This document shows, in pieces, positions 1-64,000 of a DNA stretch of 64,000 bases (the stretch's first letter is position 1; each line of letters begins with the position of its first letter). The stretch covers positions 87,980,001 through 88,044,000 of the forward strand of contig NC_086108.1 of assembly GCF_963921235.1 (NCBI RefSeq). The letters run 5' to 3'. The notes beneath the pieces were generated by a model. That model was not told the DNA's origin. It did not search any database and saw nothing but the letters and a program-made list of their open reading frames with translations. Origin of the DNA: Mobula hypostoma (lineage: Eukaryota). Both the position numbers and the translations under genes were made by a program.

Positions 1-45
1 CACAGATCCTGAGATCTGCTGTAACTACACCAAGTACATCATGGT

Positions 46-569
46 CAGTCAGTGAAGTCAGTGGGTGCTATCCCAAATCCGGGGTTGGCGGCTATACACC
101 TCCATCTTCTTCAATCTTGCGACAGCACCGAGTGCAGCCTCTCCTCCAGTTTGTTCTCGTTGGCTGCCTTGGCACTGCCCACCGCCGCCCCCGCCGAACT
201 CGAGCCCGAGGCCGTGTCGGCCTCCAGCCGCGGCCGCTTCTTCGAGCTCGGCCCTTCCTTAGGCGGAGGCCTTGGGCAGGTGAAGGCACACGGTGCAGCA
301 CCCAAGTTCATCATGTCTCTTCTAACTAGGTGCATAGCATACGATTCATAGATACGTGGTGAGGCTTTAATCTCTTCCACGGAAGATGGCCGTTGGCTCA
401 CAAGGAGCACATCCGCCCTTTGTCAGGTCTTGTTTTTTAGTCCTGCTTGGGTGTCCTCACACCCTCCTCACCAGACTAAGTCCAGTGGGGGAACCGGCCA
501 AGTCACTGACCACTCGACCACAGCCCCTGGCCAAGCGCCGGACGCCCACCTCCTGCCAAATCTCTCTGA
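46..569 (-). mobile_element. Short non-autonomous RTE-derived element with an internal captured GC-rich coding fragment
   Basis: Near-perfect 10-bp TSD (acatcatggt 36-45, acgtcatggt 570-579). The 3' end reads QD*RRWRCIAANP followed by a CTGA-repeat tail. The 5' part is homologous to 60210-60345. Confidence 0.65.
123..278 (-). pseudogene. Captured fragment resembling the CYHR1/ZFTRAF1 N-terminal coding region
   Basis: PPPKEGPSSKKRPRLE...ANENKLEERLHSVL resembles the CYHR1 KLEERLYSVLCC motif, recalled from memory. The segment is strongly GC/CpG-rich relative to its flanks. Confidence 0.55.
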
Positions 570-1069
570 ACGTCATGGTACAGGATGGATATCAACAATA
601 CTGTGTCTTCAAATTTCAGAATCATTGATGCTCTTCTCACACTCAGTCAGTTACATTGCACATGACATATTATTCATGTATTTGACACCATTCTCCTGAA
701 ATTGACACTTTGTTCTGGGATTGTCAGGCAGACTAAGGAAAATATTCAATGATGTGATCAAATTTCCCTGGAAAATCTGGGAATCTTTGGCCCACAGTTG
801 CTCAAAATGGATGGAGATGGAGCACTTGAGATGGTAATGAAAGTCTCGAGGCCAAGCATTGGGAGTGGACAGAAGTCCTGCGTAAACTACAGGAGGGGTG
901 CACTGTCAAATTAACCACTCATTGTAAAGGCGAACATCAAAAACAAAATTCATTATTGCCTTCAGTATGTGTGATCATCCATTGACTGATTAAGGAAACA
1001 TTCAACATTTGTCGGAGATCACTTGTCTTTTACAAACGTTCACTGACTGATTTCTGTTTATTTTGGTGC

Positions 1070-1310
1070 AGGGATGCGCTGCTGTGTATGGATTCGTGTG
1101 CTGTGGTTTCCTCCCACATTCCAAGTACTGTACATATGAGTTAGGGTTAGTAAGTTGTGGGCATGCTATGTTGGTGCCAGAAGCAAGGTGACACCTGTGG
1201 ACTGCTCCCTGTATTCCTGGACCGTGTTGGTCAATGACACAAACAACACCATTTACTGTATGTTTCAATGTACTGTACACATGACAAATAAATCGAATCT
1301 CTTTAATCTT
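1070..1310 (+). mobile_element. SINE remnant with LINE-derived 3' tail
   Basis: ggtttcctcccacattcc...gttgtgggcatgctatgttgg...tgacaaataaa. Related copies occur near 14180-14330, 17015-17140 (minus strand) and 36820-36960. Confidence 0.55.
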
Positions 1311-1402
1311 TAAATTTTCCCCATATTATAGAAATTTGCCCATGGTTGATGGTAAACTGTCTATAGTTATAACATTATTTCTTTCTCCTTTCTTGCACTA
1401 AT

Positions 1403-1721
1403 CTCTGCTTGTTATGCTGCTGGCGTTTAGGATAGCAACGAAGGTCCTCCATCTCTGTTATACTGTCACACACAGATAGAGGATTCCTTATTGTTGTTTC
1501 CATTACAGCTTTTTTTGCCCAGTCAGGGTTGTTAGCCCTGAGCTGAGCCCCCAGACCTGGAGGATCAGGGGACCACTCTTAGTCCGGCCCCTACCCTCTA
1601 ACCTGTTTGGCATAGGTGACCCTACCAAGAGTCAAAGCACAAGGCCCTGACTCCAGCCAACATAGCTGTCCAGATCATTGAAGCATATAAGCTTCCAAAC
1701 CCTATGACAAGGTCTTGGAGG
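1403..1721 (-). mobile_element. Short bipartite RTE (Expander/Rex3-like) element
   Basis: Exact 14-bp TSD tttcttgcactaat (1389-1402 and 1722-1735). The 3' end reads QRWRTFVAILNAS. Homologous to 25058-25459. Confidence 0.7.
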
Positions 1722-2049
1722 TTTCTTGCACTAATGTTATGTTTAATTTGCTTATTTTGTATAAGTTATGTTAATATAAGTTTATTTCGGTTTATGTTTG
1801 ACATGTACTATGCTGATGTTGCAAAAAGACCATTTTCATGGCATTTATATCCTGGGCCTGTATGCCCATGGCAATAAACTTGAACTTGAACAGGTTGGTT
1901 ATGTTGATAATCTTCCAGTCTTCCGTGTTTTCTTTCTTATGAATGTTGAAACAATTATATTCAGAACCTGTGCTATTTCATTCGCTATTCTAGTGTGTCT
2001 GTCAGTTGGACCACATGTATTCTCCACCCCTTTGGCAATGTAACCTATT

Positions 2050-2690
2050 TTTTATTTAGAGATACACCGCAGTAACAGGCCCTTCCAGCTAACTGACCCT
2101 ATGCTGCCCAATTACACCCAAGTGACCAAGTTACCTACTAAACCGTACGTCTTGGGAATATGGGAGGAAACTGGAGCACCTGGAGGAAACCCAAGTGCCC
2201 ACAGGGAGAACATACAATCTCCTTACAGCCAGCAGCTGTTGCAAGGAACAGGGAGAAGCTAAATGCAGGACACTGGCACGGCGATTGAGTTAGGGTGTGA
2301 GAGCTGGAGCAGAATGGCAAACAGAAGGGTGAACAGGAAGGCAGGAGGCAGGCAGAACTTATCTTGACATGGAGCATAGGAAGGCAAGCAGTGGACAATA
2401 CTTTTCTTGACACAGAGAGATGGAGTTACACAGGTAAACCTCAGTACTGAAGTAGAACTTAGAATACACAATCCTAAACGGCCAGGAACGTTAATTACCA
2501 CACTGGCTAAACAACAATCTGGCCATGATGCAAAGCCCGGGTTTTTATGCTGCAGGTCTTGATGAGAACGAAGTAGTCGCCATCAAAGGGAATTAGGAGA
2601 AAATGGGGAATTAACAGTCAGACCATGACAGCAGCGGGAATTGAACCGGATCACCGATGCTGTGAAGCATTACGCTAGCTGCTACGCTAC
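2050..2690 (-). mobile_element. tRNA-derived SINE interrupted by a solo LTR
   Basis: tRNA-like head at 2635-2690 on the minus strand and body tgggaggaaactggagcacctggaggaaaccc. Similar copies at 28140-28380 and 32975-33245. Confidence 0.55.
2237..2630. mobile_element. Solo LTR (394 bp)
   Basis: TG...CA termini (tgttg...tgaca) and an exact 5-bp TSD gcagc; it splits a SINE. Confidence 0.65.
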
Positions 2691-2908
2691 TATTCTATAT
2701 AATTGCCCCATAGCTCACTTTATACCCCAAAAATCACATTTTATTTTAATAGTGAGAAAGCATTCAAGTCTCCTCTATTCCTCTTTGTTCCTGCATTGAA
2801 CACATAAGGTCAAATAATACCAAAAGTTATCAACAAATTTCCTTCTAAACTAATGATTTTATGTGTCTCAATAGCAGCATTGTTTGTATTATTAAATAAC
2901 CAACTTAC

Positions 2909-2996
2909 TTGAGAATGTTTCTGGAAATCGATGAGATATCCCTCCAGCAGCCTCTCTAGGTTTGGAATCTGTGGCCACAGTTTTTTCTTCATATTA
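2909..2996 (-). CDS. MPL: MPL exon 11, Box1 (NMKKKLWPQIPNLERLLEGYLIDFQKHSQ)
   Basis: gtcag| acceptor and |gtaagt donor, 88 bp. LWP.IP.L..L..YL is the JAK-binding Box1. Confidence 0.92.
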
Positions 2997-3815
2997 CTGA
3001 CAAGGAAAGATTACTGTCATGAGAAATTGGTAGTGGTTTTAGTTAAAGTTACATCAACATTCTCTTAGTAAAGATGATCTTCTAAATACTTGAAATAAAT
3101 ACATCTTAAAAAAAGATACCCATTTATGCATTCCCTTTAAACAGAATTATATTACCATTGCTTTATTTCTTCGAGGTAATGGTCTGGAATCCTAGGATTC
3201 CCTACCCAACAGCATCGTGGGAGCATTTTCACCACAGGACTTACACTGGTTCAAGAAGATAGTTCATCACCAGCTCTTCAAAAGTGTATGAGCAATAAAA
3301 GCCATCCTTGTCAGTGAGGCCCACGTCCCATAAATAAAATAAAACAAAAAAAATGTTAAAGAGCACTTCTTAGAAGAGTAATTGGACTTGTGCGCCACAT
3401 CTTGAGGTATTCTTAAGGATAAGCTGGCTTTCATGAAGCGTTTTGACCCTTTCTGTCGGTGCTGCCTGGCCTGCTGAGCTCCTCCAGCATTTAATGTGTG
3501 TTACTTTAGAGGATGTCCTCTTTTGAGGGGAAAATATGTGGAGGCAGAGGGTATTAGAGTGTAACTTTTGGGCATGACTGCAAGTTGTTAGACCAAAGGA
3601 AGTGGGCTTTCACAAGAGGCTGGCACTGGAAGGAAGCATAGTCCTCCTAACCATAAAGGTGGAAGAGGTTATGGAACAAAGGATGGACAAGACCACGGAG
3701 ATCTTGAATATAAAGACAAATTTTTAAAACTCTAAGGACCAGAATGGTTGCTTTCTGTTTTTTATGATACTTCCTTGTATCCAGTTCCTTGGTCCAGTTC
3801 TATAATCACTTAATG

Positions 3816-3896
3816 CAAGAGTTCCCGACCTGAGGTCCAGAGTCCTCTCAGTTAATGGTAGGGGTCCATGGCATAAAAAAATCTGGGAATCCCTGA
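3816..3896. mobile_element. Small hAT-like MITE
   Basis: Degenerate TIRs caagagttccc...gggaatccctg. Confidence 0.4.
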
Positions 3897-4370
3897 CTCA
3901 GACCCATGGCAATATTTTTATTCCTACAATACTCAAAGCAGTAAAGCTTTTTAAAGCTTACAAGGAATTCTCTCAGTTAGATGTGGTCATGATGTAGGTT
4001 AATTTACAGTGCAGTAGTTTGCAAAAATCCTGGGTTGGGTTGATTCCTTCGTTTCTCATTTTATTTTTACTGCATTTTAATCCAGTTTTTTTTCTCCAGT
4101 GTAATTTTATTAAAATAACTACAATGGTTAACATAACTCAGAGTGCATAGCCAAAAGCAGAACATTATCACCTACGACTGTGTTACTAATTGCTTGGCAT
4201 AAAGATTGATTGATATGATTGATCAACCTGTGTGGCACCAATTGTATCGATACAGTCACAAGCTACAGTTGCACATGTTCCAATATCCTTTGTAAGTACA
4301 GACACAGATAGTTGTCACCATGTTGCAGAGAAGCTGAGTGACATTCGTTCAAAAGTGTTGTTGCAGGTAC

Positions 4371-4461
4371 CTGTAAGTATTTGGAAAGATGAAACGAGAC
4401 ACGAAAAGTGCTATCGTCAGCAGAAGTGCCACACCAACAACAAGAGAGACAACTGTTGGAC
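4371..4461 (-). CDS. MPL: MPL exon 10, transmembrane (GPTVVSLVVGVALLLTIALFVSRFIFPNTYS)
   Basis: gacag| acceptor and |gtacct donor, 91 bp, phases 1 and 2. Hydrophobic helix followed by R..FP..Y. Confidence 0.88.
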
Positions 4462-7400
4462 CTGTCAGAGAAAGGGAGTTATATTACACCAAACATATTT
4501 GTATTCATACGGCACGTGGTGCAAAACAGAGCTTGGTACAACAGATTATTTTGAAAGTTAAATGAACATTCTAATGCAACACATGTTGAAACTTTGCTGG
4601 GCACACAACATCAGAAACAAAAGAAGCATGGCAGGTATCTTAATTTCTTTTTGAGTGTACTCAGCTGAGGGTTGAATGTTGTCTTTGCCCTGGAAGGGTT
4701 GCCATCTGCATTGTTGTAGAATCTTTCACATCTCCAGAGCTGATGATTTGACCATATCAGCTGGTTCATTTGGTCACCTACTGACCATTGGGCTAGCTTC
4801 TAGGTTAAATTTAATGTCAGCCTTCCTTTGACCGGCAAAGTAACGGGACATAATCTTCATGCTTTGAATGTGAGAGAACTGTTGTTTTATCCCCAGACTT
4901 GACAGCCTCTTCAAACGCTAGCATTTTGAAATGTCAACAATTCCTTTCCTTCCCCAGATGCGGCTTGACTCACTGTGTGAGCTCCCCCTATCTGTCAACT
5001 ACACCTTTGATTGGTCTAATGTTAGCCAAGGCCTGCACAGACACTCTGATTAGCTTATGTCTATTAAAAACGTAATATTCTTTGATAGCTCAAAGTTCAA
5101 AGTAAGTTTATTATCAAAATATGTATATGCCACCATATTTTTTGCAAGTATTCACAGAACAAAGAAATACAATAGAACCAATGAAAAACTACGCACAAAG
5201 AAAGACTGACAAACAACCTATGTGCAAAAACAAAGACAAACCATCGAAATGCAAAAAAGAAACAAATAATAAATAAAATAATACTGAGGACATGAGTTGT
5301 AGGGTCCTTGAAAGCGAGTCGGTGTTGAGGTGAGTGAAGTTATCCACTTTAGCTCTTTCAGAAATTTTCTGAGTTAGATATGGTCAGTGTGCAAATAACC
5401 TTTTAATATGGTTATTTTCAACAACATTGGGTAGTCTGCATGTCATTTTTAACTGCACTTTTAATTCTGCTTCTTGCAGAGTATTTTAAAAAAAATTAAA
5501 TACAGTAGTTACTTCATAAAACGGCGTGCTCATATCTGACTGAATGTCATGTTTAGCTGGCGCTGCAATCTCATCATTGGCAGGAGGATGTTGATATAGC
5601 AGGACAGCTTTTTGACAGCAACGAATAGAAACATAGAAAACCTACAGCACAATCCATGCCCTTTGGCCCACAAAGCTGTGCTGACATGTCCTTACCTTAG
5701 AAATTGTCTAGGGTTACGCATAGCCCCCTCTTTTTCTGAGCTCCATGTACCTGTCCAGGAGTCTCTTAAAAGACCCTATCGTATCTGCCTCCACCACTGT
5801 TGCTGGCAGTCCATTCCACAAAGAAATGAAAGAAAAATAGAGGGCTATGTGGGAAGAAAGGGCTAGATCTCGGAGCAGGTTAAAGTGTGATCTCGGCGCA
5901 ACATGGTGGGCTGAATGGCCTGTACTGTTCTATGGTCTGCGCTCTGTGATGTCTAGTGTAAATGGTGCACTAAAATAAAGAGAATACGTGATGTGAAAAT
6001 CCAGTTTGAATACATCAGTGCATCGACTAGTCCAATTATCCTGGCCTTCCAATACTACTTTATTGCTTCAGTGGAATTTAGGAGTTTGAAAAATGAACTC
6101 ATTATTGCCAGACAAGGTTCATTTGTCTGGTTACAGAGGAACTAGGATTCATTGTCTCAGGACAGTTGCCCATATACATTGGTCTGAGTGATACTGTAAT
6201 TCCTTTCAGCAGGCTCGATGTAATTGGTTGATAGCTGTGTTGCAATTAATTAATGAATGTGCTACCAAGAGTGATGTGTGGTCATCAAGGGTTTGTGTTG
6301 CTGGTTCCTTGGAGATTAATTGATGTAATCTATCAACCTGTTTGCATTTGGTAACACCCACAATGCACAGTTTCAATATTCACAATACAGGATTCAAGAT
6401 TATTTAATGTCATATAATGAGCACAAAATAATTGTTACCTCGCATCTGATGCAGCACAAAAAAAAACACAATAAGGAATGCAATAGTAATAATAATAAAA
6501 ACACAGTAAATACTGTATAAGTACATAGAATAGCTCATATATGTAGATTGACACTGGGCATAAGGTGACTGACAGGAAATGATAAAGTAGTGGTGGTTGG
6601 GGTGCGGAGCAGCGGATTTTTGGGTGGAAGTTTTGATCAGCCTTACTGCTTGGGGAAAGTAATTATTTTTATGTCTGGTGATCCCGGCTACATAGCCTCT
6701 TCCCTGATGGGAGTGGGACGAACAATCCACGAGCAGGGAGGGTGGGATCGTTCATGATGTTCGAGTGATATACCGTCATGTTAAAATCTTTGGCTATCGG
6801 CTGTTTTGGCCTCAGCTCACCCTGAACTTTCCTGCATGCTTGGCCAAATGCTGACATCGCACACAACACAAATTCACGTGACCTCTCGTTCCAACATTGA
6901 ACCCAGTGGTGGAGATTAACGCGCTGCCGAGAAAGGCCAGTGAACATTGCAAACGTCCTCAGCTGTATGAACAAGGGTGCTTAAATAGAAGCTTACAGAT
7001 CCCTGTGGAAAATAAGGCAAGTAAATCTATGATTTATTGTTTTGTAACTATGTTTTTAAATATTATTTTGGTAATTTATATGCTTTAGTCACATATATTT
7101 ATTTATTAATTTTTTTTCAATTGTGTTGTTAAGTTCCTTTCAGAGCCACTTAAAGTAAGTTCAAAAACCTTTGACAGTCATATGTCTGAGGCACTGTTCT
7201 GAACAAACATATCTGCATGACACATTAAAATATTCCCCTCTTTGATCAGAACATTAAAACATTCTTAAGAATGCACATCTTAGAGTGTGTGTGTAAAATT
7301 ATGAGTTGTGCAAGGTTAAGTACCAGGAGGGAGATACTCTACAACTTTTCTATCTCCAACGGGATCCCACCACCAAGCACACCTTTCTTTCCTCCCCCAC

Positions 7401-8369
7401 TTTCCGTTTTCCACAGGGATCGCTCCCTGCATAACTCCCTTGTCCATTTGTCCCTCCCCACTGATCTTCCTCTCGGTACTTATACTGGCAAGCAGAACAA
7501 GTGCTACACCTGCCCCTACATCTCCTCCCTCACTACCATTCAGGGCTCCAAACAGACCTTCCAGGTGATATACTGTGTCCAGTGCTCCCGGTGTGGCCTC
7601 CTGTATATCAGAAAGACCTGACGTAGATTGGAGGATGGCTTCACCAAGCACCTATGCTCTGTCCGACAGAAAAAGCAGGATCTCCCAGTAGCCACCCGTT
7701 TCAATTCCACTTCCCATTCCTATTCTGATATGTCAGTCCGTGGCCTCCTCTGCTGTCACGATGAGGCCACACTCAGGTTGGAGGAGCAACACCTTATGTT
7801 CTGTCTGATAGCCTCCAACCTGATGGCATGAACATCGATTTCTCAAACTTCCAATAATTGCCAACCTCCCCTTTGCCATTCCCCATTCCTGTTTCCCTCT
7901 CCCTCCTATCTTCTTACTTGCCCATTACCTCCCTCTAGTGCTCCTCCTCATTCTCTTTCTTCCATGATCTTCTACCCTTTCCTATCAGATTCCCCATTAC
8001 AAGGATGCTGCCTGGATTTGAGGGCAGACCTTATGAAAGTAGGTTGAGTGAACTTGGCCTTTTCCTCCTTGGAGCAACAGAGGATGAGGGGTGACCTGAT
8101 AGAGGTGTATAAGATGATGAGGGGCAATCATCATGTGGATAGCCAGAGGCTTTTTCCCAGGGCTGAAATGGCTAACACAAGGGGTCATAGTTTTAAGGTG
8201 CTTAGAAATAGGTACCGAGGGGATGTCAGGGGTAAGAATTTCACACAGAGTGGTGGGTACGTGGAATGTGCTGCTGGTGGCGGAGGTGGAAGCAGATACG
8301 ATAGGGTCTTTTAAGAGCCTCTTAGATAGGTACATGGAGCTTAGAAAAATAGAGGGCTATGCGCTAGGG

Positions 8370-9543
8370 CAGGGGTCCCCAACCTTTTTCGTACTGCGGA
8401 CCGGTTTCATATTGACAATATTCTTGCGGACCGGCTGACCCGGGGCGGGGGGAAGGGGTTGCCAACGAACAAGAGTAGCAGTCAGATACGTTGGGTTTAC
8501 ACTGAGAAAGACTACAATGACCATGAAGCCTTGTGCGGGTACCAGTGCGCATGCGTGTACGTGCTGATTTTTCCCTACAAATCGGTTTTGGCGATTCTGT
8601 TCGGGGGGCGGGGGTGGTGTTAATCACGGCCAGAATATCGGTAATGAGTGGCTAATACACTCAATTTCGTTTCTGAAAGGGTTTATCTAACGAATTTAAT
8701 ATTAAACACATAGTGCATATTTTCCTCGCATGAATATAGTGATAAGTCAATTATCAGGGGAGCTTGAAGGAAGTGTTGAACAAACTTCCAGTAGAAGTGG
8801 TAGAGGCAGGTTTGATATTATCATTTAAACAAAAATTGGATAGACATATGGGCAGGAAAGGAATGGAGGGTTATGGGCTGAGTGCAGGTCGGTGGGACAA
8901 GGTGAGAGTAGCTTTCAGCACGGACTAGAAGGGCCGAGATGGCCTGTTTCCGTGCTGTAATTGTTATATGATTATATAAGTCAATAGCATCATAACATTT
9001 TAAGTAACGTTTGGATATTAAACACACCGCACATATTTTCCCCGTATGAACATATAAAATCATTTCAACACACCAATATCGCTGAATCAGTGGGAGCCCT
9101 GGGCTTGTTTCCCTGCGACAACATGGTCCTATCGAGGGGTGTTGGGAGACAGCGATACTCGAACGGGGTTCCTTATGTCCAGTCTATTCCGCAATGTAGT
9201 TTTCGTTGCATTCATTGCAGAGATATGTTGGAAATGGAAGCAACGTTTTCAGTGCTTTCGTGGCTATCTCAGGATATTTAGCCTTGACTTTGATCCAGAA
9301 TACCGGCAGAGATGTTATGTCAAACATACTTTTCAACCCGCCATCATTTGCAAGCTCGAGGAGTTGATCTCCCTCCCGCACTGACAAAGATAACGCATGC
9401 GTAACGACGTCGCGTGCGTTCAAGCTCAACAGTGGGCATGACAGGGAATGAGGAAAGGTGCAGCAGACTCATATCGCCAAATCATATCGTTTTCTCGCGG
9501 CCCGGTAGCGCATGCTTTGCGGCCCGGTGGTTGGGGACCGCGG
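8370..9543 (-). mobile_element. hAT (Charlie-like) DNA transposon, internally deleted
   Basis: TIRs caggggtccccaacc and ggttggggaccgcgg, 8-bp TSD cgctaggg/ctctaggg, and a transposase C-terminal remnant LPVFWIKVKAKYPEIATKALKTLLPFPTYLC. Confidence 0.88.
8752..8975 (+). mobile_element. CR1 3' fragment nested inside the hAT element
   Basis: CR1 3'UTR motif ggcctgtttccgtgctgta, flanked by a repeated ataagtcaat. Confidence 0.65.
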
Positions 9544-9892
9544 CTCTAGGGAAATTCTAGGCAGTTTCTAGATTAGGCTAAATGGTCGGCACAACATTGT
9601 GGGCCAAAGGGCCTGTAATGTGCTGTAGATTTCTATGTTCTATGTTCTCTTCCCCTTTATCTCTTTAACCAATCAACTTCCCTGCTCTTTACTTCACCCT
9701 TTCCTCTCTCCCAGTTTCACCTATCACCTACCACCTTGCACTTCGTCGTCTCTTATCCCAACTTCTTAATCTGACCTCATCTTTTTACCAGTCTTGACCA
9801 AGAGTCTTGGCCCGAAACTTTCACCGTTTACTCTTTTTCATAGATGCTGCATGACCGGCTGAGTGCCTCTGACATTTTGTATGTATTGTCTT

Positions 9893-11125
9893 CAACATAA
9901 CATCCCAACTCATACCCTCATCGTCCTGATTTATTAAAGGCAATGTGCCAAAAGCTCTCTTTTCATGTCTCTATCTGCATGTGATGGCATTTTAAAGGAA
10001 TTACAGATTTATGTTCCTGTCCCTTTGTTCTATCACAAATTTCAGTGCTTTGTCATTCACTATATAAGTCTTAACCCGGTTTGTCCTCCCACTGCGCAAC
10101 ACCTCACACTTGTCTGCATTAAATTCCTTCTGTCATTTTCAGTCCTTTTCCCCAGCAGGTCCAGATTATTTTGCAAGCTTTGATAGCCTTCCTCACTCTC
10201 TATGATGCCCCTCATCCAGAGATTTGTTGATCCAGTTTACCACATTATTATCTGTCATTAATATAGATGATAACAACAATGGACACTGCACCAATCCCTG
10301 CAGCAAACTTCCAATCGGAGAGGCAATCATGTAATACCACCCTCTGACTTCTCCTGCTAAGCCAATGTTGAATCCAATTAAGTACTTTCTGAATGCCAAG
10401 CAACTTAACCTTCTGGACCAGCTTCCCATGTGGAACTTTGTCAAAGGCCTTGCTAAAGTCCACTGCCTTCGCTTCATCAAATCAGGCTATGTCTATCCAA
10501 ATACTTATGTGGAGAAAAATAGTAAGACATTGTGATGAACATTAAGGGGTTAATGACCTTTTTCTAGTATGTGAATTCAAAGTCTGTGATCACTTATTTG
10601 CGACTAATGTACACTGTGTGACTGAAATGTGCTTTGTAGGCAGGATGGGAAAATAACTATGTCTGTGCTTCCTTGTTGTAAGAATCATCACATGTCTGCG
10701 CTTGGGAAAGCCTGATATACTGTCCTGAGAACTAACACTTAAGAAAATGTATAACCACTCAAGGACATATAGTGCAACTTCGCTATTCTAACGAGTTGTA
10801 GTTGAAGTTCCCTCCTTTTTCTTCAGATTTAAGTGCTTCTTGTCACATACGGGATATAAATAAGAGTGTAATCCATTGTTAAGCAGAGTTCCAAGATCCC
10901 GCTTTTAGGTGCTTGGGCTCTCCATGATATCATGTAAATAAAATCCTTCAGTCTGAAACAACGCTTTGAGTCGGCCTGATCTATTCTGTCTGCTGCTCCT
11001 GACATCTATCCGCAACAATTTATATGTTCTGCCCCTTATAATACCTTTCAATATTTACCCACAAGTTATGTCAGGCTCAGCAGCCTATAATTTCCAGGGA
11101 TTTTTTTAGAGCCTTTCTTAAACAA
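9893..11125 (-). mobile_element. Degenerate CR1 RT fragment interrupted by a solo LTR
   Basis: MDFSKAFDKVPHGKLVQKV...WIQHWLSRRSQRVV. Confidence 0.75.
10508..11017 (+). mobile_element. Solo LTR (about 510 bp)
   Basis: tgtgg...caaca termini, near-TSD actta/attta, TATA-like motif near 10855 and AATAAA near 10937. Confidence 0.6.
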
Positions 11126-11441
11126 CCAAAGAAGGATAAATCAGGGAAGTTACTCAGAGGACAGGCAGAGGTCAAACCCTTCAAAAGCAAAGTCTGTGCA
11201 CCAGGGTCTTCGAGAAACTTGGCTGGATGAGTTCATTATGCAACTTTACTACTCTCTGTATTTTGGTGCCTGAGTAATACATGTACACTTTGACAACAGC
11301 CTGAAATATGATGCATCATTTTCTTACATAATGCCTCTCACGTGGAGAATCCGAGTCTACTGGGCAGTGGCTCAGGTCCAGGACGACACAGCCCAACAAT
11401 GTCCATGATACTATAATGAGCACATTGTATGCCACACTTAC

Positions 11442-11601
11442 CGATAGAGCCTGGGATGGTTGCGGTGAAAGTGTCTGACCAACTGCTCCAGTATCCTCTG
11501 TAAATGAGTCCATTGGGTTTGGCTCTGAGTTGCATGTAGTAGGTTTTACCATGGGGAAGGTCTAACACCTCACTATGCAACGGCTTTTGGATATGTAGGG
11601 T
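11442..11601 (-). CDS. MPL: MPL exon 9 (TLHIQKPLHSEVLDLPHGKTYYMQLRAKPNGLIYRGYWSSWSDTFTATIPGSI)
   Basis: tccag| acceptor and |gtaagt donor, 160 bp. QLRA..NG..Y.G.WSSWS motif. Confidence 0.93.
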
Positions 11602-13186
11602 CTGGAAAGAAATATTAGGACACCCTTATGTATGGTCCAAGCCAATCTTTACTTTGTCTATATATATTGATCATCAGCCTGGAGTAATCAACTAAATAAT
11701 ATAAAATAATACACAATCTCCTTCTCAACCTACTTCACGTGAGAACATCTTTGTTCAATCCATTGCCTGTCACCTTAATTTTACATCCTGCTGCCATTCT
11801 GACCTCGCTGTCTGAGGCCTCCTAGACTTTTCCAACCAAACTCAACCATAAGCTTAAGGAAAAATTACTTGTCTTTGTGTTTGGAACAAGCAGCCTTCAA
11901 CAATTTCAGATAATCAGCCATTCCAGTCCAGATTTTTATATTTCCAACGTTCCGGTTTTCTTTAACATTCTCCTCTAAATGCAATCTCAGATTTAATTTG
12001 TCTCCATCCACTTTTCCTCCGGAAGTCTTATACCACTACGACTTCTTTTCAGTCAGCACCATCGCCACTTGAGATCTTCACCGTCTCCTGGTCTTGTTTC
12101 TATCACACCTTTTTCGCTCTCTCTGCCTTTGATTACTTTCTCCAGTGCCGGCGCAGGAACAACCTTCGCTACCATCATGAGATCTTCAAGAGGCGGTGGC
12201 TCAAGACAGCAGCATCCATCACGAAGGACCCTCAGCATCTGGTACATGCACTTTTCCCATTACTACCATCGGGGCAGCCTTGAGACCCAAGCTCAATGTT
12301 TTAGGAACAGCTTCTTCCCCTCTGCCTTCAAATTTCTGAGTGGTCCATGAACCAAAACATTCCATCATTTATCCATAATGTGCACTGTTTATTTATTTTG
12401 TAATTTATAGTAATTTTATGTCTTGCACTGTAATACTGCTGCAAAACAACAAATTTCACGATATACAAGTCAGTGATAATAACACTCATTCTATGTTTTT
12501 CAAGCGTGTTTAGCTTAATTAATATTTTTGGTTATATTTTTCTTTTCAAAGTATTTGACTTGGCATTACTTTAGCAATGTGTGCCATCTCACATCGTGCT
12601 AATCATTTTTCGTTCACAAGAAGTTCCAGTGCTGCTGTTCATCTATGTACTCTTCAGTTAGGGTGTTGCAGCTATCACCCAGTCTTAGCACAATGTTATC
12701 CGGTAGAAATTGTCACATCAGTCTACTGGCCACGTGCATCAATTTAGCCACATTTTTCAACTTTATTTGAAAATGAATTCATACAAATTATGCACTTTAT
12801 ATAAAAGTTTACTTAACCAAAAACTTTCACAAGTCAGTACCCAAGCTGGTAACATTTGAATACCCTGGTTTCTGTCTTGGCATTATTCCAACAAGTGCAG
12901 AAAAAAGTGAAAGTTCACATGCAGAGGAACTCAGCAGGTCAGGCAGCCTCTATGGAGACGATTAAACTGTTGACATTTCGGGCCAAGACCCTTCATCATC
13001 ATCTCTTGTATTTATAAAGTTCACATGCATATATTTTGTGAACTTGTCCATATTATTAATAAAAGTATGATTTATTCATTTCTTCTTACTGATACCAAAG
13101 TATTTTCCATCTGTTTCCCAATAGATGACCAGTGTCTAAAGGAGTGGACATTTCTGCTTTGGAGGTAAATATATGGACATGAACTG

Positions 13187-13370
13187 ACAAACAAGAGAAA
13201 ATCTGCAGATGCTGGAAATCCGAGCCACAAACGCAAAATGCTGGAGGAACTCAGCAGGCCAGGCAGCATCTATGGAAGAGAGTACAGTCAATGTTTCAGG
13301 CCAAAACATCGACTGTACTCTTTCCTGTAGATGCTGCCTGGCCTGCTGAGTTCCTCCAGTATTTTGTGTG
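13187..13370. mobile_element. Minimal palindromic Penelope-derived element
   Basis: Inverted arms and a 13-bp TSD tgga(c/g)atgaactg; the hammerhead cores are deleted at the junction. Confidence 0.75.
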
Positions 13371-13909
13371 TGGAGATGAACTGTATTTTTTTTTGCAGAA
13401 CAAGTTCATGGAATCACCATTAAATCAGGAGAACATACTGCAAATTCTAGACACGGGGAGTAATGGTGCATGGTGTACATCACTAAGACACCCTTCCTTG
13501 AGGGCTGGGTCACAAATGTGGCAGGTTTGGAATGTCTGTAGATTGCTTTTGTCATCATTGAAGAGGCACCTATGATTTTGTGGTGTCTGCTATATTAATA
13601 TCAGGTTGACAACAAGTTAATCAATTCTGAGGTCCTCAAAACAAACTTTCAAATTGAGGTCTTCCAGAACTGGATGGCTGTGTTCAGACTTCAGTTTGAG
13701 CTTGGAACCTCCAAGCACCCTGATTTTCATAATAAGAAGGGTACAAAGTAATACAATTAGGATGCTTTGGATGCCTAGTCACAGTCCACTTGAAGTGTCA
13801 CTTACCTCTTCACTATTGTTAAATCGATTGATGTCACATTGAGACTGTTAATAGCCCATTAAAGGATGGTGATGGAAGTGAAACTTGACCCTAACAATGA
13901 TCCACTCAC

Positions 13910-14058
13910 CTTCCATCCTGTCCCATTTTCCTCAGAGTACCTGATCTGATAAACCATTTGATTCTGGAACTTTTTGATCGGTGGCTCCCAAAAGAGACGC
14001 AGTTTCCCACCAGTTGTGCTTATATCAGTCTTCATAATTCTTGGGGGATCAGGACGGA
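13910..14058 (-). CDS. MPL: MPL exon 8 (VRPDPPRIMKTDISTTGGKLRLFWEPPIKKFQNQMVYQIRYSEENGTGWK)
   Basis: cccag| acceptor and |gtgagt donor, 149 bp. FnIII motifs W.PP, YQIRY and terminal WK. Confidence 0.91.
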
Positions 14059-15499
14059 CTGGGACAAAGGGAAATATATGGATCAGTTTCATTATATTAA
14101 CAGTGAAGGAAGCTTTTCTTAAGAAGCCATTTCTAGATTCCACAATCTTGGACAGTCGCCCAGAATAAAGGGTGACCTTTGGGTTAGGGTTGCTGACTTG
14201 TGGGCATGCTATGTTTGCGTTGGAAGCATGGCAACACTTCTGAGCTATCTAGCACAGTTCTTGCTGGTTTGATTTGATGCAAACAACACATTGCACTGGA
14301 AAATTTGATGTACATGTGACAAATAAAGATAATCATATTTTCTTTTTCTTCATTTACCACAATTCTGAACTGTTTCTACAACCTACAGGCTCATTTCAAA
14401 GGACTCGTTACTAGTTTTATTATTTATTAACTAGTACTCATGATTATTTTTTTAATTGCACAGTTTGTCTTCTTTCACATATTGGTTGATAATCTTTGTT
14501 TATGTATAGTTTTTCATAAATTCTATTGTATTTCTTTATTTTCCTGTAAATGCCTGCAAGGCGTGGTAGTATACAGTAGCATATATGTTATTTGATAATA
14601 AATTTTACTTTGACTTTCCTTCCTGAGCTGTTTACTGTTTACCTAAGCTGTGAACTACATGCATTTTAAATTATGTTTATTAATTTATTTGTGGTAATAT
14701 TTTGTTTTAGGTTCTGAGTGTTTTATACGTTTTGCAGTTGCACCATGGTCCAGAGGAACATTGTTTTGTTTGGTTATGTACAGGTACAGTCAGATGATGA
14801 TAAACCTGAATTTGAACTTGAACTTGAGTTCCTCCAGTAGATTGTTTGTTGCTTATGTCGTCTCTTGTGTCTCCTTTGCAGAAACAGTGTTGGTTTTATT
14901 TTTTTCAGAGCCTTGAATGCCTACCTTGGACAGTCCGGGTCTCAGAAGGTACACAGGAGAGCAGCAATTAAATGTGTCGCCGGTTCAGAGTTAAGGCAAC
15001 TTGTGCGAAGTGTGCAACTGGAGGTGGGGATGTGAGCTGGGCGATCTCCTCATTATATCTTTTAAAACAACACCCAAACCACCTGAAGAGGGCCAACTGG
15101 TTTTGTGTAATAGTTTGCACATCATTAATCTATAACCTTTAGATTTCATAGAGAGGTATAGATGTTGTAAGTGTGATAAACAAATTAGATGAGTGCAGGT
15201 TGAAGACACTGTCTTATTGAAATGGAATTACAAAGACTTTAGGGGAAAGAAATACTTAACTTAGGCATGCAAAATCAATAGGAAGCACTGGGGAGTACAG
15301 AATTGTGAAACTTGTTGGAATCAGTTGTCCTTTTTTATACTTTTTATAAGATATTAATTGAATTAATGCAAGACTAAAATCATAGTTTTAATCGTATCAG
15401 TAAAAAGAAACCATAATTTGTATCATTAACAAACTCAAGTATTTTTCACAGTATGTGGTGTTCGTCCCCACTTACTGGCTGAAGCTGGTACAGCAGTTA

Positions 15500-16228
15500 C
15501 AACACACATAAAAGTTGCTGGTGAATGCAGCAGACCAGGCAGCATCTCTAGGAAGAGGTACAGTCGACGTTTTGGGCCTAGACCCTTCGTCAGGACTAAC
15601 TGAAAGAAGAGATAGTAAGAGATTTGAGAGGGAGAGGGGGAGGGGGATATCCAAAATGATAGGAGAAGACAGGAGGGGGAGGGATGGAGCCAAGAGCTGG
15701 ACAGGTGATTGGCAAAAGGGATATGAGAGGATCATGGGACAGGAGGCCTAGGGAGAAAGAAAGAGGAGGGGGGGGGAAACCACAGGATGGACAAGGGGTA
15801 TAGTGAGGGGGACAAAGGGAGAAAAAGGAGAATGAGAGAAAGAATGTGTGTATAAAAATAAGTAACAGATGGGGTACGAGGGGGAGGTGGGGCATTAGCG
15901 GAAGTTTGAGAAGTCAATGTTCATGCCATCAGGTTGGAGGCTACCCAGACGGAATATAAGGTGTTGTTCCTCCAACCTGAGTGTGGCTTCATCTTTACAG
16001 TAGAAGAGGCCATGGATAGACATATCAGAATGGGAACTGGACGTGGAATTAAAATGTGTGGTCACTGGGAGATCCTGCTTTCTCTGGTGGACAGAGCATA
16101 GGTGTTCAGCGAAACGATCTCCCAGTCTGCATCGGGTCTCGCCAATATATAGAAGGCCACATCGGGAGCACCCAGACGCAGTATATCACCCCAGTCGACT
16201 CACAGGTGAAATGTCGCCTCACCTGGAA
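15500..16228 (-). mobile_element. Penelope-like element 3' part (GIY-YIG remnant and terminal repeat)
   Basis: Same family as 17253-18154; the hammerhead GAAA is mutated to AAAA. Confidence 0.8.
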
Positions 16229-17196
16229 GGACTGCCAGTTTCATTTTTTAATTGGCTAAATGTTAGCACATTATACATGAGTTATAATTGTTTTAATTAT
16301 CTCACCTTTTGATTGGAGTCTGTTATCTAAGGGATTTTCTGTTATCTCAAATATATAGGTGATAGATTTTTCAAAGGTGCCACATTCTTTATATTGAATC
16401 AATGGAATCTCTTTAATCTCTGCTTTGCTTCTCAGCTCCTCACTTAGTTTCAAATGCTATGATCCTTTGTTTAAACTTTAAAATAAATGATTATGAAAAT
16501 CAAAGTTTCTCACTCATTCCTGAACTCCTAAAAGAACCCAGAGATTGAAAATTTTCGAGATCCATCAAATGCAAAAGAGAATTAAGTGAATTGATTAAGG
16601 GTTGAGGTACTGTTAATATTCTGGAGGCAATAAAGAGGGAACTACACAGAAATGCAAGATATAGTAGTAGTCCCAAGGGCAACTGCTTTTTGGAGGATAA
16701 AGCTGGAACAGAGATTAGTATGGAAGTTTGATGAAGAGTGGCCCTGCAATAAAGGAGTTAATGAAACCAAGTAGCTTCAAATGGAACCAAGGTGGTGGTG
16801 GACTGTGTTAGTAGTGCCAGGTGTTGTATGGTTGGAAAGACATACAAAGCAATACTGTGGCCAGCAAATGGAATTTGGACCAGCACAATGCTGTAGTGAC
16901 TGCTTGGCATCATAAATATAGGCAGAATCTTTTGTTGAGAATACCATCTCCCCGTCTTTGGAGTTTATAAAGCGCTGTATGACTGCAAGTGTCTGATTAG
17001 CTTTATTGGTCACATGCACATTGAAACAAACAGTGAAAGGTGTTGTTTGTGTCAAATCAGATCAGCCAGGATTGTACGGAGCAATCCACGAGTGTCACAA
17101 TGTCAGCATAGTATGCCCACAACTCACTATCCCTAACCCAACACTCACAACACGCTGGAGGAACTCAGCAGGTCAGGCAGCATCCGTGGAAAAGAA

Positions 17197-17234
17197 CAGT
17201 CAACGTTTCGGGCTGGAACCCTTCGTCAGGACTG
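17197..17234 (-). ncRNA. Minimal hammerhead ribozyme (host Penelope element)
   Basis: cagtc-CTGACGA-a-gggt-tcca-gccc-GAAA-c-GTT-gactg. Confidence 0.7.
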
Positions 17235-17312
17235 CAGAGGCCCTATAAAGAAACACACATCAAAGTTGCTGGTGAACGCAGCAGGCCAGGCAGCATCTCC
17301 AGGAAGAGGTAC

Positions 17313-17348
17313 AATCAACGTTTCAGGCCGAGACCCTTCGTCAGGACT
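17313..17348 (-). ncRNA. Minimal hammerhead ribozyme
   Basis: agtc-CTGACGA-agggtctcggcct-GAAA-c-GTT-gatt. Confidence 0.65.
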
Positions 17349-18021
17349 AACTGAAGGAAGAGTGAGTAAGGGATTTGAAAGTGGGAGGGGGAGGGGGAGA
17401 TCCAAAATGATAGGAGAAGACAGGAGGGGGAGGGATGGAGCCAAGAGCTGGACAGGTGATTGGCAAAGGGGATATGAGAGGATCATGGGACAGGAGGTCC
17501 GGGGAGAAGGACAAGTGGGGGGGGAGAACCCAGAGGATGGGCAAGGGGTATAGTCAGAGGGACAGAGGGAGAAAGAGAGAGAGAGAAAGAATGTGTGTAT
17601 ATAAATAAATAACGGATGAGGTACGAGGGGGAGGTGGGGCATTAGCGGAAGTTAGAGAAGTCGATGTTCATGCCATCAGGTTGGAGGGTACCCAGACGGA
17701 ATATAAGGTGTTGTTGGAGGAACATCTAATGCCCCACCTCCCCCTCGTACCTCATCCGTTATTTATTTATATACACACATTCTTTCTCTCACTCTCCTTT
17801 TTCTCCCTCTGTCCCTCTGACTATACCCCTTGCCCATCCTCTGGGTTTCCCCCCCTTGTCTTTCTCCCCGGACCTCCTGTCCCATGATCCTCTCATATCC
17901 CTCTTGCCAATCACCTGTCCAGCTCTTAGCTCCATCCCTCCCCCTCCTGTCTTCTCCTATCATTTTGGATCTCCCCCTCCCCCTCCCACTTTCAAGTCCC
18001 TTACTCACTCTTCCTTCATTT

Positions 18022-18057
18022 AGTCCTGACGAAGGGTCTCAGCCTGAAACGTCGACT
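18022..18057 (+). ncRNA. Minimal hammerhead ribozyme
   Basis: agtc-CTGACGA-agggtctcagcct-GAAA-c-GTC-gact; predicted cleavage after C18053. Confidence 0.72.
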
Positions 18058-18988
18058 GTACCTCTTCCTAGAGATGCTGCCTGGCCTGCTGCGTTCACCA
18101 GCAACTTCGATGTGTGTTGCTTGAATTTCCAGCATCTGTAGAATTCCTGTTGTTGGCCCTATAAAGAAGGTGAGTGGAGGGTGGGAAGGAGAAGGCTGGT
18201 AGGTGCCAGGCGAAAAACCAGTAAGGGGAAAGATAAAGGGGTGGGGGAGGGGAAGCAGGGAGGGGATAGGCAGGAAAACAATGGGTAGTGGAAGGAGGCG
18301 GAACCATGAGGGAGGTGATAGGCAGCCGGGGGAGGGGGCAGAGTGAGACTGGGATGGGGGAAGGGACGGGAAGGGAATTACCGGAAGTTGGAGAATTCAA
18401 TGTTCATACCAAGGGGCTGGAGACTACCCAGACGGTACTCCGATCTTACAGCTGGCACTGTAATAGTGTTACTCTACTACTGTGCCCCGCAGATACCTGT
18501 CAGCATCTTGTCTGATGCCAGTAAACCTGCTTCAACTCCTTTTACTGCTTGGGCTATCAATGGAGCTCTGACAGAGCCATATGCAAATCATCTTCTGAGG
18601 AATAAGGCATAATGTACATGCTACCAAATTCTTTTGCCAGATCCAGACCTTCTGCCTTTAGCCCCCCCCACCCCCGCCCACCAAGTTACTTTCTGCTTTC
18701 ACATTTGCCTCTGTCTACTACAGGTTTTACTCTGCACTGTGAAGTGTGTGGATCATCCTAAGATCATGAAGGATGGCAGCAGAGTTAAATTTTCATTTCA
18801 CTTAAAAGGCATTGTATATGAACCTGAAGCACACTTAACTCCTTTTCAACTGCGTGTCTGTTTGCTGGAAATGGGAGAAAGTTTACAAGAGCAGAGTCAT
18901 TTCAGGACTACGTTAATTACTTGTGGTGTAGACAGGTGTGGTGCATATCCTACTATGTATCTATGGTAACTAATCCTCCCTCACTTAC

Positions 18989-19164
18989 CAATATTTTCAG
19001 TCTTGAAGGGCTTCTTGTAAAATGTCTGTATGTGATGTGGGTAGGATGCATTAATGATAACGACCGTCTTATTGGCTTCCGATGTTGCAATGGTGCACTG
19101 GTAGGTGATGCCATCCCCTCTGGTAGTGTTTCTTTGATTGCTGCATATTTTCCAGACCTCCGGT
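18989..19164 (-). CDS. MPL: MPL exon 7 (PEVWKICSNQRNTTRGDGITYQCTIATSEANKTVVIINASYPHHIQTFYKKPFKTENI)
   Basis: gccag| acceptor and |gtaagt donor, 176 bp. Phases fit exons 6 and 8; W..C...C and PF motifs. Confidence 0.87.
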
Positions 19165-19949
19165 CTGGCAGAAAAATGAATATTTTGCTCAAGAAATGTT
19201 GGCAAACACAAGTAAGAAAATTGGTATCCAGTTACTTCTTCTGCTCCACCTCATTCACTTATTTAATTTGGGAATTTGTACAAACAAAGCATTGGAGACA
19301 TTGCAAACTCTTTATCTTTCCAAGTCATCAATTGAGCAACTGAAAGGCCAATCACTAACAATGAGCCGTGTGTATCGGTAACTGGAAATAAAACCCATTA
19401 TCCAGGTGGTAAAATACAGAATTTGCATTCCCACTTCTATAAAATACTCCTGATATTCTTCTCATCTTTCCTCAGCACTCTGACATTTCATGATAATCAT
19501 ACAAAGGCCTATCTGTCCTTTCCATAAGTACCTGAGCATAAAATGCATTCTCAGCCCATAGTAGCACTTACTACTGATCAAAAGGGGTACTCTTAAGTTT
19601 GAAGAGAAGATGTAGCGTTCTGTTTTTGATCACTTGAACATTTGCCACATTTTCCATGTTAGTGACCGAAAACACAACTTTACATGTGTCTGTATACAGT
19701 ACTTGTTGTCACCAGTTCAGATGAAGATTTTAACTGGATGTTCTAATTTCTCAAGCTCTTTTGAAATGTATGAGAAAGCTAACTAGAAAATTTCTTTCTG
19801 TAAAAGAATGCAATATCACTAAGTAATGACACACAAGTGCATTTTTTTGAAAAGGTTGGCTTGATAAGGTAAAAGGTGAAAGGATGTTTCCATCCTATTG
19901 GGTGTACATAGAACTACGTGGGATAATGGTTCAATGGTTCCATTTAATA

Positions 19950-20022
19950 TGTGAGTGTGAGTTTGAGTGTGAGAGAGAGAGTGAGTGTGAGAATGAGAAA
20001 GTGTGTGTGAGAGAGAGAGATA
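19950..20022. repeat. (GA/GT)n compound microsatellite
   Basis: gtgagtgtgagagagaga... tract. Confidence 0.7.
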
Positions 20023-20357
20023 ATGAGAATATGATAATTTGGGCCACATGCATTACGAAACATAAATAGAGTTGGCTATCTAAGTTTCTTCTTTAAGACA
20101 TTCAGAGGAACACAGTCAGCAGAGATGTCATTTATGGGGAGCAGGAGGAAAGTTGCGCTGAACTCAAGTTCAAATGAATAATGATCTTATTAGATGGCAG
20201 CCAAGAGCAAGATAAAACATGTTTCGGCATCCTTCTAGCACCCAGTTACTCAATACAAGACTTGGAATTGTGCACCAGGATTGGGTTGTGTTGTGATACG
20301 TTGAGCCAGCTCGATACCTTTATCTAGCTCTGGACGATTGGCTTAGAATGATGACAT

Positions 20358-21760
20358 TTAGACCATAGAACATGGATCAGTACAGCACAGGAACAGGCCC
20401 TTTGGTGCACAGTGTTGTGCTGAATAAATGAAATTATTAATCAAATGGCTAACTAAACTAATCTGTTCTGCCTATATTATGTCCATATCCTTCCATTCAT
20501 GTGCCTGTCTAAATGTCTCTTAAAGTCCCTATTGTTTCTGCCCCCACCTGGGGCAGTGCATTCTAGGCACCCACCACTCTGTGTGTATAAAAAATTGCCC
20601 CTCACATCTCTTTTGAAATTATTCCTTCTCACCTTATGGGCATGCCCACTGGTATTAGACATTTCAACCTGGGAAAACGATACTCTCGGTCTACTCTATC
20701 TATGCCTCTCATAATCTTGTAAACCTCTATCAGATTTCCCTGCAGCCTGCACTGCTCCAGAGAAAACGAACAAAGTTTGTCCAACCTCTCATTATAGCAC
20801 GGGCCCTCTAATCCAGGAAACATCCTGGTAAACCTCTTCTGCACCCTCTCCAAAGTATCGGCATCTTTTCCATAATGGGATGACCTGAACTGCATTCAGT
20901 ACTCCAGAGGCCACCTAACTGGAGTTTTATAAAGCCGCAAATATAACTTCCTGCCTTTTGAATTCAATGCCTCAACTAATAAAGGCAAGACATGCCATAT
21001 CCTCCTTAACCACCCTATCAACCTGTGCAGCCACTTTCAGGGAACTTGGATCACGAGATCCCTCTGCTCATCAACACGGTTAAGGATCTTACCCTTAATA
21101 GTATATGTCTCTTTGCTTTTGACCTACCAAGGTGCAACACTTCAAAATTGGCTGAGTTAAACTTCATCTGCTATTTTTCCCTGATCCACCCCATCTGTAA
21201 CTGATGTGTATTCCATTGTATTCTTTGCCAGGCTTCTCTGCTATCCAAAACACCACCAATTTTATTATCATCTGCAAACTTATTGACCTACCCATCTACA
21301 TCTTCATCTAGGTCATTTTTATACACCACACACACAGCAGTGGTCCTGGTACAGATCTCGGAAGAACACCACTAATCACAGGTCCCATTGACCTCGACCC
21401 TCATTCCTCTATTGGCAAGCCATTTCTGAACCTAAACTCATCATGGACCCTCTGCATGTTAATCCTCTGGATGAAGCTGTCATGAGGGACCGTGTCAAAA
21501 CTAACATCCACGTAAACTCCATGTAAACTATATCCACATCTCTACCTCCATCATCACCCTCGACATCTTATCAAAAACTTCAATCAAGTTTGCAAGACAC
21601 AACTTGCCCCACACAAAGCCATGCTAGTTCTCTCTAATGAGGCCATGGTTTTCCCAATGCTCAGAAATCCTATCCCTAAGAATTCTCTCCAGTAACTTCC
21701 CTACCATTGATGTCAGTCTCACCAATCTATAGTTTTCAGGATTATCCTGGTCCCCTTCTT
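20358..21760 (-). mobile_element. CR1 LINE 3' region, degenerate
   Basis: LERVQKRFTRMFPGL...LIEVYKIMRG and NYRLVRLTSMVGKLLERI. Confidence 0.85.
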
Positions 21761-21789
21761 GAATAATGGAATATTTGTACATGGAAAAG

Positions 21790-22295
21790 TTTATAGAAAG
21801 TGATGGTACTGTCCAGTCCATCACACGCAAAGCCCACCCCATCTTTGAGCACATTTACATGGAGCACTTTCACAAAAATCCTGCATCCATTATCAAGCTC
21901 CCTACCATCCAGGCCATGCTCTCTTCTCACTACAGCCATCAGGCAGGAGGTACAGGAGCCTTAGGTTCCACTCCACCAGGCTCAGGACTAGTTATCACCC
22001 TGCAAAAATCAGGCTCTGAACTGGCATGGATAGCTTCACTCACCACAACTCCGAACTGATCCCACAACCTACAGGCTCACTTTCAAGAACTCCAAAACTG
22101 ATATTCTCAGTATTATTTTATTTTTATTTACACAGTTTTTTATGCAAACTGATTGCTTGTATTCTTTATGTATAGTTTTTCATAAATTTTATTGTATTTC
22201 TTTATTTTCTGTAAATGCTTGCAATAAAATGAACTTCAAGGTAGTATGTGACAACATACACATACTTGGTGATAATAAATTTTACTTTGACTTTG
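21790..22295 (+). mobile_element. Rex1/Babar-like LINE 3' fragment
   Basis: cagtccatcac...gcatccattatcaag...tgataataaattttactttgacttt tail. Related copies lie near 34020-34600, 39280-39660 (minus strand) and 59340-59778. Confidence 0.65.
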
Positions 22296-22533
22296 TCCAT
22301 TCTTGATCAATACAATATATCTACCACATATTTTATTCCGCTGTTAAACATGAGAAAAAAATCATAAATACCTCGACATACTGTATATTGAATTTGGCAT
22401 GCCCATTGTCATGTTGGGTTCTAGTTCACCCCGTCTTTCACCCATCAGTCCATCCTCATTCCACAACCTTCATTTCCATCCCCCAACGGGAGCTCTAGAT
22501 CGCCAGTGTTTCATGTTTAAACAGCAGAGTTAC

Positions 22534-22642
22534 CTTGTCTGATAGTAGAGACTGTAACGAGTGCCCTCTTCAGTTTTGTTCACTTTCCACTGGCAGGTTA
22601 TGAACTGGAGGTCAGGGCTTGAACAGCGTAGACTTATTTCAT
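22534..22642 (-). CDS. MPL: MPL exon 6 (DEISLRCSSPDLQFITCQWKVNKTEEGTRYSLYYQTR)
   Basis: accag| acceptor and |gtaact donor, 109 bp. L.C...DL..ITCQW motif of the second cytokine module. Confidence 0.9.
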
Positions 22643-22869
22643 CTGGTAAGCAATGAAAAGAGAAACTCCCCATCACCAGACAGACAAATGGCTTGAAGTA
22701 ACTAAAAAAAAATTTGTAATTCTTCTACAAGTTAGTTTTATATAATATCCATTTTACCTTGAAGGCAAAAAGAAAAACACAATTATAATTAAGTTTATTA
22801 ATGTCAGTATTCCTTATAAATAATGTAGATGCTTAGTGAGGAAGTGAAAGTGATTTGGTTTAAAATCAC

Positions 22870-23029
22870 CTGAAGAATAGGGAGTTACAGCTGATACTGT
22901 TTCTGACCAGACACTCCAGAAGCCATCAAATGAAATACCATCGGGTTTGGTGCGCAGGCGAACCATGTACCTAATTCCAGCCTTCAGGTCCCGAAGATCA
23001 TGATACTCCTTGAAACTGACAGTCACACT
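22870..23029 (-). CDS. MPL: MPL exon 5 (SVTVSFKEYHDLRDLKAGIRYMVRLRTKPDGISFDGFWSVWSETVSAVTPYSS)
   Basis: ttcag| acceptor and |gtgatt donor, 160 bp. PDGIS..G.WSVWS motif. Confidence 0.92.
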
Positions 23030-23777
23030 CTGAAAGAAGAGATTTATCAATTATTATTCTAGCACTGTTGGGGGAGGAGTTATAACATGTCCTTGAACCC
23101 AGCTCACATAAATCAAGTGCTCCCTCTCAGGGCAAACGTTTTAGAGGGTAGGAGGAGTGGAAGAAGAATCAGGTTCTGTCTGAGTACCATGTTTGTGGGA
23201 TGTTGCAAAGTTTACGGGGAATCAGTTGAAATCATTAAATATTGATGAGTAATTATGAATTCTCCAAAATTACATGTGGTGAGATGATGCAGATTGGAAT
23301 CTATGTATTTTAAAGGTATTGTATTGCACATAACCTTCATTCTAGGCTTCAGCTGATGCCAATTACACGCTACAAGATTGAAACTGAACTCTTGAATGCC
23401 CCTAATAAATTATTACATGATTACACCATTAACCCCACACCCACCCACCCACACACACACAGGTGAACATGCATAATACAGACACGCATACATGATGGCC
23501 TACACAGAAACACACAACAGATGAGGCTAGGTGTAACTGTGAGATGAAGATTAATTCACACTCCAAAGCAATTTAGCAAGGAGCAAAGGTAACGAAGAAA
23601 ACAGAAAGGCCAGAATAATTACAGTAGTATAAAAATTAGTTGAGAAATTATCTTCAAAAGAAAACCAAATTGTAATCAGTTTGACAACCCGCTTTTAAAG
23701 GATTTATGGTCCCAATATTTAGCCCATCCGTGATGGGCTTACTTTGGTCTTATTTTGTGGTATCTCATCCTTTTCTT

Positions 23778-24570
23778 AGAGTCATGGAATACCACAGCAC
23801 AGAAACAGACCTTTTGGCCCATCTAGTCCATGCCAAACTATTAATCTGTATAGTCCCCTCGACCTGCACCCAGACCACCCCCCTCCATACCCCTCCCATC
23901 CATTCACCCTCTGAGTGGAAATAATTCCCCATCATGGGCCCCTTAAACATTTAACCTTTCACCCTTAAACCATGACCCTTAGTGCTAGTCTCACCCACCC
24001 TCAGTGGAAAAAGCCTGCTGCATTTACCCTATCTATATCCCTCATAATTTTGTATACCTCTATCAAAACTCCCCTCATTCTCCTGCACTTGAGTGAATTA
24101 AGTCTGTATTCCCGGATCCCTCTGACCTACTGCCCTCCTCAGTGCCCTAATACTCACCATGTAAATCCTACCCTGGTTTGGTCTCCCAAAGTGCCACACC
24201 TCAAACTTGTCTGCATTATATTCCATCAGTCATTTTCAGCCCATTTTTTCAGCTGGTTCAGATCCCATTGCAAGTTTTGATAGACTTCCTCGCTGCCCAA
24301 TACACCCCACTCTTGCTGATCCAGCTTACTACATTATCATCCAGATTGTTGATAATGGACCCAGCACTGATCCCTGAGGAACACTACGATTGATAGGTTT
24401 CCACCATTTACTATCACTCTCTGGTTTCTCCTGCAAAGCTAATGTCTAATCCAGTTTATTACCTCATCTTGAATGTTGAGTGACTGAACCTTCTTGACCA
24501 ACCTCTCATATAGGAGCTTGTCAAAGACATTGCAAAAGTCAATGTAGCCACTGCCTTGCCTTCATCCATA
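23778..24570 (-). mobile_element. CR1 3' fragment, degenerate
   Basis: CR1-type 3'UTR (cagcacagaaacagacctt) and an RT remnant. Confidence 0.65.
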
Positions 24571-24774
24571 AGAGGTGCTGGACAAGTCAGGAGGTTGCAT
24601 CCTAGAAGACTGCATTGTACATGGAGTGCTCAGCTAGCCAGAGGTATTGTTGTTTGGCAATGATTACGAACATTATTGTTGCCTTTCTTACACTCACTAT
24701 GTTCATGCTTCAAAAATGTTTGGAGTTAAGCACATTGTAATTAATCGGTTCTCTCCTTGTAGAATCTACCTCAC

Positions 24775-24932
24775 CTTTGCAGAAGCAGGGCTGGACTTAT
24801 CCTTCCAGTAGCTAATTTCATAGATCAGAAATTCATTTATGTCAGGATTTTTTGGTGGAACCCAGTCAATACGGAGTTCACGTGGATTGCCATTCAAATG
24901 GACTGAGACATTGGAAGGTGGGTCTAGGAGAA
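24775..24932 (-). CDS. MPL: MPL exon 4 (VLLDPPSNVSVHLNGNPRELRIDWVPPKNPDINEFLIYEISYWKDKSSPASAK)
   Basis: ctcag| acceptor and |gtgagg donor, 158 bp. FnIII start with PP.N, W.PP and YEI.Y motifs. Confidence 0.9.
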
Positions 24933-25057
24933 CTGAGTGAAGAGAAGAAAGACAATTTTTAAGCAATTGGAAGTGATTAAAGTTCACAAGTACTCCTGAG
25001 AAGATGACATTAGATTAATGTTTTCTAAGGGTGAATAGGATCGCATCTGGCTGATTG

Positions 25058-25459
25058 CCCTCTAAGAGGACCACAACCTTGTCGTGGTTTGGAGAATTAT
25101 GTGCCACAGTGACCCAGAGAGCTATGTTGGCTGGATTCAGGGTCTTGTGCTTTGGCTCTTGGTAGAGTCATCCATGCCAAACCGGTCAAAGGGTAGAGGC
25201 CAGATAAAGAGTGGTCCACCAGTCCTCCAGGTTTTGGGGTTCAGCTCAGAGCTAACAACCCTGAATGGTAAAGTAAAATTGTTAAGGAAACAGCAATGAA
25301 GAATCCTTCTACATCTGAGTGCGATGGTATTCCAGCGTCTCCACCCGGAACTTGCATGACTCACAGTAGGGAAAAGCAAGAGGAAGCTACTGACATGATA
25401 AACACCACCTTCTTTGCTGCCCTAACACCAGCAGCATAACGGACAGTAATTAAGTAAGT
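25058..25459 (+). mobile_element. Short bipartite RTE (Expander/Rex3-like) element
   Basis: 5' end accttgtcgtgg...gagctatgttgg, (taag)n tail and a degenerate 10-bp TSD. Homologous to 1403-1721. Confidence 0.65.
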
Positions 25460-25626
25460 TAGCTCATTGTGTGAGGCTCTGTAAAGGGACCACAAAACAG
25501 TGAAATATAACATGAATGTAATATTTTTAAACATGAGTTGTGTTGCAGAGGAAATTCACTAATGTCATTTCAGACACAAATTCTGCTTGTGAGTGAAAGA
25601 TAAGAATGAGAAAAATTGTCACTTAC

Positions 25627-25805
25627 CTACTGACTCAATTGATACATATTGACTGATTTCTGACTCATTGGAAGATGATTCAATTACTTCAATGAAAAGT
25701 GGCTGAAAAAGCACAATATCCTCTACTGGAATAGCACAAACATGTCTCGTTGCATTCCCAGGCACTCTGTATGATGTTGTGTGACATTGCTTCTGTATTC
25801 TTTCC
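25627..25805 (-). CDS. MPL: MPL exon 3 (ERIQKQCHTTSYRVPGNATRHVCAIPVEDIVLFQPLFIEVIESSSNESEISQYVSIESV)
   Basis: tatag| acceptor and |gtaagt donor, 179 bp, phases 2 and 1. TRHVC..P...LF.PL motif. Confidence 0.9.
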
Positions 25806-26489
25806 CTATAAAATGGAAAATCAGAGTGACACTTGGAAGGGGAATTTATAGCAGAATTAAAATCTTGCCACTAGTTCGGGGAAGCGACCCACTGTATCCA
25901 TCCTCTGATGGTTTTCCATCTGCTTGATGAAACCGAGAACAGAAACATTACAGACAAAATGTTTGCATGCTTGGGCACACTGCTGCAAGCAAACTAACCC
26001 ACTGAGGATCAACATTGTGGAAGTTATTGTGGTTGAGAAATAGTACCGAAAAAGACGATAGTATATCAACATTCTGTTTTATTCCTTCCCTAATTTCATG
26101 GAATGGCTTTGATGGAATCAACCATTTTAAAAATTCACACCAAACCAAAATTACCTGTTGCAACATTCAGTGTGGATGCCTACACTTGCATATCTTGTAG
26201 TCAATTGCCTGGATTTTCTGTTTCAGGTCTGGCCCCTTTGTTGGTACATCTGACAAAAATCTCAGACCTGAGACATTGACTCTGCTTCTCTTTCTGTGGA
26301 TGCTGTCTGACCTGCTAAATGTTCCCAGCATTTTCTAGTTTTTATTTCAGATTTCCGTCATCTGTGTTTTTTCAAGTTTTTCATGAGCTGGATTTTCCAA
26401 TACCCTGGTTCCATATGGTATTCAAAAATTGTTGCAGAACAAAATACTGTTCTGCATCAAGTGAATTAAGTCTAAAAGGAATAGTAGAT

Positions 26490-27330
26490 AAGGCTATAAG
26501 ACAATGAAGCAGAATTAGACCATTTGACCTATCAAGTCTGCTCTGCCATTCCATCATGGCTGATTTATTATCCCTCTCAACCCCATTCTGCTGCCTTCTC
26601 CCCAAAAGCTTTGACACCATTACTAATCAAAAATCTCTGCTTTAAATATACCCAATGACTTGGCCTGCACAGCCATCTGTGGCAATAAGTTCCATTGTAC
26701 CCAACTCCCTATATTCTTTCTTCAGGAACTCCTCCTTTTCTCAATGCATGTTGTTGGTACCAATACATACCATGACTTCTGGCTGTTCACCCTCCCCCTT
26801 TAGAATGCTGTGGACCAGATCCGAGACATCATTGACTTTGGCACATGGGAGGCATCACAAAATCTGGATTTCTCTTTCACATCCACAGAACCTGCTGTCT
26901 GTTCCTCTACTTATGGAATCGCGTATCACTTCTGCATTCCTCTTCTGCGTCCTTCCCTTCTGGGCCTCAGAGGCAGACTCAGTACCAGAGATCAGGTTGC
27001 TGCAGTTTCCCACTGGTAGGTTGTTCTCCCCACTCCCCCCCACCCCCATCAGTATCCAGAGTGGTATACTTATTACTGAGGGGAATGGCCACAGACGTAC
27101 TCTGCACTGGCTGCCTGTTGTCTTTCCCTCTCCTGACAGTCTCGTATGTACCTGCCTCCACAACTTAGGGGTCTCTACCTCCCTCCTTATTTTCCTGTAT
27201 AAGCCAAAGGTCATCCAGCTGCAGTTCCAGTTCCTTAACATGGGTCCTAAGAAGCTGCATGGAAGACAGGATGTCTCCCAAAGTTCCCACATCTCACACA
27301 AGGAACATATCACAATCCCTGGACCCATTC
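26490..27330 (-). mobile_element. CR1 remnant (ORF1 portion fused to a 3' end)
   Basis: Similar to 51253-51940 (PVQSTSVAIPLSNKYTTLD). Confidence 0.65.
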
Positions 27331-27547
27331 TCAGTGCACTAGCTATGAACTAACTGGGGGAGGGGGAACTTACTTAGAACCTCTGCCTGTGCTTCCCCAA
27401 GCCTGTTCTCATCTAAGCCTGACCACTCTAGCATTGTCCACCTACACAATGGCCACTCCGCTTACACCTCACTTCTTTTTATTGGCCCCTGCCGAGTGAC
27501 GAATAGATCATTATGATTGCAATCTGATGAATGCCTGTGACATTCAA

Positions 27548-27712
27548 GGGATTGCAGGTGCTGAAACCTGGAGCAACAAACAAGAAGTCAGAGGAGCTCA
27601 GTGAGTCAGGCAGCATCTGTGGAGGGAGAAGGACTTGGAATGTTGATTGAACATTTTCCACAGACGCTGCCTTGACCGGCTGAGTTCCTCCAGTTTCTTA
27701 TTTGTTGCTGTG
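27548..27712. mobile_element. Diverged palindromic Penelope-derived element
   Basis: Inverted arms gcaacaaac...ctcag...ggcagcatctgtgga and tccacagacgctgcc...ctgag...tttgttgc. Confidence 0.55.
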
Positions 27713-28545
27713 ATTTTTTGTCTCATTGTTGTAAGTTGTGCTGGAACATACAGCATATGAAAATAATAATATTGTCGGGTTGAATAAATAACCACCATCC
27801 TGTGAAATGGATAAGTTTTCTTCTCTGATATAATCACACATTGAGACTTAATCCCCTAAAACCCTTGCATCCAGAGACTGGGCTGAAATACCTAATTCCA
27901 ACAGAGGTTACACTTGTATCATGTTTCCACCCTCAAGATAGGTTGTTGCAGCAGTCTGTAATTGTTCACTTCTGTACTAAGGATGATTAATACTGACTAT
28001 TTTCTTTAGAGCAATCACAATCTGAGGGATACAGAATCAGCAAAGTCGATCAATAATACCCAGCAGGATGCCAGCTACCAAGAATGCAGACATTGTGACT
28101 AAAGAACAACAGTCACAATGTCAACTGTGTTTATTTATTGAGGTAAAACACAGATACCACAATACAGCCATTTGAACCCCGCCACCCAGCAATCCCCCGA
28201 TTTAATCTGAGCTGAATCATAGGACAATTTACAATGACAAATTAACCTACCAACCGGTATGTCTTTGGACTGTGGGAGGAAACCGGCACCCCTGGAGGAT
28301 CTACAAACTCCTTACAGGCAGCAACAGGAACTGAACTCATGTCTCATGTACCATAAACCACTGTGCTACTGTGCTACCCATAAAGTGTTGTGCTACCTGC
28401 TTTTAGTGTGCCTGATGCTGGATAGAGCTGGCATATTTAATGACAAGACTGATCAGCTGAGGACTTAAACTAATCAATAATAGTTTACTTAGTAATTATA
28501 GGGTAATAACACAGTGTGAGATTTTGTAGTATTATGGTGATATAC

Positions 28546-28672
28546 TCAGTGCTGTAGAAGAACTTGTAAGTGAAATTTGTTTCTTCGCTGTTATCCCAGA
28601 AACATGTCAGATCGTCTAACATTCGCGTAAAACACTTCAGATCTTCATCTTGTGACAACAGTGATGAAATAC
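28546..28672 (-). CDS. MPL: MPL exon 2 (GISSLLSQDEDLKCFTRMLDDLTCFWDNSEETNFTYKFFYSTE)
   Basis: cacag| acceptor and |gtatat donor, 127 bp. LKCF..R..DLTCFWD is the EPOR/MPL domain-1 motif. Confidence 0.92.
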
Positions 28673-28936
28673 CTGTGGGTAACCAATAAAACGGGTTACT
28701 CATTCCTTTTATCACACATCTGAAAATAACAATTTTAAGCCAGTATCAAAATACATAGGAATAGTCAGTTATAAGAAAGGGGAACCTAATTAGGATTCAC
28801 TTCTCTGGGAAAGTAGATAACTTAATTTGCTTTTGAGGAATGTAATGGGATCAAATCAACTGTTATTATTATATCAACACACATCAAAGTTGCTGGTGAA
28901 TGCAGCAGGCCAGGCAGCATCTGTAGGAAGAGGTGC

Positions 28937-28972
28937 AGTCGACGTTTCAGGCAGAGACCCTTCGTCAGGACT
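28937..28972 (-). ncRNA. Minimal hammerhead ribozyme
   Basis: agtc-CTGACGA-agggtctctgcct-GAAA-c-GTC-gact on the minus strand, the same sense as MPL pre-mRNA. Confidence 0.7.
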
Positions 28973-29034
28973 AACTGAAGGAAGAGTGAGTAAGAGTGAG
29001 TAAGAGTAATCCCTTACTCACTCTTCCTTCAGTT

Positions 29035-29070
29035 AGTCCTGATGAAGGGTCTCGGCCTGAAACGTCGACT
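29035..29070 (+). ncRNA. Minimal hammerhead ribozyme
   Basis: agtc-CTGATGA-agggtctcggcct-GAAA-c-GTC-gact. Confidence 0.75.
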
Positions 29071-30591
29071 GCACCTCTTCCTACAGATGCTGCCTGGCCT
29101 GCTGCGCTCACCAGCAACTTTGATGTGTGTTGCTTGAATTTCCAGCATCTGCAGAATTCCTGTTGTTTGCGTTATTATTATATTCTGTCCTTTTTTTTTA
29201 ACTAAATTTCTGCAAGGATTTTCAGATCTCCTTACGGCATTCAAGGACACCATTTCAAACCATTGAGTTGACGCTGTTTGACAGAACATTTTATTCTTCC
29301 ATTAATTTTCCCTTAGACCTATTCTCCCTGCATTCCCAATGGCTCAGCTGCACACCAAAGGCAATTTAGAGTGAAGAATTTACTATGCAACATCCTCTTC
29401 TTTGTTGCCAAAATTTTGGTGAAAGTTTGGCATTCATCCAGGATTGACACATAAACTCAACATTCAGGCCCAATGGGAAAAAAAAGTTCTGAAAATGTAA
29501 GGCCTATGTTTGCTTTTCTCTTTAATGAAATGCGGAGAGAAACCAGAATAAGAGAATTAACGTCCTAAAGAACAAGATTCATTATGATGAATTTCCTATT
29601 CTCAAAATTGGTGGATTATAGTAAATAATTTTCATAATTTCTATTAAGTCCTTTAAAAGTACATTTCAGTAATAGTTCTGGATTTAAGTTATCTGCATGG
29701 TTTACTGCTGTCTTCCCGAAACAACATTTTGTGAACTAAAAGAGGCACTGCATACATTGCGATTGAAGCAAATTCTGAATTATTTGAATAAATTTACTTA
29801 AAATGTAATGATTATTGGTCTGTAAAGTTTGAAATAATTCAGAACAAACCTTTGCTAGTTAAGATGTTACTAGAGTTAAAAAGAAGAGCTGTGTTTCTGT
29901 TGTACATTTCCTGACCTCAGAATATCCAAAATCACTTTACTGTCAATTAAATAATTTTGAATATATTCAGTGCAGAAAACACCCTAATCAATTTATTTAC
30001 CACAAAACCCACAGTTTGGAATATGTGTTAAAGACTTGGTAGTCCTTTATTTTTGAAGTGATCTTGTCTGAAGGTTAAATATTGGCAACGTATCAGTAGA
30101 AACTCACGTTTTATTTGAAATGTTCTCTCAGGATCTAATATGACCAGCTGAGTGAGATCCTGGTTTAGTGTCTCAGTTGAAAGATGAAAAGTGTTTAATT
30201 TGCCACCATATGTTGAAGCTCCATATTCTTTTTTTTATCAAGAATAATTAAAGTATTAAACTTTAATCTTCTCTTGATAATATTTATCTTTTTAAACTTC
30301 ATTGTTATATTTTAGATGTCAGTCTGAAGGTTAGTGTATCATTGAATATATCTTTTCATATATTTTCACTATAAATTATGTTTTTCAAATGCTTTATGCA
30401 ACAATTAAACTTTGAAATGATATACAGCAGAACTGAAATGAATTACCAAGACAAGTAACAAATTTAGTTCTCTGCTGTGGTTTGCACAGAACCTTTTTGG
30501 CAGATATTTTTAGTGTCTTACTATTAGGGTGCAAATTTCTTGCAGATATCTCTGTGCCTTCAAACAATTAAAAAGTTGCCAGTCAGCTTAC

Positions 30592-30697
30592 CTTCCTGGA
30601 GAAATGTCCAATTCTCTACACCTGATACAAAGAGAAAGGTGACCGTGTTTAAGTGTACACATGCCACAAACAGGAACCTTACTGCACAGCGAACCAT
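30592..30697 (-). CDS. MPL: MPL exon 1 (signal peptide, MVRCAVRFLFVACVHLNTVTFLFVSGVENWTFLQE)
   Basis: ATG at 30697, hydrophobic stretch, donor G|gtaagc in phase 1, matching exon 2. An in-frame upstream ATG exists at 30850. Confidence 0.72.
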
Positions 30698-30797
30698 TAT
30701 TTTCACAACGCACCAAACATTTCTCACTCTCCACTGTTGGCGTGAGACTGACTTAGAACAGAAGGCGTTTACAAGCCTGAAGTAAGAAAAGACACAT

Positions 30798-30968
30798 CCA
30801 CAGGAAATTAATGAAGCCTGAGGCAGGGCAGAGTGGGTCCACACCCTCATTAAGACCACTGCAGAGATTCATTGGGCAGAACTAGTGGTGATCACCCAGC
30901 CATGAACAACTCTGAAACCAGTCCTCTGCCAGGCATTACTGCAAAGGCTTATCTGAAAGGGTGACTCA
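30798..30968 (-). promoter_or_regulatory. Putative MPL proximal promoter with ETS/RUNX-like, GATA and AP-1 motifs
   Basis: CCACAGGAAAT at 30798-30808, AGATAA (minus strand) at 30949-30954 and TGACTCA at 30962-30968, all within about 270 bp of the ATG. Confidence 0.45.
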
Positions 30969-31132
30969 GTGGCTCGGAGGGTAATGGCTCAGCAGATCAT
31001 GGAGCTGCCTCAATACACAGTGACCTGGGTTTTGCATAGGAATGCACGAGGCTGCAGAGAGTAGTGGACAGCAGCCAATCCATCACGGGCACAGTCAGCA
31101 TTGTCAACCGTTGTCAACATTTACAGGAGGCA

Positions 31133-31329
31133 AACATGAGGAATTCTGCAGATGCTGGAAATTCAAGCAACACACATCAAAGTTGCTGGTGAACGCAGCA
31201 GGCCAGGCAGCATCTCTAGGAAGAGGTACAGTCGACGTTTACGTCAGGACGAAGGGTCTCGGCCCGAAACATCGACTGTACCTCTTCCTAGAGATGCTGC
31301 CTGGCCTGCTGCGTTCACCAGCAACTTTG
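31133..31329. mobile_element. Palindromic Penelope-derived element inserted in a Rex-like remnant
   Basis: Exact 14-bp TSD atttacaggaggca; the two hammerhead halves are fused at the centre. Confidence 0.82.
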
Positions 31330-32124
31330 ATTTACAGGAGGCATTGGCTTAGGAAGGCAGCATTTATCCCTACCATGGGGGTGGCAATGTCCTTTTCTCG
31401 CCGTTACCATCGGTTAGAGAATTCTGAAGTAAGCCCCACACCACCAAGTTCAACGGGTTCATTTACATTTACTTTTAGCAACCATTAGGTTCTTGAACCA
31501 ACCTTTATAACCCTATTCCTAACTCAGAAGTGGAACACTATGGAGACTCTCTTCCTCTGTCACAATAAAACCCTGACTGTGTTTTATTTTTTGCACTAGT
31601 GCTTTTTTCTTGACCGCTTTGAATCAAAGCGCCTGTGATGCTGCTCCGACTGTTTCATTGTACCAGTACTTCGTTGTACATGTGCATTTGACAATAAACT
31701 CGATTCAACATGTACTATTTTATAAGTTAATTATTTTCTGTAAATTACCCTATGGGTAAGCGACTGAAGAATCAGAATCAGAATCAAAAACAGGTTTATT
31801 ACCACCGGCAGAACTGGAGAATGTTCATGTATATGTGTGAAAAAATAGATAACTGGGAAATGAGATTGATGGGATTGCTTTGAGGGATAGCATTGACTCA
31901 ATGGACCAATTATTCTCATGAAGTGATAGTTCTAAAGTGCCAAGAATAAAGGGCACTTTATTCCTTGTCCAATACCAGTGCATCTATGTTTATATGTACT
32001 TGTAAAAAAACAATTCTTTGATCATTGTGGTAGGTGATCCCAGTATTTGTAAGATTAGCTGTATGGTTTGCTTGCCCGCTATAACTTACATCCTCATCCC
32101 TTCACTGAAGTGAGTCTGTAGGTA

Positions 32125-32572
32125 GAACCATAGAACACTACAGCACTGAAAACAGGCCATTCGGCCCTTCTAGTCTGTGCCAAAACATTATTCCGCTAGT
32201 CCCATTGAACTGCATCCAGTCCATAACCCTCCAGGCCTCTCCCATCCATGTACCTATCCAATTTAGTCTTAAAACTTGAGATTGAGCCCGCATTTACCAC
32301 GTCAGATGGCAGCTCATTCACACTCCCACCACTCTCTGTGGGAAGAAGATCCCCCTAAACCTTTCTCCTTTCACCCTAAAGCCATGTCCTCTCGTATTTA
32401 TCTCTCCTAATCTAAGTGGAAAGAGCCTATTCACATTTACTCTGTCTATACTCCTCATAATTTTGTAAACCTTTATCAAATCTCCCCTCATTCTTCTATG
32501 CTCCAAGGAATAAAGTCCTAACCTGTTCAATCTTTCCCTGTAACTCAACTCCTGAAGACCCGGCAACATCCT
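32125..32572 (-). mobile_element. CR1 3' fragment
   Basis: MLPGLQELSYRERLNRLGLYSLEHRRMRGDLIKVYKIM. Confidence 0.85.
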
Positions 32573-35500
32573 AGATGTAAATAGTAAAGGTCGATATTTT
32601 TAAACATAGCTTTAGAACCTTGATGCCATATGCCACACATGCTTGGCATTATCAAAGAAAATAATTGAAATCCTATTAATCTTCAATTAAAGCTTCTAAG
32701 ATTTTCTTGTCCTTGCCATTTTGCTGACTGAGGGAGTCTGTAGCTGTTGGGCCAGTGAAGATCACCTTCCCTGCAAGATAGCAGGCAGCTTCGCCTGTGA
32801 TAATTGTTACCCATAAATTGCTGATATGATGAGACTGGATCAAAAGAGCAGAAAATTCAGGGTTTGTAAACTTGATCATAATGAGGGAGAGGATTAACAC
32901 TGGCAGCAAAATAGCAGGAAACTTCAAAAAAGAAGTGGACTGGTAAACTATAAGGAATAAACTATGATTATTTTATTTATTTAGATATACTGCGTGGAAC
33001 AGGGCCTTCCAGCCCAATGAACCACATTACTCAGCAACCCATCGATTTCACCCTAGCCTAATCACAGGACAATTTACAATGACTAATTAACCTACTAACT
33101 GATATGTCTTTGGACTGTGGGAGGAAACTGGAGCCTCCGGAGGAAACCTTCGCAGTCACGGGGAGAACGTACAAACAGTGCTGGAAATGGATTCCAGACT
33201 CCAGCGTCCTGAACTGTAATAGCATTGCACTAACCACTATACTGTGACTATCTCATCTGGCTCTGCTGGGCAGGCTGCATGGTACACCTACCTGATGTCA
33301 GATCTCCCACCGAGAAACCACTCCACTCTGACTTCGGTCACCGTAGGAAACTATAAGAAGACAGGGAAAAAACTTGAAGGACATTCTCAAAGCCTTGATG
33401 AAAAACTATAACAATCTACCAGCTCTTCGGAATGATTGCCTTCAACTGCTCAAAATGGAGGGAAAGCATCTAGGAAGAGCCTTAGGTTAGTTTAATCAAC
33501 AACATGCAGATATATAGGTGTGAATGGCAGAAGAGCACAGTCGATCCGAGACTACCCAAGCACCTCCTGCCACCTCTGACAGTCCATCAATCCTACGTTA
33601 GCCCAATCAGAAACCTCAAAACTCACAGAGCTGGAGGGAGAGCAAATTACCTCAAAACAACTGTTGGTGAAAGCATCCTGATCCCAAATCAACAGTCTCA
33701 GAACAAAGGGATTAGGTAACCAGCCACAGCCAGACAGAATCAAACAAGTTAGCATTTGTTAATGTGGATTGCAAAGCAATAACAAGCCCCTATGTATAAT
33801 CAGTCACACATGCTCTATGAAGGTTGAAAAATCAGTTTATAACATGACTGATTTGGAGACTGGGTGCATCTTTTGCAAAGGAACCCCATTAGTCTGATCA
33901 CCATTTAGGACATCATAGCAGTTTGAACAATTGCCTTGACGTTTGTGAATATAATCTTTGTTTAAGAATCAAAGTTCAAAGTAATTTATTATCAAAGCAT
34001 GTAAATGAAATTCAACTCTGACAAACTTCAAAAGATGCCTAGTGGAGAGTATCTTGACTGGTTGCATCACAGTCTGGCATGAAAATATCAATGCCCTAGA
34101 ATGGAAATGCCTGCAAAAAATGGTGGATACAGCCCAGTCCATTACAGGAAAAGCCTTCCTCACCACTGAGCACATCTACAAAGAGCGCCACCATAAGAAA
34201 GCAGCATCCATCATCAAGGGTCCCCACCATCCAGGACATGCTCTCTTCTCACTGCCACCATCAGGAAGGAGATCCCAAACCATCAGGTTCAGGAACAGTT
34301 ATTAACACTTCCACCATTCAGCTCATGAACCAGCATGGACATCTTCACCCTTCACAACACTAAATTCATCATTGAACACAGTTTATGGACTCTACAACTC
34401 ATGTTCTCAGTATCATTTATTTATTACTATTATTGATTGTTTCATTTTGTATTTGCAAGATTTTTCAGTCTTTGTTGTGGGTAGTTTTTCATTCATTCAA
34501 TGGTACTTCTTTGTGATTGCCTGTCAGAAAATTAATCTAAGGGGAATATTTGGTGACATATAGAGTGCGTTCATTGATAACAAATTTACTTTGAACTTTG
34601 AGTTGCTATAAAAGAACATATGATTTAAAATAACACCAGTTTTATGAATCTTGTGTCCCCCACTTGGGAAAGGATCACAGTGTGGTGTTGACTGGGAGCT
34701 GGGTGTGGAGTGGGGAAGAGGAAGATGGTGGTAACGGTGGGCATTGTGAAGCCTGATATAACATCAGACCAGGATAAGACATTGCTTGGCTCCATCTGGT
34801 AATGGAACCCATCCCACTGTTGCTTTCTCCCTCTCTCCTAGGAAGGTCCCAAAAGCTTGTCATCAAGCTTTATTATGAAATATTAAAATCAGACCCCTTC
34901 CTGTTATGGATATACACAGTAAGCAAGGGCAGGAGGGGACCATTCAAGGTAACTGCAGCCTCAGCCTCTCTCTGCTCGGCAGGAGATGGTGGAGTGGGGG
35001 AAGGGTGTATAGAAAATCGTAAATGGAAGGTTCAAAACTGGCTCCGTACCTATATGGTAAAAAGATCAGGACATAGTGATATTGACATAATGATATGGGG
35101 GTTAATCCCACCGGAACTGTGTCCGCAGCAAGAGCTAAACCTTTATTCATCCCACTGTTGACGCTGAACTGTGAATAAATATACTTATTAGTTCCCAGGA
35201 TGTAGATATTGCTAGAAATACTCGTGTTTATTACCCCTAATTGCTTCTGAACTGAGAAGGCAGTAACATTGGTGGGTCTGGGGCCACGTACTACCCAGAC
35301 TAGTATGTGTCTAGATTTCACATTAATGAACCAGAAAGATTTCATGGGGATACCGTTAATGAGAATATCATTAATTTCAGATTGGATTAATTATGAGTTA
35401 ATATTCCGCAGCTCCACACTGACATTCAAATTCAAGTTGCTGATTAAATAATTCAGAACATTTAGATGTCAGAGGTAGGTGTGTGGAACTGCCAGAGGTG

Positions 35501-37500
35501 ATGGTAGAGACAGACACTGTACATTTGGGACATTTAAGAAACTCTTTGATAGGCACATGAATGAAAGAAAAATGGGAAGGTTAGACTGATCTTTGAGTAG
35601 GTTAAAAAGTCAGCACAACATTGTGGGCAGGAGGGCCTGTTCTGTGCTGTCTTGTTCAGTGTTCTATGTTCTAACTCTGACTGCTAGACCAGTTAGGCTA
35701 GCTTACTAGTCTAGCAATCAGAGTCAGATCATAATATACTCTGGTACGCTGTATGTGCTAGTTCCAGGAATGAGACATGTTTCGGTAGTTGAGGATGAAT
35801 GAAAACGTTTGAGGAGAGTGCAACAGCTAAATTTCTTTCTGTACTTTGAAATTCTTCATAATAGTGCAAGCAGGAAGAAGGTCAATTTAAACATTTTTGT
35901 GTAGTTTAAGATTGCAGATTGGTAATGTGAGCCCGTGACCTTCTGTTTAAAGAGGCAGCAGATGGTGCTGTTATCTAGTAGTCTGTTAATGCGAGAGACC
36001 AGCTGTGTTTAAAAACAACTGCTTAAGGATAACACAGTAACAGAGCTAGCAGAACTGCTCAGTACAGCAGCAGAAACCAAGGTTTAGCCCTCATTTCATG
36101 TGCTGTGTTGTGTGGAGTTTGCATTATCTCCCTCTGACCTCTTGGCTTTTGGTCAAGATGACGTTGAGCTACAGTCTCTGTTGAGGTTGCAGCTCAGACT
36201 TAGTTGTCTTGTTAGGTTCAATGGGTTCATAGGGAAGGTTTTGGGGACAGACAGGGGTGTTAGGGGTCTAGTTAGGGTTTAAGGACAGGGATGTTAGGGA
36301 ATTAGAGGTAGGGTGGAGTCTAAGTCGCCAATCCACGTTTGAAGGCCAGCGACGCGGATGCAGGAATTCTCAGCTCAGCTAATTGTTGGTGAGATCAGAG
36401 TTCCACACAGGCAGGAGGCATGAGAGCTGGTGCATCCCCACTCCCCACCCCCCACCCCAGGTACGTAAGTTGGCAAGACAGGAGTTCGGGGCCTGATGAT
36501 CAGGGCCCTGTCATTGACGAGTCCGGAGTTCTCAACCATGTTCTTCATCTGTGGTCATCAGCAGGTCCTGATGGAAGATGGAAGCCTGAATGTCGATCGG
36601 AAATCCAGACGTCGAGGCTCGATGCCAGGAGCCCTGAGTCTATGAATCTCTGTGAGCCTGCTAGGAAACCTGTGAGCCCACTCGTGGCTGGAGGCTGAAG
36701 ATAGCCTATTGTGGGGTTAGAGAACTATGTATTTGTGCTTGGGAGAGAGGAATGGGGTCTGTTGTTGTGTTGCCTCTTGGTTCTGTATTTTCAGTTTTGA
36801 CGTGTTCTGTGTTGTTCTGCCAAGCCTGGTGGGAATGCTGTATTGGTACCAGAATGTGTGGTGACATTTGCAGGTTGCCCCCAGTAAATGTAGATTGTTA
36901 ATGCAAACAACATATTTCACTGTATGTTTTGATGTCCATATAATAAATAAATCTTAATCTGACTACGTGGATTTTCTTTCACATTCAAGTTCATGGCATT
37001 GATAGACTATTTAGCTGAAGCAAATTGTCCACAGTGTGTGTGTGTGAAAGATAGAATCTACGAAGAATCACTAAGAGTATGGGGAGAATAAAAAATGTGC
37101 GTAATATATGGTTAGATTAAATGGGTTGCTGATGGTCAATGCGGACTTAGACCTGGTATTAACTTGCTGTAGAGTCATAGAGTTGGACAGCACAGAAATG
37201 GGCCTTTGACCCACAACGTCCATGTTGAATTTTTGGCCATCTACGCTCATCCTGTTATGTCTACATCCTTCAATGCTTTGCCAATTTAAGATTTGTAAAT
37301 TGGCTTATTAGTGACATACTGTATGTACCAGGCTACAATGAAGAACTTGTCATCCACATCACTCATACAGAACAATTCATTAGAACCAGAATCAGGTAAT
37401 CAGGTTTAATATCACCAGCATTGGTCGAGAAATTTGTTATTTAGTGGCAGCAGTACAGTGCAATGCATTAAAAGATAATGAATTACAATACAAATCTATA

Positions 37501-38525
37501 CAATGGATTCCGGTTAATTGGGACATCTCGGGACCCGTACAGTTTGGCCCAATTAAGCGGCTGCCCCAGTTAGCTGAAGTTTCATGGAAGTAGCTAAAAG
37601 GGTATAAAAAAGACAAACTACCATTTAACTGAGTAACAAATTATGTATTTAAATGAAATAGAGAACAAATTAGAACACTATCATTACTACTACATTACTA
37701 TAAAACTGTGTATTATTTCCTAATTGTTATCGACGTAGGAATTAACCCAGTACACACTGCTGTGTTCTATTGATTGACTGTAAATGAATAAAATCAGCAC
37801 AGACACCTAGTGTAGAAAACGGACTGTTTTCGTACAATGCTATTGATGATTGCATCCTCCAAATCTTCATTTTCATTGTAACATTCAAGAAGATTCAAAG
37901 ATTCAAGGTATGTATGCAGTATACAGCCCTGAGATTCATCTCCAGAGACAGCCACAAAACAAAGAAAACCATGGAACCAGTTCAAAGAAAAATATCAACC
38001 ACCCACACACCAAAAAAACCAATCGTGCAAATGGCAACATGAAAGAATGAGCAAAAACACAGAATATAAAACATAAAATCAAAAGAGTACATATTCAGTT
38101 CAGCTCAGTATTCATTACAGTATCTGCAGGCTTCCTCGATTCAATGTCACACAAAATAGCTACACAAAAAGCAACCAGAATCTACAGTCTAATCCACAAC
38201 TTGCAGACCGAGAACTTCAGTACTATCTTCTGAAGGCATTGAGAAAGAGAGAGGAAGAATACATTCAAATTCTTCATAGTTGCTAACTTGTTGAAGTAGT
38301 GAAGTCATTTCATTTTCACTCCCGGCCGTTTCTGCAGCAAGCAAAACAGTTCTGAATTGCCTTACTGCTTACTTCTTTTTTGTGTGAACACAAGCACAGA
38401 AAACTGACACTGTTTAAAAACTGTTCACACTAAGTATGGCGTAGTGTCTCACGGTCAGACACTAATTCGAAAGTGTTTGGCAACAATCTTTAGCCCCAAT
38501 TAAGCAGCCCAAATAAACGAAGGGA
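37501..38525. mobile_element. Tigger/pogo-like DNA transposon remnant with an internal LINE-tail insertion
   Basis: ta-caatggattccggttaattggg start and a cccaattaag-like end. Confidence 0.5.
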
Positions 38526-38529
38526 AACT

Positions 38530-39125
38530 TGGAGGAACTCAGCAGGTCAGGCAGCAGCTATAGAAAAGAGTACAGTCGATATTTTGGGCCAAGACTCTTC
38601 ATCAAGACTGGAAAAAAAGATGAGGAGTCAGAGTAAGAAAGTGCAGGGAGGGGAGGAAGAACCACAAGGTGATAGGTGAAACAGGGAAGGGGTGAAGTTA
38701 AGGGCTGGGAAGTTGATTGGTGAAAGAGATACAGGACTGGAGAAGGGGGAATCTGATAGGAAAGGACAGAAGGCCATGGAAGAAAGAAAAGGAGGAGGAG
38801 CACCAGAGGGAGGGAATAGGCAGATAAGGAGATAAGATGAGAGAGGGGAATGGGAATGGGAAATGGTGAAAGGTGGGGAGCATTACCAGAAGTTTGAGAA
38901 ATCAATGTTCATGCCATCAGTTTGGAGGCTACCCAGATGGAATACAAGATGTTGGTCCTCCAACCTGATTGTGACAGTGGAGGAGGCCATAGACTGACAT
39001 GTTGGAATGGAATTAAAATGGGTAGCCACTGGGAGATCCTGCTTTTTCTGGTGGACGGAGCATAAGACAAGACCGTTTTGCTGAGCATCTATGCTCCATC
39101 CGCCAGAAGACCACTTCGCCGAGCC
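38530..39125 (-). mobile_element. Penelope-like element 3' part
   Basis: KKQDLPVATHFNS...RLEDQHLVFHLGSLQTDGMNIDFSNF and a degenerate hammerhead. Confidence 0.75.
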
Positions 39126-40127
39126 CCTAAATAAGCAGTGCAAAACGCTAAAAAAAATGTTGAAGCAGTGTTCATGGGTTGGTTTATTGTCATTTCAGAA
39201 ATCTGATAGCAGAAGGGGAAGAATCTGTTCCTAAAACCTTGAGTGTGTCTCTTCACGTTCCTGAACCTCCTCTCTCATTGTAGCAATCAGAAGATGTCAT
39301 ATCCTCGATGATGGGGCTCCTTAATGATGGATGCTGCCTTTTTGAGGCATTGCCCTTTGACGATGTCTTTGATGCAGGGAAGCCTGGTGCCCATGATGGA
39401 GCTGGCTGAGTTTGCAACCCTCTGTGGCTTTTTCCAGTCCTGTGCAGTGGCCCCTCCATACCAGACAGTGACACAAACAGTTAGAACACTCTCTACGGTA
39501 CATCTGTAGAAATTGCCGAGTGTCTTTGGTGACATACAAAATCTTCAAACTCCTAATGAAATATAGCTGAAGACATGCCTTCTTTGTAATTGTATCATTC
39601 TGTTGGGCTCCGCATAGATTTTTGGGGATGTTGATATCCATGAACTTGAAATTGCTCATCCTTTCCAGTGCCAATCCTTTGGTGCATTGACATTTTCAAG
39701 GTGAAACAAAAGGAATGCAGAATAAAGTGTTATAATTACAGAGAAAGTGAAATACAGGTCGACAATGGGATGAGTGGTCATAGTGAGGTAGATTGTGAGG
39801 TCAAGAATCCATCTTATCATACTATGGAGCTGCTCCGTGGTCTTATAATATTGGGTTACAATCTGTCCTTGAGCAGGACGGTATGTACTTTCAGACTTTT
39901 GCATCTTCTGCCCAGTGTGGGGGGTGGGGGAGGTAGGGAGAGGGGAAGAGGAAAGAGAATGGTGTGTGTGCGGTTTTTGATTACAATGGTTGCTTTACCG
40001 AGGCAGCGAGAAGCTTTGGCAGAGTCCATGGAGGGAGTCTAGCCTCCCTGATGGATTGAGCCCTGAGCCTGTCCTACTAATGGTTTCTGAGTTCACCACC
40101 CCCTCTAGCAGTGAGTTCTAGATATCA

Positions 40128-40264
40128 TAAACACGAGAAGGTCTGCAAATGCTGGAAATCCAAGGCAACACACACAAAATGGTGGAGGAAATCAACAGGC
40201 CAGGCAGCATCTATGGAAAAGCGTAAAGAGTCGACATTTTAGGATGAAAACCTTCACCAGGACT
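40128..40264 (-). mobile_element. Short single-arm Penelope end
   Basis: Exact 13-bp TSD gttctagatatca. Confidence 0.75.
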
Positions 40265-40364
40265 GTTCTAGATATCAACCAATATTTGAGTAAAGAAATT
40301 TCCTCTCTATAATTGGCTGGTCTTGCCAATAAACACCAGTTTAACACTGCCCTCTGGGAAACAT

Positions 40365-41334
40365 ACCTGTATATTCACTGTACACCCATGATTGTGCAGC
40401 CAAGTTTCCACTGAACTCAATATATAAGTTTGCTGATGACACCACAATTGTAGGCCGTATCTCAGGTAATGATGAGTTTGAGTACAGAGAGGAAATTAAG
40501 AACCTGATGGCATGGTGCAAGGACAATAACCTATCCCTCAACGTCAGCAAGACGAAGGAATTGGTTGTTGACTTCAGAAGGAGTAGCGAACCGCACGACC
40601 CAATTTACATCGGTGGTGCGCAAGTGGAACAGGTCAAAAGCTTTAAGTTCCTCGGGGTCAATGTCACAAATGACCTGACTTGGTCCAACCAAGCAGAGTC
40701 CACTGGCAAGAAGGCCCACCAGCGCCTTTACTTCCTGAGGAAACTAAAGAAATTTGGCCTGTCCCCTAAAACCCTCACTAATTTTTATAGATGCACCATA
40801 GAAAGCATTCTTCTAGGGTGCATCACAACCTGGTATGGAAGTTGTCCTGTCCAAGACCGGAAGAAGCTGCAGAAGATCGCGAACACAGCGCAGCACATCA
40901 CACAAACCAATCTTCCATCCTTGGACTCACTTTACACAGCACGCTGTCGGAGCAGTGCTGCCAAGATAATCAAGGACACGACCCACCCAGCCAACACACT
41001 TTTCGTCCCTTTTCCTTCCGGGAGAAGGCTCAGGAGCTTGAAGACTCATATGGCCAGATTTGGGAACAGCTTCTTTCCAACTGTGATAAGACTGCTGAAC
41101 GGATCCTGACCCGGATCTGGGCCGTTCCCTCCAAATATCCGGACCTGCATCTCGGTTTATTTTGCACTACCTTACTTTCCATTTTTCTATTTTCTATTTA
41201 TGATTTATAATTTAAATTTTTAATATTTACTATCAACTTGTAATCCAGGGAGTGGGATGCGCAGAATCAAATATCGCTATGATGATTTTACGTTCTAGTA
41301 TCAATTGTTTGGCGACAATAAAGTATAAAGTATA
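40365..41334 (+). mobile_element. Rex1/Babar-like LINE, 5'-truncated, RT C-terminus open
   Basis: KFADDTTIVG...WCKDNNLSLNVSKTKELVVDFRR...QRLYFLRKLKKF, ending in an aataaagtataaagtata tail. Confidence 0.85.
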
Positions 41335-42026
41335 ATCTGTGAAGAGCAAAATGCTGTACTATTTTATGGAAAGGCAAATTGAGCGTAATTCTCTCAAGTA
41401 TTCTTGGTGTTACTTGGAATTCTGAAGTGTCTGTCCCTTTAAAAAGTAAGTATGGAGTTGATGCTTATCAGCAACTAGGCTAAGATAAAGTGCTGGTGGA
41501 AAAGGCCCCACAGCTCAACAACTGGAGGAAGGAAGCCATTAGGAAGCAGACCATGAATCTCCTAATTTGAACTGCAACTTGGTGTTGACAATTCATCTTG
41601 AAGGAGAGGGGAGGAACTTAATCACCCATTACAATTCTCTCCAGTTCTTACTTCTTATTCTGTCCTTTAACATTGTGCATCAGTTATTTCTAATTACAAT
41701 CCATAGATTACTTCTTGATGAGATTATACATGCACCTCCCTTTTTGTTAACTGTAAGTAGAAATAACTTTATGGTAACAATATTAGTTGCCTTTACATGG
41801 ATGGGAAACTAGAACAAATTAGCAGCCAAGATGAGAGATAGAAAATGCCAAGCGATGATCAGCATATAGAAACATAGAAAACTTACAGCACAATACAGGC
41901 CCTTCGGCCCACAAAGCTGTGACGAACACGTCCCTACCTTAGAAATTACTAGGCTTACCTATAGCCCCACACATAAAAGTTGCTGGTGAACACAGCAGGC
42001 CAGGCAGCATCTCTAGGAAGAGGTGC

Positions 42027-42062
42027 AGTCGACGTTTCAGGCCAAGACCCTTCGTCAGGACT
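42027..42062 (-). ncRNA. Minimal hammerhead ribozyme
   Basis: agtc-CTGACGA-agggtcttggcct-GAAA-c-GTC-gact. Confidence 0.7.
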
Positions 42063-42756
42063 AACTGAAGGAAGAGTGAGTAAGGGATTTGAAAGTTGGA
42101 GGGGGAGGGGGAGATCCAAAATGATAGGAGAAGACAGGAGGGGGAGGGATGGAGCCAAGAGCTGGACAGGTGATAGGCAAAAGGGATACGCGAGGATCAT
42201 GGGACAGGAGGTCCAGGAAGAAAGACGGGGGGTGGGGGACCCAGAGGATGGGCAAGGGGTATATTCAGAGGGACAGAGGGAGAAAAAGGAGAGTGAGAGA
42301 AAGAATGTGTGTATAAAAATAAGTAACAGATGGGGTACGAGGGGGAGGTGGGGCATTAGTGGAAGTTAGAGAAGTCGATGTTCATGCCATCAGGTTGGAG
42401 GGTACCCAGACGGGATATAAGGTGTTGTTCCTCCAACCTAAGAGTGGCTTCATCTTTAATGCCCCACCTCCCCCTCGTACCCCATCTGTTACTTATTTTT
42501 ATACACACATTCTTTCTCTCACTCTCCTTTTTCTCCCTCTGTCCCTCTGAATATACCCCTTGCCCATCTTCTGGGTCCCCCACCCCCACCTTGTCTTTCT
42601 TCCCGGACCTCCTGTCCCATGATCCTCTCATATCCCTTTTGCCAATCACCTGTCCAGCTCTTGGCTCCATCCCTCCCCCTCCTGTCTTCTCCTATCATTT
42701 TGGATCTCCCCCTCCCCCTCCAACTTTCAAATCCCTTACTCACTCTTCCTTCAGTT

Positions 42757-42792
42757 AGTCCTGACGAAGGGTCTCGGTCTGAAATGTCGACT
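42757..42792 (+). ncRNA. Minimal hammerhead ribozyme (variant)
   Basis: agtc-CTGACGA-agggtctcggtct-GAAA-t-GTC-gact. Confidence 0.6.
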
Positions 42793-45700
42793 GCACCTCT
42801 TCCTAGAGATGCTGCCTGGCCTGCTGCGTTCACCAGCAACTTTTATGTGTGTTGCTTGAATTTCCAGCATTTGCAGAATTCCTGTTGTTTACCTATAGCC
42901 CTCTATTTTTCTAAGCTCCATGTAGCCATCCAGGAGTCTCTTAAAAGACCCTATTGTTTCTGCCTCCACCACCACCGCTGGCAGCCCATTCCACTCACTC
43001 ACCACTCTTTGCGTAAAAAACTTACCCCTGACATCGCCTCTGTACCTACTTCTAAGCACCTTAAAACTGTGCTCTCTCATGCTAGCCATTTCAACCCTGG
43101 GGAAAAGCCTCTGACTATCCATGTGATCAATGCCTCTCATTATCTTGTACACCTCTATCAAGTCACCTCTCATCCTCCATCGCTCCAAGGAGAAAAGGCT
43201 GAGTTCACTCAACCGATTCTCATAAGGCATGCTCCCCAATCCAGGCAACATCCTTGTAAATCTCCTCTGCACCTTTTCCATGGTTTCCACATCCTTCCTG
43301 TAGTGAGGTGACCAGAATTGAGCACAGTACTCCAAGTGGGGTCTGACCAGGGTCCTATATAGCTGCAACATTACCTCTCAGCTCTTAAACTCAATCCCAT
43401 GATTGATGAAGACCAATGCACTGTACGCCTTCTTAACCACAGAGTCAACCTACGTAGCAGCTATGAGTGTCCTATAGGCTTGGACCCCAAGATCCCTCTT
43501 ATCCTCCACGCTGCCAAGAGTCTTACCATTAATACTATATTCTGCCATCATATTTGACCTAGCAAAATGAACCACCTCACTTTTCTCTGGATTGAACTCC
43601 ATCTGCCACTTCTCAGCCCCATTTTGCATCCTATCAACGTCCTGCTGTAACCTCTGACAGCTCTCCATACTATCCACAACACCTCCAACCTTTGTGTCAT
43701 CAGCAAATTTACTAACTCATCTCTCCACTTCCTCATCCAGGTCATTTATAAAATTCACAAAGGGTAGGGGCTCCAGAACAGATCCCTGAGGCACACCACT
43801 GGTCACCGGCCTCCATGCAGAATATGACCCGTCCACAGCCACTCTTTGCCTTCTGTGGGCAAGCCAGTTCTGGATCCACAAGGCAATGTCCCTTGGATCC
43901 CATACCTTCTTACTTTCTCAATCAGCCTTGCATGGGGTACCTTACCAAATGCCTTGCTAAAATCCATATTCACATATTCACTTCATCTACGGCTCTACCT
44001 TCATCTACAGCTCTACCTTCATCAATGTGCTTAGTCACATCCTCAAAAAACTCAATCAGGCTGGTAAGGCATGACCTGCCTTTGACAAAGCCATGCTGAC
44101 TACTCCTAATCATATTATGCCTCTCCAAATGTTCATAAATCCTGCCTCTCAGGATCTTCTCCATCAACTTACCAACCACTGACTAGCCTATAATTTCCTG
44201 GGCTATCCCTACTCACTTTCTTGAATAAGGCACCAACATCCACAACCCTCCAATCCTCTGGAACCTCTCCCGTCCTCATTGAGGATGCAAAGATCACTGC
44301 CAGAGGCTTAGCAATCTCCTCCCTCACTTCCCACAGTAGCCTGGGGTACATCCTGTCTGGTCCCGGTGACTTATCCAACTTGATGCTTTCCAAAAGCTCC
44401 AGCACATCCTCTTTCTTAATATCTACATTCTCAAGCTTTTCAGTCCACTGCAAGTCATCCCTACAATCGCCAAGATCCTATTCTGTAATGAATACTGAAG
44501 TATTCAGTAAGTTCCTCTGCAATTTCCTCGGTTCCATATACACTTTTCCATTGTCACACTTGATTGGTCCTATTCTCTCACCTCTTATCCTCTTGCTCTT
44601 CACATACTTGTAGAATGCCTTGGGTTTTCCTTAATCGTGTCCGCCAAGGCCTTCTCATGGCCCCTTCGGGCTCTCCTAACTTCATTCTTAAGCTCCTTAT
44701 AATCTTCTAGATTCATATCATTACCTAGTTTTTTGAACCTTTCATAAGCTCTTCTTTTCTTTTTGACTAGATTTACAACAGCCTTTGTGCACCATGGATC
44801 TTGTACTCTACCATCCTTTCCATGTCTCATTGGAACATAACTATTCAGAACCCCACACAAATATCCCCTGAACATTTGCCACATTTCTTTGGTATGTTTC
44901 CTTAAGAACATCTATTTCCAATTCATTCTTCCAAGTTTCTGCCTGATAGTCTCATAGTTCCCCTTACTCCAAGTACATGTTTCTGTAACTTGTCTGTTCC
45001 TATCCCTCTCCAATGCTATGATAAAGGAGGTAGAATTGTGATCACTATCTCCAAAATGCTCTCCCACTAAGTGATCCGACACCTGACCAGGTTCATTTCC
45101 CAATACCAGATCAAGTACAGACTCTCCTCTTGTAGGCTTATCTACATATTGTGTAAAGAAACCTTCCTGAACACACCTAACAAACACCACCCCATCTAAA
45201 CCCCTCTCTCTAGGGAGATGCCAATCAATATTTGGGAAATGAAAATCTCCCACCACAACAACCCTGCTATTATTATTCCTTTCCAGAATCCGTCTCCCTA
45301 TCTGCTCCTCGATGTCCCTGTTACTATTGGGTGGTCTACAAAAAGAACCCAGTAGAGTTATTGACCCCTTCCTGTTCCTAACCTCCACCCACAGGGACTC
45401 CGTAGACAACCTCTCCATGACTTCCTCCTTTTCTGCAGCCGTGACACTACCTCTGATGAACAGTGCCATGCCCCCACCTCTTTTAATATAATATACTGAG
45501 AGATCACATTTGTACCAGGGATGAAGGAACACAGTCCATTAGGAGAGATTTGTTTACATTGTGAGATGCATTAATTACTGGTGAAGCCGGCACTGATTGT
45601 CCATTCTAAATACCCTTAAGAAGGTGGTACTAAACTCGAAGTACTGTAGACCTTCTATTGTACTCCCATTGTACAATTGGGAGTGCCTTCAACAGATTTA

Positions 45701-48162
45701 GAGATCCAGACTTACACCAGGTGACAACGAAGGTCAAATTCCAAGTCAGGATGGTGTTCAACTTGGAGAGTAGATGGTGATGTTCCCATGTGTCTGCTGC
45801 CCTTGAGCCTTTTGGTGTTGGAACTTGAGGGCTTGGGAAGTGGGAGTAGTCTATGTTAGCGATTGCTTGCATTTTTTAGATGCTGCACACTATTTGTTAG
45901 TGCTGGAGAAAATGAACATTTAGTGTGGTGGGTGGGCTACTATCAAGTAGGCTGCATTGTCCTCGATCATAAGAAGCTTCCTGGAGCTGAAGATGCACCT
46001 ATTAGTGCCAATTAATTCCTCACTTTTCTGACTTGCGCCCAGAAGATGATAGAATGACTTTGGTGCATCATTAACTGAGGCACTTGCCACAGGATGACCA
46101 AAATCTGATTCTCTCTTGCAGTCATTACATTCATGTGGCAGGTCTAGCTGGGTTTTTAAATCACTGGTAAAAGCCTCTCCCAGGATCATGGGGGACTGGG
46201 TGACAGTGGTACAATTAGTTAGAATCTCCTGCTGGAGTTACCTGCCACTTTAGTGACATGAATATTATTTGCTATCAATCTGAACCTTTATATTATCTGC
46301 AGATGAACATACAAACATCCAAATTAGGACCAGGAATAGGCCACTCAGCCCTTCGAGCCTGTTCTACCATTAAATAAGTTTGTGGCTAATTGAATTCTAA
46401 TCTCAACTCTACATTCCCATTTATCCATGGTACTCGTCACCCCTACCAGCCTTTGCTTATCTAAAAACCTTGAATCTTGGCCTCAACAACATTCAGTCTT
46501 TGCTTCCACTACCCTTTGAAGAACAGAGCCTCAAAGTCTCACAACATTCTGAGAGAATGAAATGGCTGCCTAAATTGAGAAAATGTCTTGCAAGAGGAAA
46601 TTTCTTCTATATATTGAGGTTGTAGACCTTATGTTTCAATTAAGACCTCTTCTACTCTCCTAAGCTCCAGAGGATGTAAGTTTGAACATCGAACATTACA
46701 GCACAATACAGGCCTTTTGGCCCACGATGTTGTGCCGACCTTTTAAACTACTCTAAGATCAATCTAACCCTTCCCTCGCACATAGCCCTCCATTTTTCTA
46801 TCATCCATATTTGCTTGTCTAACCTCTCCTCATAAGGCAAACAATCAATCCAGATATTCATTTTAGTAAGCCTTATTTTAACTGATTTCAGTGCTTCAAC
46901 ATTCTTCCTTAAATAAGGGGACCAACACTGTACCACCACTCTGGGTGAGGTTATATTACTGCCCTACATAACTGAAGCTGAACTTCCACTCACTGGATTC
47001 TTTAAAATTGTTTTTCACACCATTCTCTGTAAACTCTAGAGACTGTTGTGCATGAAAATCCCTGGAGAACAGCAGTTTCTGAGATACTCAAACCACCCCA
47101 TTCAATTTCAACACACACTTTCTAAGATAAGGGGCCCACAATATTCCAAGTGAGGTCTCACCAATGCTTTATAAAGTCTCAACATTAAATCCTTGCTTTT
47201 ATATTCCAAGTGAGGTCACAATATTCCAAGTGAGGTCTCACCAATGCTTTATAAAGTCTCAACATTACATCCTTGCTTTTATATTGTAGTCCTCTTGAAA
47301 TGAATGCTAACATTGCATTTGCCTTCCTCACCATCAACTCAACCTACAAATTAACCTTTAAGGAATCCTGCACAAGGACTCCTAAATCCCGTTATAGCTC
47401 AGTTTTTAGTATTTTCTCTGCATTTAGAAAATAGTTAACCCTTTCATTTCGTTTCCCAAAATGCACAACCATAACACTTCCTGAAACAGTATTCCATCTG
47501 CCACTTCTTTGCCAATTCTCCTAATCTGTATAGGTCCTTCTGTAGCCTCTCTACTTCCTCAAAACTACCTGTCCGTCCACCTATCTTCACATAGTCTGCA
47601 AACTTTGCAACAAAGTCATCCTCCAAATCATTGACATATAATGTAAAAAGAATCGATCCCAACACAGACCCCTGTGGAATACTATTATCATTGGCAGCCA
47701 ATCAGAAAAGGCTCCCTTTATTCCCACTCTTTGCCTCCTGCCAATCAGCCACTGCTTTATCCATACTACAATCTTTCCTGTAATACCATGGGCTCCTAGC
47801 TTGTTAAGCAGCCTCACGAGTGGCACCTTGTCAAAGGCCTTCTGCATCCAAGTACACATCAACCGATTCTCCTTTGTATATCCTGCTTGCTATATCTTCA
47901 AAGAACTCCACCAGATTTGTCAGGCAAGACTTTCCCTTGAGGAAACCACGCTGACTATAGCCTATTTTATCAAATGCCTCCAGGTCTCAGTATTTTATCA
48001 TGAGACCTCATCCTTATATAATTGACTCCAACATCTTCCCAATCACTGAGGTCAGACTAACCGGCTTATAGTTCCCTTTCTTCTGCCTCTCTCCCTGCTT
48101 GAAGAGTGGAGTGACATTTGCAATTTTCCAGTCTTCCAGAACCATTCCAAAATCTAATCAGA

Positions 48163-48645
48163 AACAAGAGAAAATCTGCAAATGCTGGAAATCTGAGTAA
48201 CATACACAGCATGCTGGAGGAACGCAGGTCAGGTAGCATCTGTAGAAAAAAGTACAGTCGACATTTCGGGCCGAAACCCTTCGGCAGGACTGGAGAAATA
48301 AAGCTGAGGAGTAGATTTAAAAGGTGGGGGGAGGGGGTAGACAGAAACATCAGGTGATAGGTGAAACCTGGAAGTGGGGGGGGGGGGGGAGATGAAGTAA
48401 AGAGCTGGGAAGTTGATTGGTGAAAGAAACAGAAGGCCATGGAAGAAAGAAAAAGGGGGGAGGAGATGGGTGGGCAAGCAGATAAGGTGGGGGGGGAAAG
48501 GGGATGGGAAACGGCAAATGGAGGTGGGGTTGGTGGGGGTCATTACTGGAAATTTGAGAAATCGATGTTCATGCCATCAGGTTGGATGCTCCCCAAACAG
48601 ATTACAAGGTGCTGTTCCTGCAACCAAAGTGTGGCCTCATCATGA
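48163..48645 (-). mobile_element. Penelope-like 3' part nested in CR1
   Basis: Family terminal sequence with a hammerhead variant CTGCCGA...GAAA at 48255-48291. Confidence 0.75.
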
Positions 48646-50367
48646 ATAATCATTACTAATCATTACTAATACCTCCATAATCTCTTCAGCCACCTCTTTC
48701 AGAACCCTGGGGTGTACACTATCTGGTCCAGGTGACTTATCTACCTTCAGACCTTTCAGTTTCCAAAGAACTCTCTCTCTAGTGATGTCAACTTCACACA
48801 CTTCATGACCTCTGACACCTGGAACTCCCATCATACTGCTAGTGTCTTCCACAGTGAAGACTGATGCAAAATATTTATTCAGTACATCTGCCATTTCTTT
48901 GTCCTTATTATTAACTCTCCAGCATCATTTTCCAGCAGTCCAATATCCACTCTCACCTCCCTTTAACTCTTTCTGTATTTGAAAAAACTCTTGGTATCCT
49001 CTTTAATATTATTGGCTATGTGACTTTCATATCCCATCTTTAACTTCTTAATGACTTTTTTAGTTGCCTTCTGCTGGTTTTTAAAATCCTCCTAATCGTC
49101 TAACTTCCACTAATTGTCACTCTACTACATGCCCTCCCTTTGGTCTTTATGCTGGCTTTGACTTCTCTTGTTAGACATGGTTATGTCATCTTGCCTTTAG
49201 AATACTTCTTCCTCTTGGGATGTATATATCCTGTGCCTTCCAAATTGCTTCCGGCCATCATCTCTGCCAGTGTTCTTTTCCAAACGGTTCTAGCCAGCTC
49301 CTCTCTCATGTCTCTGTAATTCCCTTTACTTCTCTGTAATACTGATACATCTGACTTCAGTGTTTCCTTCTCAAATTTCATGGTGGATTCAGTCATATCA
49401 TGATCACCTTCCCCTCAGGGTTCTTTTACCTTGAGCTCTCTAATAAATTCTGGTTTATTGCACAACACCCAATCTTGAATATCTGATCCCCTAGTGGCCT
49501 CAACCATGCTTTAAGTAGTCATATCATAGGCACTCTAGAAATTCACCCTCCTGTAATCCAGGACCTGATTTTCCCAATCGACCTGCATATTGAAATCTCT
49601 CATGACTATTGTAATATTGCCCTTTTGGCATGCATTTTCTACCTCCTGTTATAATTTGTTGACCATATCCTTACTACTGTTTAGGAGTCTGTATACAACT
49701 CCCATCAGGGTCTTTTTACTCATGTAGTTCCTTAACTCTATCCACAATGATTCAACACCTTCTTACCCAATGTCACCTCTTTCTAGTGACTTGATTTCAT
49801 TTTTTTTTTAACCAACAGAGCAATACCACTCTCTTTGCTTCCAAGCCTGCCCTTTCAATACAATGTGTGTTCTCGGAAATTAAGCTTCCAGCTATAACGT
49901 TTCAGGCATGATTCAGTGATGCCTACAACATCATACCTGCCAATTGGCAACTGTGCTACAAGTTCATTTACGTTATTCTGTATACTGCGTGGATTCAAAT
50001 ATAACACCTTCAGTCCTGTATTCATCCTTTTTGATCTTGCCCACCTTTTGTGTTGCAACTCATCCTGTTGACTGCAATTTTACCCTATCAGCATCCTCCC
50101 TTCACTACATATTGCCTTTGTTTGTAAACCAGCTACCTCATCTTCAGCACTATCATTCACTTTTCCTATGATACTTCTTGCACCGAAGTATACACGGCTC
50201 AGGACACTAGTCGAAACTGTGCTCAACCTTTTGATTCCTAACTATGTCTGAGGTCTTACCAACTTCTGCCTCCACAAGTTCACCACTAACTGTTCTACCA
50301 CTCTGGTTCCCACCCCCCTGCAACCCTAGTTTAAACCCCACTGTGCAGCATTAACAAGTCTTCCTAC

Positions 50368-51137
50368 TATACTTTATACATTATTGTCGCCAAACAATTG
50401 ATACTAGAACATACAATCATCACAGCGATATTTGATTCTGTGCTTCCCGCTCCCTGGATTACAAATATTAAATACTAAAAATAGTAAAAATTAGTAAATA
50501 TTAAAAATTTAAATTATGAATCATAAATAGAAAATAGAAAAATGGAAAGTAAGGTAGTGCAAAAAAAAACCGAGAGGCAGGTCCAGCTATTTGGAGGGAA
50601 CGGCCCAGATCCGGGTCAGAATCCATTCAGCAGTCTTATCACAGTTGGAAAGAAACTGTTCCTAAATCTGGCCGTACGAGTCTTCAAGTTCGTGAGCCTT
50701 CTCCCAGAGGGAAGAGGGACGAAAAGTGTGTTGGCTGGGTGGGTCGTGTCCTTGATTATCCTGGCAGCACTGCTCCGACAGTGTGCGGTGTAAAGTGAGT
50801 CCAAGGACGGAAGATTGGTTTGTGTGATGTACTGCGCCGTGTTCATGATCTTCTGCAGCTTCTTCCGGTCTTGGACAGGACAACTTCCATACCAGGTTGT
50901 GATGCACCCTAGAAGAATGCTTTCTACGGTGCATCTATAAAAATTAGTGAGGGTTTTAGGGACAGGCCAATTTTCTTTAGTTTTCTCAGGAAGTAAAGGC
51001 GCTGGTGGGCCTTCTTGGCAGTGAACTCTGCTTGGTTGGACCAAGTCAGGTCATTTGTGACATTGACCCCGAGGAACTTAAAGCTTTTGACCTGTTCCAC
51101 TTGCACACCACCGATGTAAATTGGGTCGTGCGGTCCC
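50368..51137 (-). mobile_element. Rex1/Babar-like LINE 3' fragment
   Basis: Closely similar to 40590-41334 in the opposite orientation. Confidence 0.85.
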
Positions 51138-52737
51138 AATTTAGGATATTAGTTCCCCTCCAGTTCAGATGCAAACCATCCCTTCTGTATGGGTCCCACC
51201 TTTCCTGGAAGAGAGCCCAATGATCCAAAAATTGTACACCTTCTCTTCTACACTACCTCCTTAGCCATGTATTGAACTGTATAATCTTCCTAGTTTTGGC
51301 TTCACTAGCACGTGGCATGGGTAGCAATCCTGAGATCACAAACCTGGAGGTCCTGCCCTTTAAATTAGCACCCAACTCCCTGAACTCTCTATGCAGAACC
51401 TCGTCACTCGTCCTACCCATGTCATTGGTACCTACGTGGACCACGACTTCTGGCTGTTCTCCATCCCACTTAAGAATGCTGAGGACCCGATCTGAGATAT
51501 CCCAGGATCTGGCACCCAGGAGGCAACATACCATCCGGGAATCTCGTTCTCACCCACAGAACCTCCTGTCCATTCACCTAACTAACAATTCCCCTATCAC
51601 CACAGTGTGCCTCTTCTACCCCTTTCCTTTCTGAGTCACAGAGCCAGAGACCCGACAACAGTGACTTTCCTCTGTTAGCTCACCCCACCTAACTATCCAA
51701 AGTGATATACCTGTTGTTGAAGGGGATGGCCACAGGGGTACTCTGCACTGGCTCCTTAACCTCTTTCCCCTTTCTGACTGTCACCCAGTATCCTGTGTCC
51801 TGCACCTTGGGTGTAACTACCCCTTTATATGTCATATCTATCACCCCCTCAGCCTCCTGAATGATCCAGAGTTCATCCAGTTCCAGCTCCAACTCCTTAA
51901 CGTGGTTTGTTAGGAGCTGCAGCTGGTGCAGTTCTTGCATTTGTAGTCATCCGGGACACTGGTCCTGCAAGAGGATCATTCAACTATCCAGCCTGGAATC
52001 TCTACTGTCCTAGCTGAGCAGATATAAAGAAGAGAAGGAAAAAAACTTAACCTATAGCTTTTCTATTGCTTTCTCTGACTGTAGCCTCTCTTTCCCTCAC
52101 TGTAGCCTCTCTTTGCTGAAGTCTTGAAGAGCTAAAGCCTCAAGATGACCACTCTCACTCTGTCCACTCAGACAATGGCCACAGCGTTTGCCATTGCCTT
52201 CCTCTCGTTTGCTGTTGCCAGTCAATCCCAAAAGTCGGCTGGTCAAAGTTCTTTTTCGTAAATTGCTGCAAAGCTCTGCCTTTAAAATCTCAATCACTGT
52301 CCTGATTAAAGGTAGCTCTCTAATACACTCCCTGCCGTGGATTGTCCAACTCCGACAAAACCGGTGTGCAGCACAGCTTTTAAATCTTGAATGCAGACCT
52401 GACTAAAAGATAGCTCTTGCTATCAGCATTGTCTCTTGCTGATTAGTCACTCTTCAACTCAGAGAAACTGCCGCAAAACTCTGTCTTTAAAATCGCAATT
52501 GCTCTCCTGATTAGAAGGTTATCTGTCCCAATTTCCCTTTGCCTTGCTAACAGACCAATGTGACCCAATTAGAGGTGTCACATAAATTCACAATGTTGCA
52601 ATTATGTGGCACCAATTGGTCATTCCTGGGAATTAGTGCTTGAAATGAATCTGAGATAAGATGGGTTCAAATCAAGGATAAATAAGACAGATGATGATTG
52701 ACCCACTCACATTATTCTTGGCGATTGCATAAATGAA

Positions 52738-52743
52738 TTTATT
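52738..52743 (-). terminator. Candidate TIE1 polyadenylation signal AATAAA
   Basis: AATAAA on the minus strand about 0.93 kb after the stop, at the end of a repeat-free putative 3'UTR. Confidence 0.45.
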
Positions 52744-53670
52744 GACCATCAGGTAAAATAATTCTGTTTAGATTAAAGTGTGAAAGCAGTGTCTGAACTT
52801 TGCAAAGGGTTATGTCACCTTTAAGTAATATTTACAGTGTGTCAGTTTCAAAGTCCAGCGAAACCTGTCCGGGATATGGAAAATCTTGAAATAGGCTTGA
52901 ACGAATCACAGAACGGGCTTCCTGGAACTCATGGCACATTCACTGGTGAATGGAGTTACGTGGGCAAGCAATCTCTGACCTCTGTCACCATTCTCAGTCA
53001 AGTGTCTGCTGTCAAGTTTGCTCATGAATCAAACAATCTACTTTCAAACACGTACCCAAGAAGTCTGATCCAGAATCATCCGCTACAATAGCTGTTGACT
53101 GAAATTATGTATGCACACAAACATACATGTGGACAATATACATAGACAATATACTTGTACAGGGCTTATGTAAGAAATAGTATATGTTTCCAGTCCATCT
53201 ACGTGTCCAGTCACAAACCAAATGAGATGACAGTGTTGCTCCACTAGAACATGTTCCAAATGAAAAATCCCATTTCCAGTTTCAATTAAGTCAGCTCTCA
53301 TTGCCATGTTGCAAGGAGTATGGACCTTGAGAATCATCCCATTGTCAAGGATATTTCCGCAGCTGATTTCCAAGTGAATCTCGGTACTGGTCATACCACA
53401 CGAGATGACAGGAAGTTCATCACTCCATCACCGGGGTTAGATGCAGTATTCCACTCTGCCATGGGATTATGCTCAATTCCCAAACGTGCTTTACAATGCC
53501 GAGGAATCAACTTGTTTCATAGGTTATTCTGCGTTTTGTTTTGTTTTGGCTCATAGTGCAAGCAGTCAGCGTCTTGGGATAGGTAGCAGAGTCATCGAAA
53601 CCTGATCCCTTGGCAACAGTACTGGATCTACAGCATCCTGGGTACTGTGGATGTTTGTACAAGTCCAGTG

Positions 53671-53742
53671 TCACACTTCTTCCGCTGTGGCATCGATTCC
53701 AGCATATGTGAAGTTTTCAAACAAAGCTGTGTTCACGTAAGC
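53671..53742 (-). CDS. TIE1: TIE1 last coding exon (AYVNTALFENFTYAGIDATAEEV*)
   Basis: cccag| acceptor; TGA stop at 53673-53671. Confidence 0.95.
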   Translation of the reverse strand, partial: AYVNTALFENFTYAGIDATAEEV

Positions 53743-53964
53743 CTGGGGAGAGATTAACAGGTTGAAATAATTATTAAAGGCATTTTCTTTTGTCTTCACT
53801 AACTAACTTCCCTTGCCTTTGTAAGACACTGCTTAATTGCTGGGGATTGTTCTGAAGCCCAAATAACAGTGGATAACAGTGCATTATTTGGCAGTGGGAA
53901 GCACCACTGGCCACCAGTGAACTTGTCTTCACCTGACAGCCACAAAAGGTAAACGAATGGTATG

Positions 53965-54550
53965 TTATAGAGTCATAGAGCATGGAAACAGGCCCTTCGG
54001 ACCATCTGGTCCATGCTAACCTGATCTTATGCCTAGTGCCATCTACCTGCACCCAGACCATATCCCTTAAAAACCTTCCATAGATGTACCTATCCAAACT
54101 TCTCTTAAATGTAACAACTGAACCCACACCAACCACTTCTGCTGGTAGCTCATTCCACACTCACACCACCCAATGAGTGAAGATGCTTCCCTTCAGATTC
54201 CCCTTAAATATTTTGCTTTTAACCCTAAATATATGACCGCTATTTCTAGTCGCACCCAACCTGAGGGGGAAATGCCTGCATGAATTCACCCTATCTATAC
54301 CCCTCATAATTTTGTAAGATATATCCTCATTCTCCTATGCTCCAAGAACTAAAGTCCTAACCTATTCAACCTTTCCCTATAGCTCAGATCCTCAAGTAGA
54401 TTTTCAATGCACTATGCACTCTTTCAATCTTATTGACATCTTTCCTGTAAGTTGGTGACCAAAACTGCATGCAATCCTCTAAATTCAGCAGCACCATTGT
54501 CTTATACAACTTCAACATAACATCTCAACTGCTGTATTCAATGCCCTGAT
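53965..54550 (-). mobile_element. CR1 3' fragment in the last TIE1 intron
   Basis: WNELPAEVV...FKRSLDRY and a CR1 3'UTR. Confidence 0.75.
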
Positions 54551-55492
54551 ACATGTTCTTGCCACCTCCCTTATTAAGATGAGTTTAGTCAGCTAATATT
54601 AAAGATTTCTTGGTCAGTTCACATCAAGCCTCTTTTTTTTTTAAGAGTGACCTCACTTTGCTATTTATATAAGCCTTAAAAAAAAAAACTTCCTTATTTT
54701 ACCACTGAGGAAACCAAACCATCCATTACACAAGTATAAGGGAAATAGCTGGTTCGGAATTAAATCTGAGCAAAGCATATGCTGTTTGAGTAGGATCACA
54801 CCATCCCTGAGGGCAGGGTCTGAATTGTCAATTCTGTTTTGCATCAGGCTGTTATTAATTCAGAATCAGGGTTCATATCACTGGCATATTTCATGAAATA
54901 GCAAGGTAGTGTTCATGGGTTCATTGTCTATTCAGAAGTCTGATGAATTAGAAGGTATCTCAACTAGTTGGATAGGAACCAAATGTAAATTCCAAAATTA
55001 ATTCTTCACCATCGTACTGCTCATTTCCCCCATGCCCAGTCCCAATCCTATCGCCGATGTAAAGTAAAAAATTACTGTGTAGAACCGTTACCCACATCCT
55101 CCCCAGCCTCTGAACAAGTTGCACCACCACAGAGGCTGCAAACCTCTGCAGCTGCCATGTTTGCAAAATTCTCTAAAGATTCATCAATAATGCTCCCCTG
55201 AAAAATACCCGGGAAAGAAATGATGTTTTAAATAAAACTCCCAGGTCTTATTTCGGAGAAACCCAAAGAGGTGTTTAATTCAGTTGAGACTTTTCTTCAC
55301 AACACTGTTTGTACAAATAGATCTAGCAAACATTCTGGATCTACATCAGCTGGTTTATAGTCCACAGCAGGTGTCATTCAGGCTCAGGGAAAGGATTATT
55401 GTATCAACACCAGCTGTTTTGGGCTCATAGGTACTGACACATAGTTAATATTCGCAATTACTTTCCATTTGGTTTCACCTTGGGCAAATTAC

Positions 55493-55592
55493 CTTTCTTG
55501 CTTCGAGCATTCGGTTCAACTGCACTGATATCTGAGCAAAGGTTGGTCTTTCATGGGGCCGATCTCTCCAGCACTGTCTCATGAATTCATAG
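55493..55592 (-). CDS. TIE1: TIE1 penultimate exon ([33 protein letters not shown])
   Basis: attag| acceptor and |gtaatt donor, 100 bp. Confidence 0.95.
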
Positions 55593-56295
55593 CTAATGGG
55601 ATTTTAGATAAAGAGAGATGAAAACTTTAACCAATAACTCCTGAAATTAAAAAAAAAATAATGCTTCTGATTCCCCCCCTGTAAAAGCACAGCAATAAGA
55701 AAACAAATGTTCCTGTTTACAGTGACACACATGGTAACGCACATTTTATGTTATAGAATTCACCAATCAAAACCCCAAAATTTGAGATGTAGGTTAAGAT
55801 TCACCCTCATGAAAAATGTGGAGATAAATAAGCATGTTTTTTTTTGCAATGTGTGTTTCTTGAAGCATGCACAGATGATACAATTTCATGTGTCAGAAAA
55901 TTACAGTACGGAATATTTTCTAGGAATGCAGCCTCTGTCCCGAACCATAACGTATGAGTTGCCTGTAGTTAACTTTCAGCTCTTTGTAGATCATGTAAAG
56001 TCAGAAACATTGCGCTTTGATTTGATAAAGAATTTCCTATCGAAAGGTGCTGGAGAAAAGATGGAGCAGCCTAATTCAACAGAGTTTGAGTTTACTGGAA
56101 GTAAAGGAGAATTAAACCTCACAAGTAGTAATAAAATGTTTTGTCAAAATGTAAATTTCCCCCAAAATGAGGAAATGCCACTAGAAACAATGCACACCAT
56201 TATGCGCAGCTGATTGTTATGAATTCTACATAATTATGATTGAATAGCTAGGCAGTATTTAGCCTCTCCCTGGATCTTCCCCTGCATATAAAAGA

Positions 56296-56824
56296 CACTC
56301 AGTGGCCACTTTATTAAGTACATTTGCTCATTGATGTGAATATCTTATCAGCCAATCGTGTGGCAGCAACTCAATGCAGAAATGCAAATAGACATGATCA
56401 AGAGGTTCCGTTGTCCTTCAGACCAAACTAGAATGGGGAAGGAATGTGATTTAAGTGATTTTGACTGTGGAATTGATGGTGCCAGATGGGGTGGCTTGAG
56501 TATCTCAGAAACTGCTGACCTCCTGGGATTTTTCACACACAACAGTTTCTATAGTGTTCAGAGAATGGTTCAAAAAACAAATAGTGAGTAGCAGTTTTGT
56601 GGGCGAAAATGCCTTATTGATGAGAGAGATCAGAGGAAAATGGCCAGAATGGTTCAAGCTGACAGGAGGGCAACATTAACTCAAATAACCACGCGTTACA
56701 ACAGTGGTGTGCAGAAGAGCATCTCTGAATGCACAACATGTCGAACTTTGATGTAGACGGGCTACAGCAGCAGAAGACCACCACAGATTTCACTTCTGTA
56801 CTGAAATAAAGTGGCCACTGAGTG
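56296..56824 (+). mobile_element. Non-autonomous Tc1-like element
   Basis: TIRs cactcagtggccactttatt and aataaagtggccactgagtg; transposase N-terminus MGKECDLSDFD...ARWGGLSISETADLLGF. Confidence 0.85.
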
Positions 56825-57114
56825 TGGGAGTGTAGGAGTACAAATACAAACACACAGATCTGGAAACTCTCACAGGAATCCATTAGACTGATGAATTACT
56901 TTAAAGCTTTGCTCAGAATGAGAGATATTGCAAGATTTTCAGCACATAGAATGAAATGCTCATTAATGTGAAAAACAAAAGTAAAGTGAAGGGATAACAT
57001 TATGATGTTAAAAGATCGGATGAGAAGAACACTAGTGCCAGTGTAATGAGCGTGTCGCTCATTCCCTCTCACTGCCAGCCGACCATATGACAGCCTATGT
57101 GGGCAATCACTCAC

Positions 57115-57211
57115 ACTTCATCATCACAGTTGAGGGGTTTCTCCATTCGGAAGCCTTGAGGTAATTTCTCATAGAGTTCAGCACATGTCATTCCACAGTA
57201 TGGCGTTCCCC
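57115..57211 (-). CDS. TIE1: TIE1 kinase exon ([32 protein letters not shown])
   Basis: tgcag| acceptor and |gtgagt donor, 97 bp. Confidence 0.95.
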
Positions 57212-57824
57212 CTGCAATAATCAGAAGGCAATTAATGCAAAATAAATATAGAAGCAGGGTAGGCCTTGGTAACGTTAAGAGATTAATGTGGAAGATCAAG
57301 GTCTATCATACAGGCTACCATCAAGCTTGAAGGAGGAAGAGAGAGAAGATTTTTCCAGTGTAACTGCTATGTTTCAACTCATTTCAAAATCATTTTGAGA
57401 ATGGGTCATTTTTATTGCTGCAGCTTGCTTCACCCCATAAGTGATTCATGGGAGGGTGCTGGTGACAACTGTTGCTTCTCCAGGTTGACTTGCCGTATCA
57501 ATAATCCCAGGCAGTCTTCCACCCAAGAACTAACTGAGCCCAAATTTGGTTTCTGCGACCAGACCAGATCAGGTTTTCCTGGACTTGCATTACTGGATCA
57601 GCAATCCTGAGAACATTAGCGCACTTTTCACTATGTAAATTCAACCAGTTTAAATAAGAATTTGGGAACCCATTGCACCAATCATTTAAAAATCAGCGGG
57701 ATGATATTGAGAAGGGAACACAGACTGATGTACCGGAAAAGATGAGATTCTGAAGAAACACACAAAAATGAACAGAAATTAAATAGCCTGGAGACTACAG
57801 AAAGTCATTGCTGCTATTACTTAC

Positions 57825-57865
57825 CAAGGCTGACAATCTCCCACAACAGCACTCCAAATGACCAG
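57825..57865 (-). CDS. TIE1: TIE1 kinase exon (WSFGVLLWEIVSLG)
   Basis: tttag| acceptor and |gtaagt donor, 41 bp, in phase with its neighbours. Confidence 0.95.
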
Positions 57866-58397
57866 CTAAAGGATAGAAAAAAATCTACATGTAAATCATT
57901 TTCTAATTGATTGAGAGAAAACATAATTTGAGCAGTGTGTGATCATAATTAGTAACAAACCTAGAGCTGCACATGGTAATTGGGGCCTCAGGGGGAGAGG
58001 TCCATGTTCAAGCTAGGCACTCATTACACAGTGAGCTAATCTGAATGTTTACCACTTAGTGACGGCATTGAGTGTGAAACATTCGATGTACAGACAGTGG
58101 CAATGGAGTACTAATCTGACAATTCAAGTAAAGAGCTGTGCACGGTCCATGCGGGGACAAGCCTGAAGTGATAAAAATGTGCATGGACATTTGAAGAACA
58201 GGGTTACCACTCCTCAAATGACGTGTGTCAGCAGGGTGATGGCAGGGTGGTAGCAATGCCTTCACTCCTGCAGCCGTCACACCTTATGCATGAACATCCT
58301 CTCTCTTTATTCTTGGCTCATCCTTCCCAAGTCTCTTGCTTTCCAACCTTTACTTGAGCAGTTAATGTGTTGGGGATTTCCAAACTGAACACTGCTA

Positions 58398-58551
58398 CAG
58401 GTCGACCTTCACTAATCCGACTACCTGTAATCCGGTTCCTTCGATAATCCGGCACTGATTATGCTTAATGTGATCCTTCTGTAATTCAGCATTTTCACTA
58501 ATCCGGCACTCCTCAGGTCCCAATGGTGCTGGATTAGTGAAGGTCGACCTG
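58398..58551. mobile_element. Tigger/mariner-type MITE
   Basis: Perfect 21-bp TIR caggtcgaccttcactaatcc, TA TSD and internal taatccg repeats. Confidence 0.85.
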
Positions 58552-58849
58552 TAGCTATTTTTAAAAAATCTCTGCACAACTTGTCTCACATGTTCTCTCC
58601 AATTAAAAAAAATCTGAATACAAAGCAACAGAACTTTTTTTTTTGAGTATCTGGACCTCACACCACTGTGGTTGAATGAAGGCAAGCTGCTTCCTGAGGA
58701 AAGTTAATTTTAATTGTATCGTTCCAACTGAAAGCATTGGCGAGCTGACAAGCATTTCCCTGAAAATGCAGAAGCTGCTCCACAGGACCGAAAAGTACCC
58801 TGCATTGTCAGCATTTAATCACCGAAGTGTGTCAATCCTTCTTTATACA

Positions 58850-59263
58850 TACGAGGGGTGATTGATAAGTTTGTGACCTAAGGTAGAAGGAGTCAATTTT
58901 AGAAAACCTAGCATGTTTATTTTTCAACATAGTCCCCTCCTACATTTACACACCTAGTCCAGCAGTCGTGGAGCGTACGAATCTTGGACCTCCAGGAAGT
59001 GCCCACAGCAGGGGTGATTGATAAGTTCATGGCCTAAGGTAGAAGGAGATGGGTTATACAGTTCTCGTTACAGGCACATACAGTTCAACTCTTTGAGTGA
59101 TTATACAGAAAGTTTAAGGTTAATAGCTCATCAGTTAATAACGCATCAGGGGTGATTGATAAATTCGTGGCCTAAAGTAGAAGGGGATGAGTTATTAACT
59201 TCAAACTTTCTGCATAATCACTCAAAGAGTTGAACTGCATGTGCATGTAACGAGAGCTGTATA
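58850..59263. mobile_element. Rearranged mariner-like element
   Basis: ta-cgaggggtgattgataag terminus repeated three times, plus an internal inverted repeat. Confidence 0.6.
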
Positions 59264-60157
59264 CTGCTGAAACGTGAAACTAAATTTAAGTGACGCCCTG
59301 GGTGAGGGGAATTCATCACTCCATATATTAATGGAAAATAGGCACATCTACAGGGAGCGCTGTCACAAGAAAGCAGCATCCATCATCAAAGCCCCCATGC
59401 TCTCTTCTTGCAGTTGGCATCGGGAAGAAGGTACAGGAACCATAGGTCCCACACCACCAGGTTCAGAAACAGTTATTACCCTTCAACCATCAGACTCTTG
59501 AACCAGCATAAGTTCATTTACCCCAGCTCCAAAATAACTCCACAACCTAAGGACTCTCTTTCTCAAGGACTCTACAACTCATGTTCTCAGTATTATCTAA
59601 TTTTTGTATTTGCATAGTTTGCCTTCTTTTGCACATTGATTGTTTGTCAGTCGTTGTGTGTAGTTTTTCATTGATTCTGTTGTATTTCTTTGTGAATGCC
59701 TGCAAGAGTGTGGATCTCAGGATGGCATATGGTGACATATATACACTTTGATAATAAATGCACTTTCAACTTTGAACTAGACAATGACAACAAGAGAAAA
59801 TCTTGAAATAGGATGAATTTAGAATCTTTGTGACTGTTGTCTTACCTTCTCATTCTTATAGCACTGAGGGCACAGAGGATATCACCGAGTTCAGCCCACT
59901 GCGGAAACAGGACCTTTGGCCAACAGGGTCCATGCCTACCAAGATTCCCTCTAAGCTAACTTGCATTTGGCCCTTATCCATCTAAATGGCCTAATTCTGC
60001 TTCTATATCTTATGGTTTATGCTCTTAAGTGTTGTTAATGTACATGCCCCAACCACGTCCTTTTGGCAACTCATTCCAGATACTGAACACCATCTGGGTA
60101 AAAATATTGTCCCTCTGGTCAATATTAAACCTATCCCTTACCCTTGAAGTTATATCC

Positions 60158-60632
60158 AGGTCACTCGTCTGAGTGCTACTGGTACCATGTAACCCAGTAC
60201 TACCTGTCACATGGTCGGGTGGTCGGCGACTAAACTGGCTCCCCCACCGGGCTTGCCTGGTGAGGAGGGTGGCTAGACACCCTGCCGGATGAAAAACAAG
60301 ACCTGCAAAGGGCGGATGAACCCTCTCGTATGGCCAACGGCCATCTAGCAAACACGTGGCGTGAAGCGCGGAAAGGGCATCCCTTGCATCGAAGCTTGGT
60401 CTGGCCATTCACTGCAACAGAACTTCCCCCAGCTGTCTTGGACCTCATCATGCCGCTGGATCCGGGAGGGGATGTCGAGAGGGTGAGTCTGGACCTGTGC
60501 AACCCCCTACTCACCTAAAATCCATTCATGCACACACTGTTCCTTTCTGAGGAGTGGGGTATCCTCAAACCCCACTAACTGACTGAAAGGAACCATCATC
60601 ATCCCATGGGATGGATAGCCAGAGAGAGAGAG
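60158..60632 (+). mobile_element. Short RTE-derived element inserted in a CR1 remnant
   Basis: TSD atatcc (60152-60157 and 60633-60638), (ga)n tail, and a 5' part homologous to the element at 46-569. Confidence 0.65.
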
Positions 60633-60850
60633 ATATCCTATAATTCTTAATTCCACAAAGCTGGGCAAAAAAAGACTGTCTGCATTGACCTCATTTATAC
60701 CCTTCATGATTTCATATACCTCAGTATGATCACCCTCATTCTCCTATGCTCCATTGAAAAATGTCCATAAACACAAAGGATACATGGAAACATTAATGAG
60801 TGATGTATTAAAATGAGCAAAACTCCATGATCTAATGGTTGATTACTCAC

Positions 60851-60921
60851 ACATCGCTTTTTGTTGTATAGACACTGTAGTTCAAGGACTCAATTGCCAT
60901 CCAACGTACTGGAAGCCGCCC
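60851..60921 (-). CDS. TIE1: TIE1 kinase exon (GRLPVRWMAIESLNYSVYTTKSDV)
   Basis: tttag| acceptor and |gtgagt donor, 71 bp. Confidence 0.95.
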
Positions 60922-61324
60922 CTAAACGATTAGCAGAAGGAAAATATTAAGTCCTGAATAAGGTTCATTAGAGAAAGTACAGGTCCAGTGCAAAATACTG
61001 ATTAGAAAAATATTACATAAAAACATTGCATTTGAAAAAAGTACTTATATTGCTCCACCATTTTGCACGTTCAATTTTAGGAAAATATGTTTCTTACTTA
61101 GTGTTAGAGTGATTTTTGGGTTTAGCACATCTAGCAAATAACTTCAGAAACCAAACTTGAAATTGGAATATAGATTGTAGATTTAATTTAAAATACAGCT
61201 CTGAACAACAGTTTCCTAAAAGCCTTGAATCACAGACCAGACAATGCTGATTAAAGTACATTTAGATGTCTGTGGTGTCAGTGCAAATTGGGAGGTGTGA
61301 AGTTTGTGTATAGTTTCAAAGTAT

Positions 61325-64000
61325 TGTGGATGCATTGTAAGTGTGAAATCGTACTTTGATGTCTAGCACATAAAATATTGAGCCCCACGTTAGGCCAGCC
61401 AGACTTTTCTACTGGAAGTGCCTCAATATGATGCCTACAGTATCTCGTTTTGTCAAATAAACAGGCTGCTTCAAAGCTATCAGTACTTTTCTCTGGAGAC
61501 TTTATTCATGCAACAAAATTTGGTGTCACAACCCATCGTGTGGCCTGCAATCTTAGCAGTTTAAGTGGGTGAGTATTTTTAAAATGAACACTCAAACTTG
61601 TCTGTTCAGGTTGGCGGTACATGGGAATGCGAGGTTTCATGAACACAGACAGCTGAAATGGTAGATATCAAAGCAGTGCGTGCACATGCATGTGCTTTTA
61701 TGTAAGAGACAAAACTTTGCGTGTAAATTGGTGAGACAGAGCCACCAGTTGCAGAGGATGATTATTGGGGCGTGTACACTCATTGCGAGGGCTGCATTTT
61801 AGCATACACATTTTGCAAGTGTGTGTGCCCCTGGTGCAACAGTTGGAAGCAAGGAATTACAGCAGGCATCATGAGTTCAGGCGTACAAAAGTGGCAGATT
61901 ACAGAATACCTACTCTGCGGTTCTAAGTATGTACTGTTTAACTGGTTCATTTATATTTTGCCTAGTGTGGGAATTAGCGTGGAGACACTTCAGGGAGAGG
62001 ATTTACTCAGATATATCTGTCACGATGGCACCTACTGAGTTCAGGCAACGTCAGGTCGGGGATCCTGATGATCCGAGCCAGCCACTGATGCCGATTAGGA
62101 CTATTCATAAGCCCTTCACCCCCGGGGAGAAATAGAGCATTTGTCAGAGTTGCCCTCACTTAAAGTTGCATGTGGGAGTTCGGAATTCTGGCCCAAGCTC
62201 GAGGAAATGGTTGAAATTCACCAGATGCACCCTAAAGATATAAATGTGTTGATAAAAGCAAAGTGCCCGAGGAATATGTGGGACAGGATGGCCCAAGGGG
62301 TGCGGGATGGTACACAGGCAACTACTGGGAACACCAGCAATGAAGAAAGATATCTCTCTCTTAAAGGGGAAGTGAGGCAGGGACTTAGTGGGGGCGGGGG
62401 GAGAGCAACTGGGGAACGATAATAGCAGTGATTCAAAGAGCTGATGAGATAGCTATGGATTATCCAGAATGTAAATATCGGGCATATGAGGAGTATTGAG
62501 GGTTAGGTAATCCAGGGAGGGACATCCCAGTCTTCCTGAAAATGCCAAAGGAAGGCTTGAGCTCAGCCCACTAGGAAGTTTTGGATTTAGGGATAGCAGT
62601 GGGTTTGACCTACTCTGTGATAGTTTCATGGGCCAGTGAGATAGAACAAAGGAAGTGCAAGAGAAATAGTAAAGTGGCTATAGAAGATGCTGTTGCTGTG
62701 ATGTCACAGAGGGTTTGCTTTGTGTGCCAGCAGCCGGGGCATGTAGCAAGGAATTGCTGGAATAAACGTGGGAGGATAAAGGAGCTGATATGCTATAGCT
62801 GTGGCCTATCGGGGCATGGTTGGAGGCAGTGTCCAAAAACAAGGAAAGAAAAACCCCATCGGTGCCCAGTCTGATCAATCTGACTACTGATCAGATCACG
62901 GAGCAGGTGAAGATGACTTCTTGGTCAGAAAAAGATGTGACAGTGGCCCCCACTACCAGCGCTGATGAACCGTGGATGTACACAACAGCATTGTTAGGGG
63001 GCCGGTAATGCGATATGTTAGTTGACATTGGCATTGGTACCGATAACTGACCTACCCTACCCAATAACTGGACGGGCTATTTATATTAAGGATGTAGGAG
63101 GAATAACGGTGAAAGCAGAAATAAGCCAATCGTAGATACTTGAAATTGGTGGGGTGCAGCTTCCAGTGTATTTCTGGGTCTATCCAAATAATGAGGGTAC
63201 TGTCCTTGAACTAACATACTAAAGGAAGCAGGGGCCATTATAGAATCTGAAAAGGGAGAAACAATATGGACAAGTCAGGGGCAGCAAATATGTACAACCG
63301 ACAGAGGACACAACATAGCCAGCGTAGCTGCACTGACAGCTGTTCACAAGTCAGTAACGATAGATACGGATGCTGGAATGAATCCCACAAGCTCCATCCT
63401 AACAGGGGGGGGAGGCACACGAGTGCCAGATGGAAGTAGAGCAGGAGGAAGATATCGGTGTGAAGGAAGCACTTCTGAAAGGGGAAGCAGAGGAATTTTT
63501 TATAGACGGGTCTCGGAGGTACATAGACAGGAAGCCATGGACTTGAAGGGCTGTGGTGAAGGAAACAGATGAAGAATTAGCTTTAGGAGCACTGCCAGAA
63601 GGTTGCTCAGCTCAGGTAGTGGAACTGGGATGAACAATGTGATTACCTTTTGGGGCAATTCTGGGTCGTAGTGAGTCCGGACTTATAGAACATAGAACAT
63701 AGAATAGTACAGCACAGTACAGGCCCTTTGGCCTCAATGTTGTGCCGACCCTCAAACCCTGCCTCCCATATCAGTCCTCACCTTAAATTCCTCCATATAC
63801 CTGTCTAGTAGTCTCTTAAACTTCACTAGTGTATCTGCCTCCACCACTGACTCAGGCAGTGCATTATAGGGACAGAATGACACAGTATGTGAAACAACTT
63901 TGTAACCAACGTAAAATGTTAAAGGACCGAGTAAAACAATAGCAGCACATTGCCGATCAGAGAGAGCCAGAGGGAAGGGAGATAGTCCTCCCACAGATGA
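61325..64000 (+). mobile_element. Defective endogenous retrovirus (LTR, PBS, gag, pro, RNase H and integrase C-terminal remnants), continuing past the window end
   Basis: LTR with AATAAA ending caaca at 61515 (start uncertain), PBS-like TGG at 61521, two CCHC knuckles (CFVCQQPGHVARNC, CYSCGLSGHGWRQC), protease MLVDIG and DVGG, RNase H FFIDGS...LPEGCSAQVVEL. Confidence 0.82.
63689..63863 (-). mobile_element. CR1 3' fragment inserted in the ERV
   Basis: (ttctatg)n tail on the minus strand, NALPESVVEADTLVKFKRLLDRYM, flanked by a repeated ttatag. Confidence 0.75.

Follow-up and report, generated by a model that had tools for sequence, protein, structure and literature searches.

In the 64,000-nucleotide stretch of DNA that we analyzed (the window), a 524-bp unit on the minus strand, running from position 569 to 46, was found to be one copy of a high-copy short repeat with a rearranged piece of the first exon of the host gene ZFTRAF1 (CYHR1) in its interior. 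We interpret the unit as a 5′-truncated, worn copy of a likely RTE-derived, non-autonomous family, the permuted ZFTRAF1 interior of which was likely copied from an RNA circle that had been nicked once. Taken as a whole, this interpretation is tentative, and we would place it close to, and slightly below, an even chance.

The interior of the unit (122–299) differs from its surroundings in composition, with a GC content of 69% and a CpG observed/expected ratio of 0.81, compared with 40% and 0.30 in the flank. This agrees with the GC- and CpG-rich open block that had been described in the original prediction, the quoted peptide of which lies inside the open frame 422–114. By blastx, the larger part of the insert (piece A; 260–122, minus strand) matched the sawfish ZFTRAF1 protein P0121 with 71% identity over 49 amino acids (E = 5e-17), the best match among 130 ZFTRAF1 proteins, and covers approximately residues 64/65–112 of that protein together with the first base of codon 113. 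Over the interval 272–123, the identity to sawfish residues 60–112 was 70%. The sawfish, skates, catshark and chimaera ranked first among the 130 proteins; with rays at the top, followed by shark and chimaera, a donor from outside the chondrichthyans was rejected. The earlier attribution of the block to CYHR1 is thereby confirmed for its main part, but the first six residues of the quoted peptide (278–261) are not ZFTRAF1 in that frame. A further candidate, that the block is part of the normal RTE ORF, was rejected, as the block is ZFTRAF1. The basic motif of the host protein, KKRAR, reads KKRPR in the window copy.

The original prediction had envisaged a single captured block of ~155 bp, which is correct as far as piece A is concerned but overlooked a second piece, located upstream at 299 to ~262 and in another frame. 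Six-frame translation revealed this second peptide, CCTVCLHLPKAS, at 300–265, where 11 of 12 residues agree with sawfish residues 113–124. Its score was 63, against 36 for the next best of the 127,924 12-mers of the window, and a chance match was rejected on that basis. Piece B (261–299, minus strand) thus encodes ZFTRAF1 residues 113–124, possibly to 126, which form the start of the RING-like domain (Pfam Sina_RING begins at residue 114 of P0121). No further ZFTRAF1 pieces beyond A and B were detected in positions 1–700 of the window. Direct searches with the insert-bearing fragment came up empty: none of 470 candidates reached E ≤ 1 in a protein search with 335–114, no usable match came from the ESM Atlas, and phmmer with the read-through frame gave 0 matches at E ≤ 0.001 against 1.84 billion representatives. 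These are false negatives due to the shortness of the fragment, and the matches of both pieces show, at the level of sequence comparison, that the insert derives from ZFTRAF1.

How are the two pieces arranged relative to the host gene? The insert is 178 nt long (299–122) and has the order B then A, whereas the order in the host gene is A then B. Its first nucleotide is the second base of codon 113, a cysteine codon, and its last nucleotide is the first base of the same codon, with neither a gap nor an overlap; the codon is cut once inside, and both junctions between the insert and the element fall within it. Because the upstream stretch 299–265 encodes the residues that follow piece A in the real gene, the insert is circularly permuted, and the codon layout shows it to be an exact permutation of a ZFTRAF1 exon-1 piece.

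As a natural-order control, we used a locus (L001) that was found in metagenome contigs with a degenerate pattern for piece B alone and that was the only locus returned. L001 (591–878) is exon 1 of a teleost ZFTRAF1 gene, that is, host DNA in a metagenome; its peptide matched 136 proteins at E ≤ 1, and the gene-named ones among the 120 listed were all ZFTRAF1/CYHR1. In this exon, 804–834 (equivalent to window 152–122) stands directly before 833–868 (equivalent to window 301–266), with A and B abutting at 834/835, and piece B agrees with it at 32 of 36 nucleotides. Furthermore, the anchor KLE.RL.SVL was present in 104 of the 120 ZFTRAF1 proteins listed, and the piece-B residues came directly next in all 104.

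The same control locates the internal junction (258–264, minus strand), at which, by the codon layout and the L001 alignment, the downstream end of exon 1 is joined to the middle of exon 1. The L001 frame ends in VYQ, followed by the GT of the exon-1 donor. Measured against this exon, which is from a teleost, piece B ends ~4–9 nt short of the donor, and it reaches ~260 when aligned to the end of L001 exon 1. The AG at 259–258 is shared and can be assigned to either side of the junction. Again by comparison with the teleost exon, the observed sequence is 2 nt too short for a clean join of donor to AG.

The unit is bounded by a target-site duplication (36–45 on the left and 570–579 on the right) in which 9 of 10 bases are identical, a match with a chance of ~4e-5 at one fixed register, and the near-perfect 10-bp direct repeats predicted around a 524-bp unit were thus borne out. 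An empty site in a relative, which the original prediction had suggested looking for, was also present. One contig of organism B joins position 35 to 570, with 27 letters on its shorter side, and omits 534 bases, equal to the unit plus one copy of the repeat, with a single copy of the duplication kept. At the 3′ end, a short, imperfect (GACT)n microsatellite tail (46–56, minus strand) is preceded by a probable LINE 3′ end, corresponding to the last ~22 codons of an RTE-type ORF (57–121, minus strand). The minus-strand frame 422–114 is open up to a stop at 113–111, after which come a DRxxWR-type motif and the tail; this stop is premature and belongs to the window copy, since the family majority letter at 113 abolishes it. 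Upstream of the insert, 300–383 (minus strand), with in-frame ATGs at 335, 314 and 311, is the likely end of a LINE 5′ UTR with a putative RTE ORF start and belongs to the family by depth. It is preceded by a structured 5′ module (384–520, minus strand) and the 5′ end of the window copy (521–569, minus strand). The module is 78–79% identical to 60346–60212, the sole clear second match of positions 1–700 by BLASTN within the 64-kb window, as had been noticed for ~60210–60345. The 5′ module folds better than shuffled sequences (z = −2.6), the insert does so modestly (z = −2.5), and the 3′ end does no better (z = −0.05).

The window copy is 5′-truncated, as other copies extend upstream past 566 (loose ends in 11 contigs each of runs X6 and X5, with a median length of ~105 letters behind 566 and an agreement of 0.72–0.74). 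The drop in depth over 511–570 was not counted as a family-wide 5′ truncation, because alignments also break where the window copy has diverged, as in the loose ends at 499. With a length of 524 bp, a longest frame of ~100 codons and no Pfam family, the unit is without a reverse transcriptase ORF.

The terminal motif, the tail and the duplication point to RTE-type ends, which we regard as very probable; the 3′ end had been called RTE-type in the original prediction, and this stands on the DRxxWR motif near the stop and the (GACT)n tail, with no match to a parent element. The LINE-derived ends had no match in Pfam, PDB or the representative protein library, and the 5′ module had no motif match in the parts of the Kojima 2018 supplement consulted (PMC5786205). 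In the same supplement, the BovB 3′ end encodes DRxxWR ~15 codons before a stop that falls within the tail, and a related DR motif is present in RTE1_LA; in a comparison by eye, the spacing between motif and stop is similar in the window unit and in BovB. The ends might instead come from a non-RTE LINE clade, or a small-RNA head further upstream might make the family a SINE, and the missing parent match and the unseen true 5′ end of the truncated window copy leave room for this. We nevertheless consider it quite improbable: the DRxxWR motif near the stop is combined with a microsatellite tail and a 10-bp duplication, and only four clades, RTE among them, are reported to give rise to bipartite elements that lack an ORF (PMC5786205, in part). 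The second short element at 60.2 kb also has the 5′ module and the type of tail in common with the unit, around a different middle. Moreover, neither a tRNA head (ARAGORN) nor an Rfam head (four chance-level matches, all under gathering scores) was found in positions 1–800/1000 of the window, which contain only the truncated copy.

The unit was matched in sequencing runs of eight coded organisms and in a skin metagenome. The family counts refer to four runs from three organisms, including X1 (organism A), X6 (organism C) and X5 (organism B); the rows of organisms D–H and of the skin metagenome, with shares of 0.04–0.36, were left out. The number of contigs aligned to the unit was 2217 in X1, 2373 in X6 and 1991 in X5. 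Relative to the flank at 601–690, the median summed depth over the insert was 3119, 1797 and 1258 times, respectively, a ratio that is not a copy number, and the depth over the 5′ part was close to it (3849, 1700 and 1964 times). Run X13, which is only guessed to be RNA, gave 145 contigs and has no bearing on transcription. Several contigs span the internal junction without gaps, and the permuted form is consequently the form of the family. These results indicate that this is a high-copy family in three organisms, on a scale of thousands, with the insert as an integral part. The multicopy family foreseen in the original prediction is thus established by an insert depth of ~1,000–3,000 times the flank in three organisms, and a one-off chimera was rejected given ~2,000 contigs per run in X1, X5 and X6.

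Beyond the tail, loose ends before position 56 carry the same repeat and then diverge in 53 (X1), 60 (X6) and 65 (X5) contigs. Because they diverge after the tail, the family occupies many insertion sites; the duplication, the empty site and these 53–65 contigs with different 3′ flanks per DNA run show that the element was retrotransposed as a unit. In X1, 45 of 48 differing places were transitions, in which subfamily variants and the window copy's own changes are mixed. The majority letters at 134, 160, 176, 181 and 282/283 restore sawfish residues: the identity at the end of piece A rises to 20/22 (from 16/22), and that of piece B to 11/11 (from 10/11). Since the majority letters restore host residues, the founder was a faithful copy of a ray-like gene. 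With the majority letters (40 of 111 difference rows), one unbroken frame of ~93 codons runs on the minus strand from the ATG at 335 to the LINE stop at 57; an in-frame join would occur by chance in 1 of 3 cases. No joint from the true ZFTRAF1 gene was present among the joints listed, and piece B is too short for one to be expected.

The window copy itself lies in a receptor gene. Minus-strand exons in the window best matched the thrombopoietin receptor MPL (E = 3e-14 and 2e-8), with a transmembrane-like exon at ~4470 and a Box1-like exon at 2996–2909 that is followed by a GT donor. This Box1-like exon is the nearest upstream MPL exon, and the element lies in the intron after it. Both the MPL exons and the element are on the minus strand, so the element is in the sense orientation. 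The original placement in the last MPL intron, in sense, is therefore right as to the gene, the intronic location and the orientation, while "last" is plausible, as the terminal exon would lie left of position 1. Exons of MPL with two WSxWS modules were observed at 22918, 14248–13862, 11490, 4470 and 2996–2909 (minus strand).

Organism A is identical to the window over 463–900. The flank of organism C differs at 6 of 357 positions (1.7%), and the insertion is present; that of organism B differs at 27 of 331 (8%), and the site is empty. With an empty site in B and a filled one in C, the window copy was inserted after organism B had diverged. Consequently, the family is older than the split of organism B, and the window copy is younger. 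The copy in the MPL intron is probably a neutral passenger insertion. In organism C, the same insertion has a 33-bp deletion near its 5′ end (507–541).

Could a single reverse transcription event have produced such an interior? Along the element, the order of reverse transcription is tail, A, B and 5′ part. Entry into and exit from the host sequence occur at the same bond of codon 113, which requires a template that had been cut once at that bond. In the mechanism we propose, a circle of ~180 nt would have arisen when the 3′ end of exon 1 was joined to an AG within the same exon. In a single germline event, a LINE reverse transcriptase would have begun at the LINE 3′ end, switched to the 3′ terminus of the linearized exon-1 RNA circle, copied the circle a single time and switched again, to the LINE 5′ part, making two end-to-end jumps in all. 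Because the promoter module (5′) and the recognition end (3′) would both have been retained in the product, a partner LINE would amplify it in trans, and the copy in the MPL intron would be a later insertion, made after organism B had split off and before the split of A and C. The original prediction had the RTE ORF replaced by a host mRNA piece through template switching. The capture of host sequence agrees with this, but a plain two-step switch predicts a colinear piece and is insufficient, because an exact permutation needs a circle or a template that was cut and swapped. The nearness of the donor and the sense orientation favor an RNA origin. On the other hand, three points stand against a circle: no splice acceptor occurs naturally in a first exon, the context implied by the protein sequence is rich in purines and lacks a pyrimidine tract, and the insert size also fits a mononucleosome DNA circle (PMC10581685, in part).

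The permutation might also have arisen with no circle at all, if a linear exon-1 RNA had been cut once at codon 113 and the enzyme had made three jumps, to the upstream fragment, to the downstream fragment, where it ran off at the cut, and to the LINE 5′ part. One cut explains the exact abutment equally well, all landing points are 3′ ends of RNA, one of them the exon-1 end that splicing leaves, and the route agrees with the sense orientation; LINE chimeras are, moreover, accepted to form by template switching and RNA ligation (PMC13174262, in part). This route requires one extra jump and two fragments that remain together, however, and the folding of the insert is only modestly above shuffles, so that we hold it to be possible but doubtful. 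An origin from DNA is unlikely in our estimation. There, a ~180-bp microcircle from the CpG-rich first exon would have been opened and used to repair a break in an RTE copy, taking the place of its interior, and the product would then have been retrotransposed. The 178 bp of the insert are near the ~180-bp peak of germline circular DNA, which often has microhomologies of <5 bp (PMC10581685, in part), and the source is CpG-island-like, with a short AG shared at the junction. Such a patch would leave the end so near to the splice donor unexplained, would require a simultaneous deletion of the LINE interior and would make the orientation a coin toss; in addition, the relevant parts of PMC10581685 concern the formation of circles and not their heritable re-insertion. 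Last, a colinear capture might have been tandemly duplicated inside the element and trimmed on both sides to B–A. Internal deletions do occur in the family, as its joints reveal, but both trims would have to strike the same phosphodiester bond of codon 113, and neither a going-back joint nor a doubled form spanning the insert was present among those listed for the four runs, which makes this route very improbable.

A more far-reaching form of the circle interpretation would see in the family a fossil, multiplied many times, of a first-exon circRNA that was back-spliced to a cryptic AG and taken up whole by an RTE enzyme; a loss of 2 nt would then have made the ~93-codon frame, which would have been kept because its translation aids mobilization. 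We regard this extension as speculative and improbable. If it were true, a small chimeric peptide with the ZFTRAF1 basic motif, or an RNA that can pair with the transcripts of ZFTRAF1, could be produced from at least a thousand loci across several rays.

Most of what is known about the capture of host genes by non-LTR elements comes from SVA subfamilies of ~90 copies that are driven by L1, and pseudogenes derived from circles are rare. In Pack-MULEs, host gene fragments between transposon ends are multiplied by DNA transposons with terminal inverted repeats; the element in the window likewise carries a captured and multiplied host fragment, but it is a retrotransposon with a tail and a target-site duplication. 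What is new here is a permuted capture amplified to family scale, the underlying kinds of event being already known. A coding fragment that was rotated once forms the body of a family that, in at least three related organisms, has about a thousand copies or more, and the family would be a datable, many-copy record of a circle or cut RNA of ~180 nt entering the germline. No prior description of a ZFTRAF1-bearing family was found in the literature searched, a search that did not cover Repbase, Dfam, subscription journals or bioRxiv supplements, and the family may be present in repeat libraries as an unnamed consensus. A motif search of the literature returned 125 papers, of which the 30 listed appear from their titles to be unrelated primer matches. 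The copies will be a source of confusion in the annotation of ZFTRAF1, and presence/absence patterns of them are usable as phylogenetic markers.

The closest relatives in structure are the bipartite non-autonomous RTE LINEs and RTE-mobilized SINEs, such as Bov-A, RTESINE1/2, WALLSI3 and RTE-N2_Lch (Kojima 2018, PMC5786205, in part). Like the bipartite RTE elements, the window element is short, probably joins a LINE 5′ part to a LINE 3′ end, has a microsatellite tail and no reverse transcriptase and reaches a high copy number, but its middle is a permuted host protein-coding sequence, of which there is no case in the parts of Kojima 2018 consulted. The origin of the middle of such short retroposons is described there as enigmatic, and the family provides a concrete host-gene origin for one. 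In the platypus, a chimera of snoRNA and RTE has up to 40,000 copies (cited in PMC5499810, in part). It resembles the window family, as interpreted here, in that host RNA was fused to an RTE tail and amplified; its head is a non-coding RNA and is not permuted, whereas the window family has an internal coding fragment.

Similarly, SVA_F1 carries exon 1 of MAST2 (84 copies) and pt_SVA_D6 carries exon 1 of STK40 (94 copies) (PMC6139936, in part), each a GC-rich host first exon captured and amplified by a non-autonomous non-LTR element. A host exon fixed in an amplified family is thus common to SVA_F1 and the window family, which is about ten times or more as abundant as these two subfamilies. A colinear exon spliced at its donor to an acceptor in the element is absent from the window family: the SVA pieces are colinear, 5′-terminal, splice-joined and L1-driven, whereas the insert described here is permuted and internal, in a likely RTE-type element. 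Pseudogenes derived from circRNAs contain canonical exon–exon back-splice junctions, with 33–42 copies in the largest case, and structured linear RNAs can mimic the circle pattern (Dong et al. 2016, PMC4897178, in part). They share with the window insert gene segments in non-colinear order, which in those pseudogenes is the footprint of a reverse-transcribed circle, but the junction in the window lies inside a single first exon, falls short of a clean splice join by comparison with the teleost exon and is in a mobile family. Germline microDNA is similar in its size of ~180 bp and its short microhomology, with CpG islands cited as hot spots (PMC10581685, in part); for the window insert, on the other hand, a DNA origin with re-insertion is only a candidate.

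Several other features were observed in the window. A second short element (60212–60587, plus strand) shares the 5′ module (79%) but not the middle, and it has a hairpin at the 3′ side (z = −2.1) and a tail of the ACTG type; we found no clear duplication around it, and it is probably another non-autonomous family of the same kind. An open frame at 62575–62871 (plus strand) contains two CCHC zinc-knuckle motifs and resembles, by eye, a gag remnant of an LTR retroelement. A fragment at 9187–9468 (minus strand) similarly resembles the C-terminus of a hAT/Buster-type transposase, with no Pfam match at E = 0.01, and 55671–56210 (plus strand) is a stop-free stretch of 180 codons. Clusters of nested, near-identical repeats with GIY-YIG-like fragments occupy 15400–18400 and 41900–43300 and resemble Penelope elements.
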